Assembly: GCA_965223415.1 (NCBI GenBank)
Contig: OZ245002.1
Span: forward strand, 5,696,001-5,760,000
Direction: 5' to 3'
Length of the DNA: 64,000 bases
Source of the DNA: Myxococcota bacterium
Lineage (GTDB): Bacteria; Myxococcota_A; UBA9160; UBA6930
Position numbers and translations under genes: made by a program. Below are positions 1 through 64,000 of the stretch, piece after piece. How positions within the stretch are numbered: the stretch's first letter is position 1; each line of letters opens with the position of its first letter. Under the pieces are notes generated by a model. That model searched no databases and was not told where the DNA came from. It worked only from the letters and a program-made list of their open reading frames with translations.

Positions 1-1120
1 GCCGTCCCTGATCGTCGACGGCGAGGAGGCGCTCGCGTCCCTCGGCGGCGGCCCCCCCGACGAAGAGGTGGTCGCCCGCGGGCCCGATGACGTCGCGGCG
101 ATGCTCTACACCTCGGGCACCACCGGCCGGCCCAAGGGCGCCATGCTCACCCACCGCAACCTGGCGTCGAACGCGCTGACGCTGAACCGGCTGTGGGGCT
201 TTCGGCGGGAAGACGTGCTGCTGCACGCCCTCCCCGTCTTCCACGTGCACGGCCTGTTCGTAGCGCTCCACTGCGCGATGCTGTCGGGGGCAGAGGTCCT
301 CTTCCTGCCGCGCTTCGACGTCGGCGCGGTGCGCCGCGCCTTGCCGGAGGCAACGGTGATGATGGGGGTACCGACCTTCTACAGCCGCCTGCTGGCGGAT
401 CCTGACTTCGGCCGGCCGGACTGCGAACGCATGCGCCTGTTCGTCTCCGGCTCGGCGCCGCTCTCGGAGACGGTCTTCCGGGCCTTCACCGAGCGCACCG
501 GCTTCGTCATCCTCGAGCGCTATGGGATGACCGAGGCGGGCATGATCACGTCGAACCCCCTCGACGGGGAACGCACGGAGGGCACCGTGGGCTTCGCGCT
601 CCCCGGCGTGGACGTTCGCGTCGTCGACGAGGCGGGCGCGGCCCTGGGGCCGGATCAGGTCGGCGCAGTCGAAGCCCGCGGCCCGAACCTCTTCGCCGGC
701 TACTGGGGCCTCCCGGACAAGACCGCCGCCGAGCTCCGGGACGACGGCTACTTCCGGACCGGCGACGTGGGCAGCCTCGACGCGGAGGGGCGTCTACGGC
801 TCGCGGGCCGGGCCAGCGACATGATCATCTCCGGGGGGCTGAACGTGTATCCGAAAGAGATCGAGCTGTGCCTGGACGAGGCCCCGGGCATCGAGGAGTC
901 GGCGGTGGTCGGGCTCCCGGACCCGGATCTCGGCGAGCAGGTCGTGGCGTTCGTCGTCGCGTCCACGGGCGCGACGGTCGCGGAGGCGGACGTGAAGCGC
1001 GCCGTGGAGGGGAGGCTGGCGCGCTTCAAGCACCCGAAGCGGGTCTTCGTCGTCGACGCCCTGCCCCGCAATGCGATGGGCAAGGTCCAGAAGGCGGAGC
1101 TCCGATCTAGCGGCCGGTGA
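1..1120 (+). CDS. Acyl-CoA synthetase, MatB/malonyl-CoA synthetase-like (5' partial, starts upstream of window)
   Basis: Frame open from position 2; AMP-binding motifs YTSGTTGRPKG, ERYGMTE, FRTGD, PRNAMGKVQK. Confidence 0.85.
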   Translation, partial: PSLIVDGEEALASLGGGPPDEEVVARGPDDVAAMLYTSGTTGRPKGAMLTHRNLASNALTLNRLWGFRREDVLLHALPVFHVHGLFVALHCAMLSGAEVLFLPRFDVGAVRRALPEATVMMGVPTFYSRLLADPDFGRPDCERMRLFVSGSAPLSETVFRAFTERTGFVILERYGMTEAGMITSNPLDGERTEGTVGFALPGVDVRVVDEAGAALGPDQVGAVEARGPNLFAGYWGLPDKTAAELRDDGYFRTGDVGSLDAEGRLRLAGRASDMIISGGLNVYPKEIELCLDEAPGIEESAVVGLPDPDLGEQVVAFVVASTGATVAEADVKRAVEGRLARFKHPKRVFVVDALPRNAMGKVQKAELRSSGR

Positions 1121-1913
1121 AGACCGGCGTCCGCTTCTCCTTGAAGGCCCGCGGGCCCTCCCGCGCGTCCTGGCTGGCCATCACCTTGCCGGCCTCCCGC
1201 ATCTCTACGCCGAAGGCGTCGTCCCAGGGAAGGGTGTGGGACTCGAGGGCGGTCTGCTTGATCGCGCGCAGGGCGAGGGGCGCGTTGCCGGCGATGACCT
1301 GGGCCACCTCCTCCGCCCGCTCCCGGAGGCGACCTGCGGGAACCACCTCGCTGACGAGGCCCATCGCCAGGGCCTCCCGGGCCGAGACGGGCTGGGCGGT
1401 GAGCATCAGCTTCATGGCGTGGGCATAGGGGATCTGGCGGGCGAGCCGGACCATGGTGCCGGCGCCGGGCACCACCCCCGAGCGCGGCTCCGGCACGCCG
1501 AAGCTGGCGTGCTCGGCGGCGATGCGGACGTCGGTGGCGAGGGTGATCTCGCAGCCGCCGCCGAGGGCGCGCCCGTTGATGGCGCCGACCACGGGCTTGG
1601 GGAAGATCGCGTCCTTCAGCATGACGCGGCCCACGATCCCCGCGTCCTGCTGGATGCGGCGCTCGGTCTCGTTCTGGGGCTCGCGGGCGCCGGTCCAGAG
1701 GGGAATCACCGCACCGAGGTCGCCGCCGCAGCAGAAGTCCTCGTCGCCGGCGGCGGTCAGCACCGCCACGCGCACCTCGTCGTCCTCCCGCACCGCCGTC
1801 CAGGCGTCGAGGAGGCCGATGAACATGTCGCCGTTCAGCAGGTTCTTCGCCTCTGGCCGGTTCATCGTCACCCAGGCCACGTGACCGCGCTTCTCGTACA
1901 GGACCGCCGGCAT
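1107..1913 (-). CDS. Enoyl-CoA hydratase/isomerase (crotonase) family protein
   Basis: ATG at 1913 after AGGAGG; motifs FCCGGDL, INGRALGGGCE, FGVPEPRSG. Confidence 0.9.
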   Translation of the reverse strand: MPAVLYEKRGHVAWVTMNRPEAKNLLNGDMFIGLLDAWTAVREDDEVRVAVLTAAGDEDFCCGGDLGAVIPLWTGAREPQNETERRIQQDAGIVGRVMLKDAIFPKPVVGAINGRALGGGCEITLATDVRIAAEHASFGVPEPRSGVVPGAGTMVRLARQIPYAHAMKLMLTAQPVSAREALAMGLVSEVVPAGRLRERAEEVAQVIAGNAPLALRAIKQTALESHTLPWDDAFGVEMREAGKVMASQDAREGPRAFKEKRTPVFTGR

Positions 1914-1956
1914 CCGGACACCTCCTCTTGAGGGAGGGGATGGTATCGTCTGGGGC

Positions 1957-2373
1957 ATGCCGATCGACAAGGGTGTCCAGGAGCTGATCGCGGAGGCCAA
2001 CGCACGGATCGAGACCATCGCACCGGAAGACGCCAAGCTGCTCCTCGGCGACGAGCGGGTGCAGCTCGTCGACCTGCGCGACATCCGCGAGCGCCAACGG
2101 GACGGCTTCATCCCCGGCGCCTACCACGCGCCGCGCGGCATGCTCGAGTTCTGGGTCGACCCGGAGAGCCCGTACCACAAGAAGGTCTTCGACGAGCCGA
2201 AGAAGTTCGTCTTCTACTGCGCCAGCGGTTGGCGCTCGGCCTTGGCCACCCGCGCCGTGCAGGAGATGGGCCTCTCCCCGGTCGCCCATGTGGGCGGCGG
2301 GTTCAGCGGCTGGGTCGAGGTGGGCGGCGAGGTGATGAAGACCGAGGACGGGCGGGAGCCGCGCAGGCCCTAG
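1957..2373 (+). CDS. Rhodanese-like domain protein
   Basis: LVDLRD...G.IPGA...FYCASGWRS active-site loop. Confidence 0.9.
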   Translation: MPIDKGVQELIAEANARIETIAPEDAKLLLGDERVQLVDLRDIRERQRDGFIPGAYHAPRGMLEFWVDPESPYHKKVFDEPKKFVFYCASGWRSALATRAVQEMGLSPVAHVGGGFSGWVEVGGEVMKTEDGREPRRP

Positions 2374-2708
2374 AGGACGTCGGCGAAGACGTCCTCGTTG
2401 AAGCCCACCAGCACGGTCTTGCCCTTGCGGAGGGTCGGCGCCCGCAGGTTGCCCGTGGGCCCGAGCATGGCATCCACGCAGGCCTTCGGCGCCTTACCGC
2501 CGGTCTGGAAGGTCTCGACCTTCTTCCCCTTGGCGACGATCACCTTGCTCGCTCCCTTGGCCAGGGCGGTCGCGTCCTTCCGCGACAGCTTCCGCGAAGC
2601 CGGGACCGTCTCACGAACCTCGATGCCCTCCGCGTCCAGGAACTTGGACGCCCGCGTGCACGAAGTTCAGCCCTTCCGGTGGTAGTACCAGTCGATGCGC
2701 TTGGCCAT
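2370..2708 (-). CDS. ArsC/Spx-like thioredoxin-fold selenoprotein, 112 aa, Sec at codon 14 (UxxC)
   Basis: MAKRIDWYYHRKG-TGA-TSCTRASKFL...GPTGNLRAPTLRKGKTVLVGFNEDVFADVL-TAG; frame stays open 98 codons after the TGA at 2667-2669; hairpin just downstream. Confidence 0.85.
2632..2651 (-). promoter_or_regulatory. Putative bacterial SECIS hairpin
   Basis: GCGTCCA-AGTTCC-TGGACGC: 7-bp stem starting 15 nt after the UGA, with a G in the first two loop positions. Confidence 0.7.
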
Positions 2709-2748
2709 GCCGAGGATGTAGCCCTGCCGACCCCAGGAACGCAAGATC

Positions 2749-2806
2749 GGGGACGTTCCTTGCATCTTGCACTCTTCCCGAAGTGCAAGATGCAAGGAAC
2801 GTCCCC
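2749..2806. repeat. REPIN-like palindrome, GGGGACGTTCCT family (GCAAG subtype)
   Basis: 25-bp arms GGGGACGTTCCTTGCATCTTGCACT / AGTGCAAGATGCAAGGAACGTCCCC, 8-nt loop. Confidence 0.85.
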
Positions 2807-2818
2807 ATTCCGCGCTCT

Positions 2819-3310
2819 CTAGCGGGGGGCGGCGAGGAGCTGGGGCTGGCCGGCGACGTCGGTCACGCGGCCGAGGAAGACGCCGGCGGCGTCGTAGGCC
2901 AGGACGCCGTCGCGGGCCTGGACCAGGCGCAGGCGGTGAAGCTCGCCGGCCGCGTCGCGGAGCTCGAGGCCGAGGACGCCGGGCTCGAGGACGGTGACGC
3001 GCAGCTCCTCTCCGGCGGGGCCGGTGGCGACGTGGGTCGTGCCGGGCACCATGGCGAAGGGATTGCGCCCGCCCCAGAACTCGATCGCGTTGCCGAAGAG
3101 CCCGTCGACCACGAGGCCGGCCGCGTACACCGGGAAGAGGGCCATGCCGGCGAACACGGCCCATCGCACCCAGCGGTCTGCGCTCACCTCGCGGTTGAAC
3201 TGGTAGAGCTTTCGCGTGAGCTGGAAGCTCCCGAAGCACGCCATCGAGCTGAGCGGAACGAAGGTCATGAGGACGGCACTGGCCAGCGCCTTCCGGGTCC
3301 GTTGGTTCAT
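2819..3310 (-). CDS. DUF3332-like exported/lipoprotein
   Basis: CFGSFQLTRKLYQFN...PVY...D.L.GNAIEFWGG.NP pattern. Confidence 0.7.
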   Translation of the reverse strand: MNQRTRKALASAVLMTFVPLSSMACFGSFQLTRKLYQFNREVSADRWVRWAVFAGMALFPVYAAGLVVDGLFGNAIEFWGGRNPFAMVPGTTHVATGPAGEELRVTVLEPGVLGLELRDAAGELHRLRLVQARDGVLAYDAAGVFLGRVTDVAGQPQLLAAPR

Positions 3311-3394
3311 GGGTCACCCTCCCTGGCAGGGGAGCGTATCACCCCGGTCGGCGCGGGGAACGCGTTAACGTCCTTCGAAGAGAGGAAGAGCGCC

Positions 3395-5239
3395 ATGAAG
3401 GCCGCGCGCGTGCTCGCCGTCACACTCGTACTCGCTACGCCTGCGGGCGCCGCTGACCTCGAGACCTTCCTCGACGGCCTCGTCCCGGGACTGCTGAAGG
3501 CCCACCAGGCCCCGGGCGCCGTGATCGCGGTGGTCGAGGGCGAGAAGATCCGCCTCGCCAAGGGCTGGGGCCTGGCCCAGATCGAGGCGATGCGACCCAT
3601 GACGCCGACGACCCGCGTGCGCGTCGCGTCGATCTCCAAGCTCTTCACGGCCACGGCCGCGCTCCAGCTGGTCGAGCGGGGCAAGCTCGAGCTGCACACC
3701 GACGTCCACGAGCTGCTCGACTTCGATCTCGGCTCCCCCTACGACGCACCCATCACCCTCCACCACCTGCTCACCCACACCGCAGGCTTCGACGACCGCT
3801 TCCTCGGCACCGCCGTGCCCCACGGCCAGCCCGTCATGCCCCTCGGCGACTACCTGCGAGCCCACATGCCGCCGGTCGTGATGCGCCCGGGCCACACGCT
3901 CAGCTACTCGAACCACGGCCTCGCCCTGGTCGCGCGCCTGGTCGAGCTGGCATCGGGCGAGCCCTTCGAGGCCTACGTGTCCGAGCACGTGCTCCGCCCC
4001 CTCGGAATGCACGCCAGCAGCTTCGGCGTGCCGCATCCGGTGCGCGACGACCAGGCCCTACCCTACCGGTGGGCGGGCGGACGCTTCGAGCCGCTGTGGA
4101 TCGACCGCCTGAACGACGGGCCCGCCGGCGACCTGAACACCACCGCCCGCGATATCGCGAACTTCGCGATCGCCCACCTGAACGACGGGCGCTTCGGCGA
4201 GTCGCACCTGCTCGCGCCGGAGACCGTCGCCCTCATGCAGCGCCGCCAGTTCGGCCACGATCCCCGGCTGCCCGGCTGGGCCTACGGCTGGTCGGAGGTC
4301 CCCCTCGCGGGCCGGCGCGGCATCGGTCACGGCGGCTGGGTGCTGGGCTTCCACAGCCGCCTGTGGCTGCTGCCGGAGCAGCGCCGCGCGGTCTTCGTTT
4401 CGGTGAACGCCGAGCTCTCGGGAGCGTTCTTCGAGGACCTGATGGGCGCGTGGATGGAGTGGGAAGGCGCCCCGCCGTCGACCGAGGCGGAGCCGCGGCC
4501 CGAGCTCGCCTCCGCCGGCGACGCCTGGGTAGGCGCCTATCTCCCCAATCGGCGTGCGCGCAGGACGTTCATGCGGACCCTCGGCCTCGGGCAGTACGTC
4601 CGCGTGGCACCGGAGAGCGAGGGCGTGCTGCAGATCTCGGGTCCACTCGCTCCCACGCGACGGCTCGTCCTCGAGGCCCCAGACCTGGCGCGCATCGAGG
4701 GCACCGACCGCCGCGCCGTCCTCCGCGAGCACCCCGAGGACGGCCGCCCCCAGCTCGTCCTGGGCGCCAGCGCCTACGATCGCGCCCGCGCCCTCGAGGA
4801 CCCGCGCCTGCACATCGCCGTCTGGGCGACCGCCGTCCTCTTCGGCGTGGCCACCCTGGTCGGCTGGCTGCTCGGCAGCCTCGCGCGGCGCGCTTTCGGC
4901 GCGGCCCCGAGCCCCCTCACCCGCAGCGCACGGCTTGGCGGCGCCGCCGCGGCGGCCCTGCTCGTGGCGATTCCGGTCGGCCTGCTCACCTACGCCCACG
5001 ACGTACCGACGGTCTTCGCCCTCTGGATGGGCGTGCCCGCCGGCCTCCGGCTGGTGCTCTGGCTGCCCCTCGCCCTCGCCGTCCTGTGCGTCCTGCTGCC
5101 CGTGTGGCTCCGGCGCGGCCTGCGCCCGGGCCCGCCGGCCGCGCTTCCGCGCCTCCACTATGGCCTGCTCGTAGCGCTCGGCTGGGCGCTCTTCGCGAGC
5201 GCCTGGCTGCATCGCCTGCGCGGCCCCTGGTCGGGGTAG
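3395..5239 (+). CDS. Serine hydrolase (beta-lactamase class C/PBP-like) with signal peptide and C-terminal TM helices
   Basis: ASISK (SxxK), LLTHTAG, YSN, HGG; ATG 3395 after a purine-rich RBS. Confidence 0.85.
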   Translation: MKAARVLAVTLVLATPAGAADLETFLDGLVPGLLKAHQAPGAVIAVVEGEKIRLAKGWGLAQIEAMRPMTPTTRVRVASISKLFTATAALQLVERGKLELHTDVHELLDFDLGSPYDAPITLHHLLTHTAGFDDRFLGTAVPHGQPVMPLGDYLRAHMPPVVMRPGHTLSYSNHGLALVARLVELASGEPFEAYVSEHVLRPLGMHASSFGVPHPVRDDQALPYRWAGGRFEPLWIDRLNDGPAGDLNTTARDIANFAIAHLNDGRFGESHLLAPETVALMQRRQFGHDPRLPGWAYGWSEVPLAGRRGIGHGGWVLGFHSRLWLLPEQRRAVFVSVNAELSGAFFEDLMGAWMEWEGAPPSTEAEPRPELASAGDAWVGAYLPNRRARRTFMRTLGLGQYVRVAPESEGVLQISGPLAPTRRLVLEAPDLARIEGTDRRAVLREHPEDGRPQLVLGASAYDRARALEDPRLHIAVWATAVLFGVATLVGWLLGSLARRAFGAAPSPLTRSARLGGAAAAALLVAIPVGLLTYAHDVPTVFALWMGVPAGLRLVLWLPLALAVLCVLLPVWLRRGLRPGPPAALPRLHYGLLVALGWALFASAWLHRLRGPWSG

Positions 5240-5248
5240 CATCGCCGC

Positions 5249-5944
5249 ATGGAGAGCCTGGAGACGATCCACGCCCGCGCGGCGAAGCGACACGGCGGCC
5301 CCAGGGCTCTCGAGGCCCGGCTCCCGAAGCCGAAGAGCCGGGCCGCGCTGCGTCGGGTGCAGGACGACCGGCTCCTCGCCGAGCTGACGAAGAGCGTCTT
5401 CCAGGCCGGCTTCGTCTGGAAGGTGATCGAGGCCAAGTGGCCCGGCTTCGAGGAGGCCTTCCGCGGCTTCGAGCCGAAGAAGGTGGCGCGCCTCTCCGAG
5501 GCCCAGCTCGCGAAGCTCCAGCGCGACGAGCGGATCGTCCGCAACCCGGTGAAGATCCGCGCCACGCGAGACAACGCGAGCTGGCTCGTCTCGCTGGCGA
5601 AGGAGCACGGCAGCGCGGCGCGCTGGCTGGCGGACTGGCCCGAGGACGACGTGATCGTCGGCCTGTGGGACGAGCTCAAGACCGGCGGCAGCCGTCTCGG
5701 CGGCTTCACCGGCCAGTTCTTCCTCCGTCACGTGGGCAAGGACACGCCGATGCTCACCGGCGACGTGCTCGCCGCCCTTCGACGCCATGGCGTCGTCACC
5801 TCGAAGTCGCCCACGTCGAAGAAGGCCCTCGCCGTCATCCAGGACGCCTTCAACACCTGGCGGGACGAGAGCGGACGCAGCTTGTGCGAGATCAGCCGCA
5901 TCCTCGCCTGCAGCGAAGGCGAGGTGCGGGACGGCCCGCACTGA
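5249..5944 (+). CDS. DNA-3-methyladenine glycosylase I (Tag-like) family protein
   Basis: FQAGFVWKVIEAKWPGFEEAF.GF.P..VA and IVRNPVKIRA. Confidence 0.8.
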   Translation: MESLETIHARAAKRHGGPRALEARLPKPKSRAALRRVQDDRLLAELTKSVFQAGFVWKVIEAKWPGFEEAFRGFEPKKVARLSEAQLAKLQRDERIVRNPVKIRATRDNASWLVSLAKEHGSAARWLADWPEDDVIVGLWDELKTGGSRLGGFTGQFFLRHVGKDTPMLTGDVLAALRRHGVVTSKSPTSKKALAVIQDAFNTWRDESGRSLCEISRILACSEGEVRDGPH

Positions 5945-5965
5945 GTCGGATCGGGGAGGCTCGAA

Positions 5966-6460
5966 GTGAAAGCGTTCGACCAGCTGCTCACCATGTCCGA
6001 GCTCGCGATCGGCCTGGCGGGATTCGCGGGCGTGGTGGTGGCCTTCGCACGCGGGGGGAAGCTCGCGACCATCGACCGTTGGCGCTTCGCCGGGCTGTTG
6101 TCTCTCGCGATGGGAGCCGCGGTCATGGCGTACGTCCCGCTGCTCCTCGACCTCACCGGGGTCTCGGGCCCGGCACTCTGGCGAGCATCGAGCGGCGTCT
6201 TCCTCGGAATCGGGGTGCTGTTCATCGCCATCTTCCCTTCCCGTGCCATCCGAGCGCTGCGGGAGGCGGACGCCCCGCTTCCTTGGGGCTTCCTCCTTCC
6301 GACCTTCGGGCTCTCCGCGGCGAATCTGTTGCTCCAGCTCCTGAACGCCCTGGGCTGGCCGTTCAATCCGGGTCCCCTGCTCTTCGTAGCCGGCATCCTC
6401 ACCTGGCTCGTCGTCGTCGCGCTCTTCTTCGGCATTCTCGTTCTCGGGCGCCCGGACTAG
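5966..6460 (+). CDS. Hypothetical integral membrane protein
   Basis: GGAGG RBS, GTG start, about 5 hydrophobic segments; ELAIGLAGFAGVV N-terminus. Confidence 0.65.
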   Translation: MKAFDQLLTMSELAIGLAGFAGVVVAFARGGKLATIDRWRFAGLLSLAMGAAVMAYVPLLLDLTGVSGPALWRASSGVFLGIGVLFIAIFPSRAIRALREADAPLPWGFLLPTFGLSAANLLLQLLNALGWPFNPGPLLFVAGILTWLVVVALFFGILVLGRPD

Positions 6461-6478
6461 GGCGGGGGCGGATCGAGG

Positions 6479-7240
6479 ATGGACGAGGACGTCTTCCGGA
6501 TCCTGTTCGAGGCCCAGTCGAAGAGCCCGAGCCTCCGGGACGCGTGGCGCGAGGCCTACGCCGACGACTTCCCGGAGGACGCGGATCCGCTGAGCTTCGT
6601 GACGAGGAGCGATCTCGCTCGCATCGCCGGCGCCTTGGAGCTGGGCACGGGCGACGAGCTGGTGGATCTGGGCTGCGGGGCGGGGGGCCCGGGCGCCCAT
6701 GTAGCGCGGACCACCAGAGCCCGGCTCACCGGGGTCGATCCCAATCGAGCCGCTCTGAAGATCGCGCGGGCCCGACACCTGGGCGAGCTCCCGAGTGGCT
6801 CCCGGTTCCAGCTCGGCGAGTTTGCCGCGACGAACCTGCCCCCCGCGTCCGTGCAAGGCGCGATGAGCACCGACGCCTTGCTCTTCGCCCCCGACCCGAC
6901 CGCCGCATTCCAGGAGGTAGCGCGCATCCTCGAGCCGGGCTGCCGCGTGGCGTTCACGAGCTTCGAGCTGCGCACGCGCAGCCAGACGCTCGACGCGGGC
7001 CCGCTTCCCGACTACCGCCCGTTTCTGGACAAGGCAGGGTTCCGCATCGAGGTGTACGAGGAGACCCGGGACTGGGAGCCTCGCATGCGGGCGGTCTTCT
7101 CGGGCATCCTCGCCCGGCGCGAGCCGCTGATGCGCGAGCTCGGCGAGCCCGCCGGCCCGTTCACGATGGCGTGGGCCACCCTTCGCCCGCCCGAGCTGTC
7201 GGACAGCCGGCGCATCCTCGCCATCGCCCAGTACGCGTGA
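6479..7240 (+). CDS. Class I SAM-dependent methyltransferase
   Basis: LVDLGCGAGG motif I; EVARILEPG. Confidence 0.85.
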   Translation: MDEDVFRILFEAQSKSPSLRDAWREAYADDFPEDADPLSFVTRSDLARIAGALELGTGDELVDLGCGAGGPGAHVARTTRARLTGVDPNRAALKIARARHLGELPSGSRFQLGEFAATNLPPASVQGAMSTDALLFAPDPTAAFQEVARILEPGCRVAFTSFELRTRSQTLDAGPLPDYRPFLDKAGFRIEVYEETRDWEPRMRAVFSGILARREPLMRELGEPAGPFTMAWATLRPPELSDSRRILAIAQYA

Positions 7241-7298
7241 GTCGGGCGATCCCAGACGAGACCTCCGGGAACGGCCAGGAGCCCGCGACCGAACCCTC

Positions 7299-7372
7299 TG
7301 GAGGCGCCGCCCGGATTCGAACCGGGGATCAGGGATTTGCAGTCCCGTGCCTTACCACTTGGCTACGGCGCC
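7299..7372 (-). tRNA. tRNA-Cys (anticodon GCA)
   Basis: GGCGCCGTAGCCAAGTGGTAAGGCACGGGACTGCAAATCCCTGATCCCCGGTTCGAATCCGGGCGGCGCCTCCA: acceptor stem, TTCGAA T-loop, encoded CCA. Confidence 0.97.
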
Positions 7373-7443
7373 CAGAGGACCAGGGTCCGGCAGCATAACC
7401 GACGGGTGGGGCCCGGTCGCGTGGGCTGATAGCGTCCACGGCC

Positions 7444-7809
7444 ATGCACTGGCTGGGCGTGTTCGTGCTCGGGGGCTGCGGCGCCGTGGCGCGGGTCTGG
7501 GCGGCGACCCTGGTGGACGGACGCTTCTTCCCCTGGGCGACGCTGGCGGTCAACCTGCTGGGCTGTCTGGCGATCGGCTTCGCGGCGGAGTGGTTCCAGA
7601 ATCGCACCCAGCTCGACCCGAGGCTGCGGGTGGCCCTCGTCGGCGGCTTCCTGGGCGGCTTCACCACCTTCTCCGCCTTCGGGCTGGAGTGCTGGGAGTT
7701 CCTGGTGAAGGGCGCCTGGGGACAGGCGGCCGCCTACGCGGGAGCCAGCGTCCTGCTCGGCGTGCTCGGCGTGGGCACCGGGGTGGGGCTCGGGCGGCTG
7801 CTGCTGTGA
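7444..7809 (+). CDS. crcB: Fluoride efflux channel CrcB/FluC
   Basis: GG.GA..R, FPWATLAVNLLG, GFLGGFTTFSAF signatures. Confidence 0.93.
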   Translation: MHWLGVFVLGGCGAVARVWAATLVDGRFFPWATLAVNLLGCLAIGFAAEWFQNRTQLDPRLRVALVGGFLGGFTTFSAFGLECWEFLVKGAWGQAAAYAGASVLLGVLGVGTGVGLGRLLL

Positions 7810-8076
7810 GGGGGCGCGCCGGACCCGAGGGGACGAACGGGGGCGACGCTCGTGGCGGGTCCACCCGAGCGCCACCCCCGCAGGAAAGCCGCACCCGAGG
7901 GCGCGGCATCCCCTTCCCAATGGGGGGAGGAGAGAGCAAGGTCCGTGCCCAGGACCCTCGAGGGCTCTCGGACGGCTCCTGAGGCCGTTCTGGCCCCATT
8001 CTGGGCCTCCAGCAGGCAACCTCTTTCTCCGATGAGAGAAGCGTCTTTCCCAACCCCCTACACTGGCGGCGACCCG

Positions 8077-9333
8077 ATGAGCTCCGAACTCGACCCCTTC
8101 GCCCCGGCCTGGCGAGATGACCCCTACCCCCTCTACCGGGAGCTGCGCGATCACGCGCCGGTCCACCACGTGGAGTCCCTCGACGCCTGGTGCGTGTCGC
8201 GCTTCGACGACGTCCAGCGGGTGCTGAAGGACCCGGAGCGCTTCTCCTCCCGGGCCATGTTCAGCCTGCTGATGAACAACGGCAGCGACGGCCTCGATCT
8301 CTCCTGGGGTGGCATCCGGCTCGCGCTGCGCATGCTGTTCAAGCTGCGCATGAGCCCCTGGGCCTTCGCCCGCTCGCGCATCCTGATCGCGTCGGACGGG
8401 GAGCGGCACAGCTCGATGCGAAGCATCGTGAACCGCGGCTTCACGCCGCGCCGGATCGCCGGCTGGGAGGCCCGCGTCCAGGAGCTGGTGGACGAGTGCC
8501 TGGCTCCGCTCCGCGCCGGGGAGCCCTTCGACGTCGTGCGCGACCTGGCCGTGCCGCTGCCGGTGACGATCATCGCGGAAGTCCTCGGCGTGGAGGAGGA
8601 GCGCCACGCAAGCTTCAAGCGCTGGAGCGATGCGGTGATCTACAACGTCACCGGACCGGGGCGCAGCGATCCCTTCAACCCGGGCTTCCTCGACACGATG
8701 GAGGAGTTCTTCACCTACTTCGACGAGGCGATCCAAGCCCGGCTCGACAAGCCGACCGACGACCTGATCGGGACGATCATCGCCTCCCAGCAGGACGAGG
8801 CCGATCCGCTCTCGCCCTTCGAGATGCTGCAGTTCGTGCTGCTGCTGCTGGTGGCCGGCAACGAGACCACGACGAACCTGATCGGCAACGGCGTGGCCGC
8901 GCTCCTCGCCCACCCGGAGGAGCTGCGACGCGCCGCCGAGGACCCGTCGCTGGCGGAGCGCGTCGTCGAGGAGACGGCCCGCTACGACCCGCCCGTGCAG
9001 CTCGTGTTCCGCAAGGCCACGGAGGCCGTCGAGATCGCGGGCGTGACCATCCCGGAGGGCGGAAACGTCGCCGCCCTCATCGGCTCGGCCAACCGCGACG
9101 AGCGGCGCTTCCCGGAGCCGGACCGCTTCGACCTCTCCCGCGACAGCCAGGGCCACCTGGCCTTCGGTCTCGGCAAGCACTTCTGCCTGGGCGCTTCCCT
9201 GGCCCGCCTCGAGGGCCGGATCGCCTTCCAGTCCCTGGCCCCGGAGCTGGCCCTGGTGGCCCCGCCCAAGCCCGCCGAGCGGATCGACTCCTTCCTCGTC
9301 CGTGGACCGGCCCGCCTGCCCCTGCGCCTCTGA
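8077..9333 (+). CDS. Cytochrome P450
   Basis: AGNETT I-helix, EETAR (ExxR), FGLGKHFCLG heme-binding Cys motif. Confidence 0.95.
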   Translation: MSSELDPFAPAWRDDPYPLYRELRDHAPVHHVESLDAWCVSRFDDVQRVLKDPERFSSRAMFSLLMNNGSDGLDLSWGGIRLALRMLFKLRMSPWAFARSRILIASDGERHSSMRSIVNRGFTPRRIAGWEARVQELVDECLAPLRAGEPFDVVRDLAVPLPVTIIAEVLGVEEERHASFKRWSDAVIYNVTGPGRSDPFNPGFLDTMEEFFTYFDEAIQARLDKPTDDLIGTIIASQQDEADPLSPFEMLQFVLLLLVAGNETTTNLIGNGVAALLAHPEELRRAAEDPSLAERVVEETARYDPPVQLVFRKATEAVEIAGVTIPEGGNVAALIGSANRDERRFPEPDRFDLSRDSQGHLAFGLGKHFCLGASLARLEGRIAFQSLAPELALVAPPKPAERIDSFLVRGPARLPLRL

Positions 9334-9406
9334 TGAGACAAGGGGACGTTCCTTTCTGTCTCACGCTCGGGCGTGAGACAGAAAGGAACGTCCCCCTGTC
9401 TCATCA
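9331..9406. repeat. REPIN-like palindrome, GGGGACGTTCCT family (TGAGACA subtype)
   Basis: 36-bp arms with one mismatch and a 4-nt loop; the ends are the TGA stops of both convergent genes. Confidence 0.9.
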
Positions 9407-9859
9407 GAGCTCGATGGGATGGCGTTCGCCGGCGAGGGGAAGGACGAAGCTGCCGGCCTCCTCCTCGACGGCCTGGAGCAGCTCCGCGTGGGCACCGTGG
9501 AGGAAGCGCGCGGGGAGGCCCTCGGGCACGAGATCGCGCTTCACCTGGCAGATCAGCGCCTCGTCGATGGGCGAGAGGCGCAGGCTGGCCGGGTCGAGGA
9601 TCTCCCGGCTGCGGTCCGAGAGCTCGATGCGCCCGCTCTCCGGGTCGAAGGTGCGCACGAAGAAGCCGCACTCCTCCACCTCGATCTCGCCGCGGAAGTG
9701 GCGCAGGGTGACGACGTACTTGCCTTCCTCGGGCAGGTAGCGGACCGAGCGGTCGAAGTGCTCCCGGAGCTTGCGGTGGCGGATGGGCTCGCCCTCGTGG
9801 GTGAAGCGCCCGTCGTGGTGGAGCACGAGGCCGAAGGGAGAGAGCGGCGGCCCCTTCAA
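9404..9859 (-). CDS. DUF1285-like hypothetical protein
   Basis: DGRFTHEGEPI...IEVEECGFFV pattern; TTG start overlaps the upstream TGA. Confidence 0.6.
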   Translation of the reverse strand: MKGPPLSPFGLVLHHDGRFTHEGEPIRHRKLREHFDRSVRYLPEEGKYVVTLRHFRGEIEVEECGFFVRTFDPESGRIELSDRSREILDPASLRLSPIDEALICQVKRDLVPEGLPARFLHGAHAELLQAVEEEAGSFVLPLAGERHPIEL

Positions 9860-10122
9860 GGCGCGGCGAGCGGCTCGCCGAGGGCCTCGGCCTGGGCCGC
9901 GCCATCCCGGCGCACCCGCCAGACGCCCAGCAGGTCGTAGCGCAGCCACAGCACCACCCGGTCGAAGCCCTGACCTTCCGGGTCGCGGTAGATCCACTTC
10001 TCGTTCCAGCGCACGCCATGCTCCTCGCGGGTGCGCGGCTCGTTGGCGCTGCCCTCCTGGTCCGTCGGCTCGCCGAAGCGGGCGGCCACGGCGCCGCGAT
10101 CCCAGCCGTTCACCGATCGCAT
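9856..10122 (-). CDS. Small hypothetical protein (88 aa)
   Basis: Fills the gap downstream of nuoD; stop coupled to the next gene's start. Confidence 0.55.
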   Translation of the reverse strand: MRSVNGWDRGAVAARFGEPTDQEGSANEPRTREEHGVRWNEKWIYRDPEGQGFDRVVLWLRYDLLGVWRVRRDGAAQAEALGEPLAAP

Positions 10123-10144
10123 TCGTCGCCGCGGGTGTGCGAGC

Positions 10145-11338
10145 TCATCGGTCGCACTCGCCGCCCACCATGTTGAGGAAGTCGAAGGTCGGGATCAGGT
10201 CCGCGAGCATCGCGCCCTCCACCATCAGCGGGAGGGGCGCCAGGTTCAGGAAGCTCGGCGGCCGGCAGCGCACCTTCACCGGGCGCTCGCTGCCGTCGGA
10301 CACGAGGTAGAAGCCGAGCTCGCCGTTCGCCGACTCGATGGCAGAGTAGCCCTCCCCTGCCGGCACCTTCGGGCCTTCGGTCACGGACTTGAAGTGCTGG
10401 ATCATCTCCTCCATGCGATTGAATACGCCGGCCTTGGCAGGCCAGCGCACGCGAGGATCGTCCACGTCCACCGGGCCCGCGCCGAGGGCCGCGAGCCGGC
10501 CAACACACTGCTCGACGATGCGCAGGCTCTGGTGCATCTCCTCGACGCACACCAGGTAGCGATCGTAGTTGTCGCCGACGGTGCCGACGGGCACGTCGAA
10601 GTCGAGCTCCCCGTACACCAGGTAGGGCTCGTCTTTACGCAGGTCGAGGGGCACCCCGGAGGCGCGCAGCACCGGCCCGGTCACGGCGTAACGGATGCAG
10701 TCCTCCTTGGAGACGACGCCGACGTCCTTCAGCCGGTCCACGAAGATGCGGTTGCGGGTGACGACGCCCTCGAAGTCCGCCAGCAGGCGCCGGATCTTGG
10801 CGACGAGCTCCTCGGCCTGGGCGGGGAAGCCCTCGGGCATGGCGTGGCGCACGCCGCCGATGCGCACGAAGTTCGAGGTCACCCGGGCACCACACAGCGC
10901 CTCGAGCAGGTCCCAGGTGAGCTCGCGAGCCTCGATGCCATAAAGGAAGGGCGTCATCGCCTGCAGCTCGAGGCAGGAAGCGCCGCAGCGGGTGAGGTGA
11001 TCCCCGAGGCGCGAGAGCTCCCCCGCCAGCACCCGCAGCCACTGGCAGCGCTCGGGCGTCTCGATCTCGAGCAGCTTCTCCACGGCCATGCAGAAGCCCA
11101 GGTTCGCCAGTACGGCCGAGTTGTAGTTGAGGCGGTCCGTATAGGGGATGCACTGGTACCAGGAGTGGCTCTCGCACTCCTTCTCGAAGCCCCGGTGCAG
11201 GTAGCCTACCTGCACGTCGAGCCCCCGGATCGTCTCGCCGTCGAGCTCGATCAGGAACTTGACCGTGCCGTGGGTCGCCGGGTGCGACGGCCCCATGTTG
11301 AGGATCTGGTGCTCGGCGTGGAGGTCGGCGGCGCTCAT
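10145..11338 (-). CDS. nuoD: NADH-quinone oxidoreductase subunit D
   Basis: LNMGPSHPATHG, GYLHRGFEK, YTDRLNY, C-terminal GECDR. Confidence 0.93.
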   Translation of the reverse strand: MSAADLHAEHQILNMGPSHPATHGTVKFLIELDGETIRGLDVQVGYLHRGFEKECESHSWYQCIPYTDRLNYNSAVLANLGFCMAVEKLLEIETPERCQWLRVLAGELSRLGDHLTRCGASCLELQAMTPFLYGIEARELTWDLLEALCGARVTSNFVRIGGVRHAMPEGFPAQAEELVAKIRRLLADFEGVVTRNRIFVDRLKDVGVVSKEDCIRYAVTGPVLRASGVPLDLRKDEPYLVYGELDFDVPVGTVGDNYDRYLVCVEEMHQSLRIVEQCVGRLAALGAGPVDVDDPRVRWPAKAGVFNRMEEMIQHFKSVTEGPKVPAGEGYSAIESANGELGFYLVSDGSERPVKVRCRPPSFLNLAPLPLMVEGAMLADLIPTFDFLNMVGGECDR

Positions 11339-11832
11339 GGGCCCGAGCTCCCCGGCCCCGCCAGCGGCTGGCGGCGGGTCTTCGGGTAGTCCTTGCGGAG
11401 CGGATGGCCCTCGAAGGCCTCGTACAGCAGGATCCGGCGCAGGTCCGGATGCCCCTCGAAGCGCAGGCCGTAGAGGTCGAAGACCTCGCGCTCCATCCAG
11501 TCCGCGGAGGCCCAGAGGCCCGTGAGCGAATCGACGACGGCCGCGTCCTCGGGCACCCGCGCCTTGATGCGCAGCCGGTGGTTCCGGGCCACGGAGTAGA
11601 GGTGGTAGACCATCTCGAAGCGCGGCTCCTCGGGCAGGAGGTCCACGCAGGTGAGGTCGGTGAGCATGTCGAAGGCCAGGGCCGGCTCGTCCCGGAGGAA
11701 CGCCATCGCGTCGGGCAGGCGTGCCGGCTCGACCACCGCCGTCGCGTCGCCCAGCCGCGCGTGGGTGGCGACGACGGCGTCGCCCATGGCGTCCAGGAGC
11801 CGGCGCAGGACCTCTGAGCCGTGGTCTTCCAC
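11335..11832 (-). CDS. nuoC: NADH-quinone oxidoreductase subunit C
   Basis: ADWMEREVFDLYG..FEGHPDLRRIL...GHPLRKDYP. Confidence 0.93.
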   Translation of the reverse strand: MEDHGSEVLRRLLDAMGDAVVATHARLGDATAVVEPARLPDAMAFLRDEPALAFDMLTDLTCVDLLPEEPRFEMVYHLYSVARNHRLRIKARVPEDAAVVDSLTGLWASADWMEREVFDLYGLRFEGHPDLRRILLYEAFEGHPLRKDYPKTRRQPLAGPGSSGP

Positions 11833-12402
11833 TCAGCCCTGCTCCTTCGGCGCCTGCTCGCGCTCGTACTCGGCGCGCAGGAACTCGAGGCGCCGCTTCA
11901 GGAGCGGCTCCGGCACGAGGAGGTGCTCCTTCTCGTAGACCAGAGCGTCGCGATCGAAGGCCGCGATCTCCACCTCCCGGCTCATCACGATGGCCTCCTC
12001 CGGGCAGGCCTCCTCGCACAGGCCGCAGAACATGCAGCGGGACATGTCGATCGTGAAGCGCTCCGGATGGCGCTCGATCCCGTCGCCGGGCAGCTCGCCG
12101 GGGACAATCGTGATGCACTTCGTCGGGCAGGCGAACTCGCACAGGCCGCAGGCGACGCAGCGCGGCTTGCCGCTCTCGAGGGCGACCAGGACCGGCATGC
12201 CGCGAAAGGCGTCGGCGTGGTCGACGCGCTCCTCCGGGTACTGCACGACGAAGGCGGTGCTGCGCCCGGTGGCGAAGCCGCGCAGGTTCCGGAAGAAGTG
12301 GCGGCTCGTGACCCACAGGCCCCGAAGGATCATCGGCAGGTAGAGCCGCAGGGCCCAGGTGAGCTTCTCTTCGCGCTGGACGGTGACGACCCGGGCAGCC
12401 AT
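11833..12402 (-). CDS. nuoI: NADH-quinone oxidoreductase subunit I (2x[4Fe-4S])
   Basis: CVACGLCEFACP and CMFCGLCEEACP; QYPEE. Confidence 0.92.
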   Translation of the reverse strand: MAARVVTVQREEKLTWALRLYLPMILRGLWVTSRHFFRNLRGFATGRSTAFVVQYPEERVDHADAFRGMPVLVALESGKPRCVACGLCEFACPTKCITIVPGELPGDGIERHPERFTIDMSRCMFCGLCEEACPEEAIVMSREVEIAAFDRDALVYEKEHLLVPEPLLKRRLEFLRAEYEREQAPKEQG

Positions 12403-12429
12403 TCCGGCTGCGGAGTCTAGCCAGTCTGG

Positions 12430-12945
12430 CTAGATGCGCGTGAAGCGCGCGTCGGAAACGCCCGGATCGAAGGCCTCGAAGAGCGCATCGAGCTCGGCCT
12501 GGGGCACCTCGCCGGGCATGTACTCGATCGAGACGTCCATGCGGACGAGGCCGCCCCGGTGGGGCTGGGCCACGATCCAACGCAGGGCATCGGGCTCGTC
12601 CTGGCTCTCGCCGCGGATCGGGTGGCGGATCACCGCGTTGCCACCCATGCTGAGGCGGCTGATGGCGCCGCCGTAATCGAGGTTGGCCTGCTTGCCGAGC
12701 ATCACGCGGATGTGCTCGACGGTCAGCGCCGTCCCGAAATCCTCGATGTCGCCCTTCACCCAGAGCTCCACGCCGGGCAGCTCCGCGTGGACGAAGCCGA
12801 GCTCGCCCTCGACCTCGCCGTGCAGCTCCCAGGCCTTGGGCACCTGGAAGTGGCCGTAGCCCTGGAGGGTCACGGTCTGGAGCTCCGGCTTCGAGCAGGC
12901 GGCGGCGAGGGAGAGCAGGAGAATCGCGAGGAAGGGTCGGGGCAT
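12430..12945 (-). CDS. Hypothetical lipoprotein
   Basis: GGAGG RBS; MPRPFLAILLLSLAAAC lipobox. Confidence 0.65.
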   Translation of the reverse strand: MPRPFLAILLLSLAAACSKPELQTVTLQGYGHFQVPKAWELHGEVEGELGFVHAELPGVELWVKGDIEDFGTALTVEHIRVMLGKQANLDYGGAISRLSMGGNAVIRHPIRGESQDEPDALRWIVAQPHRGGLVRMDVSIEYMPGEVPQAELDALFEAFDPGVSDARFTRI

Positions 12946-13032
12946 GGCGCCTCCTCCACCCGGGGCATCGACCGATCCACGAACCCCCTTGACCCCATCG
13001 GAGTCGCGTATCCTGGGGCCCGAGGAGGACCC

Positions 13033-13620
13033 GTGCCGCGCATCGAACCCCTCTCCCGGGAGGAGCTCGCCGAATTCGAGCCCTTCTTCCAGGTGGTCGA
13101 GCAGGCGATGGGCTTCGTGCCCACGAGCATGCTCACGATGGGCCGCAACCGGCCGCTCCTCCAGGCCTTCGCCGGCCTCTCCGGGACCATCCTTGCCGGC
13201 GGAAGCCTGGAGCCGAGCCTCCGGGCCCTGATCTCCTACGTGGCCAGCCGTGCCGCCGGCTGCCTCTACTGCCAGGCCCACACCGGGCACACGGCCCACC
13301 GGAGCGGCGTGTCCGAGGAGAAGCTGCAGGCCGCCTTCGAGTCCGAGACCCACCCCCTCTTCGACGAGAAGGAGCGGGCCGCCCTGCGGGTCGCCCATCA
13401 TGCGGCGCTCGTTCCGAACGCGGTGGAGGACGCCCACTTCGCAGAGCTGAAGCAGCATTTCGACGACGCGGAGATCGTGGACATCGTCTCGGTGATCTCG
13501 CTCTTCGGCTACCTGAACCGCTGGAACGACACGATGGCCACCACCCTCGAGGCGTCGCCCCGCACCTTCGGAGAGCAGACGCTCGCCGGGGGCGGGTGGG
13601 CCGCTGGCAAGCACGCCTGA
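13033..13620 (+). CDS. Carboxymuconolactone decarboxylase/AhpD-like peroxidase family protein
   Basis: GAGGAGG RBS, GTG start; GCLYCQAH, ERAAL, FGYLNRWND. Confidence 0.85.
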   Translation: MPRIEPLSREELAEFEPFFQVVEQAMGFVPTSMLTMGRNRPLLQAFAGLSGTILAGGSLEPSLRALISYVASRAAGCLYCQAHTGHTAHRSGVSEEKLQAAFESETHPLFDEKERAALRVAHHAALVPNAVEDAHFAELKQHFDDAEIVDIVSVISLFGYLNRWNDTMATTLEASPRTFGEQTLAGGGWAAGKHA

Positions 13621-13624
13621 GCGC

Positions 13625-14545
13625 CTAGGCGCCCGCCAGCTCGTCCGCGTGGTAGGAGCTCCGGACGAGGGGACCGGAGGCCACCTCCCGGAAGCCCAGG
13701 GCCCGGGCGCGCACGGCCCAGGCCTCGAACTCGTCCGGCGGCACCCAGCGATCCACCGGGAGGTGATCGTCGCTCGGTCGCAGGTACTGGCCGATCGTGA
13801 GCAGGGTGACGCCGGCGTCGCGCAGGTCGCAGAGGGTGCGGTCGACCTCCTCCTCGCGCTCGCCCATGCCGAGGATGAGCCCGCTCTTCGTCGGCACGTC
13901 TTCCCGCAGCTGACGCGCACGGCGCAGCACGCCGAGGGAGCAGCGGTAGCTCGCCGCGGGCCTCACCTTGCGCTGGAGGCGCTCCACGGTCTCGATGTTG
14001 TGGTTGAGGACGTCCGGGTCCGCGTCGAGCACGCTGTGGAGCGCCGCCTCCTCGCCCTTGTAGTCGGCGATCAGCACCTCGACCCCGGTGTCCGGCGACT
14101 GGGCCCGGATGGCCCGCACCGTGGCCGCCATCTGGCCGGCGCCGCCGTCGGGCAGGTCGTCCCGGGCCACGCAGGTGATCACCGCGTAGCGCAGGCCGAG
14201 CTCCGCCACCGCCCGGGCCACGCGACCCGGCTCGAAGGGGTCGAGCCCGTCAGGCCGCCCGGTGGCGACGTCGCAAAAGCCGCAGCGTCGCGTACAGGTG
14301 TTGCCGCCGATCATGAAGGTGGCGGTGCCGCGGGCCCAGCACTCGCCCAGGTTCGGACAGCTCGCCGAGGAGCAGACCGTGTGGAGCCCCTGGTCCTTCA
14401 CGAGGCGGCTCACCCGCAGCAGCTCGGGGGTCGCCCGCAGGCGCACCTTGAGCCAGCTCGGGCGGTCCTCGTGGACGTTCGGAACCTCACGGTTCTGGGC
14501 CGGCCGCGCGACCCGCTGGTCCCGGGAGCGGAGGTCGTCGCTCAC
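13625..14545 (-). CDS. lipA: Lipoyl synthase
   Basis: CX4CX5C (CSSASCPNLGEC), CX3CX2C (CTRRCGFC), RSSY. Confidence 0.97.
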   Translation of the reverse strand: MSDDLRSRDQRVARPAQNREVPNVHEDRPSWLKVRLRATPELLRVSRLVKDQGLHTVCSSASCPNLGECWARGTATFMIGGNTCTRRCGFCDVATGRPDGLDPFEPGRVARAVAELGLRYAVITCVARDDLPDGGAGQMAATVRAIRAQSPDTGVEVLIADYKGEEAALHSVLDADPDVLNHNIETVERLQRKVRPAASYRCSLGVLRRARQLREDVPTKSGLILGMGEREEEVDRTLCDLRDAGVTLLTIGQYLRPSDDHLPVDRWVPPDEFEAWAVRARALGFREVASGPLVRSSYHADELAGA

Positions 14546-15195
14546 GGGAACGCCCTGGCGAAGGCGCTGGCCACCGCCTCCCGGGTCCGCATGAAGAGGA
14601 TCGGGCTCGACGGCGTGTCCAGCTCCCGGGCCACGCTCGTCATCGAGACGTCGTGGAGCCCGCAGGGAACGATCACGTCGAACTCCGCCGGGTCGAGGGT
14701 CACGTTGAGGGCGAAGCCGTGGTACGTGATCCAGCCCTTCACGCCGACGCCGATCGAGGCGAGCTTCCGCAAGGGCTGCGAGCCAGCGGCGAACACGCCG
14801 GTCTTTCCGGGCTCGGGCGCGGCGGGAACGCCCAGCTCGGAGAGGGCGTCGATCAGGCAGCCTTCCAGCGTGCGCAGCCAGCTCACGACGTCCGGCGTTC
14901 CCCGCGCGGCGAGATCGACCACCGCGTAACCGACGAGCTGGCCGCGGCCGTGGTAGGTGACGTCGCCACCGCGGGCCACGTGGTGGAGCTCGATGCCCCG
15001 GGCCTGGAGCGCGGCCTCGGGCACCCGCAGGTTCTCCGGCCTGGCGCTGCGCCCGAAGGTGACGACCGGCGGGTGTTCGAGGAGCAGCAGCCGGTCGGGA
15101 ACGCTCCCGGCCCGGCGGTCCTCGACGGCCTGCTTCTGCAGGTCGAGGGCGGTGCCGTAGGGCACCGGGCCGAGCCAGTCGATCTGGAGCGCCAT
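14542..15195 (-). CDS. lipB: Lipoyl(octanoyl) transferase
   Basis: LLEHPPVVT, RGGDVTYHG.GQ, KLASIG, HGFALN, PCG. Confidence 0.95.
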   Translation of the reverse strand: MALQIDWLGPVPYGTALDLQKQAVEDRRAGSVPDRLLLLEHPPVVTFGRSARPENLRVPEAALQARGIELHHVARGGDVTYHGRGQLVGYAVVDLAARGTPDVVSWLRTLEGCLIDALSELGVPAAPEPGKTGVFAAGSQPLRKLASIGVGVKGWITYHGFALNVTLDPAEFDVIVPCGLHDVSMTSVARELDTPSSPILFMRTREAVASAFARAFP

Positions 15196-15218
15196 GGAAG
15201 GAGCCTAGCGGCGGGGCG

Positions 15219-16475
15219 TCAGAGGTCGAAATCGGCCTCTTCGAGGAGCTCGCGGATCCGGTAGAGGAAGCCGTTCGCGGGCGCGCCGTCGACGGCGCGG
15301 TGATCGTAGGAGAGGGCCAGGTGCATCATCGGCCGGATCACGATGGCGTCGGCCCCTTCCATCTCGCGAACCACCGGTCGCTTCACCATCTCGCCCATGC
15401 GCAGGATGCCGACCTGGGGCTGGTTGATGATGGCGAAGCCGTAGAGGTTGCCCTGCCGGCCCGGGTTCGACACGGTGAAGGTGCCGCCCTGGAGATCGTC
15501 CGCCGAGAGCTTCTTCGAGCGGGCGCGGCTCGAGAGGTCCTCGATCTCCGCCGCCAGGCCGGACATCGACAGCCGGTCCGCGTTGCGCACCACCGGCACG
15601 ACCAGGCCCTTCTCGGTCTCCACCGCGATCCCGATGTGGATGTCGCGCTTCTCGACGATGGCGTCCTCGATGACGGACGCGTTCAGGATCGGGAACTCCC
15701 GCAGCGCCCGGACCGCGGCGTGGACGATGAAGGGGAGGAAGGTGAGGTTGAACCCGTGGGCCTCCTTGAAGGCGGCCTTCGAGCGGGCGCGCAGTGCTGC
15801 CACGCCGCCCATGTCGACCTCGGCCACGGTGCCCACGTGGGGGCTCGTGTGCTTCGAGTACACCATGTGCTCGGCCACGATCTTCCGCAGCGGCGACATG
15901 GGGACGACCTTGTCGCCCTCCTGGATCGCGTAGTAGCCGAAGCGCTGCTTGGCGCCCTCCAGGTGGGGAGCGGGCGGCGGCGCCGCGGCGGGCGCCTTGA
16001 TGTGCACGGGCTCCGGCGGGGGCGCCGGCGCGGCCGCGGCGGCCGGCGCGCCGCCGGCGCGCTCCACGTCGGCCCGGGTGATGCGACCGGAGACGCCCGT
16101 GCCCTCGACGCCGGCGAGGTCCACGCCCCGATCGGCGGCGAGCCGCTCGGCCACCGGGGTGGCCCGCACCGCGTCGCCGGAGGCGCCCGCAGGCGCGGCT
16201 GCGGCGGCCGGCGGCGGCGCCGAGGCGCCGGCGGAAGCGTCGGCATCGATGCGGGCGATCTCGGCACCCACCGGAACCGTCTCCCCCTCCGCTGCCAGGA
16301 GCCCGACCACGACGCCGGCTTCCGGCGCGGGGATCTCCGCGTCGACCTTGTCGGTGGTCACCTCGACCAGCGGCTGGTCCCGCTCGACGGCCTCGCCCTC
16401 CTTGACGAGCCACTTGGCGATGGTGGCCTCGACGACGCTCTCTCCGAGCTCGGGCAACACGACGGCAACGGGCAT
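15219..16475 (-). CDS. 2-oxoacid dehydrogenase E2 dihydrolipoamide acyltransferase (SucB-like)
   Basis: Lipoyl domain TDKV, E3-binding GTGVSGRIT, catalytic DHRAVDG. Confidence 0.92.
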   Translation of the reverse strand: MPVAVVLPELGESVVEATIAKWLVKEGEAVERDQPLVEVTTDKVDAEIPAPEAGVVVGLLAAEGETVPVGAEIARIDADASAGASAPPPAAAAAPAGASGDAVRATPVAERLAADRGVDLAGVEGTGVSGRITRADVERAGGAPAAAAAPAPPPEPVHIKAPAAAPPPAPHLEGAKQRFGYYAIQEGDKVVPMSPLRKIVAEHMVYSKHTSPHVGTVAEVDMGGVAALRARSKAAFKEAHGFNLTFLPFIVHAAVRALREFPILNASVIEDAIVEKRDIHIGIAVETEKGLVVPVVRNADRLSMSGLAAEIEDLSSRARSKKLSADDLQGGTFTVSNPGRQGNLYGFAIINQPQVGILRMGEMVKRPVVREMEGADAIVIRPMMHLALSYDHRAVDGAPANGFLYRIRELLEEADFDL

Positions 16476-16500
16476 GACGGGTCTCCGCGGTCTTTGGGGA

Positions 16501-17895
16501 CTAGAAGTGGATCGCCCGGCCCTCGGCGGCCAACGCCGCCTCGAGCAGCGCTTCCGAGAGGGTCGGATGGGCGTGACTGGTGGAGGCGATCTCGGTCGTG
16601 GTCGCCTCCAGGGTGAGGGCGAGGCCGATCTCGGGCAACAGCTCGGTGGCACCGCGACCGACCAGATGGGCGCCGACGACCTGCCCGTACTCCGGCTCTG
16701 CCACGATCTTCACGAAGCCCGCCGTGTGGGCGGCAGCGATCGCCTTGCCCGAGGCGGTGAAGGGGAACTTGCCCACCTTCGCGTCGCCGTAGCGCTCCCG
16801 AGCCTGGGCCTCGGTGAGCCCGATCCAGGCCACCTGGGGCTGGGCGTAGATGCAGGCGGGGATGCGCCCGTGGTCGAGGCGGGGACGGTCGACGCCGGCC
16901 ACGTACTCCACTGCGGCGATGCCCTCCTCCGTCGCCTTGTGGGCCAGGAGCGCCCCGCCGGCCAGGTCGCCGATGGCGGACACACTGGCGACGGAGCTGC
17001 GCTGGGTGTCGTCCACCCGCACGAAGCCCTTGGCGTCGAGCTGCACGCCGACCTCCTCCAGGCCGAGATCGGCGGAGAGGGGCCGCCGGCCGATGGCGGC
17101 CAACACCCGGTCGCAGGCCAGCTCCTCGCTCTGGCCCTCCTTCGAGACGGTGACGACCACGCCGCTCGCGTCCTGCTTCAGCGCCTCGTAGCGGGTCCCC
17201 AGCCTCACCTCGATGTTCTTGCGCCGGAACTCCCGCTGCAGCGCGGCGGCGACGTCCGGATCGGCGCCCGGCAGCATCTGGTCGGCCATCTCGACGATGG
17301 TCACCTGGGCGCCGTACATGGCGTAGACGTAGGCGAACTCGACGCCCACGGCGCCAGCACCGATCACCACCAGCCGGGACGGCACCTGCCGGCTCTCCAG
17401 GGCCTCGCGGGAGGTCAGCACCCGCTCGCCATCCACGTCGAGGCCGGGGGGCACCCATTCGCTCGAGCCCGTGGCGAGGAGCACCTGGTCCGCCTCCACC
17501 AGCGCCTCGTCGTTGACGCTCACGCTGTTCGGCCCGGCCAGGCGGCCGTAGCCGGGGATGAGCTCGATCTGGTTCTTCTTGAGCAGGCCCTGGACGCCCT
17601 TGCACAGGCGGTCGGCGGTCTTGCGGCTGTGCTCGACGAGCTTGCCGTAGTCGAGGACCAGGCCGGCGGTGGTGATGCCGAAGGTCTCCCCGTGCCGGGT
17701 CAGGTCTTCCACCAGCTCGGCCCCCGAGAGAAGGGCCTTGGTGGGAATGCAGCCCCAGTTGAGGCAGACGCCGCCCACGCGATCCCTTTCGATCACGGCG
17801 ACCTTCATACCCAGCTGGGCCGCACGGATGGCGGCGACGTAGCCCCCGGGCCCCGCGCCCACCACGGCGAGATCGAACCGACCAGCGGCGCTCAA
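16501..17895 (-). CDS. lpdA: Dihydrolipoyl dehydrogenase (E3)
   Basis: GAGPGGY, GGVCLNWGCIPTK, HPTLSE; TTG start after GAGGAGG. Confidence 0.95.
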   Translation of the reverse strand: MSAAGRFDLAVVGAGPGGYVAAIRAAQLGMKVAVIERDRVGGVCLNWGCIPTKALLSGAELVEDLTRHGETFGITTAGLVLDYGKLVEHSRKTADRLCKGVQGLLKKNQIELIPGYGRLAGPNSVSVNDEALVEADQVLLATGSSEWVPPGLDVDGERVLTSREALESRQVPSRLVVIGAGAVGVEFAYVYAMYGAQVTIVEMADQMLPGADPDVAAALQREFRRKNIEVRLGTRYEALKQDASGVVVTVSKEGQSEELACDRVLAAIGRRPLSADLGLEEVGVQLDAKGFVRVDDTQRSSVASVSAIGDLAGGALLAHKATEEGIAAVEYVAGVDRPRLDHGRIPACIYAQPQVAWIGLTEAQARERYGDAKVGKFPFTASGKAIAAAHTAGFVKIVAEPEYGQVVGAHLVGRGATELLPEIGLALTLEATTTEIASTSHAHPTLSEALLEAALAAEGRAIHF

Positions 17896-17963
17896 CGGGC
17901 TCCCCTCCTCGACGTTCCGCTCACCGCCCTCCTCCATCGGCCGCCGATGCGGCCCGCTTGACG

Positions 17964-18539
17964 CTAGGCAAGCCCGGGAAGCTCCGCGATCTCCCGGTGG
18001 CGGCCGCCGGCGGGCACCTTCTCGGCCTGGACCCGGGCCTGGAGCTTGATCAGGCCGTCGAGCACGGCCTCGGGGCGTGGCGGGCAGCCCGGGATGTAGA
18101 CGTCGACCGGAACGATCGTGTCGATGCCCTGGACCGTGGCGTAGTTGTCGTAGGGCCCGCCGGAGCAGGTGCAGGCCCCGAAGGCGATGACCCACTTCGG
18201 CTCGGCCATCTGGTCGTAGACCTTCTTCAGGATCGGGGCCTGCCGGTGGGTGATCGTGCCCACCACCATGAGCAGGTCGCTCTGGCGCGGCGAGAAGCGC
18301 GGAAGCGCGCACCCGAAGCGGTCCATGTCGTAGCGCGGCCCGGCCACGGACATGTACTCCATCCCGCAGCAGGCGGTGACGAAGGGGTAGATGAACATCG
18401 AGTACTTGCGAGCCCAGTTCAGCACCGCGTCGCCGCGGGTCGTCAGGAAGGAGTCGCTTCCCTGGCGGAGCAGCTCGACCATCTGGTCGGCGCGCTCTTG
18501 GGGCGTCGTGCCCGTGATGCGGGGAGGAGTCGGATCCAA
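17964..18539 (-). CDS. nuoB: NADH-quinone oxidoreductase subunit B
   Basis: TACCGME, SPRQSD, GAC, YIPGCPPRPE. Confidence 0.93.
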   Translation of the reverse strand: MDPTPPRITGTTPQERADQMVELLRQGSDSFLTTRGDAVLNWARKYSMFIYPFVTACCGMEYMSVAGPRYDMDRFGCALPRFSPRQSDLLMVVGTITHRQAPILKKVYDQMAEPKWVIAFGACTCSGGPYDNYATVQGIDTIVPVDVYIPGCPPRPEAVLDGLIKLQARVQAEKVPAGGRHREIAELPGLA

Positions 18540-18613
18540 CGCCAGTCTCCCTGAGGCAGGCCAGGATAGCCGCTAGACTCGGCCTCGCTCGGAGCGGTGG
18601 GGGGTGGCCAACC

Positions 18614-19330
18614 ATGGCGGAGGCGCAGGCGCGGAAGGGGTCGCTGGCGCTGGCCTGGGCGGTCCACGCGCTGACCGCGAGCGGCGCGGTGGTGGCGCTG
18701 GTCGCGACCCTCGCGGCGGCCCGCGGCGACCTCCCGGCCGCCGCCTTGTGGATGCTGGTTGCCCTGGCGATCGACTCGGTGGACGGCACCCTCGCCCGGG
18801 CAGCGCGGGTCGCGGAGCTCCTGCCCGGCTTCGACGGCCGGCGCCTCGACGACCTGGTCGACTACCTGAACTACGTGATCGTCCCGGCGCTCTTCCTGGT
18901 GTTCGCCGGCTGCGTGCCGCACTGGGGCTGGGTCGCCCTGCCCGTCCTGGCCAGCGCCTACGGCTTCTCTCAGAGCGACGCCAAGACCGAGGACCACTTC
19001 TTCCTGGGCTTCCCGTCCTACTGGAACGTGGTCGCCATCTACGCCTGGGCCCTCGGGCTCACGCCCTGGGTCACGGTGGCGTGGCTGGTCGGGCTCACCA
19101 TCGCCGTCTTCGTGCCGCTCAAGTACCTCTACCCGAGCCGCATGGCCTTCCTCTTCTACACGACGAACGCCGGCGCGGCACTGTGGACCGCCGTCGTCGC
19201 CGCGGCCATCGCCTGGCCGGAGCGGCTCGGGCACCTGCACCTGATCGAGCTTTCGCTCCTCTATCCGGCCTACTACGTGGCCGTATCGATCTGGCTCGGA
19301 GGATTGCAGCGAAGGCAGGGCAGCCACTAG
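18614..19330 (+). CDS. pcs: CDP-alcohol phosphatidyltransferase, phosphatidylcholine synthase-like
   Basis: VHALTASG, DSVDGTLAR...FDG..LDDLVDYLNY, FLGFPSYWN. Confidence 0.8.
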   Translation: MAEAQARKGSLALAWAVHALTASGAVVALVATLAAARGDLPAAALWMLVALAIDSVDGTLARAARVAELLPGFDGRRLDDLVDYLNYVIVPALFLVFAGCVPHWGWVALPVLASAYGFSQSDAKTEDHFFLGFPSYWNVVAIYAWALGLTPWVTVAWLVGLTIAVFVPLKYLYPSRMAFLFYTTNAGAALWTAVVAAAIAWPERLGHLHLIELSLLYPAYYVAVSIWLGGLQRRQGSH

Positions 19331-21894
19331 CGCCCCCGATCGAAGCTCCCGAAGCGCCAGACCAGCTCGACGCCGTAGGTGCGGCCCTCGCCGAAGCCCT
19401 GCACGATCCAGGGGAGCTGGCCCCCGGTGTTGGTCTGGAAGTCGATGCCGAACGGCTTGTACTTGCGGTCGAGGAGGTTGCGGCCCCAGAGCGCCAGCTC
19501 GACGCCGCCGAGGCCACCGACGCGGAAGTCGTGGATCGCAAGGCGGCCGTTCAGCAGGCCGTACTCGTTCTGGCTGGCCAGCGGCTCGTCGCAGTTCTGC
19601 AGACAGGTGTCGTCCTGCCAGTAGTAGTCGACGCGTCCGATCACGTCGCCCCAGGCGAACTCGCCCAGGAGGTACTGGATGCCGACGTTGAACTGGTGCT
19701 GGGGCACGTTCGCCAGGTCGCGCTCGCCGGCGAAGTTGCGCTCCCGGCCCTGGACCGCGTCGAACTCGAGGAACTCGATGAACTTCCCGATCGAGAGGCC
19801 GTAGCCCAGGTTGAGCGTCAGCCGCTCCGTCGGCTGGGCGAGCACCTCGAGCTCGGCGCCCCAGATCTGCGCCTGGCCGGCGTTCAGGACTGCGGAGGCG
19901 ATCACGCCGCTCGGATCGACTCGCAGCACGGTGCGCTGCATGTCGTCGTACTCCTGGAAGAAGCCGGCGGCGTTCACCCGGAGGCGGTTTTCGAAGGCGT
20001 CGAGCTTGAAGCCAGCCTCCCAGGAATCGACCGTCTCCTCCTCGAAGTTCTCCTCGAGCAGCTGCTCGGTGCCGGCGCGCACGTTGAAGCCACCGCTGTT
20101 GAAGCCGCGGGCCCAGGAGAAGTACGTCATGAAGTCGTCGGTCCAGCGGTAGGAGACCTTTGCGCTCGGCGTCCATGCGCTGAAGCCGTCGGTGTCGCCG
20201 ATCTTGCCGAGGCCCGGACAGCCGGGAACGTTGCCGTTGTACGTCCCCGCCGGGCAGCCGGTGAACGGGTTGCCGATGTGGACGTTCGGGAACGCGAACC
20301 CGGGCTGCACGCCGGGGATCGTGGCGAAGATCTCGGTCTGGGCCTTGCGGTGCTCCTTCGTGTAGCGGATGCCGAACTCGAGCTTGAGCCGGTCCTCGAG
20401 GATCGGCGGCGTGTATCCGAAGTGGCCGTAGAAGGCGATCGCCTGGTTGTCGACCTTCGGCAGCTGGAGCTGGGTCTGACCGATGTCCCCGAACAGGTTG
20501 AGCGTCACCGGGAAGAAGATGCCGGGGGCCACCTGGATCAGCTGGGTGACAGGCCCGAACCCGACGCTGTCGAACTGCGGGTCTTCGAAGACCTCCTGGG
20601 TCTGCCGCGAGCGCCCGTCCTCCTCGAAGTAGAAGGCGCCGAGCACGTACTCGAAGCGGCCCTCCATCGTGGTGCCGATCAGGTTCAGGTCCTGGCTGAA
20701 CTGATCCTTCCGGTCGTGGCTGCGGTTGAAGAAGATGTCGAAGGGCGTGCCGTCCCGGTCGGAGCTCTGGGACGAGCGGACGTCGCGGTAGCCGGTCACC
20801 GAGCGGATCAGGGCGTCGCCCAGGATCGGCAGCTCGCCCAGGTCCCAGTTCATGACCAGGCTGTGCCCCTCGACGTCGAGGCGGTCGTCGTTCGAGCCGT
20901 CGGTGCCCCGTGTCGAGTCACCCAGGGTGTCGATGTTCAGGTGGGTGGGCCTGGAGTACGTCGTGAACGGCCGAATATCGACGCCGAAGGCGCCGCCCGA
21001 AGCCGCGAAGGCCTGGCCGTTGACCAGCGCCCCCGCCGGATCATCGAACACGTGGGTGAGCGCCTGCTCGAGGCTCGACTCGCGGATGCGGTGCCGGTCC
21101 CACGCGTAGTCGATCACCAGGGGACCAAGGTCCCAGCGCAGCGCCACACGGCCTGCCAGTCGGCCGTTCTCGTCGGTGTCGCGGCCGAAGTGGTTGTCGT
21201 ACCAGGCATCCCGGTTGAGGGTGGCGAGGCTCGCCATGCCGCTGAGCGTGCCGAGGCAATCGCACACGCCGAGGCCTTCGCCCCCCCAGATCGGGAAGTC
21301 GAAGGTCGTGCGCACGTCCCAGCGGCCGCGGTTGCCGAGGCGGCTCGTCATCTGGATGCCCCACTGGCCCGAAGGCTTGCGGGTGATGAAGTTGATCGCG
21401 CCGCCGGTGGTGTTGCGCCCCCAGAGCGTGCCCTGGGGCCCGCGCAGGACCTCGATCCGCTCGAGATCGAGCACGTCGAGAAGGCTGCCCACGGTGATGC
21501 CGTTGTAGACCCCGTCCACGTAGATGCCTGTGGCGTGGTCGGCGCCGATCTGCCCGGTGTCGGCCCGGGCGATGCCACGGGAGTTGATGAAGAAGCCGGT
21601 GCCCCGGGCGTCGCGCTGGATGTTGAGATTGGGCGTGAAGCTGGTGAGATCCACGGCGTTCGAGATGCCCAGCTCGGTGATGTCCTCGGCGCTGAAGGCG
21701 GTCACCGAGACCGCGACGTCCTGGAGATTGGCCTCGCGCTTCTGGACCGTGACCACCATCTCTTCGATAGGGGCCTCGGCCTCCCTTGCGCTCTGGCTCG
21801 GCTCCTCGACCGCGCCCGTGTCCTGGCTCACCGCCGGGCCCGCGAGCCCCAGCGCCAATGTCAGTCCCATCCAGAAGAATCGGTACCGGCTCAT
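19327..21894 (-). CDS. TonB-dependent outer-membrane receptor
   Basis: Signal peptide, IEEMVVTVQKRE, RIEVLRGPQGTLWGRN..GGAIN, C-terminal beta-strand YGVELVWRF. Confidence 0.95.
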   Translation of the reverse strand: MSRYRFFWMGLTLALGLAGPAVSQDTGAVEEPSQSAREAEAPIEEMVVTVQKREANLQDVAVSVTAFSAEDITELGISNAVDLTSFTPNLNIQRDARGTGFFINSRGIARADTGQIGADHATGIYVDGVYNGITVGSLLDVLDLERIEVLRGPQGTLWGRNTTGGAINFITRKPSGQWGIQMTSRLGNRGRWDVRTTFDFPIWGGEGLGVCDCLGTLSGMASLATLNRDAWYDNHFGRDTDENGRLAGRVALRWDLGPLVIDYAWDRHRIRESSLEQALTHVFDDPAGALVNGQAFAASGGAFGVDIRPFTTYSRPTHLNIDTLGDSTRGTDGSNDDRLDVEGHSLVMNWDLGELPILGDALIRSVTGYRDVRSSQSSDRDGTPFDIFFNRSHDRKDQFSQDLNLIGTTMEGRFEYVLGAFYFEEDGRSRQTQEVFEDPQFDSVGFGPVTQLIQVAPGIFFPVTLNLFGDIGQTQLQLPKVDNQAIAFYGHFGYTPPILEDRLKLEFGIRYTKEHRKAQTEIFATIPGVQPGFAFPNVHIGNPFTGCPAGTYNGNVPGCPGLGKIGDTDGFSAWTPSAKVSYRWTDDFMTYFSWARGFNSGGFNVRAGTEQLLEENFEEETVDSWEAGFKLDAFENRLRVNAAGFFQEYDDMQRTVLRVDPSGVIASAVLNAGQAQIWGAELEVLAQPTERLTLNLGYGLSIGKFIEFLEFDAVQGRERNFAGERDLANVPQHQFNVGIQYLLGEFAWGDVIGRVDYYWQDDTCLQNCDEPLASQNEYGLLNGRLAIHDFRVGGLGGVELALWGRNLLDRKYKPFGIDFQTNTGGQLPWIVQGFGEGRTYGVELVWRFGSFDRGR

Positions 21895-22038
21895 CTGCGC
21901 TGGCCCTCCGTGCGCAATTCACGAACGGTGCGCAGTGAACAGCACGGCGGGGATTCCCGCAACGACCGAGAATCGGTCTGAGGGGTTTTCGCCTCGGCAC
22001 AACGCGAATCCCGGTGTGGGCGGCTACCTTTCGCCGTA

Positions 22039-23085
22039 ATGTCGCCTCCGGCCAGGCCCACCGGCGTCCTCCTGATCCAGCTCGGCACGCCCGAGGCGCC
22101 CCGCACCGCCGAGGTGCGGCGCTACCTGCGCGAGTTCCTGGGCGACCCGCGGGTGCTGGACATGCCCGCCCTCGGGCGCGCCCTGCTCCTGTACGGCGCC
22201 ATCCTTCCCTTCCGCTCGCCGCGCTCGGCCCGCGCCTACAGGCAGATCTGGGGCGAGGCGGGCTCGCCGCTCCTGGTGCACAGCCGCACCCTGGCGGAAG
22301 GCGTGGCGAAGCAGCTCGGCCCTGGCTTCCGGGTCGAGCTGGGCATGCGCTACCGGGAGCCCTCCCTCACCGGTGCGGTGGAGCGGCTCGCCGCGGCCGA
22401 GACGGAGCGCATCGTCGTGCTCCCGCTCTTCCCCCACGAGGCGGGCTCGTCCTCGGGCTCGGCGCTCCAGCGTGCCCTCGAGCTGCTGGGCGCGCGCTGG
22501 GACCCCCCGACCGTGACGACCCTCGGGCCCTTCTACGACGACCCGGGCTTCATCGAAGCGATCGCCGACGTGGCGCGTCCCCGGCTCGCCGCCTTCGACC
22601 CGGACCATGTGCTGCTGAGCTACCACGGCCTGCCCGAGCGCCAGGTGCGTCGCAGTGACGCCAGCGGAAGCCACTGCCTCGCGAAGGAAGGCTGCTGCGA
22701 CGGAATCGCCGACGCCAATCGCCACTGCTACCGGGCCCAGTGCTTCGCGACCAGCCGCGCCCTGGTCGCCGCCCTCTCGCTCGGCGAGGGGCAGGTCTCG
22801 ACCAGCTTCCAGTCCAGGCTGGGGCGGACGCCCTGGATTCGCCCGTTCACCGACGAGCGCCTGCCCGAGCTCGCGGCCCAGGGCGTGCGGCGCCTGGCGG
22901 TGCTGTGCCCCTCCTTCGTTGCCGACTGCCTCGAGACCCTCGAAGAGATCGGCATCCGCGGCCGCGACCAGTGGACGGAGCTCGGCGGCGAGGCTCTCGA
23001 ACTCGTGCCCTGCGTGAACGCCAGCCCGGCCTGGGTGGGCTGGGTCGCGGACCGGGTTCGAGCCGCCGCTCAACCGGGGCTGTAG
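22039..23085 (+). CDS. hemH: Ferrochelatase (probable [2Fe-2S]-binding type)
   Basis: LGTP, SYHGLP, FQSR.G..PW..P, FVADCLETLEEI; internal CX5CCX9C. Confidence 0.95.
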   Translation: MSPPARPTGVLLIQLGTPEAPRTAEVRRYLREFLGDPRVLDMPALGRALLLYGAILPFRSPRSARAYRQIWGEAGSPLLVHSRTLAEGVAKQLGPGFRVELGMRYREPSLTGAVERLAAAETERIVVLPLFPHEAGSSSGSALQRALELLGARWDPPTVTTLGPFYDDPGFIEAIADVARPRLAAFDPDHVLLSYHGLPERQVRRSDASGSHCLAKEGCCDGIADANRHCYRAQCFATSRALVAALSLGEGQVSTSFQSRLGRTPWIRPFTDERLPELAAQGVRRLAVLCPSFVADCLETLEEIGIRGRDQWTELGGEALELVPCVNASPAWVGWVADRVRAAAQPGL

Positions 23086-23846
23086 CCGACCCCGCCGTCG
23101 ATCTTGATGACCGCGCCGGTCGTGTAGCTCGAAGCCTCGCTCGCCAGGTAGAGGGCCGCGCCGACGATCTCCTCGGGCTCGCCACCGCGGCCCAGGGGAA
23201 TCGTGCTGGCCGCGGCCTTCCTGAATCCCTCCATGTCCCACGCCTTGCTGATGTCCGTGAGGAAGGGCCCCGGCATGATGCAGTTCACCCGGACCTTGGG
23301 GCCGAAGCTGCGCGCCATGCCGGTGGTGAGCGCGTGCAGCCCGGCTTTCGCGGCGCCGTAGGGAACCTCGACGGGGGAAGGCTGCTTGGCGGCCACACTG
23401 CTCACCATGATGATCGAGCCACCCTCGCCCTCGGCCATCCGGGTACCGATCCGCGCCGAGAGGCGGAACGGCCCCTTCAGGTTCACGCCCAGGACCTTGT
23501 CCCAGAGGTCCTCGGACACCTCGTCGAGCGACGGGTAGAGGGGCGACATGCCGGCGTTGTTCACCAGCACGTCGATGCGCCCGAAGGCGTCGAGGGCGGC
23601 GTCGACGAGCAGTTCGCACTGGTCCCAGTGCCCGACGTGGCAAGCGGCGGCCAGGGCGCGGCGTCCGGTCTCCGCCTCGACCTGCTTCGCCAGGGCCGCG
23701 CAGGCCTCCTGCTTGCGGCTCGAGATCACCACGTCCGCGCCTTGGCGGGCAAAGGCGAGCACCATCTCCTTGCCGAGGCCCCGGCTTCCGCCGGTGACCA
23801 GGGCGACCTTTCCCGTCAGGTCGAACAGCGCGTTGGCGTCGGTCAT
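23070..23846 (-). CDS. Short-chain dehydrogenase/reductase
   Basis: TGGSRGLG, NNAG, YGAAK. Confidence 0.93.
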   Translation of the reverse strand: MTDANALFDLTGKVALVTGGSRGLGKEMVLAFARQGADVVISSRKQEACAALAKQVEAETGRRALAAACHVGHWDQCELLVDAALDAFGRIDVLVNNAGMSPLYPSLDEVSEDLWDKVLGVNLKGPFRLSARIGTRMAEGEGGSIIMVSSVAAKQPSPVEVPYGAAKAGLHALTTGMARSFGPKVRVNCIMPGPFLTDISKAWDMEGFRKAAASTIPLGRGGEPEEIVGAALYLASEASSYTTGAVIKIDGGVGYSPG

Positions 23847-24745
23847 CGGCGGCTCCTTTCCGTGCCTCGAGGGGGCTCGTTCTCGACTCGCGTCCACCAG
23901 TAGTGGGCGTCGAAATCCTCGTCGCCGAGGAGCTGACGCCAGAAGCGGATGCGGTTCATGAACTCGAGCCGGCCCGTGTCCATCTCGAACCAGGCCTCGG
24001 GCCGGGTGAGGCTCGTCTGGACGTGCTCCGGATCCGGCGGCTGGGTGCCGTCGAAGATCGGCTGGGGCGCCGCCATCTCCGGCCTGAGATCGGCCGTGTT
24101 CCACAGCCGCACCTGGGGAACCGTCGGCCCGAGCCGGATCTTGAACATGAAGCGGGTGTCGTCGCTGCGGTTCACCTCGCCTCCGTGCCAGATGCCGTGG
24201 TGCATCGCGATCACAGTGCCCGCCGGGCACACCACCTTCTTCTGGCCGCGCATGTTCTGGTAGCGCCCCACCGCCGCTTCGCTCACGATGCGCAGGTGGG
24301 TGCCCGGCACGAAGCGGGTGCCGCCCATCTCCGGGGTCACCTCCTGGGGGAAGTAGAAGAGCTGGAGATCGAAGGCGCGGCGCGGATCGATCGTCGAGTC
24401 CTGGTGGAGGTGCTGGGCTCGCGGGCGGAAGCCCACGGCCTCGAGGTCCGCCGCCGGCGGGTTGAAGTGGGCGCCGTGGTGGTCGAAGACGGGATCCGGC
24501 CCGACCAGGCTGGTGATGATCCCCTGCACCCGCGGCAGGTCGAGGATCTCGCGCACGACACTTCCCGCATAGCATTCGCCAAGGGGCGTGCCGGCGGGGT
24601 TGCCGTGGATCCCCTGGGTGGCCCGGGCCTCTTCGAGGAAGCGCCGGTTCAGGGGCTCGGGCACCAGGGCGTCGAAGCGCAGGAAGCCTCGGGCGGCGAA
24701 GCGGGCCATCTCCGGGGTGGTGAGGCGCAGGTCCGGCTCGGTCAC
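23843..24745 (-). CDS. Phytanoyl-CoA dioxygenase (PhyH)-like Fe(II)/2OG oxygenase
   Basis: HQD and distal IWHGG facial triad, GGT.FVPGTH; GTGA-coupled start. Confidence 0.8.
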   Translation of the reverse strand: MTEPDLRLTTPEMARFAARGFLRFDALVPEPLNRRFLEEARATQGIHGNPAGTPLGECYAGSVVREILDLPRVQGIITSLVGPDPVFDHHGAHFNPPAADLEAVGFRPRAQHLHQDSTIDPRRAFDLQLFYFPQEVTPEMGGTRFVPGTHLRIVSEAAVGRYQNMRGQKKVVCPAGTVIAMHHGIWHGGEVNRSDDTRFMFKIRLGPTVPQVRLWNTADLRPEMAAPQPIFDGTQPPDPEHVQTSLTRPEAWFEMDTGRLEFMNRIRFWRQLLGDEDFDAHYWWTRVENEPPRGTERSRR

Positions 24746-25026
24746 GGGCCTTCCTCCATCTCGACCCATTGCTCGAAGGCGAACTCGTACTTGAGGTAGG
24801 AGGTGCGGAACTCGGCGCCCTCGGCGTGGGGTGCGAGCTGGGAGAGCTGGAAGAGCCGCCAGCCGTCGCGCAGGGCGTCGACGCCGGTGGCGTAGGGCGG
24901 CTCGTCCTGGTCGCCGGACATGGGCTCGGCCTCTCCGGTTCCGTCGTAGCGCGACCAGGCGATCACGGGCGAGTCGAGTGCCGAGTCCGCCAGGTAGAGG
25001 ATCAGGAGCTTCTGTCGCTTCGCCAT
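24742..25026 (-). CDS. Small hypothetical protein (94 aa) coupled to the PhyH gene
   Basis: Abuts the hemY stop and overlaps the PhyH start; PPYATGVDALRDGWRL. Confidence 0.7.
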   Translation of the reverse strand: MAKRQKLLILYLADSALDSPVIAWSRYDGTGEAEPMSGDQDEPPYATGVDALRDGWRLFQLSQLAPHAEGAEFRTSYLKYEFAFEQWVEMEEGP

Positions 25027-26373
25027 TCAGCGCGGCTCCAGCAGGCGCAGCGCCGCGGCCCGGCCGGCGCCGAGGGTATCCCCGACGCTGACACCGTCCA
25101 CCCAGCTTCCCACCACCTCGAGGGGCGGGAGCCCGCCCAGGACGGCGCGCAGGCGGGCGATGGCCGCCCGGTGGCCCGGGCCGGGCTGACAGATCGCCTG
25201 TCGCCAGCGATGGAAGGCCAGGGCTTCGAAGCCGCCGCGCAGGCCGAGGGCCCGATCCAGGGCCTCGGCGATGCGGGCGAGGAGCTCGTCGTCGGAGGCG
25301 TCTACGGCGCCGGGCCAGCGGCGGCCGCCGATCATCGCGGTCACGAGCTCGCGGCCCGGCGGGGCGCGGCCCGGGAAGAGCCGGCTCATGAACAGCGCGC
25401 CGAGCAGGTCGAGCTTCTCGCGCCTCGGCACGAGGAAGCCGAAGCCCTCGACCGGGTGGGTCGTGGCCAGGGTGGGGTCGACGGAAAGGGGCACGCTCAC
25501 CACCGGCGCGAACTCCACGGCGCCGGCCAGGGCCGAGGCCTCGGCGGACACGTCGGCCAGGAGTTCGGCGGCGGCCGGGGCCGGCACCGCCAGCACCACA
25601 CGGGCGGCCAGGAGCTCGCCCTCGTCGGTGACGAGGCGCCAGGCCTCCCCTTCGGCGGCGAGCCCGCGCACCGGCGTCGAGAGATGCAGGGCGTCGCGAA
25701 GGGGCGCGGCGAGGTGAGCCGCGAGACCGCCCATCCCCTTCGAGCCGGACCAGCTGCCCGGGGCGCCGGCCTCCACGCCCTCCACCAGGCGCCGGCGCAG
25801 CGAGCCCACGACGATCGAGCCGCCGAGCTGCTCCGCCTCGACCAGGGACGGGAAGACGGCGCCGGCACCGAGCTGGTGCTCGTCTCCCGCGTAGACGCCG
25901 ATCAGGAACGGGCCGATCAGGCCCTCGGTCACCTCGGCGCCGAGGCGACGGGTGACGAAGGCGGCGACGCTCTCGGTCTCGCCGGCGCCCCGCCCGATGA
26001 AGGGCTCGGCGAAGAGCCGGAGCTTTCCGCGCGCGCTCAAGAGCGGGCTCGTGGCGAAGGTGATCGGGTCCATCGGCACCGGCACGAGCCGGCCGCCGTG
26101 GAGCAGGAAGCGCTTGCGACTCGCCGGCCGGGCCTTCTGCAGCGCCGGCTCGAGACCCGTCTCGCGGAAGAGGGCCAGAGCCGGCGCGCCGACCCGGAAG
26201 GTGTTCGGACCGCGCTCGTGGAGGAAGCCGTCCTGGGCCACGGTCTGCATCACGCCGCCAGCGCGGTCGGAAGCTTCGAACAGCCGGAGCTCCGCGCCGC
26301 GCACGTGGAAGGTGGCGGCCGCCGCCAGGCCGGCGGCGCCGGCGCCGATCACGGCGACCTCGACGCGCTCCAC
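25027..26373 (-). CDS. hemY: Protoporphyrinogen/coproporphyrinogen oxidase (HemY-type, FAD)
   Basis: VIGAGAAGL, E.GPNTF, GVYAGD, GFGFLVP; directly after hemE. Confidence 0.9.
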   Translation of the reverse strand: MERVEVAVIGAGAAGLAAAATFHVRGAELRLFEASDRAGGVMQTVAQDGFLHERGPNTFRVGAPALALFRETGLEPALQKARPASRKRFLLHGGRLVPVPMDPITFATSPLLSARGKLRLFAEPFIGRGAGETESVAAFVTRRLGAEVTEGLIGPFLIGVYAGDEHQLGAGAVFPSLVEAEQLGGSIVVGSLRRRLVEGVEAGAPGSWSGSKGMGGLAAHLAAPLRDALHLSTPVRGLAAEGEAWRLVTDEGELLAARVVLAVPAPAAAELLADVSAEASALAGAVEFAPVVSVPLSVDPTLATTHPVEGFGFLVPRREKLDLLGALFMSRLFPGRAPPGRELVTAMIGGRRWPGAVDASDDELLARIAEALDRALGLRGGFEALAFHRWRQAICQPGPGHRAAIARLRAVLGGLPPLEVVGSWVDGVSVGDTLGAGRAAALRLLEPR

Positions 26374-26374
26374 C

Positions 26375-27421
26375 CTAGGCCTCCGGCGCCAAGGCGCGGG
26401 CCGCGTCGGTGAACGCCCGCACGCCTTCCACCGGCGTCTCCGGCAGGCAGCCGTGGCCCAGGTTGAGCACGTGACCGCGGGCGGCCCTTCCCGCGAGCTC
26501 GAGCTCCCGCACGCGCTCGAAGATCCGCTCCCGGGGAAGCGCGAGCTCCTCCGGAGCCAGGTTCCCCTGCACACCGGCGCGGCCGTTCGCCCGGCGGGCG
26601 GCCTCGGCGAGCTCGACGGCGGCGCCCACGGAGATGACGTCGACGCCGGTGTCCAGCATGGCGTCCACCAGATGGGGCGCATCGTTCATGTAGAGGATGA
26701 AGGGAGCGCGCTCCCGGTCCACGACCTCCACGATCGCCCGGTTCACGGGCAGCACGAAGCGCCGGTAGGTCGCCTCGTCGAGGGTGCCGGCCCAGGTGTC
26801 GAAGAGCTGGACGACCTGGGCGCCCGCGTCGATCTGGGCGTTCAGGTAGGCGCCGGTCATGGTCGCCAGGCGGCCCAGCAGCGCGTCCACCAGCTCCGGA
26901 TCCGCCTCCATGCGCTCGCGCAGCTGCGGGAAGGTGCGCGTCGGATCGCCGGCGCCCTCCACCAGGTAGGTGGCGAGGGTGAAGGGAGCGCCGGCGAAGC
27001 CGATCAGCGGAATGCGAGGCGCCGCCAGCTCGCGGCGCAGCCGGCGCAGGATCTCGAAGACGTAGGGCACGGCCTCATCGAAGTCCGGTTCCGCCAGCGC
27101 CTCCACCTGCTCCCGGTTGCGGATCGGCTGCGCGATGATCGGTCCGGGCGCAAAATCGAGGGCGACGTCCATCCCGAGGACCGGCACGAAGATGTCGCAG
27201 AAGAACACGACCGCTTCGCTCCCCACCAGATGGATCGGCTGGAGGGAGACCTCGACGGCCTTCTCCACGTCGGCGCACATCTCGAGGAAGGTCGTGCCTT
27301 CCCGCACGGCCCGGTACTCGGGCAGGTAGCGGCCGGCCTGACGCATCAGCCAGACCGGCGGCCGGTCCACGGGCTCTCCGCGACAGGCGCGGAGCATCCG
27401 CTCCGTGGGATCGAGCGGCAT
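26375..27421 (-). CDS. hemE: Uroporphyrinogen decarboxylase
   Basis: PVWLMRQAGRYLPEY, GFAGAPFT, NLGHG. Confidence 0.97.
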   Translation of the reverse strand: MPLDPTERMLRACRGEPVDRPPVWLMRQAGRYLPEYRAVREGTTFLEMCADVEKAVEVSLQPIHLVGSEAVVFFCDIFVPVLGMDVALDFAPGPIIAQPIRNREQVEALAEPDFDEAVPYVFEILRRLRRELAAPRIPLIGFAGAPFTLATYLVEGAGDPTRTFPQLRERMEADPELVDALLGRLATMTGAYLNAQIDAGAQVVQLFDTWAGTLDEATYRRFVLPVNRAIVEVVDRERAPFILYMNDAPHLVDAMLDTGVDVISVGAAVELAEAARRANGRAGVQGNLAPEELALPRERIFERVRELELAGRAARGHVLNLGHGCLPETPVEGVRAFTDAARALAPEA

Positions 27422-27428
27422 GGAGCGC

Positions 27429-28571
27429 TCAGTAGCCGCCCAGCTCGGCCCAGCGGCCGCGGTGGTAGGCGGCGTCTCCGAAAGTCAGCTCCGCGGCGCG
27501 GGCCCGCTTCATGTAGAAGCCGATGTCGTACTCGTCGGTCATACCGACCCCGCCGAACATCTGCACGGCCTCGTTGGTAACGCGCACGTAGGCCTCGGAG
27601 CAGTGGGCCTTGGCCAGGGACACGAGGCGGGGAAGCTCGGCGTCCTCCGCGTCGGCGGCGCGGGCCGCCGCCATCACGACGCTCTTCGCCAGCTCGATGT
27701 CGATGAAGAGGTCCGCAGCCCGGTGCTTCAGGGCCTGGAACGTGCCGATCACGGTGTCGAACTGCTTGCGGTTCTTCAGGTGGTCGAGGGTGAGGTCGAA
27801 GGCCTCCTGCATGCCGCCCAGCATCTCGGCGCACAGGCCGATGGTGGCGCGTTCCACGCTCTCCCGGAGGAGCCGCCCTCCCCCGCCGACCCCGCCCAGG
27901 GCATCGCCCGCGGCAACGCGCACGCCGTCGAAGGCGACGACCGCCGCGTTGCGACCGTCGACCCGGTGCTGCCGCGTCACCGCGAGGCCCGCCGCGTCTC
28001 GCGGCACCGTGAAGAGGCTGATGCCGGCCTCCTTCCCGTTCTCGCCCGACGTCCGGGCCGAGACGAGCAGGGAGTCCGCGACGTGGCCGTCGAGGACCTG
28101 CACCGCCTCGCCGCGCAGCGCGAAGCCGTCGCCGCTCGCTTCGGCGACGACTCCGGGCGCGAGCAGGTCGTAGCGGCTGCGGGGCCCCTGGTAGGCCAGG
28201 GCGAGGATCACGTCGCCGGCGACCACGCCGGGCAGCCATCGGGCGCAAGCGACCTCGTCGCCAGAGCGGGCCACAGCCTGGCCGGCGAGGAGCACGGTGG
28301 AGAGAAAGGGCTCCGGGGCCAGGCCGCGGCCCAGGGCCTCCATCACCACCGCGAGCTCCGCCATGCCGAGGTCGGCGCCGCCGTGGGTCTCGGCGAAGGG
28401 AATGCCGAGCCAGCCGAGATCGGCCATCTCCTTCCAGAGCGCCCGCGAGAAGCCGTCGGCGTCGTTCGCGTCGCGGAGCTCCCGCACCCGCGAGACGGGA
28501 GAGCGCTCGGCGACGAAGTCCGCGGCGGTCTTCGCGATCAGTTCCTGGTCTTCGGTCTGGATCAGCTCCAC
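27429..28571 (-). CDS. Acyl-CoA dehydrogenase (probable second subunit of a heteromeric pair)
   Basis: RKQF..IGTFQALKH, QMFGGVGMT.E. Confidence 0.9.
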   Translation of the reverse strand: MELIQTEDQELIAKTAADFVAERSPVSRVRELRDANDADGFSRALWKEMADLGWLGIPFAETHGGADLGMAELAVVMEALGRGLAPEPFLSTVLLAGQAVARSGDEVACARWLPGVVAGDVILALAYQGPRSRYDLLAPGVVAEASGDGFALRGEAVQVLDGHVADSLLVSARTSGENGKEAGISLFTVPRDAAGLAVTRQHRVDGRNAAVVAFDGVRVAAGDALGGVGGGGRLLRESVERATIGLCAEMLGGMQEAFDLTLDHLKNRKQFDTVIGTFQALKHRAADLFIDIELAKSVVMAAARAADAEDAELPRLVSLAKAHCSEAYVRVTNEAVQMFGGVGMTDEYDIGFYMKRARAAELTFGDAAYHRGRWAELGGY

Positions 28572-28598
28572 GGGGAGACCTCGGTCGTTTGCGCGCGG

Positions 28599-29795
28599 CT
28601 AGTCCGGAAGGCCGAGCACGCGTTTGGCGATGATGTTGCGCTGCACCTCCGAGGTGCCGCCTTCGATGGTATTGCCGCGGGAGCGCAGCCAGTCGCGGGT
28701 GAGCTGGAGCTCGTCGTCCTCGAAGCCCGCGCCCTCCCAACCCAGCGCCTGGGGCCCGGCGATGTGCAGCAGGAGCTCCTGGCGGCGCTGGTTCACCTCG
28801 GTGCCGACCACCTTGAAGATCGAGCTCTCGGGTCCAGGCTGGTGGCCCGCCTTCGCGGCGTCCTTGGCCCGCTGCATGGTGAGCCCGAAGGCCCGCGTGT
28901 CCATCTCCACGCGGGCGATGTCCTGGCGCAGCACCGGATCGGGAAGCGGGCCGTCCGCCGGCGCGTCGGGCAGGTAGCGGCGCGCGCGATCGGCCAGGGT
29001 GCGGCGGCTGCCGCCGCCGCTGCCGAAGGCCTCGGCGACCATCGAGCGTTCGTGGCCGAGCAGCGCCTTGGCCACGGTCCAGCCCGCGTTCTCCTCGTGG
29101 ATCACGTTCTTCTTCAGGGCCACCACGTCCTGGAAGTGCGTCTCGCAGAAAGGCGAGGAGCCGCTGATCAGCAGAATCGGGCTCACGGAAACGCCGGGGC
29201 TCTCCATGTCGATGAGCACGAAGGTGATGCCCTCCTGCTTCTTGGCCTCCGGGTCGGTGCGCACCAGGGCGAAGATCCAGTCGGCCTCGTCGGCGTAGGA
29301 GGTCCACACCTTGGTGCCGTTGACGAGGTAGTGATCGCCCTTGTTTTCGGCCCGGGTCTGGAGGCCCGCCAGGTCGGAGCCGGCCCCGGGCTCCGAGTAG
29401 CCCTGGCACCAGCGGATCTCGCCCCGGGTGATCTTGGTGAGATGCTCCTGCTTCTGCTCCTCGGTGCCGAACTGCAGCAGCGTCGGACCGATCATGGTGA
29501 GGCCGAAGCCGATCAGCGGCGGCGGGGCGCCGATGGCGCGCATCTCCTGGGTGAGCACCTTGGCCTCGTCCCTGGAGAGCCCGCCCCCGCCGTAGGCGCT
29601 GGGCCAGGTGGGCGCCGTGAAACCCCTCTCGGCTGCGCGCTCGAGCCAGACCCGCTGGTCCGGGTGCTCGGGCTTCCACTTGCGCCCGCCCCAGGCGCCG
29701 GCCAGCAGGCCGCCGCCCCTGCCGCGCAGGGACGCGGGACAGTTCTCTTCGAGCCAGGCGCGGGTCTCCGTCTGGAAGGCTTGCAGGTCGGCCAT
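28599..29795 (-). CDS. Acyl-CoA dehydrogenase
   Basis: WCQGYSEPGAGSDLA, NGTKVWTS, TIEGGTSEVQRNIIA. Confidence 0.93.
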   Translation of the reverse strand: MADLQAFQTETRAWLEENCPASLRGRGGGLLAGAWGGRKWKPEHPDQRVWLERAAERGFTAPTWPSAYGGGGLSRDEAKVLTQEMRAIGAPPPLIGFGLTMIGPTLLQFGTEEQKQEHLTKITRGEIRWCQGYSEPGAGSDLAGLQTRAENKGDHYLVNGTKVWTSYADEADWIFALVRTDPEAKKQEGITFVLIDMESPGVSVSPILLISGSSPFCETHFQDVVALKKNVIHEENAGWTVAKALLGHERSMVAEAFGSGGGSRRTLADRARRYLPDAPADGPLPDPVLRQDIARVEMDTRAFGLTMQRAKDAAKAGHQPGPESSIFKVVGTEVNQRRQELLLHIAGPQALGWEGAGFEDDELQLTRDWLRSRGNTIEGGTSEVQRNIIAKRVLGLPD

Positions 29796-29945
29796 GGGGC
29801 TCCTCGGCTGGGGATGCCAGAGGCGCATTGTAGCCGCTCGTCCGAAGGCTTCCCCCGATGGCAACCGTGTCTCGGACTGCCGGCTCCCCGGGATGGCGAC
29901 CGTTCCTCGGACTGACGATGTCCCTAGATTGCTACCGTCCCGGAG

Positions 29946-30875
29946 ATGCGCATCCTCCTGGCGAGCCCCCGGGGCTTCTGCGCCGGCGTCGACCGGGCCA
30001 TCGAGATCGTCGAGCAGGCCCTCGCCCGCTTCGGACCACCGGTCTACGTGCGCCACGAGATCGTTCACAATCGGCACGTGGTGGACGGGCTGCGAGCGAA
30101 GGGCGCCATCTTCGTCGAGGATCCGGCCGACGTGCCGGAAGGCGCGCTGCTCGTGTTCAGCGCCCACGGCGTCTCTCCAGCGGTGCGCGAGGCCGCCGCT
30201 CACCAGGGGCTGCGCACCATCGACGCCACCTGCCCGCTGGTCACGAAGGTGCACGTGGAGGCGGAGCGCTTCGACCGGGCGGGCGTGGAGATCGCGCTGA
30301 TCGGTCACGCGGGACACGTCGAGGTGGAGGGGACGATGGGGCACGCCCCGGATCGCATCCGCCTGCTCGAGACGACGGAGGACGCCGAACGGCTCGAGGT
30401 CGACGATCCCTCGCGCCTCGCGGTGCTGACCCAGACGACGCTGTCGGTCGACGACACCCGGGGCGTCGTCGACGTACTGCGGCGGCGCTTCCCGGAGGTG
30501 CGCCTGCCCCGCAAGGACGACATCTGCTACGCGACCCAGAACCGCCAGAACGCCGTGAAGGAGCTGACCCGGCAGGCCGACCTGGTCCTCGTCGTAGGCG
30601 CGCCGGAATCTTCGAACTCGAACCGGCTCGTCGAGCTGGCGCGCAAGTGCGGAGTGGTCGCCTACCTTGTGCAGACGGCGGACGAGATCGAGCCCGGCTG
30701 GCTCGAGGGTATCGGCTGCGTGGGCGTAACCGCCGGCGCCTCGGCACCGGAGGTGCTGGTGGAGAACGTCGTCGCGCGGCTGGGCGAGCTCGCCTCCGGC
30801 GAGGTGCGGGTGGATGCGCCGGCGCCGGTCGACGAGGGCGTGGTCTTCCAGCTTCCGGCGGAGCTGCGCTCGTAG
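29946..30875 (+). CDS. ispH: 4-hydroxy-3-methylbut-2-enyl diphosphate reductase
   Basis: [35 protein letters not shown]. Confidence 0.97.
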
Positions 30876-30883
30876 GCGCCGCC

Positions 30884-32077
30884 GTGCCGAGCCGCGCCAC
30901 GAGCCTGCGGGTCGCCACGCTCAACGTCTGGGGGCACCCGGACGTCATCGGTCGCCATCTGATGCCGCGCATGGACGCCATCGCGGCCCTGGCCGCCGAG
31001 CTGGAGCTCGACCTGCTGGCGATCCAGGAGAGCTGGACCGTCGCGGGGCGCGAGCGCCTGGTCGCGGGCCTCCGCGAGGCTGGTCTGCCCCAGGTGTGGC
31101 ACCGGCCCCAGGGCTTCGGCGGGAGCGGGCTCCTGCTCGCGGCCCGCTCTCCCCTTCGCGCCGTGCGCTTCGAGCGCTTCCGTCTCTCCGGGCTCCCGCA
31201 ACGGCTGGATCACGGCGACTGGTACAGCGGCAAGGGCGCGGTGGTTGCAACGCTGGACACGGACGCCGGGCCCGTCGACGTCCTGAACACTCACCTGGTC
31301 GCCCACTACGAGCGAACGCCCCACGACGCCTACTATGGCCACCGCGTCGGCCAGATCGTCGAGATCGCGCAGCGCCTCGCCGGGAGCCCGCGACCGCTCG
31401 TCGCCCTCGGCGACTTCAACGTCCGGGAAGACGGGCCCGAGTACCCGATCCTGACCGGGCTCACGGGCCTGGTGGATGCGGCGGTCGCCTTGGACGCGCG
31501 ACAGGACACCATCCTCACGCCCCATCCCTACCGGCTGGAGCCGGGCGCTTTCCGCATCGACTACGTGTTCACCCGCGATGGCCGCGGCGTCTCCACCCGG
31601 GCCGCCACACTGAGGCGGGCCTTCGACGCGGCGCTGCAGCTCGTGGGTGAGGACGCGGCGTACTCGGACCACGCGGGCCTGGTGGCGGACGTGACCTTCG
31701 AGGCGGCGGCGAACACCCGGAGCCATCCCGGCGCGACGCCCGCGGCCCGGGAGTTGGCCCGCGAGGCCCTCGCGCGGGGCCGGGCGATCGGCGCCTCGCG
31801 GCACGGCGAGCAGCGCGGTGCCGCGGCGGCGGGCTTCGGCCTGGCCGGCGCTTGCGCCCTGGGCCGCCCGCACACCCGCCGTGCCTGGCTGCAACGCACT
31901 CTCGTGCTCGGCGCCGGCATCGCGGCGTGCGGCGGGGCCGGGGCATTCCTCCTGGCCGAGAGCCTCGCGAGCGACGAGCGACGGGCCTACGGAGAGCTGG
32001 AGGCCGTGCTCGGCGCGCTCCCGGTGGCACCATCCGGCGGGGCCGACTCGCTGGTCGCACCCGGCGAGTCCGGCTAG
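30884..32077 (+). CDS. Endonuclease/exonuclease/phosphatase family protein (sphingomyelinase-like, two C-terminal hydrophobic helices)
   Basis: ATLNVWG, IQE, GSGL, NTHL, GDFN, RIDY, SDH. Confidence 0.85.
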   Translation: MPSRATSLRVATLNVWGHPDVIGRHLMPRMDAIAALAAELELDLLAIQESWTVAGRERLVAGLREAGLPQVWHRPQGFGGSGLLLAARSPLRAVRFERFRLSGLPQRLDHGDWYSGKGAVVATLDTDAGPVDVLNTHLVAHYERTPHDAYYGHRVGQIVEIAQRLAGSPRPLVALGDFNVREDGPEYPILTGLTGLVDAAVALDARQDTILTPHPYRLEPGAFRIDYVFTRDGRGVSTRAATLRRAFDAALQLVGEDAAYSDHAGLVADVTFEAAANTRSHPGATPAARELAREALARGRAIGASRHGEQRGAAAAGFGLAGACALGRPHTRRAWLQRTLVLGAGIAACGGAGAFLLAESLASDERRAYGELEAVLGALPVAPSGGADSLVAPGESG

Positions 32078-32158
32078 AACCGGCCTCCGAAGTGTAGAGC
32101 GCCTGCCGGCCTTCCTCGCCGAGCTGGACACACTGGATATTTCTGAGAGGGGCTCTAG
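32074..32158. mobile_element. Candidate degenerate MITE bounded by CTAG
   Basis: Imperfect terminal inverted repeats, 14/20 matches: CTAGAACCGGCCTCCGAAGT vs reverse complement of the right end CTAGAGCCCCTCTCAGAAAT. Confidence 0.45.
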
Positions 32159-33371
32159 TGTCCTGTTTCGGAAAAAAGTACGCAAAATAGTGCGAACTCC
32201 CAACGTGCAGGGGGCATCTTACCGGCATCACGTTGGGGGGACGTATGGCGAATCGTGGCCGGCCCAAGACGCCGATTGTGCTGACGGATGCGGAGCGAGA
32301 AGAGCTCCAGACGCACGCCAGAAGGCGGAAGAGCGCGCATCAGTTGGCCTACCGCTCGCGCATTGTATTGCTCGCAGAGCAGGGGCTGACGAATGGGGAA
32401 ATCGCGGAACGCGTAGGCAAGCGACGAGAGACCGTCGGGATCTGGCGCAAGCGCTTCGTCGAAAAGCGGATCGCTGGGCTCTACGACGAGCCCAAGCCGG
32501 GAGCGCCCCGGACGGTGACCGACGAGCAGGTCGATGAGGTCGTGCGCTTGACGCTAGAGGAAACGCCCACGGGAGCGACGCACTGGTCCGTTCGCCTGAT
32601 GGCGAAGCGGGTAGGCCTCCCGACGACGACGGTTCATCGCATCTGGCGAGCATTCAGCCTCCAGCCGCACCGAGTCGAGCGCTTCCGGCTCTCCAACGAT
32701 CCCCATTTTGTGGACAAGGTGGTGGATATCGTCGGCCTGTACATGTCTCCGCCGGCGAACGCGGTCGTCCTCTGCGTCGACGAGAAATCGCAGATCCAAG
32801 CGCTGGAACGGAACCAGCCTGTCTTGCCGATGCAACCGGGCCGGGCGGAGCAGCGCACACACGGATACCTACGCCATGGCACGACGACACTCTTTGCCGC
32901 ACTCAACATCGCAACGGGCGAAGTGATCGGATCCCTCCATCGCCGGCACCGCACGGAGGAGTTCCTGAAGTTCCTCAGGACGATCGACGACAACGTACCC
33001 GCCGAACTCGACATCCATCTCGTGCTCGACAACTACACCACGCACAAGACGAAGCGAACTCGGAGCTGGCTCGCGCGCCACCCTCGTTTCCACGTGCACT
33101 TCACCCCGACGTACAGCTCATGGCTGAATCAGGTCGAGCGGTTCTTTGCACTCATCACCGAGCGTTGCATCCGTCGCGGCGTGCATCGCAGCACGAGGGC
33201 GCTCGAGAACGACATCCGGAGCTTCCTGAAGACGACGAACGACGATCCGAGACCCTTCGTCTGGACCAAGACCGCGGATCAGATCCTCGCGAGTGTGCGG
33301 CGCTACTGTGGTCGCGTCCTCGACGTCCACTCCGATTCTAATCGAGTGGTTTCTTCTGGAACAGGACACTA
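32156..33371 (+). mobile_element. IS630-family insertion sequence (complete)
   Basis: Terminal IRs GTGTCCTGTTTCGGAA / GTGTCCTGTTCCAGAA, each flanked by TA within CTAG; lower GC than host genes. Confidence 0.93.
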
Positions 33372-33372
33372 G
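32245..33372 (+). CDS. IS630-family transposase
   Basis: N-terminal HTH (THWSVR), DDE triad VDEKSQIQ / LDNYTTH / LNQVERFF; stop TAG at the right end of the element. Confidence 0.95.
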
Positions 33373-33385
33373 CCTGCGCCGCTCC

Positions 33386-34864
33386 ATGCCCCGCCCCGCC
33401 GACCCCGCCGATCGTGCCCGGCGGGCGGTGGAGGAGCAGCTCGAGGAGCTGGGCGATCCGGAGGCGGGCCCGGCCAATCCCACCGGCACCCTGGTCGTCG
33501 GAAGCGGTGCCGGCGACCCGGACGAGCTCGTCCTCGGCAGCCGACCGACGGCCTCGACCGGCGAGATCTGGCGTCTGGCCTGGCCGGTGATGCTCTCCCA
33601 GAGCCTGGCGGCCCTCGTGAACCTGGTGGACGTGGCGATGGTCGGCCGGATCGGACCCGAAGCCCAGGCGGCGGTGGGCTACGCCGTGCAGCTCTTCTTC
33701 GTGTCCCAGTCGGCGCTCTTCGCCCTCTCCTTCGCCTGCGTGGCGGTGATGGCCCGGGCGATCGGGGCGAGAGATCCGGCGGAGTCCCGGCGGGCCTTCG
33801 CCGCATCCCTGGTCCTCGGCGTCGCGGCCGCGGCGGTGCTGAGCGGGGCGATGTTGGCGGCGCCGGAGACGGTGCTCGGCTGGCTCTCGGCCTCGCCGGA
33901 GGTCGTGGACCAGTGCGTTCCCTACCTGCGGTACCTGATGGCCTCGGCCGTGTTGATGAGCGTCTGCCTCACGATCGAGAGCGGCCTGCGGGCGAACAAG
34001 GACACGCGCACGCCACTGCGCATCACCCTCGTGATCACCGTCGTGAAGATCGCGCTGAACGCGCTCTTGATCTTCGGGCTCTGGGGCTTCCCCGAGATGG
34101 GCGTGGCGGGTGCCGGTGTCGCCACCCTGGCGGCCCAGGCGGTGGCGGTGGTGCTCTTCGTCGCGGCCGTGCTGCGCTCCCCCCGCGACGGACCCACCGG
34201 GTTGCGGCGGCGGGACCTCGACGGCATGGCCCGCCACCTGCCGGAGCTGGTGCGCATCTCGCTGCCGGGCGTCGGCGAGCGCCTGGTGATGAACGTGGCG
34301 ATGATCTCCTACTTCGCGTTCATCGGCGCCTACGGCACGGTCGCGGCGGCCGCCTACACGATCGGCATCCGCATCCTCTCGTTCTCCTGGATCCCGGGCA
34401 TCGGCTACAGCCAGGCCGTCGCCACCCTGGTGGGCCAGGCCCTGGGCGCCGGCGACCGGGACGCCGCGCGGCGGGCCACGGCCCGTGCCGCCGGGCTGGC
34501 CGTCGTGACCGCCGTGGGCATGGGCGCAGTGGGCGCCGTCGCGCGCGAGCCCCTGGCCGAGCTCTTCACCGTCGACCCGGAGACGGTGGCCACCCTGGGC
34601 CCCTTCATGCTCTGCCTCTCCCTGGCCCAGCCGGTGATGCAGCTCCACTTCACCCTGGCCGGCGCCTTCCGCGGCGCCGGCGATACCTGGACGCCGCTCG
34701 TCGCCTCCGTCGTCGGCAACTGGCTCCTGCGCGTCCCCCTCGCCTGGCTCGCCGCCACCGTCCTGGACGGCCCCCTCCTCTGGATCTGGCTCGTCCTCAT
34801 CCTCGACCACCTCGCGCGCGCCCTCTATCTCACCCACGCCTACCTGAGAAACGGAGTCCGTTAA
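33386..34864 (+). CDS. MATE family efflux transporter
   Basis: IWRLAWPV...D.AMVG, GFPEMGVAGAG.AT, about 12 TM segments. Confidence 0.92.
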   Translation: MPRPADPADRARRAVEEQLEELGDPEAGPANPTGTLVVGSGAGDPDELVLGSRPTASTGEIWRLAWPVMLSQSLAALVNLVDVAMVGRIGPEAQAAVGYAVQLFFVSQSALFALSFACVAVMARAIGARDPAESRRAFAASLVLGVAAAAVLSGAMLAAPETVLGWLSASPEVVDQCVPYLRYLMASAVLMSVCLTIESGLRANKDTRTPLRITLVITVVKIALNALLIFGLWGFPEMGVAGAGVATLAAQAVAVVLFVAAVLRSPRDGPTGLRRRDLDGMARHLPELVRISLPGVGERLVMNVAMISYFAFIGAYGTVAAAAYTIGIRILSFSWIPGIGYSQAVATLVGQALGAGDRDAARRATARAAGLAVVTAVGMGAVGAVAREPLAELFTVDPETVATLGPFMLCLSLAQPVMQLHFTLAGAFRGAGDTWTPLVASVVGNWLLRVPLAWLAATVLDGPLLWIWLVLILDHLARALYLTHAYLRNGVR

Positions 34865-34939
34865 GTTGGGGGCCGGTTTCGTTTGTTAAGTTGTTCGCGT
34901 ATGGAGAGGACAACTTAACAAACGAGACCGGCCCCCAAC

Positions 34940-34944
<5 letters not shown>
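34860..34944. repeat. Long palindrome (REPIN-like, different core GGGGCCGGTTTC)
   Basis: 35-bp arms with one mismatch, 15-nt loop; TTAA ends supply the stops of MATE and clpA. Confidence 0.85.
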
Positions 34945-37225
<2,281 letters not shown>

Positions 37226-37567
37226 CTATTCTTCTTCGACTCCGGCGCGCAGCGGATAGCCCCGGCTCTCGGCCTCCTTGTGAACCGTCGCCACCTTCGT
37301 CTCCGCCACCTCCAGGGTGTAGACACCGGCCACGCCGGATCCGGAGCGATGGATCTTGAGCATCAGGGCGTTCGACTCCACGGGGCTCTTGCGAAAGACC
37401 GATTCGAGCAGGGCGACCACGAAGGCCATGGGAGTGTAGTCGTCGTTGTAGAGGACCACCTTGAACCGCGGCGGCTTCGCGGCCTTCTTCCTCGTCTTCT
37501 CGGCGACGCCGCCTTCCCGGTCGCGCCAGGTCCCGCCCCCCGGCGGCCCACCCGGATCGTTCGACAT
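37226..37567 (-). CDS. clpS: Clp protease adaptor ClpS
   Basis: FKVVLYNDDYTPM.FVV, ML.IH..G, YPL. Confidence 0.96.
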   Translation of the reverse strand: MSNDPGGPPGGGTWRDREGGVAEKTRKKAAKPPRFKVVLYNDDYTPMAFVVALLESVFRKSPVESNALMLKIHRSGSGVAGVYTLEVAETKVATVHKEAESRGYPLRAGVEEE

Positions 37568-37631
37568 CCCGGGAGCGTAGCAAGGCCGCCCCGCGCGCCG
37601 TCACCCGCGGCCCCCGGTTACACTGCGGCCG

Positions 37632-38774
37632 ATGGCCGAGCTGGAGATGCTTTCGGGGGTGCGCGACGTGCCCCGCGAGGCGTGGAACGAGCTGGTGGGC
37701 GACGCGTCGCCCTTCCTCGAATGGGAATGGCTCGCCTCCCTCGAGGAGGCGGGCTGCGTCGGGCCGGAGAAGGGCTGGGCGCCCCGACCGCTCGTGGTGC
37801 GCGAGGAGGGCCGGCTGGTCGCCGCCTGTCCGGTCTACCTGAAGGGCCACAGCGAGGGCGAGTTCGTCTTCGACTGGAGCTGGGCCGACGCCGCCTACCG
37901 GGCGGGCATCGAGTACTACCCGAAGATGCTGGTCGGCGTGCCCTTCACGCCGGTGACCGGCGCGCGCTTCCTGGTCGCGCCCGGGGAGGATCAGGCGGAG
38001 CGCTCGGCGCTCCTCGCCCGGGCGCTCCTGGCGGTGTGCGAGGGCAACGATCTCTCCGGCGTCCACGTGAACTTCTGCCTCGAGGAGGAACGCCCGGCCC
38101 TGGAGAAGGCCGGCTACCTGCCGCGGCTCGGTTTCCAGTACCACTGGCACAACCGGGGCTTCGAGAGCTTCGACGACTACCTGGCCAGCCTGCGCAGCAA
38201 GCGCCGCAACCAGGTGCGGCGCGAGCGCCGGGAGCTCGAGCGCCAGGGCGTCACGATCGACTGTCTCGCCGGGGACGACATCTCCGACGACCTCTTCGAG
38301 CCCATGTATCGGATCTACCTCTCGACGATCCGCGACAACCCGTGGGGCCGCCAGTACCTGAATCGGGAGCTCTTCGACCTTCTCCGCGAACGCTTCCGCC
38401 ACCGGCTGTGCTTCATGGTGGCGCGGCAGGACGGGGAGATCCTGGCCGGCACCGTCAACGTCCAGAAGGGCGACGCGCTCTACGGCCGCTACTGGGGCTG
38501 CTTCCAGGAGCTGCGCCACCTCCACTTCAATGTCTGCTACTACGCGGGCATCGAGCACTGCATCGCCCACGGCCTGCGCCGCTTCGAGCCCGGCGCCGGC
38601 GGCCAGTACAAGCAGCTCCGCGGCTTCGACGCCCACCCCACCTGGAGCTTCCACCACCTCCGCGACCGGCGCCTGGCCGACGCCGTCGCCCGCTTCCTCG
38701 AGGCCGAGCGCCACGAAGCCGACGCCACCATCGACTGGTACGCCGACCACTCCGCCAACCGCCGCGACCGCTAA
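37632..38774 (+). CDS. FemAB-like GNAT protein (DUF482-type)
   Basis: HSEGEFVFDWSWA, YYPK, PFTPVTG, LYGRYWG, LHFNVCYY, FEPGAGG..K..RGF. Confidence 0.88.
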   Translation: MAELEMLSGVRDVPREAWNELVGDASPFLEWEWLASLEEAGCVGPEKGWAPRPLVVREEGRLVAACPVYLKGHSEGEFVFDWSWADAAYRAGIEYYPKMLVGVPFTPVTGARFLVAPGEDQAERSALLARALLAVCEGNDLSGVHVNFCLEEERPALEKAGYLPRLGFQYHWHNRGFESFDDYLASLRSKRRNQVRRERRELERQGVTIDCLAGDDISDDLFEPMYRIYLSTIRDNPWGRQYLNRELFDLLRERFRHRLCFMVARQDGEILAGTVNVQKGDALYGRYWGCFQELRHLHFNVCYYAGIEHCIAHGLRRFEPGAGGQYKQLRGFDAHPTWSFHHLRDRRLADAVARFLEAERHEADATIDWYADHSANRRDR

Positions 38775-38780
38775 CCCCAA

Positions 38781-38854
38781 AACGCAAGAGTGGGGACGTT
38801 CCTTGCAACTTGCGCATTTGCGCAAGTTGCAAGGAACGTCCCCACTCTTGCGTT
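38781..38854. repeat. REPIN-like palindrome, GGGGACGTTCCT family (GCAAG subtype)
   Basis: Perfect 36-bp arms with a TT centre; 1 nt different from the core of the 53775 copy. Confidence 0.92.
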
Positions 38855-38855
38855 C

Positions 38856-39344
38856 TCAGGTACGGAGGGAGACGCTGCGGCCGTCGGGCTCGACCTCGGG
38901 GATCCAGACCTGGCTGCCGTACTCGGTGCCGAGCCAGATGGCGGTGTTGCAGCGGAAGAGGCGCTTCTTCGGCTCCTCCCCGTAGAGGGTGACCTCGATC
39001 TCGTCGAGCTCGTAGGCGTCGTCCCGGCGGGCGCTGCGACTGGATTGCTTGCGGAGGTAGACGCGATCGATGGCGTCGAAGCCCACGTAGAAGAGCGCGG
39101 GATCGTTCCAATCGGCGTGGGCCATCTTCGGCTGCTTGGAGCCGGCGAGGGCGGCCTCCTCCCATACCTTGCCCAGGTGGTACTTGATCCGGCTGCGACG
39201 CTCGAAGTCGTCGAACCAGGCCACGTCGAGGGGAAACTCGCGACCACCGGCGGTGCCGGACACCCCGATGTAGAGCGCGTCGTCGGTCCCCGCCTCCTTG
39301 GCGGTCCCGGTGTTGAGCTGAACAACCATGCCTCGGAGTGTCAC
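38856..39344 (-). CDS. Hypothetical protein, possible PLAT/LH2-like domain
   Basis: GGAGG RBS, GTG start; TG...AGTDD.LYI.VSG..G...DDFER. Confidence 0.6.
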   Translation of the reverse strand: MTLRGMVVQLNTGTAKEAGTDDALYIGVSGTAGGREFPLDVAWFDDFERRSRIKYHLGKVWEEAALAGSKQPKMAHADWNDPALFYVGFDAIDRVYLRKQSSRSARRDDAYELDEIEVTLYGEEPKKRLFRCNTAIWLGTEYGSQVWIPEVEPDGRSVSLRT

Positions 39345-39393
39345 CCGGAGCCTCCTCTCGAGTCGGGTAGTATACCCGGCCAAGGAGGCCCCC

Positions 39394-40374
39394 ATGGCCA
39401 AGATCATCGGCAACCTCGATCCCCAGGACGACTACCTCCACGAGCTCGGCCCCGAGCCGAACTTCAACGAGAGCGCCTACTACAACTTCTTCGACCAGAA
39501 GCAGTCCCTGGGCGGGTGGTTCCGCCTGGGCAACCGGGCGAACGAGGGCAACGCCGAGATGACGGTGTGCCTCTACCTTCCCGACGGCCGCGTGCTCTTC
39601 ACCTTTCGCCGGGCGCCCATCGACCACAATGACGCCTTCGACGCCGGCGGCCTCGCCTTCGAGGTGCTCGAGCCCACCGAGCGCCACCGCACCACCTTCG
39701 AGGGCACGGTGGTCGAGCTGGCGGAGCCACGGGACATGGCCGAACCCCGCCGCGCCTTCAAGGACAACCCGAAGAAGCGCATCTCCTTCGACCTGCTGCA
39801 CGAGGCCGTCGGCCCGCTCTACGGGAGCAAGGCCGCGAAGCAGGAGGAGGAGCGCGACGCGGAGCAATCCTTCGCCAAGGCCCACTTCGAGCAGCACATG
39901 CACGTGACCGGCGCCCTCGACATCGACGGCGAGAGCCTCCCGATCGACGGCTACGGCCTGCGCGACCACAGCTGGGGCCCGCGCTATTGGCAGGCGATCC
40001 ACTCCTACGAGTGGCTGACCCTGAACTTCGGCCCGGACCTGGGCGCCATGGTCTCGGTGATCCAGCGCGATGCCGAGGGCAAGGAGCGCAGCGCCGGGGG
40101 CGTGCTCGTGCGCGGCGACGAGATGGAGCGCCTCGTCGACGCCACCATCGAGGCCGAGTTCGAGGAGAACGGCCTCTACCACAAGCAGGTGACGGCGAAG
40201 GTCAAGACCGAGAGCGGCGAGGAGCTCACCATCGAAGGCCAGGTGGAGAGCTTCATCCCCCTGCGAAACCGCCGCGAAGGCAGGGTCACCCACATCGGCG
40301 AGGGCATGACCACCTGGACCCTCGGCGACCGCACCGGCCACGGCCTCTCCGAGTTCCTGCGGCAGGTGAAATAG
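39394..40374 (+). CDS. Conserved hypothetical protein (beta-rich; NES.Y / G.RDHSWGPR.W family)
   Basis: AAGGAGG RBS; NFNESAYYNFFD, HFEQ, GLRDHSWGPRYW. Confidence 0.75.
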   Translation: MAKIIGNLDPQDDYLHELGPEPNFNESAYYNFFDQKQSLGGWFRLGNRANEGNAEMTVCLYLPDGRVLFTFRRAPIDHNDAFDAGGLAFEVLEPTERHRTTFEGTVVELAEPRDMAEPRRAFKDNPKKRISFDLLHEAVGPLYGSKAAKQEEERDAEQSFAKAHFEQHMHVTGALDIDGESLPIDGYGLRDHSWGPRYWQAIHSYEWLTLNFGPDLGAMVSVIQRDAEGKERSAGGVLVRGDEMERLVDATIEAEFEENGLYHKQVTAKVKTESGEELTIEGQVESFIPLRNRREGRVTHIGEGMTTWTLGDRTGHGLSEFLRQVK

Positions 40375-41408
40375 TGGCGCTCCGCATTCTCCTGGCGGCT
40401 GGTGCGGCGGCCGCCCTGGCCGCCAGCGCGCAGGCCCAGAGCGTGAAGCTCAAGGTGCAGTCCGCCTGGAGCCGGAACATGCCCGTGCTGGGCGAGACGA
40501 TCCAGAACTTCGCCTCGCGCATGGAGGCGATGGGTGGTCACGGTATCCGCCTGCGCGTCTACGATGCGGACAAGCTCGTGCCCACCCTCCAGATCATGGA
40601 CGCGGTCTCCGCTGGGAAGGTCGATGCCGGCTTCGCCTGGCCCGGCTACTGGATGGGGAAGCTCCCGGCCGCGGCGGTGTTCGGCGCGGTCCCCTTCGGC
40701 CCGGAGGCGCCGGAGTACCTGGCCTGGCTCCACGAGGGCGGCGGCCTCCAGCTCTGGGAGGAGATCTACGCGGAGCTCGGCGTCGTTCCCATTCCCTGCG
40801 GCGTAATCCCACCGGAGGCGTCGGGCTGGTTCCGCAAGCCGATCGAGAGCGAGGCGGATCTCCAGGGCCTCAAGGTACGCTACGCCGGCCTGGGCGGGAA
40901 GACCCTGGAGAAGCTCGGGGCGTCGATCACCATGCTGGCCGCCGGAGACATCTTCCTCTCCCTGGAGCGCGGCGTGCTCGACGCCACCGAGTACTCCATG
41001 CCCGCCGTCGACAGGCCCCTGGGCTTCTACAAGGTGGCCAAGCACTACTACTTCCCGGGCTGGCACCAGCCTTCGTCGATCATGGAGCTGGTGGTGAACG
41101 CCGAGAGCTGGGCCGAGCTCTCGGCGGCCCAGCAGGCGGCAGTGCGCACGGCCTGCGACGCCTCGACCACCTGGAGCCTCACCCGGGGCCTGGCGATCCA
41201 GGGCGAGGCCCTGGCCTACTTCGAGGAGCAGGGCGTGACGGTCCACACCTGGCCGCCGGAGCTCATGGCCCGCTTCCGCTCCGCCGCCGCGGAGGTGATG
41301 GCGGAGGCCAGCGCAGCGGACCCGGACTTCAAGCGGGCGTGGGAATCCCTGCAAGCCTTCCGGGCCGAGCACCGGCCCTGGTCGTCGATCGCGACGCCCG
41401 AGGACTAG
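40374..41408 (+). CDS. dctP: TRAP transporter substrate-binding protein (DctP/TakP-like)
   Basis: Signal peptide; GWFRK.I....DLQGLKVR, LERGVLDATE, YYFPGWHQP. Confidence 0.92.
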   Translation: MALRILLAAGAAAALAASAQAQSVKLKVQSAWSRNMPVLGETIQNFASRMEAMGGHGIRLRVYDADKLVPTLQIMDAVSAGKVDAGFAWPGYWMGKLPAAAVFGAVPFGPEAPEYLAWLHEGGGLQLWEEIYAELGVVPIPCGVIPPEASGWFRKPIESEADLQGLKVRYAGLGGKTLEKLGASITMLAAGDIFLSLERGVLDATEYSMPAVDRPLGFYKVAKHYYFPGWHQPSSIMELVVNAESWAELSAAQQAAVRTACDASTTWSLTRGLAIQGEALAYFEEQGVTVHTWPPELMARFRSAAAEVMAEASAADPDFKRAWESLQAFRAEHRPWSSIATPED

Positions 41409-41409
41409 C

Positions 41410-41931
41410 ATGAGGCGGACGCTGCGGCGGTTCGCCGACGGGGTAGCGGCCCTCTCGGAACGCGTGGGCACGGCTGCGGCCTGGCTCTACCCGGCGCTCG
41501 TGGGCGTGATGGTCGTGAACGTGGCCCTGCGCTACGGCCTCGGCCGCGGCTTCATCGAGCTGGAGGAGCTCCAGTGGCACCTCTACGCCGGCGCGTTCCT
41601 GCTCGGCTTCGCCTACACCTACGTCGCGGACGAGCACGTGCGCGTGGACGTCGTGGCCTCGCAACTGCCGCCCCGGGCCCGCGCGTGGATCGAGCTCCTG
41701 GGCTGCCTGCTGCTCCTCTTCCCTTTCACGGCGATCGTGTCGGCCTCGGCCTTCGACTTCTTCCTCCAGTCCTGGCAGCTCGGCGAGCGCTCGCCCATGC
41801 CGAGCGGGCTCCCCCACCGCTGGATCATCAAGGCTGTGCTCTTCGCGGCGCTCTCGCTGCTGTGCCTCCAGTCCCTGGGCACGGCGGCGAGTCGGGCGCT
41901 CTTCCTCTGGCCCGAGCGGGAGGAGCGCTAG
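41410..41931 (+). CDS. dctQ: TRAP transporter small permease
   Basis: 4 TM segments; ELQWHLY, HVRVD. Confidence 0.92.
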   Translation: MRRTLRRFADGVAALSERVGTAAAWLYPALVGVMVVNVALRYGLGRGFIELEELQWHLYAGAFLLGFAYTYVADEHVRVDVVASQLPPRARAWIELLGCLLLLFPFTAIVSASAFDFFLQSWQLGERSPMPSGLPHRWIIKAVLFAALSLLCLQSLGTAASRALFLWPEREER

Positions 41932-41937
41932 GCGGCC

Positions 41938-43284
41938 GTGGAAGGTGATCTCAACGTCCTCTTCGTCGTGCTCATGTTCGCGAGCTTCGTGGCGCTGCTG
42001 CTCACGGGCTACCCGGTCGCGTGGGTGCTGGCGGGCGTCGGGGTCGTCTTTGCCGCGACCGGCGAACTCCTGAACGCCCGCGGTGTCGACGTGGACGCGG
42101 ACCTGGCCACCCTCGGGCTCGTGGTGGACCGCATCTACGGAACGATGTCGAACTACGGGCTGGTTCCGCTTCCCCTCTTCGTGTTCATGGGCCACATGCT
42201 CGATCGCAGCGGCGTGGCGGCGGAGCTGCTGCGCGCCCTCCAGGCGTTGATGGGGCGCCTGGCCGGCGGCCTCGCCCTCGCGGTGACGCTCCTGGGCGTG
42301 GTGTTGGCGGCCTCGACGGGCATCATCGGCGCGTCGGTGGCACTCCTCGGCACCCTCGCGCTGCCGGCCATGCTCGAGGACGGCTACCAGCCGGAGCTGG
42401 CGGTCGGCACCGTCGCGGCGTCGGGCTGCCTCGGGATCCTGATCCCGCCGAGCATCATGCTCGTGCTGATGAGCGACCCCATGCAGCTCTCGGTGGGCGA
42501 TCTCTTCCTCGGCGCGGTCTTCCCGGGCCTGCTGCTCGCCGGCCTCTACCTGGGCTACCTGGGCCTGCGCTGCTGGTGGCAGCCCGAGCTGGCGCCACCC
42601 CACCGCGGCAGCGCCGGCAGCGCCGCCCTGGGCGATGTGCTGCGCGCCCTCCTCCCGCCCCTGGGCCTGATCGCCCTGGTGCTGGGCTCGATCTTCTTCG
42701 GCGTGGTCTCGCCGTCGGAGGCCGCCGGGGTGGGCGCCCTGGGTGCCACCCTTCTCTCTCTGGCGCGCCGTCGTCTCGACCGCCGGGTCGTGCGGGAGGT
42801 ATCCCGCGCCACCGCCCGCACCACGTCGTTCATCTTCGCCATCTTCCTCGGCGCGACCTGCTTCTCCGTCGTGCTCCGGGAGCTGGGCGGCGACCAGGTG
42901 ATCGAGGGGGCCATCACCGCCCTGCCCTTCGGCCCCACCGGCATCGTCGTCTCGTTGATGGCCCTCGTCTTCGTGCTGGGCTTCTTCCTGGACTGGATCG
43001 AGATCACCTTGATCGTCCTGCCCCTCGTCGAGCCGATCACCGGCGTGCTCGGCATCGACAAGCTCTGGTTCACCATGCTGGTCGCGGTCTGCCTGCAGAC
43101 CTCCTTCCTGACGCCACCCGTGGGCTTCGCCCTCTTCTACCTGAAGGGCGTGGCGCCGCCGGAGATCGAGCTGCCCCATCTGTACCGCGGCATCGTGCCC
43201 TTCGTCCTGCTCCAGCTGGTGGGGCTGGCCGCCCTCTTCCTCTGGCCGGAGCTGGTCACCTGGCTCCCGGCAGCGGCCTTCTGA
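41938..43284 (+). CDS. dctM: TRAP transporter large permease
   Basis: G.LGILIPPSIML, GFFLDWIEI, QTSFLTPP.GFALFYL. Confidence 0.95.
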   Translation: MEGDLNVLFVVLMFASFVALLLTGYPVAWVLAGVGVVFAATGELLNARGVDVDADLATLGLVVDRIYGTMSNYGLVPLPLFVFMGHMLDRSGVAAELLRALQALMGRLAGGLALAVTLLGVVLAASTGIIGASVALLGTLALPAMLEDGYQPELAVGTVAASGCLGILIPPSIMLVLMSDPMQLSVGDLFLGAVFPGLLLAGLYLGYLGLRCWWQPELAPPHRGSAGSAALGDVLRALLPPLGLIALVLGSIFFGVVSPSEAAGVGALGATLLSLARRRLDRRVVREVSRATARTTSFIFAIFLGATCFSVVLRELGGDQVIEGAITALPFGPTGIVVSLMALVFVLGFFLDWIEITLIVLPLVEPITGVLGIDKLWFTMLVAVCLQTSFLTPPVGFALFYLKGVAPPEIELPHLYRGIVPFVLLQLVGLAALFLWPELVTWLPAAAF

Positions 43285-43324
43285 TGCTGCGCACCTGCCT
43301 CCCGATGGCGGCCTTCTGATGCTG
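43257..43324. repeat. Imperfect tandem duplication (2 x 33 bp, period 35) of the dctM stop / next-gene start junction
   Basis: CACCTGGCTCCCGGCAGCGGCCTTCTGATGCTG vs CACCTGCCTCCCGATGGCGGCCTTCTGATGCTG. Confidence 0.8.
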
Positions 43325-44359
43325 GACGCGCACCCCAGCGCGGCCCGCGTCCACGGCGCCCTCCTGGCCCGCGGCCGCGAAGCCCTCCCCACCCGCCACG
43401 GCCGTTTCGTGCTCCACCGCTTCCTCCACCTGGGGCGCGGCGAGACCCTCCTCGCGGCGACGATCGGGGAGCTCGCGGGAGACGAGCCGCTCCTGGCTCG
43501 CGTGCACTCCGCCTGCGTCACGAGCGAGGTGCTCGGCGCCTGCGACTGCGACTGCGCCGCCCAGCTGCAGGCCGCTCTCGGCGAGATCGCCGCCGAAGGG
43601 CGGGGCGTTCTCTTCTACCCCGGTCAGGAGGGACGCGGCGCCGGCCTGGTGGCGAAGGCACGGGATCGCATGCTGGTGCAGGCGAGCCGGGAGCGCATCA
43701 CCACCTTCGAGGCCTACGAGCGCCTGGGCTTGCCCCACGACCCGCGCGGCTACGACGAGATCGCCGACATGCGCGCGCTGCTGGGATGCAGCGCGCCGCT
43801 CCTCCTGCTGACGAACAACCCGGACAAGGTGTCGGGCCTCGACCGGGCCAAGGTGCCCCTGGCGGGCGTTCGGCCCCTGGTGACGGAGCCCTCGCCCTTC
43901 AACCAGCACTACCTGGCCGCGAAGGGACGCGCGGGCCACGAGCTCTCCGCCGCAGACGCCCGCCGGGCGCCGCTTCCCCGCCCGGTGGAAGCGCGGCCGC
44001 CGGCGCACCACGCCCGGGACCCGGACTGGATCCGTGCCGCGGCGTACCTGATCCCCGTGGGCCCCCGGACCGGCGAGCCGCCCTGCTGGATGGAGGCGCA
44101 GGTCTGGCTCGACCTCCGGCGCGGACGGCCACGCCTGCTGCTGGTGGGCCTGGACGGCCCGGGCCCCGTCGGCGGCTGGCTCGGCCAGCGCTGGGCCGAC
44201 CGCTTCGTCGAGGCCCCCGGCCCGCGCGCGGTCCTCGCGGACTGGCTGGGCCGCCTCGCCCGGGACGGCGTCGGCTGCATCGGGCTCCTGGATCCCGGCG
44301 AGTCGGCGCCGGACGGGCCGAGCGAGCGACTGTGGCGGCATCCGGTGACCGGGCCGTGA
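43319..44359 (+). CDS. GTP cyclohydrolase II (RibA)-like protein with a divergent C-terminal extension
   Basis: RVHSAC...CDC Zn motif, QEGRGAGL..K, D.R.Y, LLTNNPDK, N..YL.AK...GH. Confidence 0.85.
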   Translation: MLDAHPSAARVHGALLARGREALPTRHGRFVLHRFLHLGRGETLLAATIGELAGDEPLLARVHSACVTSEVLGACDCDCAAQLQAALGEIAAEGRGVLFYPGQEGRGAGLVAKARDRMLVQASRERITTFEAYERLGLPHDPRGYDEIADMRALLGCSAPLLLLTNNPDKVSGLDRAKVPLAGVRPLVTEPSPFNQHYLAAKGRAGHELSAADARRAPLPRPVEARPPAHHARDPDWIRAAAYLIPVGPRTGEPPCWMEAQVWLDLRRGRPRLLLVGLDGPGPVGGWLGQRWADRFVEAPGPRAVLADWLGRLARDGVGCIGLLDPGESAPDGPSERLWRHPVTGP

Positions 44360-46185
44360 GCACGACCGCCGAGCTGCGCGCCCGCCTGGAGCAGGTCCCC
44401 GCGCGGCTGGTCGAGGCCGCGCACGACGGGACGACCCTGCCCCGTAGCCTGCGGACGTGCCGCAGGCTGCTCGTGACCGGTGCCGGCAGCTCCGCCGGGC
44501 ACGCGCGCTTCCTCGTCGACGCCCTCGCCGAGGCCCGGCCCGCTCGCTGGCGCCCGCTCACCGCCTTCGCCGCCGGCCCGCCGCCGGACGCGGAGCGCGA
44601 CGGGCTGATCGTCTTCAGCCAGGGCCTCTCGCCGAACGCGTGTCTCGCGCTCCACGGAGCCGAGCGCTTCCGGGCCGTCGTTCTCGTCACCGCCGCCCGG
44701 AACGCCGACGCGGCCACCCGCCGGCGACTCGACGGCCTTCGCGAGCGCGGGGTTTGCGTCGTCGACACGGGGGCCGACGAGGAGCGCGGCAGCCTGGTGC
44801 GGTTGGCGGGACCCGTCCTCGCCTACGCCGCCGCCCTTCGCATCGCCGGAGCCCTGGAGGGCTCCCCGGTCTTCTCGGACGCAGAGGTCGCCGCGGCCCT
44901 CGAGCGAGGCTTCCGGCGTGGCATCGACGAAGTGGGCGGGCTCCCCGACGCCGCCTTCACCGGCGACTTCCTCCTGCTCGGAAGCGGCCTCGACCCGGGC
45001 GCCCGCGACAACCTGCGGCTCAAGCTCGCGGAAGGCCTGCTCGCGACGGTGCCACCGGTGTGCGACCTCCTCGAGTTTCCCCACGGCCCCTTCCAGCAGC
45101 TCTACGGGCGGGACGCCACCCTGCTCGCCCTCGCCGATCCGGGCGACCCGGCGGGCGCGGCGCTCCTGCCCCGGGTCGCCGGGATGCTCACGCCGGCGCA
45201 GCGGCTGATCGAGGTGCCCGCCGCGCTTCCGGGGCGGCTCTCGGTCTTCGAGCACGAGATCTGGCTCGGCTGCTTCACCCTGGAGGGCATGGAGCGGCGG
45301 GGCATCGACGCGGCCCGCTGGCCGGGCCGCGGCCTTGACGAGCCGCTCTACGAGCTGGCGGCCCCGGTGGCGGCGCCAGCGTCGGCGGCCGCGCCGCAGC
45401 CCGACCCGGCGCGTCGTCGCCTCGAGCACTTGACCTGGCCCGAGCTGGAGCGTCTGCGCGAGGCGGGCCCCCTCACGGCCGTGATCGCGCTGGGCTCGAC
45501 GGAGCAGCACGGCCCGCACCTCCCGTTCGGAACCGACACCTGGATCGCCGACGCCCTGGCCGAGCGCTTCTGCGCGCGGGTGCCCGAGGCCGTCGCCCTC
45601 CCGGCCGTGCCCTTCGGCTGCGCACGAGAGCACATGGCCTTCCCCGGAACCCTCGACCTGGGCGAGGATCACCTGACCGGGCTGCTCGTCGACCTGCTCC
45701 GCTCGCTGGCGCACCACGGCTTCGCCCGGGCCTACGTCTTCTCGGCGCACGGCGGGAACGTGGAGCTCCTGCGCCGCAGCCAGGAAGGCCTCGCCGCGAG
45801 CGCCCCTTCCCTGGCGCTCCACGTCTCCACCGATCACCGGCGCCTGAACGAGGCGCTCCTTGCGGTCGCCGCCGACCAGGGCGTCGCCGCGTCGGCCGCC
45901 GGGCTCCACGCGGGCGAGCTCGAGGCTTCGATCATCGCCGGCCTCGCGCCCGGGGCCCTGCGGCGGGCGGAGGCGCGGCCGGGCTACCGGGAGCCGGTCG
46001 ACGACGCCCGCGCCCTCTTCTACCCGAGCCTCCGCGACCATGCGCCGGACGGGACGGTCGGCGATCCCACCGCCGCCTCAGCGGCCCGCGCCGAGCGCTA
46101 CCTCGAGACGTGGGCCGAGCTCCTGGTCGCGGACTACCGGGCCCGGAAGAACGCCCAGTGCACGAAGGGCACGAAGAAGGCGTAG
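44356..46185 (+). CDS. Fusion: N-terminal SIS (sugar isomerase-like) region + C-terminal creatininase/amidohydrolase domain
   Basis: VTGAGSS..HA, FSQGLS, KLAEG, EFPHGP; then GSTEQHGPHLPFGTD, HGGN, HAGELEAS, G.VGDP. Confidence 0.8.
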   Translation: MSTTAELRARLEQVPARLVEAAHDGTTLPRSLRTCRRLLVTGAGSSAGHARFLVDALAEARPARWRPLTAFAAGPPPDAERDGLIVFSQGLSPNACLALHGAERFRAVVLVTAARNADAATRRRLDGLRERGVCVVDTGADEERGSLVRLAGPVLAYAAALRIAGALEGSPVFSDAEVAAALERGFRRGIDEVGGLPDAAFTGDFLLLGSGLDPGARDNLRLKLAEGLLATVPPVCDLLEFPHGPFQQLYGRDATLLALADPGDPAGAALLPRVAGMLTPAQRLIEVPAALPGRLSVFEHEIWLGCFTLEGMERRGIDAARWPGRGLDEPLYELAAPVAAPASAAAPQPDPARRRLEHLTWPELERLREAGPLTAVIALGSTEQHGPHLPFGTDTWIADALAERFCARVPEAVALPAVPFGCAREHMAFPGTLDLGEDHLTGLLVDLLRSLAHHGFARAYVFSAHGGNVELLRRSQEGLAASAPSLALHVSTDHRRLNEALLAVAADQGVAASAAGLHAGELEASIIAGLAPGALRRAEARPGYREPVDDARALFYPSLRDHAPDGTVGDPTAASAARAERYLETWAELLVADYRARKNAQCTKGTKKA

Positions 46186-46841
46186 TAGAGCTGGTTCGGG
46201 ACGAGCCGGATCGCCCAGCCCTCGTCCAGCCCGGCCAGGATCATCACGTCCGCCGAGGCCCACAGGCCGTAGTAGGCGACGACGTAGCCGAGCACCGCGC
46301 GCAGGAAGGCCGCGCGGGCCCCGCCCTCGCCGAGACGTCCGGGCACGACGCGGCGGGCGAGCACGAGGGAGACGACGACGAAGGCGCTCTCGTGGACGAG
46401 CCACAGCACCTGGTTCGGCACCTCGCCGAGCGCACGGGCAAGGGCGAGCTCGACGACGAAGGCGAATACCGGCACCAACGCCGTGAGGCCCGCCGCGCGC
46501 GCCGCCGAGCGCCCGGGGCCGCCGCCGGGCGCCAGGAGGTGCAGGACGAGCCAATACACGCGGAAGTCGCCCAGCAGCACGAACGAGAGGCCGAGGGCGG
46601 TCGAGACCGTCTCGCTCCCCGCGGCCGTCGCAATCGGCCCGGTGGCCACCGGGTCGAGCATCGTCTCGGCGGCGAAGAGCAGGAGCCAGCCGGACACGAA
46701 GCCCGCCTGGGCCGGCGCGGCCCCGCCGCGCGGCGGTTCCGTGGCCGCGCGCATCGCCAGGTAGGCGAAGGGCACCACGAGCAGCGCCCAGGGCCATTGC
46801 CAGGACGCGTAGTAGAAGGTCTGCCAGCTAGACGCGTCCAA
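46134..46841 (-). CDS. Hypothetical integral membrane protein
   Basis: About 7 hydrophobic segments; FVLLGDFR, PNQLYY; overlaps the carF stop. Confidence 0.65.
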   Translation of the reverse strand: MDASSWQTFYYASWQWPWALLVVPFAYLAMRAATEPPRGGAAPAQAGFVSGWLLLFAAETMLDPVATGPIATAAGSETVSTALGLSFVLLGDFRVYWLVLHLLAPGGGPGRSAARAAGLTALVPVFAFVVELALARALGEVPNQVLWLVHESAFVVVSLVLARRVVPGRLGEGGARAAFLRAVLGYVVAYYGLWASADVMILAGLDEGWAIRLVPNQLYYAFFVPFVHWAFFRAR

Positions 46842-47499
46842 CGCCCGCCTCCCGGTGCTCGTGCCGCCGACGCGGCTCGAGGGCGCGGAACAGGCCGAGC
46901 CGGTCGACGAGCGGGTTCATCCAGCCGGTCACGACACAGAAATGCGTCGCGTGGGCGCCGCGATGGTGGCGGGCGTGGTGCCGCGGCGGAAGCAGCAGGT
47001 GGTAGCGCTGGAGCCAGGCGAGGGGCGCCGGCACCCGCGGCAGGTGCGCCCAGCGATGGATGGGGTTGCTGAAGAGCGCCGCCAGGGCCAAGGTGCCCAG
47101 CGCCCCGAGGCCGCCGCTGGCCAGCCCGGAGGTGCCGAAGGCGGGTGCCAGCCAGGCGCCGAGGGCGACCACCGGCAGCAGGGCCAGGGCGTTGTTGCCC
47201 GTCACCTCCACGAAGCCGTGGCGGGTGATGCCCAGCGGGTCCACGTGGTGCTCCCGAAACGGCTGGATCACGGCGCGCCCGATCCACGGGGTGTCGGCGT
47301 CGAAACAGCGGTCCCCCAGCCAGTGGACGAAGCCTGTCGCGAGGTCCGCCGCCGCGACGCCGGCCAACGCGCCGACGAGGATCCAGGGGGCGTGGGCTGC
47401 GCCAGGGAGCGGACCCAGGCGCAGCGCGGCCGCCGACGAGAGCAGCGCGAAGGCCAGGAGCGAGGCACCGTCCAGGACGCGAAGCCAGGGGGGTCGCAC
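46828..47499 (-). CDS. carF: CarF/TMEM189-family plasmanylethanolamine desaturase
   Basis: D..TG.VHW.GD, FREHH.DP, IHRWAH, HHARHH, FCVVTGWMN. Confidence 0.88.
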   Translation of the reverse strand: MRPPWLRVLDGASLLAFALLSSAAALRLGPLPGAAHAPWILVGALAGVAAADLATGFVHWLGDRCFDADTPWIGRAVIQPFREHHVDPLGITRHGFVEVTGNNALALLPVVALGAWLAPAFGTSGLASGGLGALGTLALAALFSNPIHRWAHLPRVPAPLAWLQRYHLLLPPRHHARHHRGAHATHFCVVTGWMNPLVDRLGLFRALEPRRRHEHREAGVGRV

Positions 47500-47543
47500 G
47501 ACTCGCAGGGTAGACCGGCCCCGGACACGGCGCTCACGCCGAA

Positions 47544-47571
47544 ACGCCCCCGTCCGCCAGAACGGGGGCGT
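47544..47571 (-). terminator. Putative intrinsic terminator
   Basis: 10-bp stem ACGCCCCCGT / ACGGGGGCGT, short U-run on the minus strand, downstream of the lipoprotein gene. Confidence 0.5.
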
Positions 47572-47587
47572 CGGTGAAGAGCCTCGC

Positions 47588-47689
47588 GGCAGCTAGAAGC
47601 GGACGCTCCGGTGCCCCGCTAGGCAGCTAGAAGCGGACGCTCCGGTGCCCTGCTAGGCAGCTAGAAGCCGACGCTCTCGCTGCCGAGCT
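47588..47689. repeat. Tandem repeat, 3 x 34 bp, duplicating the 3' end of the lipoprotein gene
   Basis: GGCAGCTAGAAGCGGACGCTCCGGTGCCCYGCTA at 47588 and 47622; diverged third copy at 47656 contains the real stop. Confidence 0.85.
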
Positions 47690-48053
47690 GGCGGGTGAAG
47701 TAGTTCACCTCCACCACCTTGCCGTTGCCGCCGAAGTACACGTCGCAGGTGTAGGCCTGGCCCTTCGACGCGCCCGCGCCCGCACCGATGAACGGGATCG
47801 GGATCGGGATGCCGACGCCGGTGTTCTGGACGTACTCGAAGTGCCAGTGCTCGCGGCCGCCGGACTTGCCGGTGGCGCGCGGCTCGGCCTCGAGGATCTG
47901 GAGCACCTGGTCCTTGCTCATCCCCTTCTTGAGGGTCGCGGCGTTGTCGTAGTTGAACTGGTTGCCCGAGCGCGTGAGCCCGAGGCTCGCGCAGCCCAGG
48001 CTGGAGGCGAGCAGGAAAGCGGTGATCAGAGCGACCCCTCGGGTCTTGGTCAT
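47661..48053 (-). CDS. Lipoprotein with SmpA/OmlA (BamE)-like domain
   Basis: AAGGAGG RBS, lipobox SLGC, LKKGMSKDQV..IL..P...W.F. Confidence 0.7.
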   Translation of the reverse strand: MTKTRGVALITAFLLASSLGCASLGLTRSGNQFNYDNAATLKKGMSKDQVLQILEAEPRATGKSGGREHWHFEYVQNTGVGIPIPIPFIGAGAGASKGQAYTCDVYFGGNGKVVEVNYFTRQLGSESVGF

Positions 48054-48192
48054 GGCCGAAGCCTCCTTGGCGCAGTGGCGGTGATGTGCCGGTCCTATCG
48101 GGTCGCGCCGAACCGAGCTTGACGGCGACGCGCAGCTCCCGCTGGAACCCCTCAGGATCATTTCAAATTTCCCGGGCAGGGCAACCGGGCTC

Positions 48193-48966
48193 CTAGGACT
48201 CGAAGCTGCCGTGGCGGCCGGCCCCTTCCCGGAAGCGGGTGGCACCCTCGCGGGTCTCGCCGCTGCGGATCACGTCCCAGCCGAGCTCGTACTCGGCCAG
48301 GAGCGCCTCGGGCACCGGCTTGTTCCACTGCTGCAGGGCGGAGATCCGGTCGGCCCGCATGCAGCGCTCCGGGAAGCCCGCGATCTCGCGAGCCAGGGCT
48401 TCAGCGGCCCGCCGCGCGTCGCCGTCGGGCACGACCCGATCCGCCAGTCCGATGCGGAGGGCCTCCACGGCGCTCACGGGCCGGCCGGTCAGGATCAGGT
48501 CCATGGCGCGACCGTGGCCCACGATGCGGGGCAGGCGGACCGTGCCCCCGTCCACCAGGGGCACGCCCCAGCGGCGGCAGAAGACCCCGAAGGTCGCGCT
48601 CGCCTCCATCACGCGCAGATCGCACCACACCGCGAGCTCGAGCCCGCCCGCCACGGCATGGCCCGCCACCGCCGCGATCACCGGCTTCGAGAGCTCCATG
48701 CGCGTGGGCCCCATCGGCCCGTCGCCCTCGCGCAGCACCAGGTTGGCGTTGCCTGCGGCGGCGGAAACCTCCTTCAGGTCGGCTCCGGCACAAAAGGTGC
48801 CGTGCTCGCCGAACAGCACCGCCACCTTCGCGTCATCGTCGGCCTCGAAGGCGCGGAAGGCGTCGGCCAGCGCCCGGGCGTGCTCCCGGTCGACCGCGTT
48901 GCGCCGCTCCTTGCGGTCCATCACCACGGTGAACACCGGCCCGTCCCGCTCGGTTCGAATGGCCAC
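48193..48966 (-). CDS. Enoyl-CoA hydratase/crotonase family protein
   Basis: FCAGADL, GHAVAGGLELA, FGVFCRRWGVPL. Confidence 0.92.
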   Translation of the reverse strand: MAIRTERDGPVFTVVMDRKERRNAVDREHARALADAFRAFEADDDAKVAVLFGEHGTFCAGADLKEVSAAAGNANLVLREGDGPMGPTRMELSKPVIAAVAGHAVAGGLELAVWCDLRVMEASATFGVFCRRWGVPLVDGGTVRLPRIVGHGRAMDLILTGRPVSAVEALRIGLADRVVPDGDARRAAEALAREIAGFPERCMRADRISALQQWNKPVPEALLAEYELGWDVIRSGETREGATRFREGAGRHGSFES

Positions 48967-50228
48967 TAGGCCGTCACCTCCCGGGGCGCGCCGCGGGCGA
49001 CGCGCACCCGCGTGATGCGGCTGCCGGACACGCCGGCGACCGTGACCGTGAAGCCCTCGAGATCCGCCCGGTCCCCCTGCTTGGGGGCGTGACCGAGGGT
49101 GTTGAAGACGAGGCCACCCAGCGAGTCGCCGCGTTCGGCGGGCACGTCCCAGCCGGTCTCCCGGTTGAAGTCCAGCACCTTGACCCGGCCCAGGGCTTCG
49201 TAGGTGCCGTCGCCGGTCTGGCGGATGGTCTGCAGCTCTTCCCGGTCGAACTCGTCGCGGATCTCGCCGACGATCTCCTCCAGGATGTCCTCGGCGGTGC
49301 ACAGGCCCAGGGTCACGCCGAACTCGTCCTTCACCAGGGCCATGTGCATGAAGCCGCGCTGCATCTCCTGGAGGAGCCGCAGGATCGGCTTTCGCTCCGG
49401 CACCCGCAGCACCGGCTTCAGGATGCCGACCACCTGGGTGCCACCCTCACGCACGAGCTCGATCAGATCCTTCAGGTGGACGACGCCGGCGACGTCGTCG
49501 ATGTCCTCCCGGTAGATCGGCACCCGCGTGTAGCGCTCCTCGAGCACCTTCTCGAGCAGCTCGACCGGCGGCATCGAGTCGGGGAAGGCCACGATCTCGG
49601 TGCGCGGCACCATGATCTCCTCCACCGTCATGTCGGCCGCGCCGGCGGTGGCACCGATGATGGCCAGCGGCGTGCCCTCGGGCTTGCCGTTCGCGTTGGC
49701 GCGGGCGACGCGCAGCACCGCCTCGGTGGCAGCGGCGGCATCGGTGCTCTCCTGCCCGCCCACACGGCGCACCACCGGCTCCACCAGCCGGTCGAAGACC
49801 GCGTGCACCGGGCGCAGCGCCTGGTGCAGCACGTAGATGGGGAGCGCGACGCCGAAGCCGATGCGGCGCGGGTGGCTGGCCGCGGCGGCCTTCGGAAGCA
49901 CCTCGCAGAAGACGAGCACGAGGATCGTCATCACCACCGTGGACACGAGGATGCCCGTGCGATCCCCCAGCGTGTGGATCGCCAGGGCGGAGGCCGCACT
50001 CGCGCCGAGGATGTTCACGAGGTTGTTGCCGAGCAGGATCGTGACGAGCAGGCGTGAGGTGTGGTCGAGCAGGTCCCGGGCCGCCAGGGCGGCCGGACCG
50101 CGCAACGCCTTCACCTCCTCCTCCAGCTCGTGGGGGCCCAGCCGCAGCAGCGCCGTCTCGCTGCCGGAGAAGAACGCCGACAGGAGCAGACACACCACGA
50201 CCAGGATCACCAGGGACAAGGCATCCAT
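48966..50228 (-). CDS. HlyC/CorC (CNNM) family transporter: DUF21 + CBS pair + CorC domain
   Basis: SAFFSGSETAL, ILLGNNLVNI, EVLPK, IMVPR, YTRVPIY, DEFG, EDILEEIVGEI.DE. Confidence 0.92.
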   Translation of the reverse strand: MDALSLVILVVVCLLLSAFFSGSETALLRLGPHELEEEVKALRGPAALAARDLLDHTSRLLVTILLGNNLVNILGASAASALAIHTLGDRTGILVSTVVMTILVLVFCEVLPKAAAASHPRRIGFGVALPIYVLHQALRPVHAVFDRLVEPVVRRVGGQESTDAAAATEAVLRVARANANGKPEGTPLAIIGATAGAADMTVEEIMVPRTEIVAFPDSMPPVELLEKVLEERYTRVPIYREDIDDVAGVVHLKDLIELVREGGTQVVGILKPVLRVPERKPILRLLQEMQRGFMHMALVKDEFGVTLGLCTAEDILEEIVGEIRDEFDREELQTIRQTGDGTYEALGRVKVLDFNRETGWDVPAERGDSLGGLVFNTLGHAPKQGDRADLEGFTVTVAGVSGSRITRVRVARGAPREVTA

Positions 50229-50397
50229 GGGACCTCCTCCGGTCTGCCCACGGGAGGTGGACAGCCGAGTGAGCGAGCGCCGCCGGGATCGCGGTTCGCG
50301 GGATTCGCTGGGAACCGGGACCGGTGGGTCTTTGGGGGCGACGCGTGCATCGACTCCCCAAGGCTAGGGCGGCGCCGGGGCGCCGGCAAATGGGCCC

Positions 50398-50646
50398 TCA
50401 GAAGCCCACCCCGATGCGGTCGTACCAACGCTCCCTGCGCCAGCCGCGGCGATGCATGCAGCGGTCCATGCGCTCCCGGTCCACGCTCCCGTCGTCCAGA
50501 TCCGTGAGCTGGTGACACACCTTCCGGGCCTCGCGGAAGCGGCCCTCCCGCCCCTTGGGCACGTGCCAGGGGTTCGGGGGGCCGGTCGCGCAGGCGGCGG
50601 CCAGGGTGAGCAGCGCCAGAAGCGCTGCAGCGTGGCGGCGGTGCAT
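50398..50646 (-). CDS. Small hypothetical lipoprotein
   Basis: Lipobox LAAAC; C...CM..RGW motif. Confidence 0.6.
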   Translation of the reverse strand: MHRRHAAALLALLTLAAACATGPPNPWHVPKGREGRFREARKVCHQLTDLDDGSVDRERMDRCMHRRGWRRERWYDRIGVGF

Positions 50647-50649
50647 CCC

Positions 50650-51894
50650 CTACTTGCCGGACCCGCTGGGAACGTCCCGGAAGGGGATGCCCTTGTCGGC
50701 CCGGTGCTCGCCAGGCAGCCCCAGCACGCGCTCGGCGATCACGTTCTTCAGGATCTCGTCCGTGCCACCGGCGATGCGGATGCCGGGGGAGCCCAGGTAG
50801 CTCTCCTGCCAGATCGCCTCCATCGGGACGGCCGACGGGTCCATGACCCCGCCCATGGCGCCTTGCAGCTCCATGGCGAAGGCCGCCAGCTCCTGACTGA
50901 ACGGGGCACCGACCGCCTTGCCGATCGAGCCTTCGGGTCCCGGCGTGGCGCCGCGGGAGAGCGCGGAGAGCGTCCGGTAGCCGGTGTACTTGAGGCCGGT
51001 CGAGGTGATGAAGGCGTCCGCCAGGCGCTGGCGCACCGAGCTGTCCTCGAGGGCCGGGCGTCCGTTCTTCTGGCACGAAGCCGCCAGACGGAAGAGATCC
51101 TTCGTCCGCCCCGCGCCGCCGCCGGCGCCGATCGAGACGCGCTCGTTCATCAGCGTGGTGATGGCCACCTGCCAGCCCTGGCCCACCGCCCCGAGCTGGT
51201 TCTCCGCCGGCACCCGCACGTCCGTGAAGAACACCTCGTTGAAGCCGGCGCCGCCGTTGATCTGCTTGATCGGCCGGCACTCGACGCCCGGGGCGTGCAT
51301 GTCGACGATGAAGTAGGTGAGGCCGTCGTGCTTCGGCACGTCCGGGTCCGTGCGGGTGACGATCATGCCCCAGTCGCAGAAGTGGGCGCCTGTGCTCCAG
51401 ATCTTCTGGCCGTTGATCACCCACTCGTCGCCGTCGCGCACCGCGGTGGTGCGCAGGCCCGCGAGGTCCGAGCCCGCCGCCGGCTCGCTGAAGAGCTGGC
51501 ACCAGACGACCTGTCCGCGGGCCATCTCCTTCAGGTACTTGTCCTTCTGCTCGTCCGTGCCATGGGCCATCAAGGTGGGTCCGAGCATCCCGTGGCCGAT
51601 GCCGTAGATGGCGGCCGGCGTGCGGAACTTGGCCTCCTCCTGGTTGAAGACCACGTTCTCGAGCCGGCCCAGGCCCTGGCCGCCGTACTCCTTCGGCCAG
51701 GTCAGGACCGCCCAGCCGCTGTCGTATTTCGTGGCCTGCCATTCCTTGGCCTTCTTGATCGCGTCCGCGTCCTCCCGCTCGCCCAGCAGACCGGGAGAGG
51801 TCTGGTTCGGGTCGAGGGGCTCGAGGTGCTGCTCGAGGAAGGCGCGGGCCTTGGCGCGGAACTCGGCTTCCTGGGGGGTATCGTCGAAATCCAT
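50650..51894 (-). CDS. Acyl-CoA dehydrogenase
   Basis: MDFDDTP, WCQLFSEPAAGSDLA, NGQKIWS, RIAGGTDEIL. Confidence 0.93.
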   Translation of the reverse strand: MDFDDTPQEAEFRAKARAFLEQHLEPLDPNQTSPGLLGEREDADAIKKAKEWQATKYDSGWAVLTWPKEYGGQGLGRLENVVFNQEEAKFRTPAAIYGIGHGMLGPTLMAHGTDEQKDKYLKEMARGQVVWCQLFSEPAAGSDLAGLRTTAVRDGDEWVINGQKIWSTGAHFCDWGMIVTRTDPDVPKHDGLTYFIVDMHAPGVECRPIKQINGGAGFNEVFFTDVRVPAENQLGAVGQGWQVAITTLMNERVSIGAGGGAGRTKDLFRLAASCQKNGRPALEDSSVRQRLADAFITSTGLKYTGYRTLSALSRGATPGPEGSIGKAVGAPFSQELAAFAMELQGAMGGVMDPSAVPMEAIWQESYLGSPGIRIAGGTDEILKNVIAERVLGLPGEHRADKGIPFRDVPSGSGK

Positions 51895-51929
51895 GGTGGT
51901 TCTCCGTCGAAGTCGTTGGTTCGGCCTTG

Positions 51930-53042
51930 CTAGGCCGCGTAGGTCTTCTCGAGGCGGGAGACCAGCTTCTCGCGCCACTCGTCCGGGGTGCCGAGGACGT
52001 GGCTCGTGCCCTTCGCCCGGCGGTAGAAGAGGTGGCAGTCGTACTCCCACGTGTAGCCGACGCCGCCGTACATCTGGATCATCTCCTCGCCGGCCAAGCA
52101 GAAGGCGTCGCTGGCCGCGACGCGGGTGCTGGCTGCCGCCGCGGGCAGCTCGTCGTTGCCCTCGGAGAGGGCCCAGGCCGCGTAGTAGCCGTTCGAGATC
52201 GCGATCTGGATCGCGCAGTACACGTCGGCCATGCGGTGCTTGAGCGCCTGGAAGGAGGCGACCGGACGTCCGAAGGCGAAGCGTCCCATGGTCTGCTCCT
52301 TGGTCAGCTCGAGGGCGCGCTCGGCGCCGCCGATCTGCTCGTAGGCCAGCAGCACCGCCGTGCGGTCGAGGACGGCGGCGGCGATCGCGTCGCCCTGCCC
52401 CGCCTCGCCGAGCCGCTCGGCGGCGGCGCCGTCGAAGTCCACGCGGTAGAGGGGACGGGAGGGGTCGAAGCTCTCGAGGGGCGTGCGCGTGACGCCGGCA
52501 CCATCCAGATCGACGAGGGCGAGGGAGTGGCCGCTGCCCTCCTTTGCCACGATGACGGCGGTGCCCGCCGCCGCCGCGTCGGGCACCGGCAGCTTCGAGC
52601 CGCTCAGCTTGGCGCCGTCGAAGGTGGTGGCGCAGCGGCCCGGGGCGAAGTCGCCCAGGCCTTCGGCCTGGGCGAAGGTGCCGATCAGCTCTCCGTTGGC
52701 CAGCCGGGGAAGCAGGCTCTGCTTCTGGTCCTCGCTGCCCGCCTGGAGGATGGCCTCGGTCGCGAGGCCGACGGAAGACGAGAACGGGATCGGCGCCAGG
52801 GCGCGGCCCAGCTCCTGAGCGATCAGCACGAGCTCGAGGTAGCCGAGGCCGGCTCCGCCGTAGCTCTCGGGGACGACGGCGCCGAGCCAGCCCATCTCGG
52901 CCACGCCCTTCCAGAGCTCCGGGTCGTGGGTGCCGCCGGCTTCGAGCACGGCGCGGCACTTCTCGAGCCCGCTGTGCTCCTGGAGGTAGTCGCGCGCAGT
53001 CTGCTGCACGAACTTCTGGTCGTCGGAAAACTCGAGATTCAT
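51930..53042 (-). CDS. Acyl-CoA dehydrogenase (probable partner subunit)
   Basis: RFAFGRPVASFQALKH, QMYGGVGYTWE.DCHL. Confidence 0.92.
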   Translation of the reverse strand: MNLEFSDDQKFVQQTARDYLQEHSGLEKCRAVLEAGGTHDPELWKGVAEMGWLGAVVPESYGGAGLGYLELVLIAQELGRALAPIPFSSSVGLATEAILQAGSEDQKQSLLPRLANGELIGTFAQAEGLGDFAPGRCATTFDGAKLSGSKLPVPDAAAAGTAVIVAKEGSGHSLALVDLDGAGVTRTPLESFDPSRPLYRVDFDGAAAERLGEAGQGDAIAAAVLDRTAVLLAYEQIGGAERALELTKEQTMGRFAFGRPVASFQALKHRMADVYCAIQIAISNGYYAAWALSEGNDELPAAAASTRVAASDAFCLAGEEMIQMYGGVGYTWEYDCHLFYRRAKGTSHVLGTPDEWREKLVSRLEKTYAA

Positions 53043-53100
53043 CGGGCCCTCGGTGCGATCGGTTCGAAGAATTGGCAGTCGGCGGGGCATTATAGGCGGG

Positions 53101-53775
53101 ATGCCGGTGTATCGCCTCGGGCCCGATGTCGTCTTCCCGCCTCCGGAGGAAGCGGAGGAGAGCGGGCTGCTCGCCGTCGGCGGCGACCTCTCCCCGGAAC
53201 GCCTGCTGCTGGCCTACGCGCTGGGGATCTTCCCCTGGTACGACGAGCCGCCGATCCTCTGGTTCTCGCCGGATCCGCGCATGGTGCTGATTCCGGCGGA
53301 GCTGCACGTCCCTCGCCGGCTGGAGCGGACCCTGCGCAGCGGCCGCTTCGAGACGAGCTTCGACCTCGCGTTCTCCCGTGTGATCCGCGCCTGCGCCGAG
53401 GCCCCGAGAAAGGGGCAGGAAGGGACATGGATCAACGCGGACATGATCGCCGCCTACGAGCGCCTCCACGAAGAGGGCCTCGCCCACTCCTGTGAGGCAT
53501 GGCAGGAGGGCGCGCTGGTGGGCGGCGTCTACGGCGTGTCGCTGGGCAGCGCCTTCTTCGGCGAGTCCATGTTCCATCACCGCAGCGACGCCTCGAAGGT
53601 CGCCCTCGTCACCCTGGTGCGCCGCCTCGCCGCCTGGGACTTCACGCTCCTCGACTGCCAGATGCACACCGAGCACCTCGCCCACTTCGGCGCCGTGGAG
53701 TGGCCCCGCCCCCGCTTCCAGGCGGCCCTGCGAGACGCCCTCGAGTCCCCCACCCGCCGCGGCCGCTGGACCTGA
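53101..53775 (+). CDS. aat: Leucyl/phenylalanyl-tRNA-protein transferase
   Basis: GLLAVGGDL, GIFPW, WFSPDPR, TWI, FFGESMF, DASK, DCQ. Confidence 0.96.
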   Translation: MPVYRLGPDVVFPPPEEAEESGLLAVGGDLSPERLLLAYALGIFPWYDEPPILWFSPDPRMVLIPAELHVPRRLERTLRSGRFETSFDLAFSRVIRACAEAPRKGQEGTWINADMIAAYERLHEEGLAHSCEAWQEGALVGGVYGVSLGSAFFGESMFHHRSDASKVALVTLVRRLAAWDFTLLDCQMHTEHLAHFGAVEWPRPRFQAALRDALESPTRRGRWT

Positions 53776-53854
53776 AGAACGCAAGAGTGGGGACGTTCCT
53801 TGCAACTTGCGCAATTGCGCAAGTTGCAAGGAACGTCCCCACTCTTGCGTTCTT
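53775..53854. repeat. REPIN-like perfect 80-bp palindrome, GGGGACGTTCCT family (GCAAG subtype)
   Basis: Perfect 40+40 inverted repeat with no spacer, between convergent stops. Confidence 0.93.
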
Positions 53855-55157
53855 AGCGGTCGGGGGAGGCCTTGCGGAGCTCGGCGCGGAAATCGGGATG
53901 GGCGATGGCGATCAGGGCTTCGGCGCGCTCGGCGACCGTGAGGCCGGCGAGCTCGGCGGCGCCGTGCTCGGTGACGACGACGTCGACCTGATGGCGCGGC
54001 GTGGTCACGGTCGTGCCGGGGGCGAAGGCGGCGGCGATGCGGGAGACGCTGCGGCCGCCGGGCCTCGACGTAGACGGGAGACAGATGAAGGAGCGGTCGC
54101 GGCTCTCCAGGCCGGTGCCGCTCACGAAGTCCTCGTGGCCGCCCACACCCGAGTACTGGTTGGTGCCGAGGGTGTCGGCGGCCACCTGCCCCGCCAGGTC
54201 GACCGCCAACGCGCCGTTCAGGCTGATCATGTCCGGGTTCACGGCGATGTGCTCGGCGCCGTTCACCTGCTCGACCGGGAGGAAGCGCACCTCCTCGTTG
54301 CCGTCGAGCCACCGGTAGAGCTCGGCGGTCCCGCCGGCGAAGGTGCAGATCGAATGGCCAGCGTGCACGCCCTTGCGGGCGTTGCTCACCTTGCCGCTCC
54401 GGTGCAGGGCCATCAGACCGTCGGTGAACATCTCCGAGTGCACGCCGAAATCGCCCGGCCGACCCTCGGCGAGGGCGGCCACCACCTGGCTCGGGATCGC
54501 GCCGATGCCCGTCTGGAGCGTGGCGCCCTCGTGCACGAAGGGCAGGACGTGGGAGGCAATCGCCGCTTCGACCTCGCCTCCGGGCGTCATGGGGAGGACC
54601 GGTAGCGGTGTGGCCGCCTCGACGATCCAGTCCGCCTCGTCCACGTGCACCGCATGGGGCGAAGCCGGCGGGATCCCGAGGGTCCGCGGCAGCTCCGGGT
54701 TGACCTCCACCACGAGCAGTCGGTCCGGATCCTGGCCTGCGGCCCGCAGCTCGTGGGTCGTGGCGCCGGCGTGAAGCGAGAGGCTCATCCAGCCGCCATC
54801 GTCCGGTGGCGTGGCCACCGTCGCCATCACCCGCGGCCGCAGGGTCTCGAGGATGCGTGTGAAGCGCCGGAAGTCCGCCGGGACGAACTGCACGTCGTGG
54901 CCGGCGCCCCGGAGCCCGCGCTCCACGGGCCCGAAGAAGCCGCTGCGCAGGCTCACGCCGGGGCGGGTGAACACGGTGTACATCCCGAGCAGGAGGCCCG
55001 TGAAGACCACCAGCTCCTCGAAGTCCTCCCGCTCGCCGAGGGCGGTGAGCAGCGCCTTCGGCTGGCCGGGCCCGAGCGGCAGCCCGAGGGTGTCCCGGCG
55101 CTCGAGGAGCGCGGCCGCCTCCGCCGGGGTGCGACGCTTCGCCGAGGGAACCTCCAC
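53853..55157 (-). CDS. Acetyl-CoA hydrolase/4-hydroxybutyrate CoA-transferase family protein
   Basis: LQTGIGAIP, HSEM, SGVGG..DF, VVTEHG.A.L, IAHPDFR. Confidence 0.92.
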   Translation of the reverse strand: MEVPSAKRRTPAEAAALLERRDTLGLPLGPGQPKALLTALGEREDFEELVVFTGLLLGMYTVFTRPGVSLRSGFFGPVERGLRGAGHDVQFVPADFRRFTRILETLRPRVMATVATPPDDGGWMSLSLHAGATTHELRAAGQDPDRLLVVEVNPELPRTLGIPPASPHAVHVDEADWIVEAATPLPVLPMTPGGEVEAAIASHVLPFVHEGATLQTGIGAIPSQVVAALAEGRPGDFGVHSEMFTDGLMALHRSGKVSNARKGVHAGHSICTFAGGTAELYRWLDGNEEVRFLPVEQVNGAEHIAVNPDMISLNGALAVDLAGQVAADTLGTNQYSGVGGHEDFVSGTGLESRDRSFICLPSTSRPGGRSVSRIAAAFAPGTTVTTPRHQVDVVVTEHGAAELAGLTVAERAEALIAIAHPDFRAELRKASPDR

Positions 55158-55158
55158 C

Positions 55159-55944
55159 TCAGCCGACCCGGCGATCGTGCCCGGCCCAGTAGGGCTCGCG
55201 CAGGTCCTTCTTGAGCACCTTGCCGCTCGGGTTGCGCGGGAGCTCGCCGATGAAGTCGATGGAGCGCGGGCGCTTGTAGCCGCCGAGCCGGCCCTTGCAG
55301 AACTCGAGGATGTCGCCCTCGGTCGCCGTCTCGCCGTCCTTGATCACGACCACGGCCTTCACCGCCTCGCCCCACTTCTCGTCCGGAACGCCGACCACCG
55401 CCGCCTCCGCCACGGCCGGGTGCTCGTAGAGGGCGTCCTCCACCTCGCGTGGGTACATCTGGTAGAGGTCGGCGGTGGGCGGAACGTGGCGCTCCGGCGG
55501 CGCATCGGATTCGGCAGCCGCGGCGGCGGCCAGCTCCTCGTAGCCCGGCGCCGCGCCGTTGACAGACAGGAACCGCTTCACCGTCGCCAGCTCGCCCCGC
55601 ACGGGCTCCAGGGCCGCGGCCAGCTCCGGCTGGGCGACGAGCAGCTTGGCCTGGGCGTCATTCACGATGTACGACCACTCCGGCGGTGCGAGCCGGTAGT
55701 TCAGCGGCACCGGCGCCACACCCGCCTTCGAGCAGGCGTAGTAGAAGATCGCCATCTCGATGGAGTTCTTGGAGAGGATTGCGGCCCGGTCGCCGACCTC
55801 GAGGCCTTCCGCCACGAGCACCCGCGCGACGCGATTCACCTCGCGGACCGCCTCCGCATAGCTGATGCTCCGGTCGCTCGTCTCGGCGAAGGCCATGTCC
55901 GGCGCCTGGCGCGCGCGGTAGTCGAGGCTGTCGTGGAGCCGCAT
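55159..55944 (-). pseudogene. Long-chain acyl-CoA synthetase with a large in-frame internal deletion (261 aa)
   Basis: N-terminal region joins the C-terminal domain directly at DLYQMY-PREVE; P-loop TSGTTG, YGxTE and TGD motifs are absent. Confidence 0.8.
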
Positions 55945-56012
55945 GGATCCCTCCTGCTGCGTGGAGGGATCAGTATACGTTGCGTTTGGGGGCCGTTCCG
56001 TTCGTTGCGTTG

Positions 56013-57290
56013 TCAATGGTCCTCGGCGGGGCGGCCGAGGCTGAGGCGGGCGAGGGCGCGGATGCCGTCGTCCGGGTGGCTCGCGGCGGCCTCGGCGACC
56101 ACGGCTCGTGCTTCCCGAGAGCCGACCAGGCGGAGCGCCACGAGGGCGGTCTCCGAGGCGGGGCGGGCCCAGCCAAAGAGCACGTCCCGGAGGCGCTGAA
56201 GGTCGAGGGCTGGGGAGCGCGCGACGGCGTGGGCTGCGCTGGCGCGGACCGAGGCCTCGGGATCCTCGAAGGCCCGGAGCGCGAGCTCGAAGCCGCGCTC
56301 GCCCAGCGCGGCGGCCCGCACCGCCGCCGCCGACCGCACTTGCGATGCGTCGTCGCCGGCCACCAGGGCCGCCAACGTACCGAGCTGAGCCGGGCCGGCG
56401 TGTCCGGCTGCCGATGCCCGAAGTGCCGGATCTCCGGCGGCCAGGAGCCGCTCGGTGCGCTCCTCCGGCAGCTCGCCCTCCACATGGGCGAGGGCCCAGA
56501 GGAGCTCCGGCGCGGGCTGCTCCACCGCCGCGATGCGAGCGGAGAGCACGTCTCGCACGCGAGTGGGCTGGGCCCGGGCCAGCCAGCCGAGGAGCGCCTC
56601 GCCCAGCGCGCCCTCGGCGTCCCGGCGCAGCAGGGCGTCGGCGAGCAGGCCCGCCACCGGCTCGGTCGTGCTCGCCTCCGGGTCCTGGATGCTGCCGAGC
56701 CAGCGGGCGGCCGAGACCGCGAGGGGCAGCTCGGCGCCGGCACACAGCGCCGCTAGGTGGCGAAGGCCGTCGGGGCCGCGCCGGGCTTCGGCCGGAAGGG
56801 CCCAGTAGTGGTGGAGCAGGTTCACGGCGCCGGGCGAAGGCGAGCGCACGAAGGCCTTGTCGCCACCGGCCACGCGGCGGGCCCGAGCCCGGCTGGCCGG
56901 CTCGGGGAAGCGCTTCCTCCACAGCGTTCCGGACGGGACTGGCGAGAGCACCAGAAGCACCGACTCGCCCTCCCGGAAGCGGTCCTCCCGGGAGGGGGAG
57001 AGCTCCTCCCACGTGAGCTGCAGGTTCTCGGGCAGGCCGGCGCGGCCGGACAGCACGCGGGTCACGTCCAGGGCCGCGACCCGCCCGCTGCGATCGAGGG
57101 CCTTCGGCTTCCCGACGACGCCGACCACGACGCTCCGCGCCTCGGCCGCATCGTGGAAGATGCGCGTGCCGTCCGCCGCTCGGAGCGCCGCTGCAGACAG
57201 CGGCGCTCCGAGCAGGAGAGCGAGGATCGCGATGGCGAGGGGTCTAGGGGTTCGGCGGCTGGAAGCCCGCAACGCCGTCCACGTCCGCAT
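56013..57290 (-). CDS. Hypothetical exported protein with HEAT-like repeats (start uncertain)
   Basis: Hydrophobic leader; repeated D....VR..AA helical units near the C-terminus. Confidence 0.6.
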   Translation of the reverse strand: MRTWTALRASSRRTPRPLAIAILALLLGAPLSAAALRAADGTRIFHDAAEARSVVVGVVGKPKALDRSGRVAALDVTRVLSGRAGLPENLQLTWEELSPSREDRFREGESVLLVLSPVPSGTLWRKRFPEPASRARARRVAGGDKAFVRSPSPGAVNLLHHYWALPAEARRGPDGLRHLAALCAGAELPLAVSAARWLGSIQDPEASTTEPVAGLLADALLRRDAEGALGEALLGWLARAQPTRVRDVLSARIAAVEQPAPELLWALAHVEGELPEERTERLLAAGDPALRASAAGHAGPAQLGTLAALVAGDDASQVRSAAAVRAAALGERGFELALRAFEDPEASVRASAAHAVARSPALDLQRLRDVLFGWARPASETALVALRLVGSREARAVVAEAAASHPDDGIRALARLSLGRPAEDH

Positions 57291-60200
57291 AGAGGGCGTT
57301 GGTCACGCCCAGGGGCATCACGCCCGATTCGCCCACGTTCCCGTCGAGCAGGTCGGCGAGGGTCGTGTTCGAGGCGGAGTCCAGGTTGCTCGCGAACACC
57401 GGGAACATGGGCGCGCAGCTGCCGTCGGTTCCCTTGGCGACGACGACGAACCAGGTGTCCTGGGTGAGGCCTGTGAAGTTCACCGTGATCGTCGCATCGA
57501 GCCGCGAGGCGCCGGGAACGCCGGCCTGCACCACGACCTGCGTGAAGTCGAAGTCGCCGTCGCCGGTCGTGTTCGGATCGCAGTCGCCTTCCGAGAGCAC
57601 CTGGGCCGTGGCCGGATCCGCCGTGTAGAGGTAGGGCTCCGCCGGGTTCACCGGCAGCGTGCCGCCGTTGGCGTAGATCTCGATCCGGTCGAAGGCGGCC
57701 CAGAGCGGGGCCTGCACCCGGATCTCCAGGTCAACCGCGTTGTTCGTCACGGTCAGATCGGTGCTCCCGCCGAGGGTCAGGTCGGCGATGCCCGCGGAGC
57801 CGTCGGTGGCCAGGAGGCGGGCCTGCATGTAGATGCCCTGCCCGCCCACGGCGCGCCCTGCGTCCACGGACTGGGCCACCTCGCCGGGCAGGATCGACGC
57901 CGGCGCGTCGGTGGACGCCGCGGTCCAGGTGCGCGCACCCGCCGTGCGCAGGTTCGTGTAGGTGTGCGTGTCCGTGTCCGAGATCGCCGTCGTGCGCAGC
58001 CCCTTGTTCAGCTGGTTGAACCAGATCCCGATGCGGTCGTCCAGGAACTCGCTCTGGTGCCCTCGGGTCATGCCGTTCCAGAGCTCGAGGGCCGGGAAGT
58101 GGAAGAACAGGTTCCCGGTCGGGGGCAGGCGCAGGTCGTCGCGCTCGGCCGCCGTGGTGAGACCGTCCTGGATCGCCCCCGCCACCGACGTGTCGATCTT
58201 GAGCGGCGCGTAGTGGGAATCGATGTGGTTCACCTGGAGGGTCGTGTCGGGCAGGCTCTGGGCGCCCGTGGTCCCGAGGGTGAAGATCGCGGCCGGCGTC
58301 GCATTCAGGGCGCCGTGGGACGGGAAGTCCATGCCGGGAGGCGCCGCCTGGCCCCAGTCGGTCGAGCCGCCAGACGGCTTCGTGGCGTCGACCGAGAACG
58401 GGTACCCGTTGAAGTGCCCGTAGTCGAAAGTGGTGATCTCCTCTCCGACGGTCGAGGTGACCCAGCTCCCCAGCCCGGCGGCGGTGATCGCGGGGACCAG
58501 GTCCGTGTGGACGTGGTGATCCGTCATGATCACGTTCTCGACACCCTCGCCGGCGAACTGCAGCACGCGCCGCAGGTCGGGCACGCGGGAGTCGGCGCTG
58601 CGGATCCCGTGCACGTGGAAGTCCGACGAGACGAAGCCCGCCGTGTCCAGCACCGGCGCGATCTGGGCGGCCACCGCCGTCGGCGCACCGGCCGCGACCG
58701 TCACCGGGGCCTGGAAGAGCGAGTACTCCGTCCCCCGACTGACGAACACCTGGTAGCTGCCCGGCTCGACGTCGAAGGTGACGGTGCCGTCCTTGTCGGT
58801 GTAGTCGAAGGCGACCACGCCGAAGGGGAGGTCGTCGTCGACGTCGTGGAGCAGGCCCAGGTCGCCGGGGGGGAAGCCCAGGAAGTTGCCCGGGTGGATG
58901 ATCTCCGGGCTCGGGTCGAAGCCCACCACCGTCACCCGCGCCGGGAGCTTCGCCGAAGCGTGGTCGGTCACGGTGACCTGGAGCTGCCCGGTCGCCGGAA
59001 GTGCGAAGTCGACGCCCGAGGTAGTGGCGCCAGCCGTCACGCTGACCGCCTGGGTCGGCGGCGCCGCCGCGTTCGTCTCGTAGGGCGCTCCGAGGCGCCC
59101 GGCCACGGCGTCGTGGGTGCCGGCGGGCACCGACGCGCTGTAGTTCGGGCACGGGCCGGCCACGGTCTCGATCGACTGGTCGACCTGGGTGAAGGCGCCG
59201 CCCGCGTCGGTCTGACCGAAGGTCACGCGGGAGCCTTGGCGGGGCGTGCCACCGACGGTGACGCAGCCCTCGACGGTTCCGACGGCGACCCCCTGGAGGT
59301 CTGCCTCCAGCTGGAGGGCCGCCGCGCCGGTGCCGTCGCCGACGGTGAAGACCCGGGTGTAGGAAAGCGAGCCGCCCTGGGGCACGACGAACAGGGGCGG
59401 GATGCCGACCAGCGAGGGCACCGCCGCGGCGTTGTGCAGCACCACGAAGACGCCGCTCTGCACGAAGTAGTTGCCGGTCACCTGGCTGAAGGCGGGATCC
59501 GGGACCCCCATCCAGCCGTACTCGACGCCGTCCGCCTGGTCGACGCCCAGGAAGGAGAGTGACGTGAAGTTGGCGTTGCTCCCGTCGCCCCAGCCGGGCT
59601 CGTCGGTGGCGCGGGTGTCGAGCTGACCGCCCGGGTTCAGCCAATCGCCCACGAGCAGCGGAAGATCCTCGGGGATCGGCGGCACGCTGCCGGGGAAGCC
59701 TCCCGGCGGGTTGTTGTTCATCACCTCCGTCGTCATCTCGAGGTGGGCCGAGCCGGGCTCGAGGCGGTACTCGGTGCAGCCGTCGATCTCGAGATCCAGG
59801 TCGTCGGTCAGGGGCGGCGGCGTGAAGCCGAACTCGCGGATCGAGGTGGACGGGTTCACGAAGTCCAGCAGGTCGTCGGGTCCACAGGTGCGCAGCACCG
59901 CGGCGAGCCCGTCCTGCCCATCGTTCACCTCGTCGAAGGTCTGGGCGTTGATCACGGTCTCGAGGTTCAGCATCGGCTGGGTCTCGAGGAAGTGGTCGTT
60001 TCCCGGGTTGGCCTTGAGCTCCGCGTCGATCAGGTTCCCGCCGAAGGCGCCCACGCTGTACATGTCGCGCTGGCCGACGTCCTGAATGATGTAGCGGGCG
60101 TGGTCGTTCTCGAGCAGCCAGTCGCCGAGCTGACCGTGAGCGAGGGGACCGCTGATCAGGTCGGCCGGGTCGGTGATGCGACGTAGCCGCGCCTTGGGCG

Positions 60201-60543
60201 GCGCGTACTGGAAGCCGCGGCCGCGGGTCTTCGTGTTGCCGGCGGCGTCCGTCACGCTGGCCTGCACCAGGTTGTCGTCCAGCAGCGGCGCACCGGGGTT
60301 GATGGTCGCCGTGAAGACGGTCGGGCCGCCGGAGACCACCACCGGGGTGCCGTTGATGGTGACGTCCTGGGCCGGGTCGAAGAGGGTCCCGGCCGGGATC
60401 GTCACCTGGAGGACGAAGCTCGGCGTGGTGATGACCGACCCGGAGCCCGGGAACTCGATCTTCGGCAGCGCGGGGCCGCAGGTCATGGCCAGGGCGAGCG
60501 GCGCGAGGACGAGGACGAGCCAGCGCGGGTGCTTGCGATGCAT
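57244..60543 (-). CDS. Large secreted PHP-domain metallohydrolase (CehA/McbA-like), about 1100 aa
   Basis: Signal peptide, Ig-like beta domains; DFHVH...S.DS, TDHH, GEE.T...GHFN, VNH, DTDTH. Confidence 0.8.
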   Translation of the reverse strand: MHRKHPRWLVLVLAPLALAMTCGPALPKIEFPGSGSVITTPSFVLQVTIPAGTLFDPAQDVTINGTPVVVSGGPTVFTATINPGAPLLDDNLVQASVTDAAGNTKTRGRGFQYAPPKARLRRITDPADLISGPLAHGQLGDWLLENDHARYIIQDVGQRDMYSVGAFGGNLIDAELKANPGNDHFLETQPMLNLETVINAQTFDEVNDGQDGLAAVLRTCGPDDLLDFVNPSTSIREFGFTPPPLTDDLDLEIDGCTEYRLEPGSAHLEMTTEVMNNNPPGGFPGSVPPIPEDLPLLVGDWLNPGGQLDTRATDEPGWGDGSNANFTSLSFLGVDQADGVEYGWMGVPDPAFSQVTGNYFVQSGVFVVLHNAAAVPSLVGIPPLFVVPQGGSLSYTRVFTVGDGTGAAALQLEADLQGVAVGTVEGCVTVGGTPRQGSRVTFGQTDAGGAFTQVDQSIETVAGPCPNYSASVPAGTHDAVAGRLGAPYETNAAAPPTQAVSVTAGATTSGVDFALPATGQLQVTVTDHASAKLPARVTVVGFDPSPEIIHPGNFLGFPPGDLGLLHDVDDDLPFGVVAFDYTDKDGTVTFDVEPGSYQVFVSRGTEYSLFQAPVTVAAGAPTAVAAQIAPVLDTAGFVSSDFHVHGIRSADSRVPDLRRVLQFAGEGVENVIMTDHHVHTDLVPAITAAGLGSWVTSTVGEEITTFDYGHFNGYPFSVDATKPSGGSTDWGQAAPPGMDFPSHGALNATPAAIFTLGTTGAQSLPDTTLQVNHIDSHYAPLKIDTSVAGAIQDGLTTAAERDDLRLPPTGNLFFHFPALELWNGMTRGHQSEFLDDRIGIWFNQLNKGLRTTAISDTDTHTYTNLRTAGARTWTAASTDAPASILPGEVAQSVDAGRAVGGQGIYMQARLLATDGSAGIADLTLGGSTDLTVTNNAVDLEIRVQAPLWAAFDRIEIYANGGTLPVNPAEPYLYTADPATAQVLSEGDCDPNTTGDGDFDFTQVVVQAGVPGASRLDATITVNFTGLTQDTWFVVVAKGTDGSCAPMFPVFASNLDSASNTTLADLLDGNVGESGVMPLGVTNALYADVDGVAGFQPPNP

Positions 60544-60678
60544 GGGAGGACCCCTTCGAGCAGAGAGGTGTGCGGAGATCACCTCACTCTACGCGAAGGG
60601 CCGGCAAAACGGAACGCGCCGGAGTGCGAAAGCCCTGGGATCGGGTGACTCGAAGTCACCTCCGGGCGGGGGGCCTTC

Positions 60679-61785
60679 TCAGAACGTCACGACGGTCCGG
60701 ATCGACTCCCCCCCGTGCATCATCTCGAACGCGTCGTTGATCTTCTCGAGGGGCAGGACGTGGGTGATCAGGTCGTCGATGTTGATCTTCCCCTCCATGT
60801 ACCAATCGACGATCTTCGGCACGTCCCGGCGGCTCTTGGCGCCGCCGAAGGCGCAGCCCTTCCAGACGCGCCCGGTCACCAGCTGGAAGGGGCGGGTCGC
60901 GATCTCCTCGCCGGCGCCCGCGACGCCGATGATGATCGACTCGCCCCAGCCCCGGTGACAGCACTCGAGGGCCTGGCGCATCACGTCCACGCTGCCGATG
61001 CACTCGAAGCTGTAGTCGGCGCCGCCATCGGTGAGCTCGACCAGATGGGGGACGAGATCGTCCACCTCCTTCGGGTTCACGAAGTGGGTCATGCCGAAGC
61101 GCTCGGCGAGCTCGCGCTTGGCGGGGTTCGTGTCGACGCCGACGATGCGGTCGGCGCCGACCATGCGCAGGCCCTGGATCACGTTGAGGCCGATGCCGCC
61201 GAGGCCGAACACGACGCAGTTGGCGCCGGCCTCGACCCCGGCCGTGTTCACGACGGCGCCCACGCCGGTCGTGACGCCGCAGCCGATGTAGCAGACCTTG
61301 TCGAAGGGGGCGTCGCTGCGGATCTTCGCCAGCGCGATCTCCGGCAGCACCGTGCGACTCGCGAAGGTCGAGGTGCCCATGTAGTGGTAGAGGGCCTCGC
61401 CGCCGGCCGAGAAGCGGCTGGTGCCGTCGGGCATCACGCCCTGGCCCTGAGTCGCGCGGATCGCGGTGCAGAGATTGCTCTTGCCGGACAGGCAGGTCTT
61501 GCACTGCCGACACTCCGGCGTGTAGAGCGGAATGACGTGGTCGCCAGGGGCGACGCTGGTGACGCCGGCGCCCACCTCGACGACGACGCCGGCGCCCTCG
61601 TGGCCCAGGATGCTCGGGAAGATGCCTTCCGGATCCCGACCGGACAGGGTGTAGGCGTCCGTGTGGCAGACGCCGCTCGCCTTGATCTCGACGAGCACCT
61701 CGCCGGCCTTCGGCCCGTCGAGGTCCACCTCTTCGATCGTGAGCGGCTTGCCGGCCTCGCGGGCCACGGCGGCGCGCACCTTCAT
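60679..61785 (-). CDS. frmA: S-(hydroxymethyl)glutathione dehydrogenase / class III alcohol dehydrogenase
   Basis: [22 protein letters not shown], structural Zn Cys, [24 protein letters not shown]. Confidence 0.95.
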
Positions 61786-61879
61786 CGTCTCCCCTCCTGA
61801 TTGCCTGCATGGTTGGCTGCGGCCCAGCGCCAAGGTACCGCGCCTGCGGTTCGCCCGGGCCCATGCTAACGACGCCGCG

Positions 61880-62752
61880 ATGACCGAGCGATTCCACGAG
61901 CTCCTGCGCCTGCTCGATCTCGAGGAGATCGACCTCAACATCTTCCGCGGTCAGAACGAGGCGGGCCAGGTGGGGCGGCTCTTCGGCGGGCAGGTCCTGT
62001 CCCAGGCCCTGGCCGCCGCCGGGCGCACGGTGGAGGAGCTGCCGGCCCACTCGCTGCACGCCTACTTCCTCCGGCCCGGGAACCCGGCGGTCCCCGTTCT
62101 CTACCAGGTGGACCGCATTCGCGACGGGCGCTCGTTCACGACGCGGCGGGTGGTCGCCATCCAGGAAGGGCGCGCCATCCTCAACATGGCGGCCTCCTTC
62201 CACGCCGCCGAGCCCGGCTACGACCATCAGGTCGGGGTGCCGGAAGCGCCCGCTCCGGAGAGCCTCCCGACCTGGACCGAGCTGATCGCCGCCAACCGGG
62301 AGCGCATCCCGAACGTGGAGGGCCGGGAGGCCCGGGGCGCTCCGCCGGTCGACTACCGCTACGTGGACCTGCCCGTGTACCTCGGCGGCGACGCCATGCC
62401 CGATCCGAACCGCATCTGGGTGCGGGCCGCTGGGGAGCTCCCTGACGACGCCCTGCTCCACCAGTGCTTCCTGGTCTACGCCTCGGACATGTCGATGATC
62501 GACACGGTGATGCGGCACCACGGCCCGAAGAGCCCCCTCGGGCCGCCGGTCATGGGCGCCAGCCTCGATCACGCCGTCTGGTTCCACCGCCCGTTCCGCG
62601 CCGACGAGTGGCTCCTCTACGCCCAGGACAGCCCCTCCGCCGCCGGCGCCCGCGGCTTCGCCCGGGGCTCCATCTACCAGGAGGACGGTGACCTCGTCGC
62701 CTCCGTCGCCCAGGAAGGCCTGGTCCGGCCTGAGACAAGGGGACGTTCCTGA
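61880..62752 (+). CDS. tesB: Acyl-CoA thioesterase II
   Basis: [48 protein letters not shown]. Confidence 0.93.
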
Positions 62753-62801
62753 CTGTCTCACGGCTCTGCCGTGAGACAGTCAGGAACGTCCCCTTGTCTC
62801 A
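62731..62801. repeat. REPIN-like palindrome, GGGGACGTTCCT family (TGAGACA subtype)
   Basis: Perfect 34-bp arms, 3-nt loop; encodes the C-termini of both flanking genes. Confidence 0.92.
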
Positions 62802-63208
62802 CGCTCGCGCAGCTGGGCGAGGGTTCGGCGGGCGTCGCGCAGGGCTCCGGCTTCGAGGCCGGCGGCCAGCTCGTTCAGGCGGGCGACCTCTTCGGCCTCG
62901 GCAGCGGCGAAGGCTTCGCGACCCGCCGGGGTGAGCTCGAGCAGGACGGCGCGACGGCTGCGCGGGTCCGGCTGCTTGCGCACCCAGCCCCTCCCCGTGA
63001 GCTCGTCGGCCAGGCGCCGGACGCCCTGCCGGCTGGCCCCGCGGTGGCGGGCGATCTCACTGGCCGTCTGGGGCCCGTGGTGGGCGAGCAGGCGCAGGAC
63101 CTCCCGGCGGCCCCGGCGCAGGCGGAGGTCCGGAAGGGCTGCGTGGGCTGCGACCTCCTCCAAGAGGTCGTACAAGGCCGCGCCGGATAAGGTGAATCGC
63201 TGGGTCAT
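62780..63208 (-). CDS. MarR-family transcriptional regulator
   Basis: GPQTASEIA....SRQ.V..L...L...GWV....DP..RR..L.ELT..G. Confidence 0.88.
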   Translation of the reverse strand: MTQRFTLSGAALYDLLEEVAAHAALPDLRLRRGRREVLRLLAHHGPQTASEIARHRGASRQGVRRLADELTGRGWVRKQPDPRSRRAVLLELTPAGREAFAAAEAEEVARLNELAAGLEAGALRDARRTLAQLRERETRGRS

Positions 63209-63211
63209 TCG

Positions 63212-63272
63212 ATATGACAATATATTTCCATATGATATTGACAATAGATAGTCAATCATCCATCCGATTGAC
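63212..63272. promoter_or_regulatory. AT-rich divergent promoter/operator region between marR and tetR
   Basis: Palindromes ATATGACAATATATTTCCATAT (63212-63233), ATTGAC-N8-GTCAAT (63237-63256), GTCAATC...GATTGAC (63251-63272); TTGACA -35. Confidence 0.7.
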
Positions 63273-63303
63273 GATTCCTCAAAGATGAAGAATCATCAGC
63301 CAC

Positions 63304-63933
63304 ATGAGCCTGCCCATCCCCCTGGCGGAGGGCGCAGGGCGGCGGGAGCGCCGGAAGGCGGAGACCCGCGCCCGGCTGCTGGCGGCAGCCCGCGCCCTCT
63401 TCATCGAGCGCGGCTACCACGCCACCCGGCCCCAGGACATCGCCGCGGCTGCCGATGTCGCCACCGGCACCTTCTACGTCCACTTCGCCGACAAGCGCGA
63501 GGCCTTCCTGGCCTTCAGCGACGAAGCTACCCGCGAGCTGATGGAGCGGGTCCGGGAAGCCGCCCGGGATAGCGCCGATTTCGCGGAGCGCCTCTACCGC
63601 TCCCTCGAAGCCCTGCTCGCCTACTCCGACGAGAACCCGGGCACCCTGCGCGCCGCCTTCGCCGACGCCTCGGTGATCACCGCCGATCTCTCACGGGGGC
63701 GCGGGCTGCCGGAGCAGCTGGCCGCGTCCCTCGCCCAGGGCCTGCGCCAGGGCATGGCGGAGGGACGGCTCACCGACGAGCTGGACCCGGACGTCGTCGC
63801 CCACGGCATCGTCGGCCTGGTCAGCGGCGCCCTGCGCTTCGGCGCCGAGCGGGGCACGCCGCGCCCGGATCTCTTGCGGGACGTCACCCGCTTCGTGAGT
63901 CGCGCCCTCGTGCGCGGGAAGGAGGAAGGATGA
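63304..63933 (+). CDS. TetR/AcrR-family transcriptional regulator
   Basis: TRARLLAAARALF.ERGY..T...DIA..A.V..GTFY.HF.DK. Confidence 0.93.
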   Translation: MSLPIPLAEGAGRRERRKAETRARLLAAARALFIERGYHATRPQDIAAAADVATGTFYVHFADKREAFLAFSDEATRELMERVREAARDSADFAERLYRSLEALLAYSDENPGTLRAAFADASVITADLSRGRGLPEQLAASLAQGLRQGMAEGRLTDELDPDVVAHGIVGLVSGALRFGAERGTPRPDLLRDVTRFVSRALVRGKEEG

Positions 63934-64000
63934 CCACGCTTCGCTTCAGCGAGGAGGAGCTGATGCGTTCCCACGCCTACGCGAGCCCCCAGATGGAGGC
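63930..64000 (+). CDS. Hypothetical protein, 3' partial (MTTLRFSEEELMRSH...)
   Basis: ATGA overlap with the tetR stop, GGAGGAAGG RBS, open to the window end. Confidence 0.6.
   Translation, partial: MTTLRFSEEELMRSHAYASPQME

Follow-up and report, generated by a model that had tools for sequence, protein, structure and literature searches.

We find that the minus-strand frame at 2708..2370 of a 64,000-nucleotide stretch of Myxococcota DNA (hereafter the window) is very probably a true selenoprotein gene belonging to the curated family NF041106, in which the UGA at codon 14 is read as selenocysteine (Sec). The gene is a typical member of a selenoprotein family that is already catalogued, and it is not novel. 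An earlier note, made from the letters of the DNA, had inferred a real selenoprotein at this locus; that inference is now supported by the family score, by the conservation of the TGA, by covariation within a downstream hairpin and by the Sec machinery of the host genome.

A reading frame that continues past a TGA

On the minus strand, an ATG opens the peptide MAKRIDWYYHRKG, which is followed by a TGA at 2669-2667. Downstream of the TGA the frame runs on with TSCTRASKFLDAEG... for 98 residues, that is, TSC and 95 further sense codons, until it reaches a TAG. Translating the TGA as U at position 14 gives a product of 112 residues, and the C-terminal motif LRAPTLRKGKTVLVGF is found in this read-through protein. 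The ORF list, made with translation table 11, contains an ORF at 2667..3317 (-) that terminates at ...MAKRIDWYYHRKG; past the TGA, its only entry in the gene's own frame is a single 57-residue fragment. The translation thus reproduces what the earlier note had described, namely an ORF track that stops at the TGA, the in-frame TSC and 95 sense codons of a 112-residue protein, and a C-terminal motif of the ArsC/Spx type. GC3 reaches 0.93 for the frame as a whole and 1.0 across the 13 codons before the TGA, in a window with a G+C content of 71%. The features of the gene, as we read them, are the following.

2370..2708, minus strand: coding sequence of the probable ArsC-family selenoprotein, 112 residues (translation with TGA as U; NF041106; GC3 0.93)
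2708-2706, minus strand: start codon ATG
2667..2669, minus strand: probable selenocysteine codon UGA, residue 14, opening the U-T-S-C redox motif
2658..2660, minus strand: Cys17 codon TGC, presumed resolving cysteine of UxxC (conserved in 22 of 22 orthologues)
2436..2468, minus strand: family signature MLGPTGNLRAP, residues 81-91, which would include the cis-Pro loop of the thioredoxin fold
2372-2370, minus strand: stop codon TAG

The region before the ATG of this copy reads GGCAGGGCTACATCCTCGGC-ATG and has no clear Shine-Dalgarno run, whereas most relatives have one. This is a slight argument against efficient initiation of this copy, and a small point. A promoter and terminator consensus scan of 2250-2950 returned zero sites of either kind.

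Assignment to the family NF041106

The read-through protein matches NF041106 (NCBIfam ArsC_rel_Se_1, "ArsC family (seleno)protein") with 118.5 bits against a cut-off of 85, and the match spans model positions 1-107 of 107. A six-frame genome search with the same model scored 110.8 bits, with one TGA inside the match. The NCBIfam search returned six families at E <= 0.01, among which NF041106 is the sole model whose curated cut-off is exceeded. A Sec (or Cys) followed by xxC is expected of this family at the N-terminal redox position, and this arrangement is present as U14-T-S-C17. The signature residues M81, L82, G83, T85, G86, N87, L88, R89, A90 and P91 are invariant in a 24-sequence alignment; by analogy with the thioredoxin fold, MLGPTGNLRAP presumably provides the cis-Pro.

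Conservation of the in-frame TGA

The close-relative set comprised 41 genomes (own, genus, family and order). A match at E <= 0.001 was found in 25 of these, and the 24 that exceed the family cut-off all contain exactly one in-frame TGA. The 25th, G004 from the same genus, holds a split, frameshifted copy. A sample of 401 genomes from the phylum yielded 107 with a match at E <= 0.001, of which 58 score above the cut-off; one TGA is present in all 58. Most of the weaker matches in this sample lack any stop, and these are presumably ordinary ArsC/Spx-type paralogues. A pattern scan of the genome_contigs collection, with one genome per species, identified 596 relatives, and TGA occupies the aligned codon in each of the best 80 of these 596. 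The record titles of these relatives are mostly those of Myxococcota or "Deltaproteobacteria" MAGs, with Spirochaetales, Gammaproteobacteria, Binatia, Acidobacteria, Planctomycetota and Opitutales among the others. In the sampled genomes, all family members above the cut-off use Sec and none uses Cys. In an alignment of 22 orthologues, the Sec column is TGA in every sequence and the Cys17 column is Cys in every sequence; the relative L044 carries Ser at the latter position.

The 13 codons upstream of the TGA keep their amino acids across the 22 orthologues and show synonymous variation (Tyr TAC/TAT, Arg CGG/CGC, Gly GGC/GGT and Asp GAC/GAT), and the region that the earlier note had singled out for inspection is therefore conserved as protein. 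The distance from the start codon to the UGA is 13 codons in 21 of 22 relatives and 14 in the remaining one. Shine-Dalgarno-like runs of the GGAG or GAGG type stand ahead of the starts of most relatives.

These observations bear on the possibility that the locus is a nonsense pseudogene, an ArsC/Spx-like gene whose Cys codon (TGC or TGT) mutated to TGA and whose hairpin arose by chance. Such a mutation requires a single base change, the hairpin taken alone is only moderately unusual (z of -2.39, see below), and a split, frameshifted copy does exist in the same genus. Against this, the same TGA recurs in 24 of 24, in 58 of 58 and in the best 80 of 596 relatives, under record titles from several phyla; protein-level conservation and high GC3 are found on either side of it; and the genome encodes a full set of Sec machinery. 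Judged from sequence comparison, conservation effectively refutes the pseudogene reading, to which we assign next to no probability.

Cysteine counterparts and shortened gene calls

The best 120 proteins from a large protein collection comprise 17 with at least 94% coverage of the query and 103 with 70-87%. All 17 full-length proteins and six of the short ones were aligned. In the full-length homologues, the Sec column holds Cys in seven cases and Trp (W) in ten, and the seven Cys-containing homologues are continuous full-length ORFs. The W entries are most simply explained as gene calls made under a code in which TGA means Trp. The position thus shows TGA in the orthologues examined and Cys in some full-length homologues, which answers the question that the earlier note had posed of the homologues. 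Because Cys forms and UGA forms both exist, the locus has the pairing by which a selenoprotein family is usually recognized.

The six aligned short database forms begin downstream of the TGA. This raises the alternative that the real product is a shorter protein that starts past the TGA, the 13 upstream codons being an untranslated leader. The 103 of 120 best database entries that cover only 70-87% of the query would fit such a product, as would the absence of an obvious Shine-Dalgarno run ahead of this gene's ATG. Such a shorter protein would, however, be missing both strand 1 of the fold and its U/CxxC motif. It is also contradicted by the amino-acid conservation with synonymous change in the upstream codons, by a start placed 13 codons ahead of the UGA in 21 of 22 relatives, mostly behind a GGAG- or GAGG-type run, and by the seven Cys homologues, which are continuous over the full length. 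We therefore consider the short form highly improbable and retain the 112-residue read-through protein. The prevalence of short entries instead agrees with the earlier suggestion that standard gene callers truncate or miss the gene.

A conserved hairpin within the coding sequence

Downstream of the UGA, the transcript is predicted to form a hairpin with the properties of a bacterial SECIS element:

2632..2651, minus strand: core SECIS hairpin, 7-bp stem GCGUCCA/UGGACGC, loop AGUUCC (perfect inverted repeat; part of the MFE structure; RNAalifold consensus of 22 sequences)
2614..2669, minus strand: possible extended lower stem, in which the UGA region is paired with downstream codons (MFE structure; weakly supported)

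The arms of the core hairpin lie at 2651-2645 and 2638-2632, the stem is separated from the TGA by 15 nt, and the 7-bp hairpin GCGTCCA-AGTTCC-TGGACGC reported in the earlier note is indeed a perfect inverted repeat at that distance. Folded alone, a 66-nt stretch reaches -28.7 kcal/mol (z = -2.39); equal stability is attained by 3 of 200 shuffles. This folding energy is only moderately unusual and, by itself, suggestive but not decisive; the evidential weight of the hairpin derives from its conservation across loci.

Each of the 48 orthologous loci from the genome searches has an uninterrupted hairpin of at least 5 pairs at this position. The stem has 7 bp in 24 of these loci, 8 bp in 18, 6 bp in two and 5 bp in four. 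It begins 15 nt past the UGA in 42 of 48 loci, and GUU occurs within the loop in 47 of 48. A lower stem like that of this copy also folds in the nearest relative, L024, and is variable in other relatives.

The stem encodes the conserved residues A-S-K-F-L-D-A, so that part of its conservation, and possibly much of it, reflects constraint on the protein. Three observations indicate that the conservation of the hairpin exceeds this constraint. First, 22 of 22 orthologues use TCC for the Ser encoded within the stem, whereas the equally conserved Ser of UTSC is encoded by four codons (TCG in one, AGC in eight, TCC in eight and TCT in five).

Second, the paired positions covary. From 128 collected 57-nt segments, 105 distinct ones were analysed. 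Standard pairing is found in 95.8% of cells; with the partner displaced by 1-3 columns, the figure drops to 24.4-36.3%. Four of the seven stem pairs are altered on both sides among the 105 sequences: G-C is replaced by U-A in three sequences at one pair; at another, G-C is replaced by A-U in seven and by U-A in one; U-A becomes C-G in one; and C-G becomes A-U in one and G-U in one. The covariation score is 0.115, compared with 0.067 for shuffled alignments, and 0 of 500 shuffles reach it in a control that ignores relatedness. Most stem pairs hardly vary, and over the 22 closest sequences the RNAalifold covariation term amounts to only -0.08. At pair 3, a non-standard combination occurs in 9 of the 105 sequences; pairs 1 and 2 are broken, in this register, in five, which are members of a distant clade with a shifted 3' arm.

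Third, five divergent members (L047, L049, L050, L051 and L061) encode other residues at the stem and have different stems with the same AGUU loop in the same column. Their stems are UCGCAAG/CUUGCGA, UCGCAGG/CUUGCGA, GCCAGG/CCUGGC, CCCAGG/CCUGGG and one with a bulged U. The interpretation of the hairpin as a SECIS element, which the earlier note had proposed from a single sequence, is thus strengthened by its conservation with compensatory changes in the set of 105.

An Rfam scan of 2200-2900 at E <= 1, run with a collection lacking a bacterial SECIS covariance model, gave no match on the SECIS hairpin. The same scan produced sub-threshold matches to miRNA precursors on a long neighbouring palindrome at 2743-2812.

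Selenocysteine machinery and genetic code

The host genome is a single contig of 5.83 Mb. It contains a tRNA-Sec, detected with RF01852 (69.4 bits against 47) and by ARAGORN (tRNA-SeC, anticodon tca), together with selA (497 bits), selB (267 bits) and selD (252.9 bits). The selB frame has 637 residues and comprises the GTP_EFTU domain, the SelB beta-barrel and the SECIS-binding winged-helix domains SelB-wing_2 and SelB-wing_3. The expectation that the host carries selABCD was accordingly confirmed for all four components.

A variant genetic code, with TGA standing for Trp or Gly, was considered and rejected. Of the 29 long high-GC3 frames of the window, 12 have TGA as their stop, as do 6 of 22 orthologues of this gene.

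Predicted structure and candidate functions

The AlphaFold2 model, computed on the 24-sequence alignment, is of high confidence, with a mean pLDDT of 92.9 and a pTM of 0.84. Strand 1 comprises residues 7-10 and helix 1 residues 15-26, which places Sec14 just before the N-terminus of the first helix. Thioredoxin-fold proteins have the first cysteine of their CxxC motif at this location. The central region of the model forms a beta hairpin with strands at 55-60 and 63-68. The predicted fold is nearest to ArsC-related, Spx and YffB proteins, and the top Foldseek rank is held by Spx (6gho_A; E 6e-4, TM 0.56/0.50). Superposition on the ArsC-superfamily chains of ranks 1-11 covers only 84-91 of the 112 residues. 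Given this partial superposition and the central beta hairpin, we regard the family as a branch of its own within the ArsC/Spx/YffB superfamily.

A profile of the family matches Spx structures with an E-value of 2.8e-7. In the profile alignment, U14 and C17 fall on both cysteines of the Spx CTSC motif, Sec replacing the first Cys, and GNLRAP falls on GLLRRP of Spx. An N-terminal CxxC is a feature of Spx and not of arsenate reductase ArsC proper, which is a single-Cys enzyme. The earlier note had ascribed this motif to ArsC/Spx proteins jointly; the ascription holds for Spx, with whose CTSC the UxxC aligns, and fails for ArsC proper.

Could the protein be a Sec-containing, Spx-like redox regulator that binds RNA polymerase, as opposed to a free oxidoreductase? 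A selenium-dependent, Spx-like redox sensor acting on a protein partner, RNA polymerase for example, is the boldest reading of a family that uses only Sec in the sampled genomes, of the exact alignment with CTSC and of a gene that has no conserved partner. If this were true, the gene would encode a Sec-based transcriptional stress switch, not a housekeeping oxidoreductase, in Myxococcota and other non-Firmicutes lineages. The Spx/MgsR models nonetheless score far under their cut-offs (TIGR01617, 24 against 75.05; NF002459, 19.2 against 123), and the central beta hairpin, with only 84-91 of 112 residues aligning structurally, sets the model apart from Spx. Furthermore, the relatives bear titles such as Myxococcota, whereas Spx is, to our knowledge, confined to Firmicutes. 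An RNA-polymerase-binding regulator of the Spx kind is therefore unlikely, and we regard the more general idea of a selenium-dependent sensor with a protein partner as an equally long shot.

A further alternative is a glutaredoxin-coupled arsenate reductase of the ArsC type, with Sec in place of the catalytic Cys. The arsC equivalog TIGR00014 gave no match at E <= 0.01 in the NCBIfam search of the read-through protein, and Pfam ArsC (PF03960) reaches 19 bits, under its gathering score of 24. The dithiol-like UxxC motif resembles Spx and not the single-Cys ArsC. No ars genes are found nearby at this locus, and no neighbour is conserved across loci. We judge an arsenate reductase to be very unlikely, less probable still than an Spx-like regulator.

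The neighbouring genes encode a rhodanese, an enoyl-CoA hydratase, a DUF3332 protein and a beta-lactamase-family protein. In tblastn searches of the four neighbours against the 48 orthologous loci, the rhodanese was found at two loci, DUF3332 at one, the enoyl-CoA hydratase at three and the beta-lactamase-family protein at two. The rhodanese gene (1957-2373) is convergent, and the nearest relative is the only one to share it (2 of 48 loci). When stop-to-stop frames were clustered all against all, the large clusters consisted solely of frames that overlap the selenoprotein gene; no true neighbour cluster extends to more than 10 of the 48 loci, and none of the neighbours is conserved. Gene neighbourhood was accordingly discarded as a clue to function, being uninformative over these 48 loci.

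Proposed mechanism

Translation would begin at the ATG located 13 codons upstream of the UGA. The hairpin 15 nt downstream of the UGA would act as a bacterial SECIS element and, following the established bacterial mechanism, would recruit SelB, GTP and Sec-tRNA(Sec) to the ribosome, such that UGA-14 is read as selenocysteine. The product would be a 112-residue protein with a thioredoxin fold, belonging to the ArsC/Spx/YffB superfamily. By homology, its chemistry is most likely a redox cycle in which Sec14 and Cys17 alternate between a selenol/thiol pair and a selenenylsulfide, and the protein may work as a redox switch or as a small oxidoreductase similar to glutaredoxin or Spx.

Significance

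The family is not new, given that a curated NCBI model (NF041106) exists and that ArsC-like UxxC selenoproteins have been catalogued since 2006-2008. The discovery value of the locus is thus small, and its practical value lies in the correction of annotation: callers shorten the gene or read its TGA as Trp, so that selenoproteome counts based on automatic calls miss the family. An experiment on any family member would be new biology; this window offers no special lead for one.

Comparison with known systems

The gene shares with NF041106 the full-length match and the Sec at the N-terminal redox position, and we found no feature that distinguishes it from the family. Compared with its NF041106 relatives, this copy lacks the clear Shine-Dalgarno run that most of them have.

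Among published selenoproteins, Desulfotalea psychrophila and Desulfuromonas acetoxidans have "ArsC-like" entries (Zhang et al. 2006, PMC1794560). The 2008 listing of the GOS selenoproteome includes "Arsenate reductase 2, cd03032, UxxC", with 42 Sec sequences and 238 Cys homologues, and its "Arsenate reductase 1" group has UxxS, not UxxC (PMC2398784). The corresponding entry of a 2022 review reads "Arsenate reductase-like protein, COG1393, UxxC" and cites the GOS paper (PMC9312934). We equate NF041106 with the published "Arsenate reductase 2" by motif and domain labels, not by sequence. As far as these entries describe them, the published ArsC-like and "Arsenate reductase 2" proteins have in common with the present gene the ArsC/Spx-related thioredoxin fold, the UxxC motif, the pairing of UGA with Cys forms and a SECIS prediction. 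The listings and passages of this literature contained no experimental study of a family member and no tested function.

Spx, the redox-sensing, RNA-polymerase-binding regulator of Bacillus subtilis (PDB 1z3e, 3gfk, 3ihq and 6gho), differs in having a Cys where the present protein has Sec; the Spx family models score far below their cut-offs, and the central region of our model differs from Spx. YffB (PA3664, PDB 1rw1) has low sequence similarity (E 0.001 to the profile), as does the ArsC-related protein of Bacteroides fragilis (PDB 3gkx; E 0.012 to the profile), and neither of these entries contains Sec.

The SECIS element of the Escherichia coli fdhF type is a stem-loop at a short, fixed distance after the UGA within the coding sequence, with a G and a U in the apical loop and a bulged U. 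The hairpin described here is likewise a stem-loop within the coding sequence, at a fixed short distance past the UGA and with G and U in its apical loop. The bulged U in the stem of the distant family member L047 can be likened to that of the fdhF type, whereas the sequences of stem and loop are specific to the present family.

Sequence variation among orthologues and database homologues

The selenocysteine (Sec) column and the nucleotides downstream of the UGA vary among homologues in several ways. At the arginine codon in position +5 after the UGA (window 2654-2652), which lies directly ahead of the SECIS stem, CGA is found in 17 of the 22 aligned orthologues, AGA in two and CGG in three, the copy in the window being one of these three. 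A preference of this kind at a single conserved arginine suggests that a nucleotide-level constraint adjoins the stem.

Two orthologues depart from the usual form. In L044, the locus from genome G015, the motif reads G-U-T-S-S-G-R in place of G-U-T-S-C; the second cysteine is replaced by serine, giving a UxxS variant. Its score of 90.6 bits is the lowest of the 24 matches over the cut-off in the search of relatives. The orthologue of G004, a genome of the same genus, lies in two pieces (L045/L046) in differing frames, separated by a gap of about 10 nt: one piece covers model positions 1-31, including the TGA, and the other positions 36-107. The split copy is a pseudogene with a frameshift, or else the product of misassembly in a genome of 700 contigs.

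In the alignment, ten full-length database homologues carry a tryptophan exactly at the Sec column (P0007, P0010, P0015, P0030, P0039, P0049, P0050, P0052, P0056 and P0058). Judged from the protein records, these ten entries suggest that some metagenome pipelines read the underlying contigs with a code in which TGA specifies tryptophan.

Genomic surroundings of the selenoprotein gene

The following features were located in the window:

1957-2373, + strand: gene with a rhodanese domain (64.3 bits in Pfam) and an active-site-like sequence, CASGWRS
2373-2396: perfect 9-bp inverted repeat, GAGGACGTC ... GACGTCCTC, 6-nt spacer, in the final codons of the selenoprotein gene
2749-2806: perfect inverted repeat, 25-nt arms, 8-nt spacer, in the gap separating the DUF3332 and selenoprotein genes
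7299-7372, - strand: tRNA-Cys (gca) gene, the sole tRNA in the window
about 38792-38843 and 53789-53840: further copies of the 25-nt inverted repeat element

The rhodanese gene (+) and the selenoprotein gene (-) are convergent, and their stop codons share the palindrome CTAG in a 4-nt overlap (selenoprotein stop at 2370-2372). This pairing occurs in two of 48 loci, those of this genome and its nearest relative. The 9-bp inverted repeat lies immediately past the rhodanese stop; it has no T-run behind it and was not picked up by the terminator scan.

For the palindrome at 2749-2806, Rfam returned only sub-threshold miRNA matches. Allowing up to three mismatches, its 25-nt arm matches 90 sites genome-wide (43 forward, 47 reverse), while the reversed pattern, used as a control, gave 0 and 0. 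These matches occur mostly as paired arms. The repeat is thus a REP-like palindrome, dispersed through the genome in roughly 45 copies.
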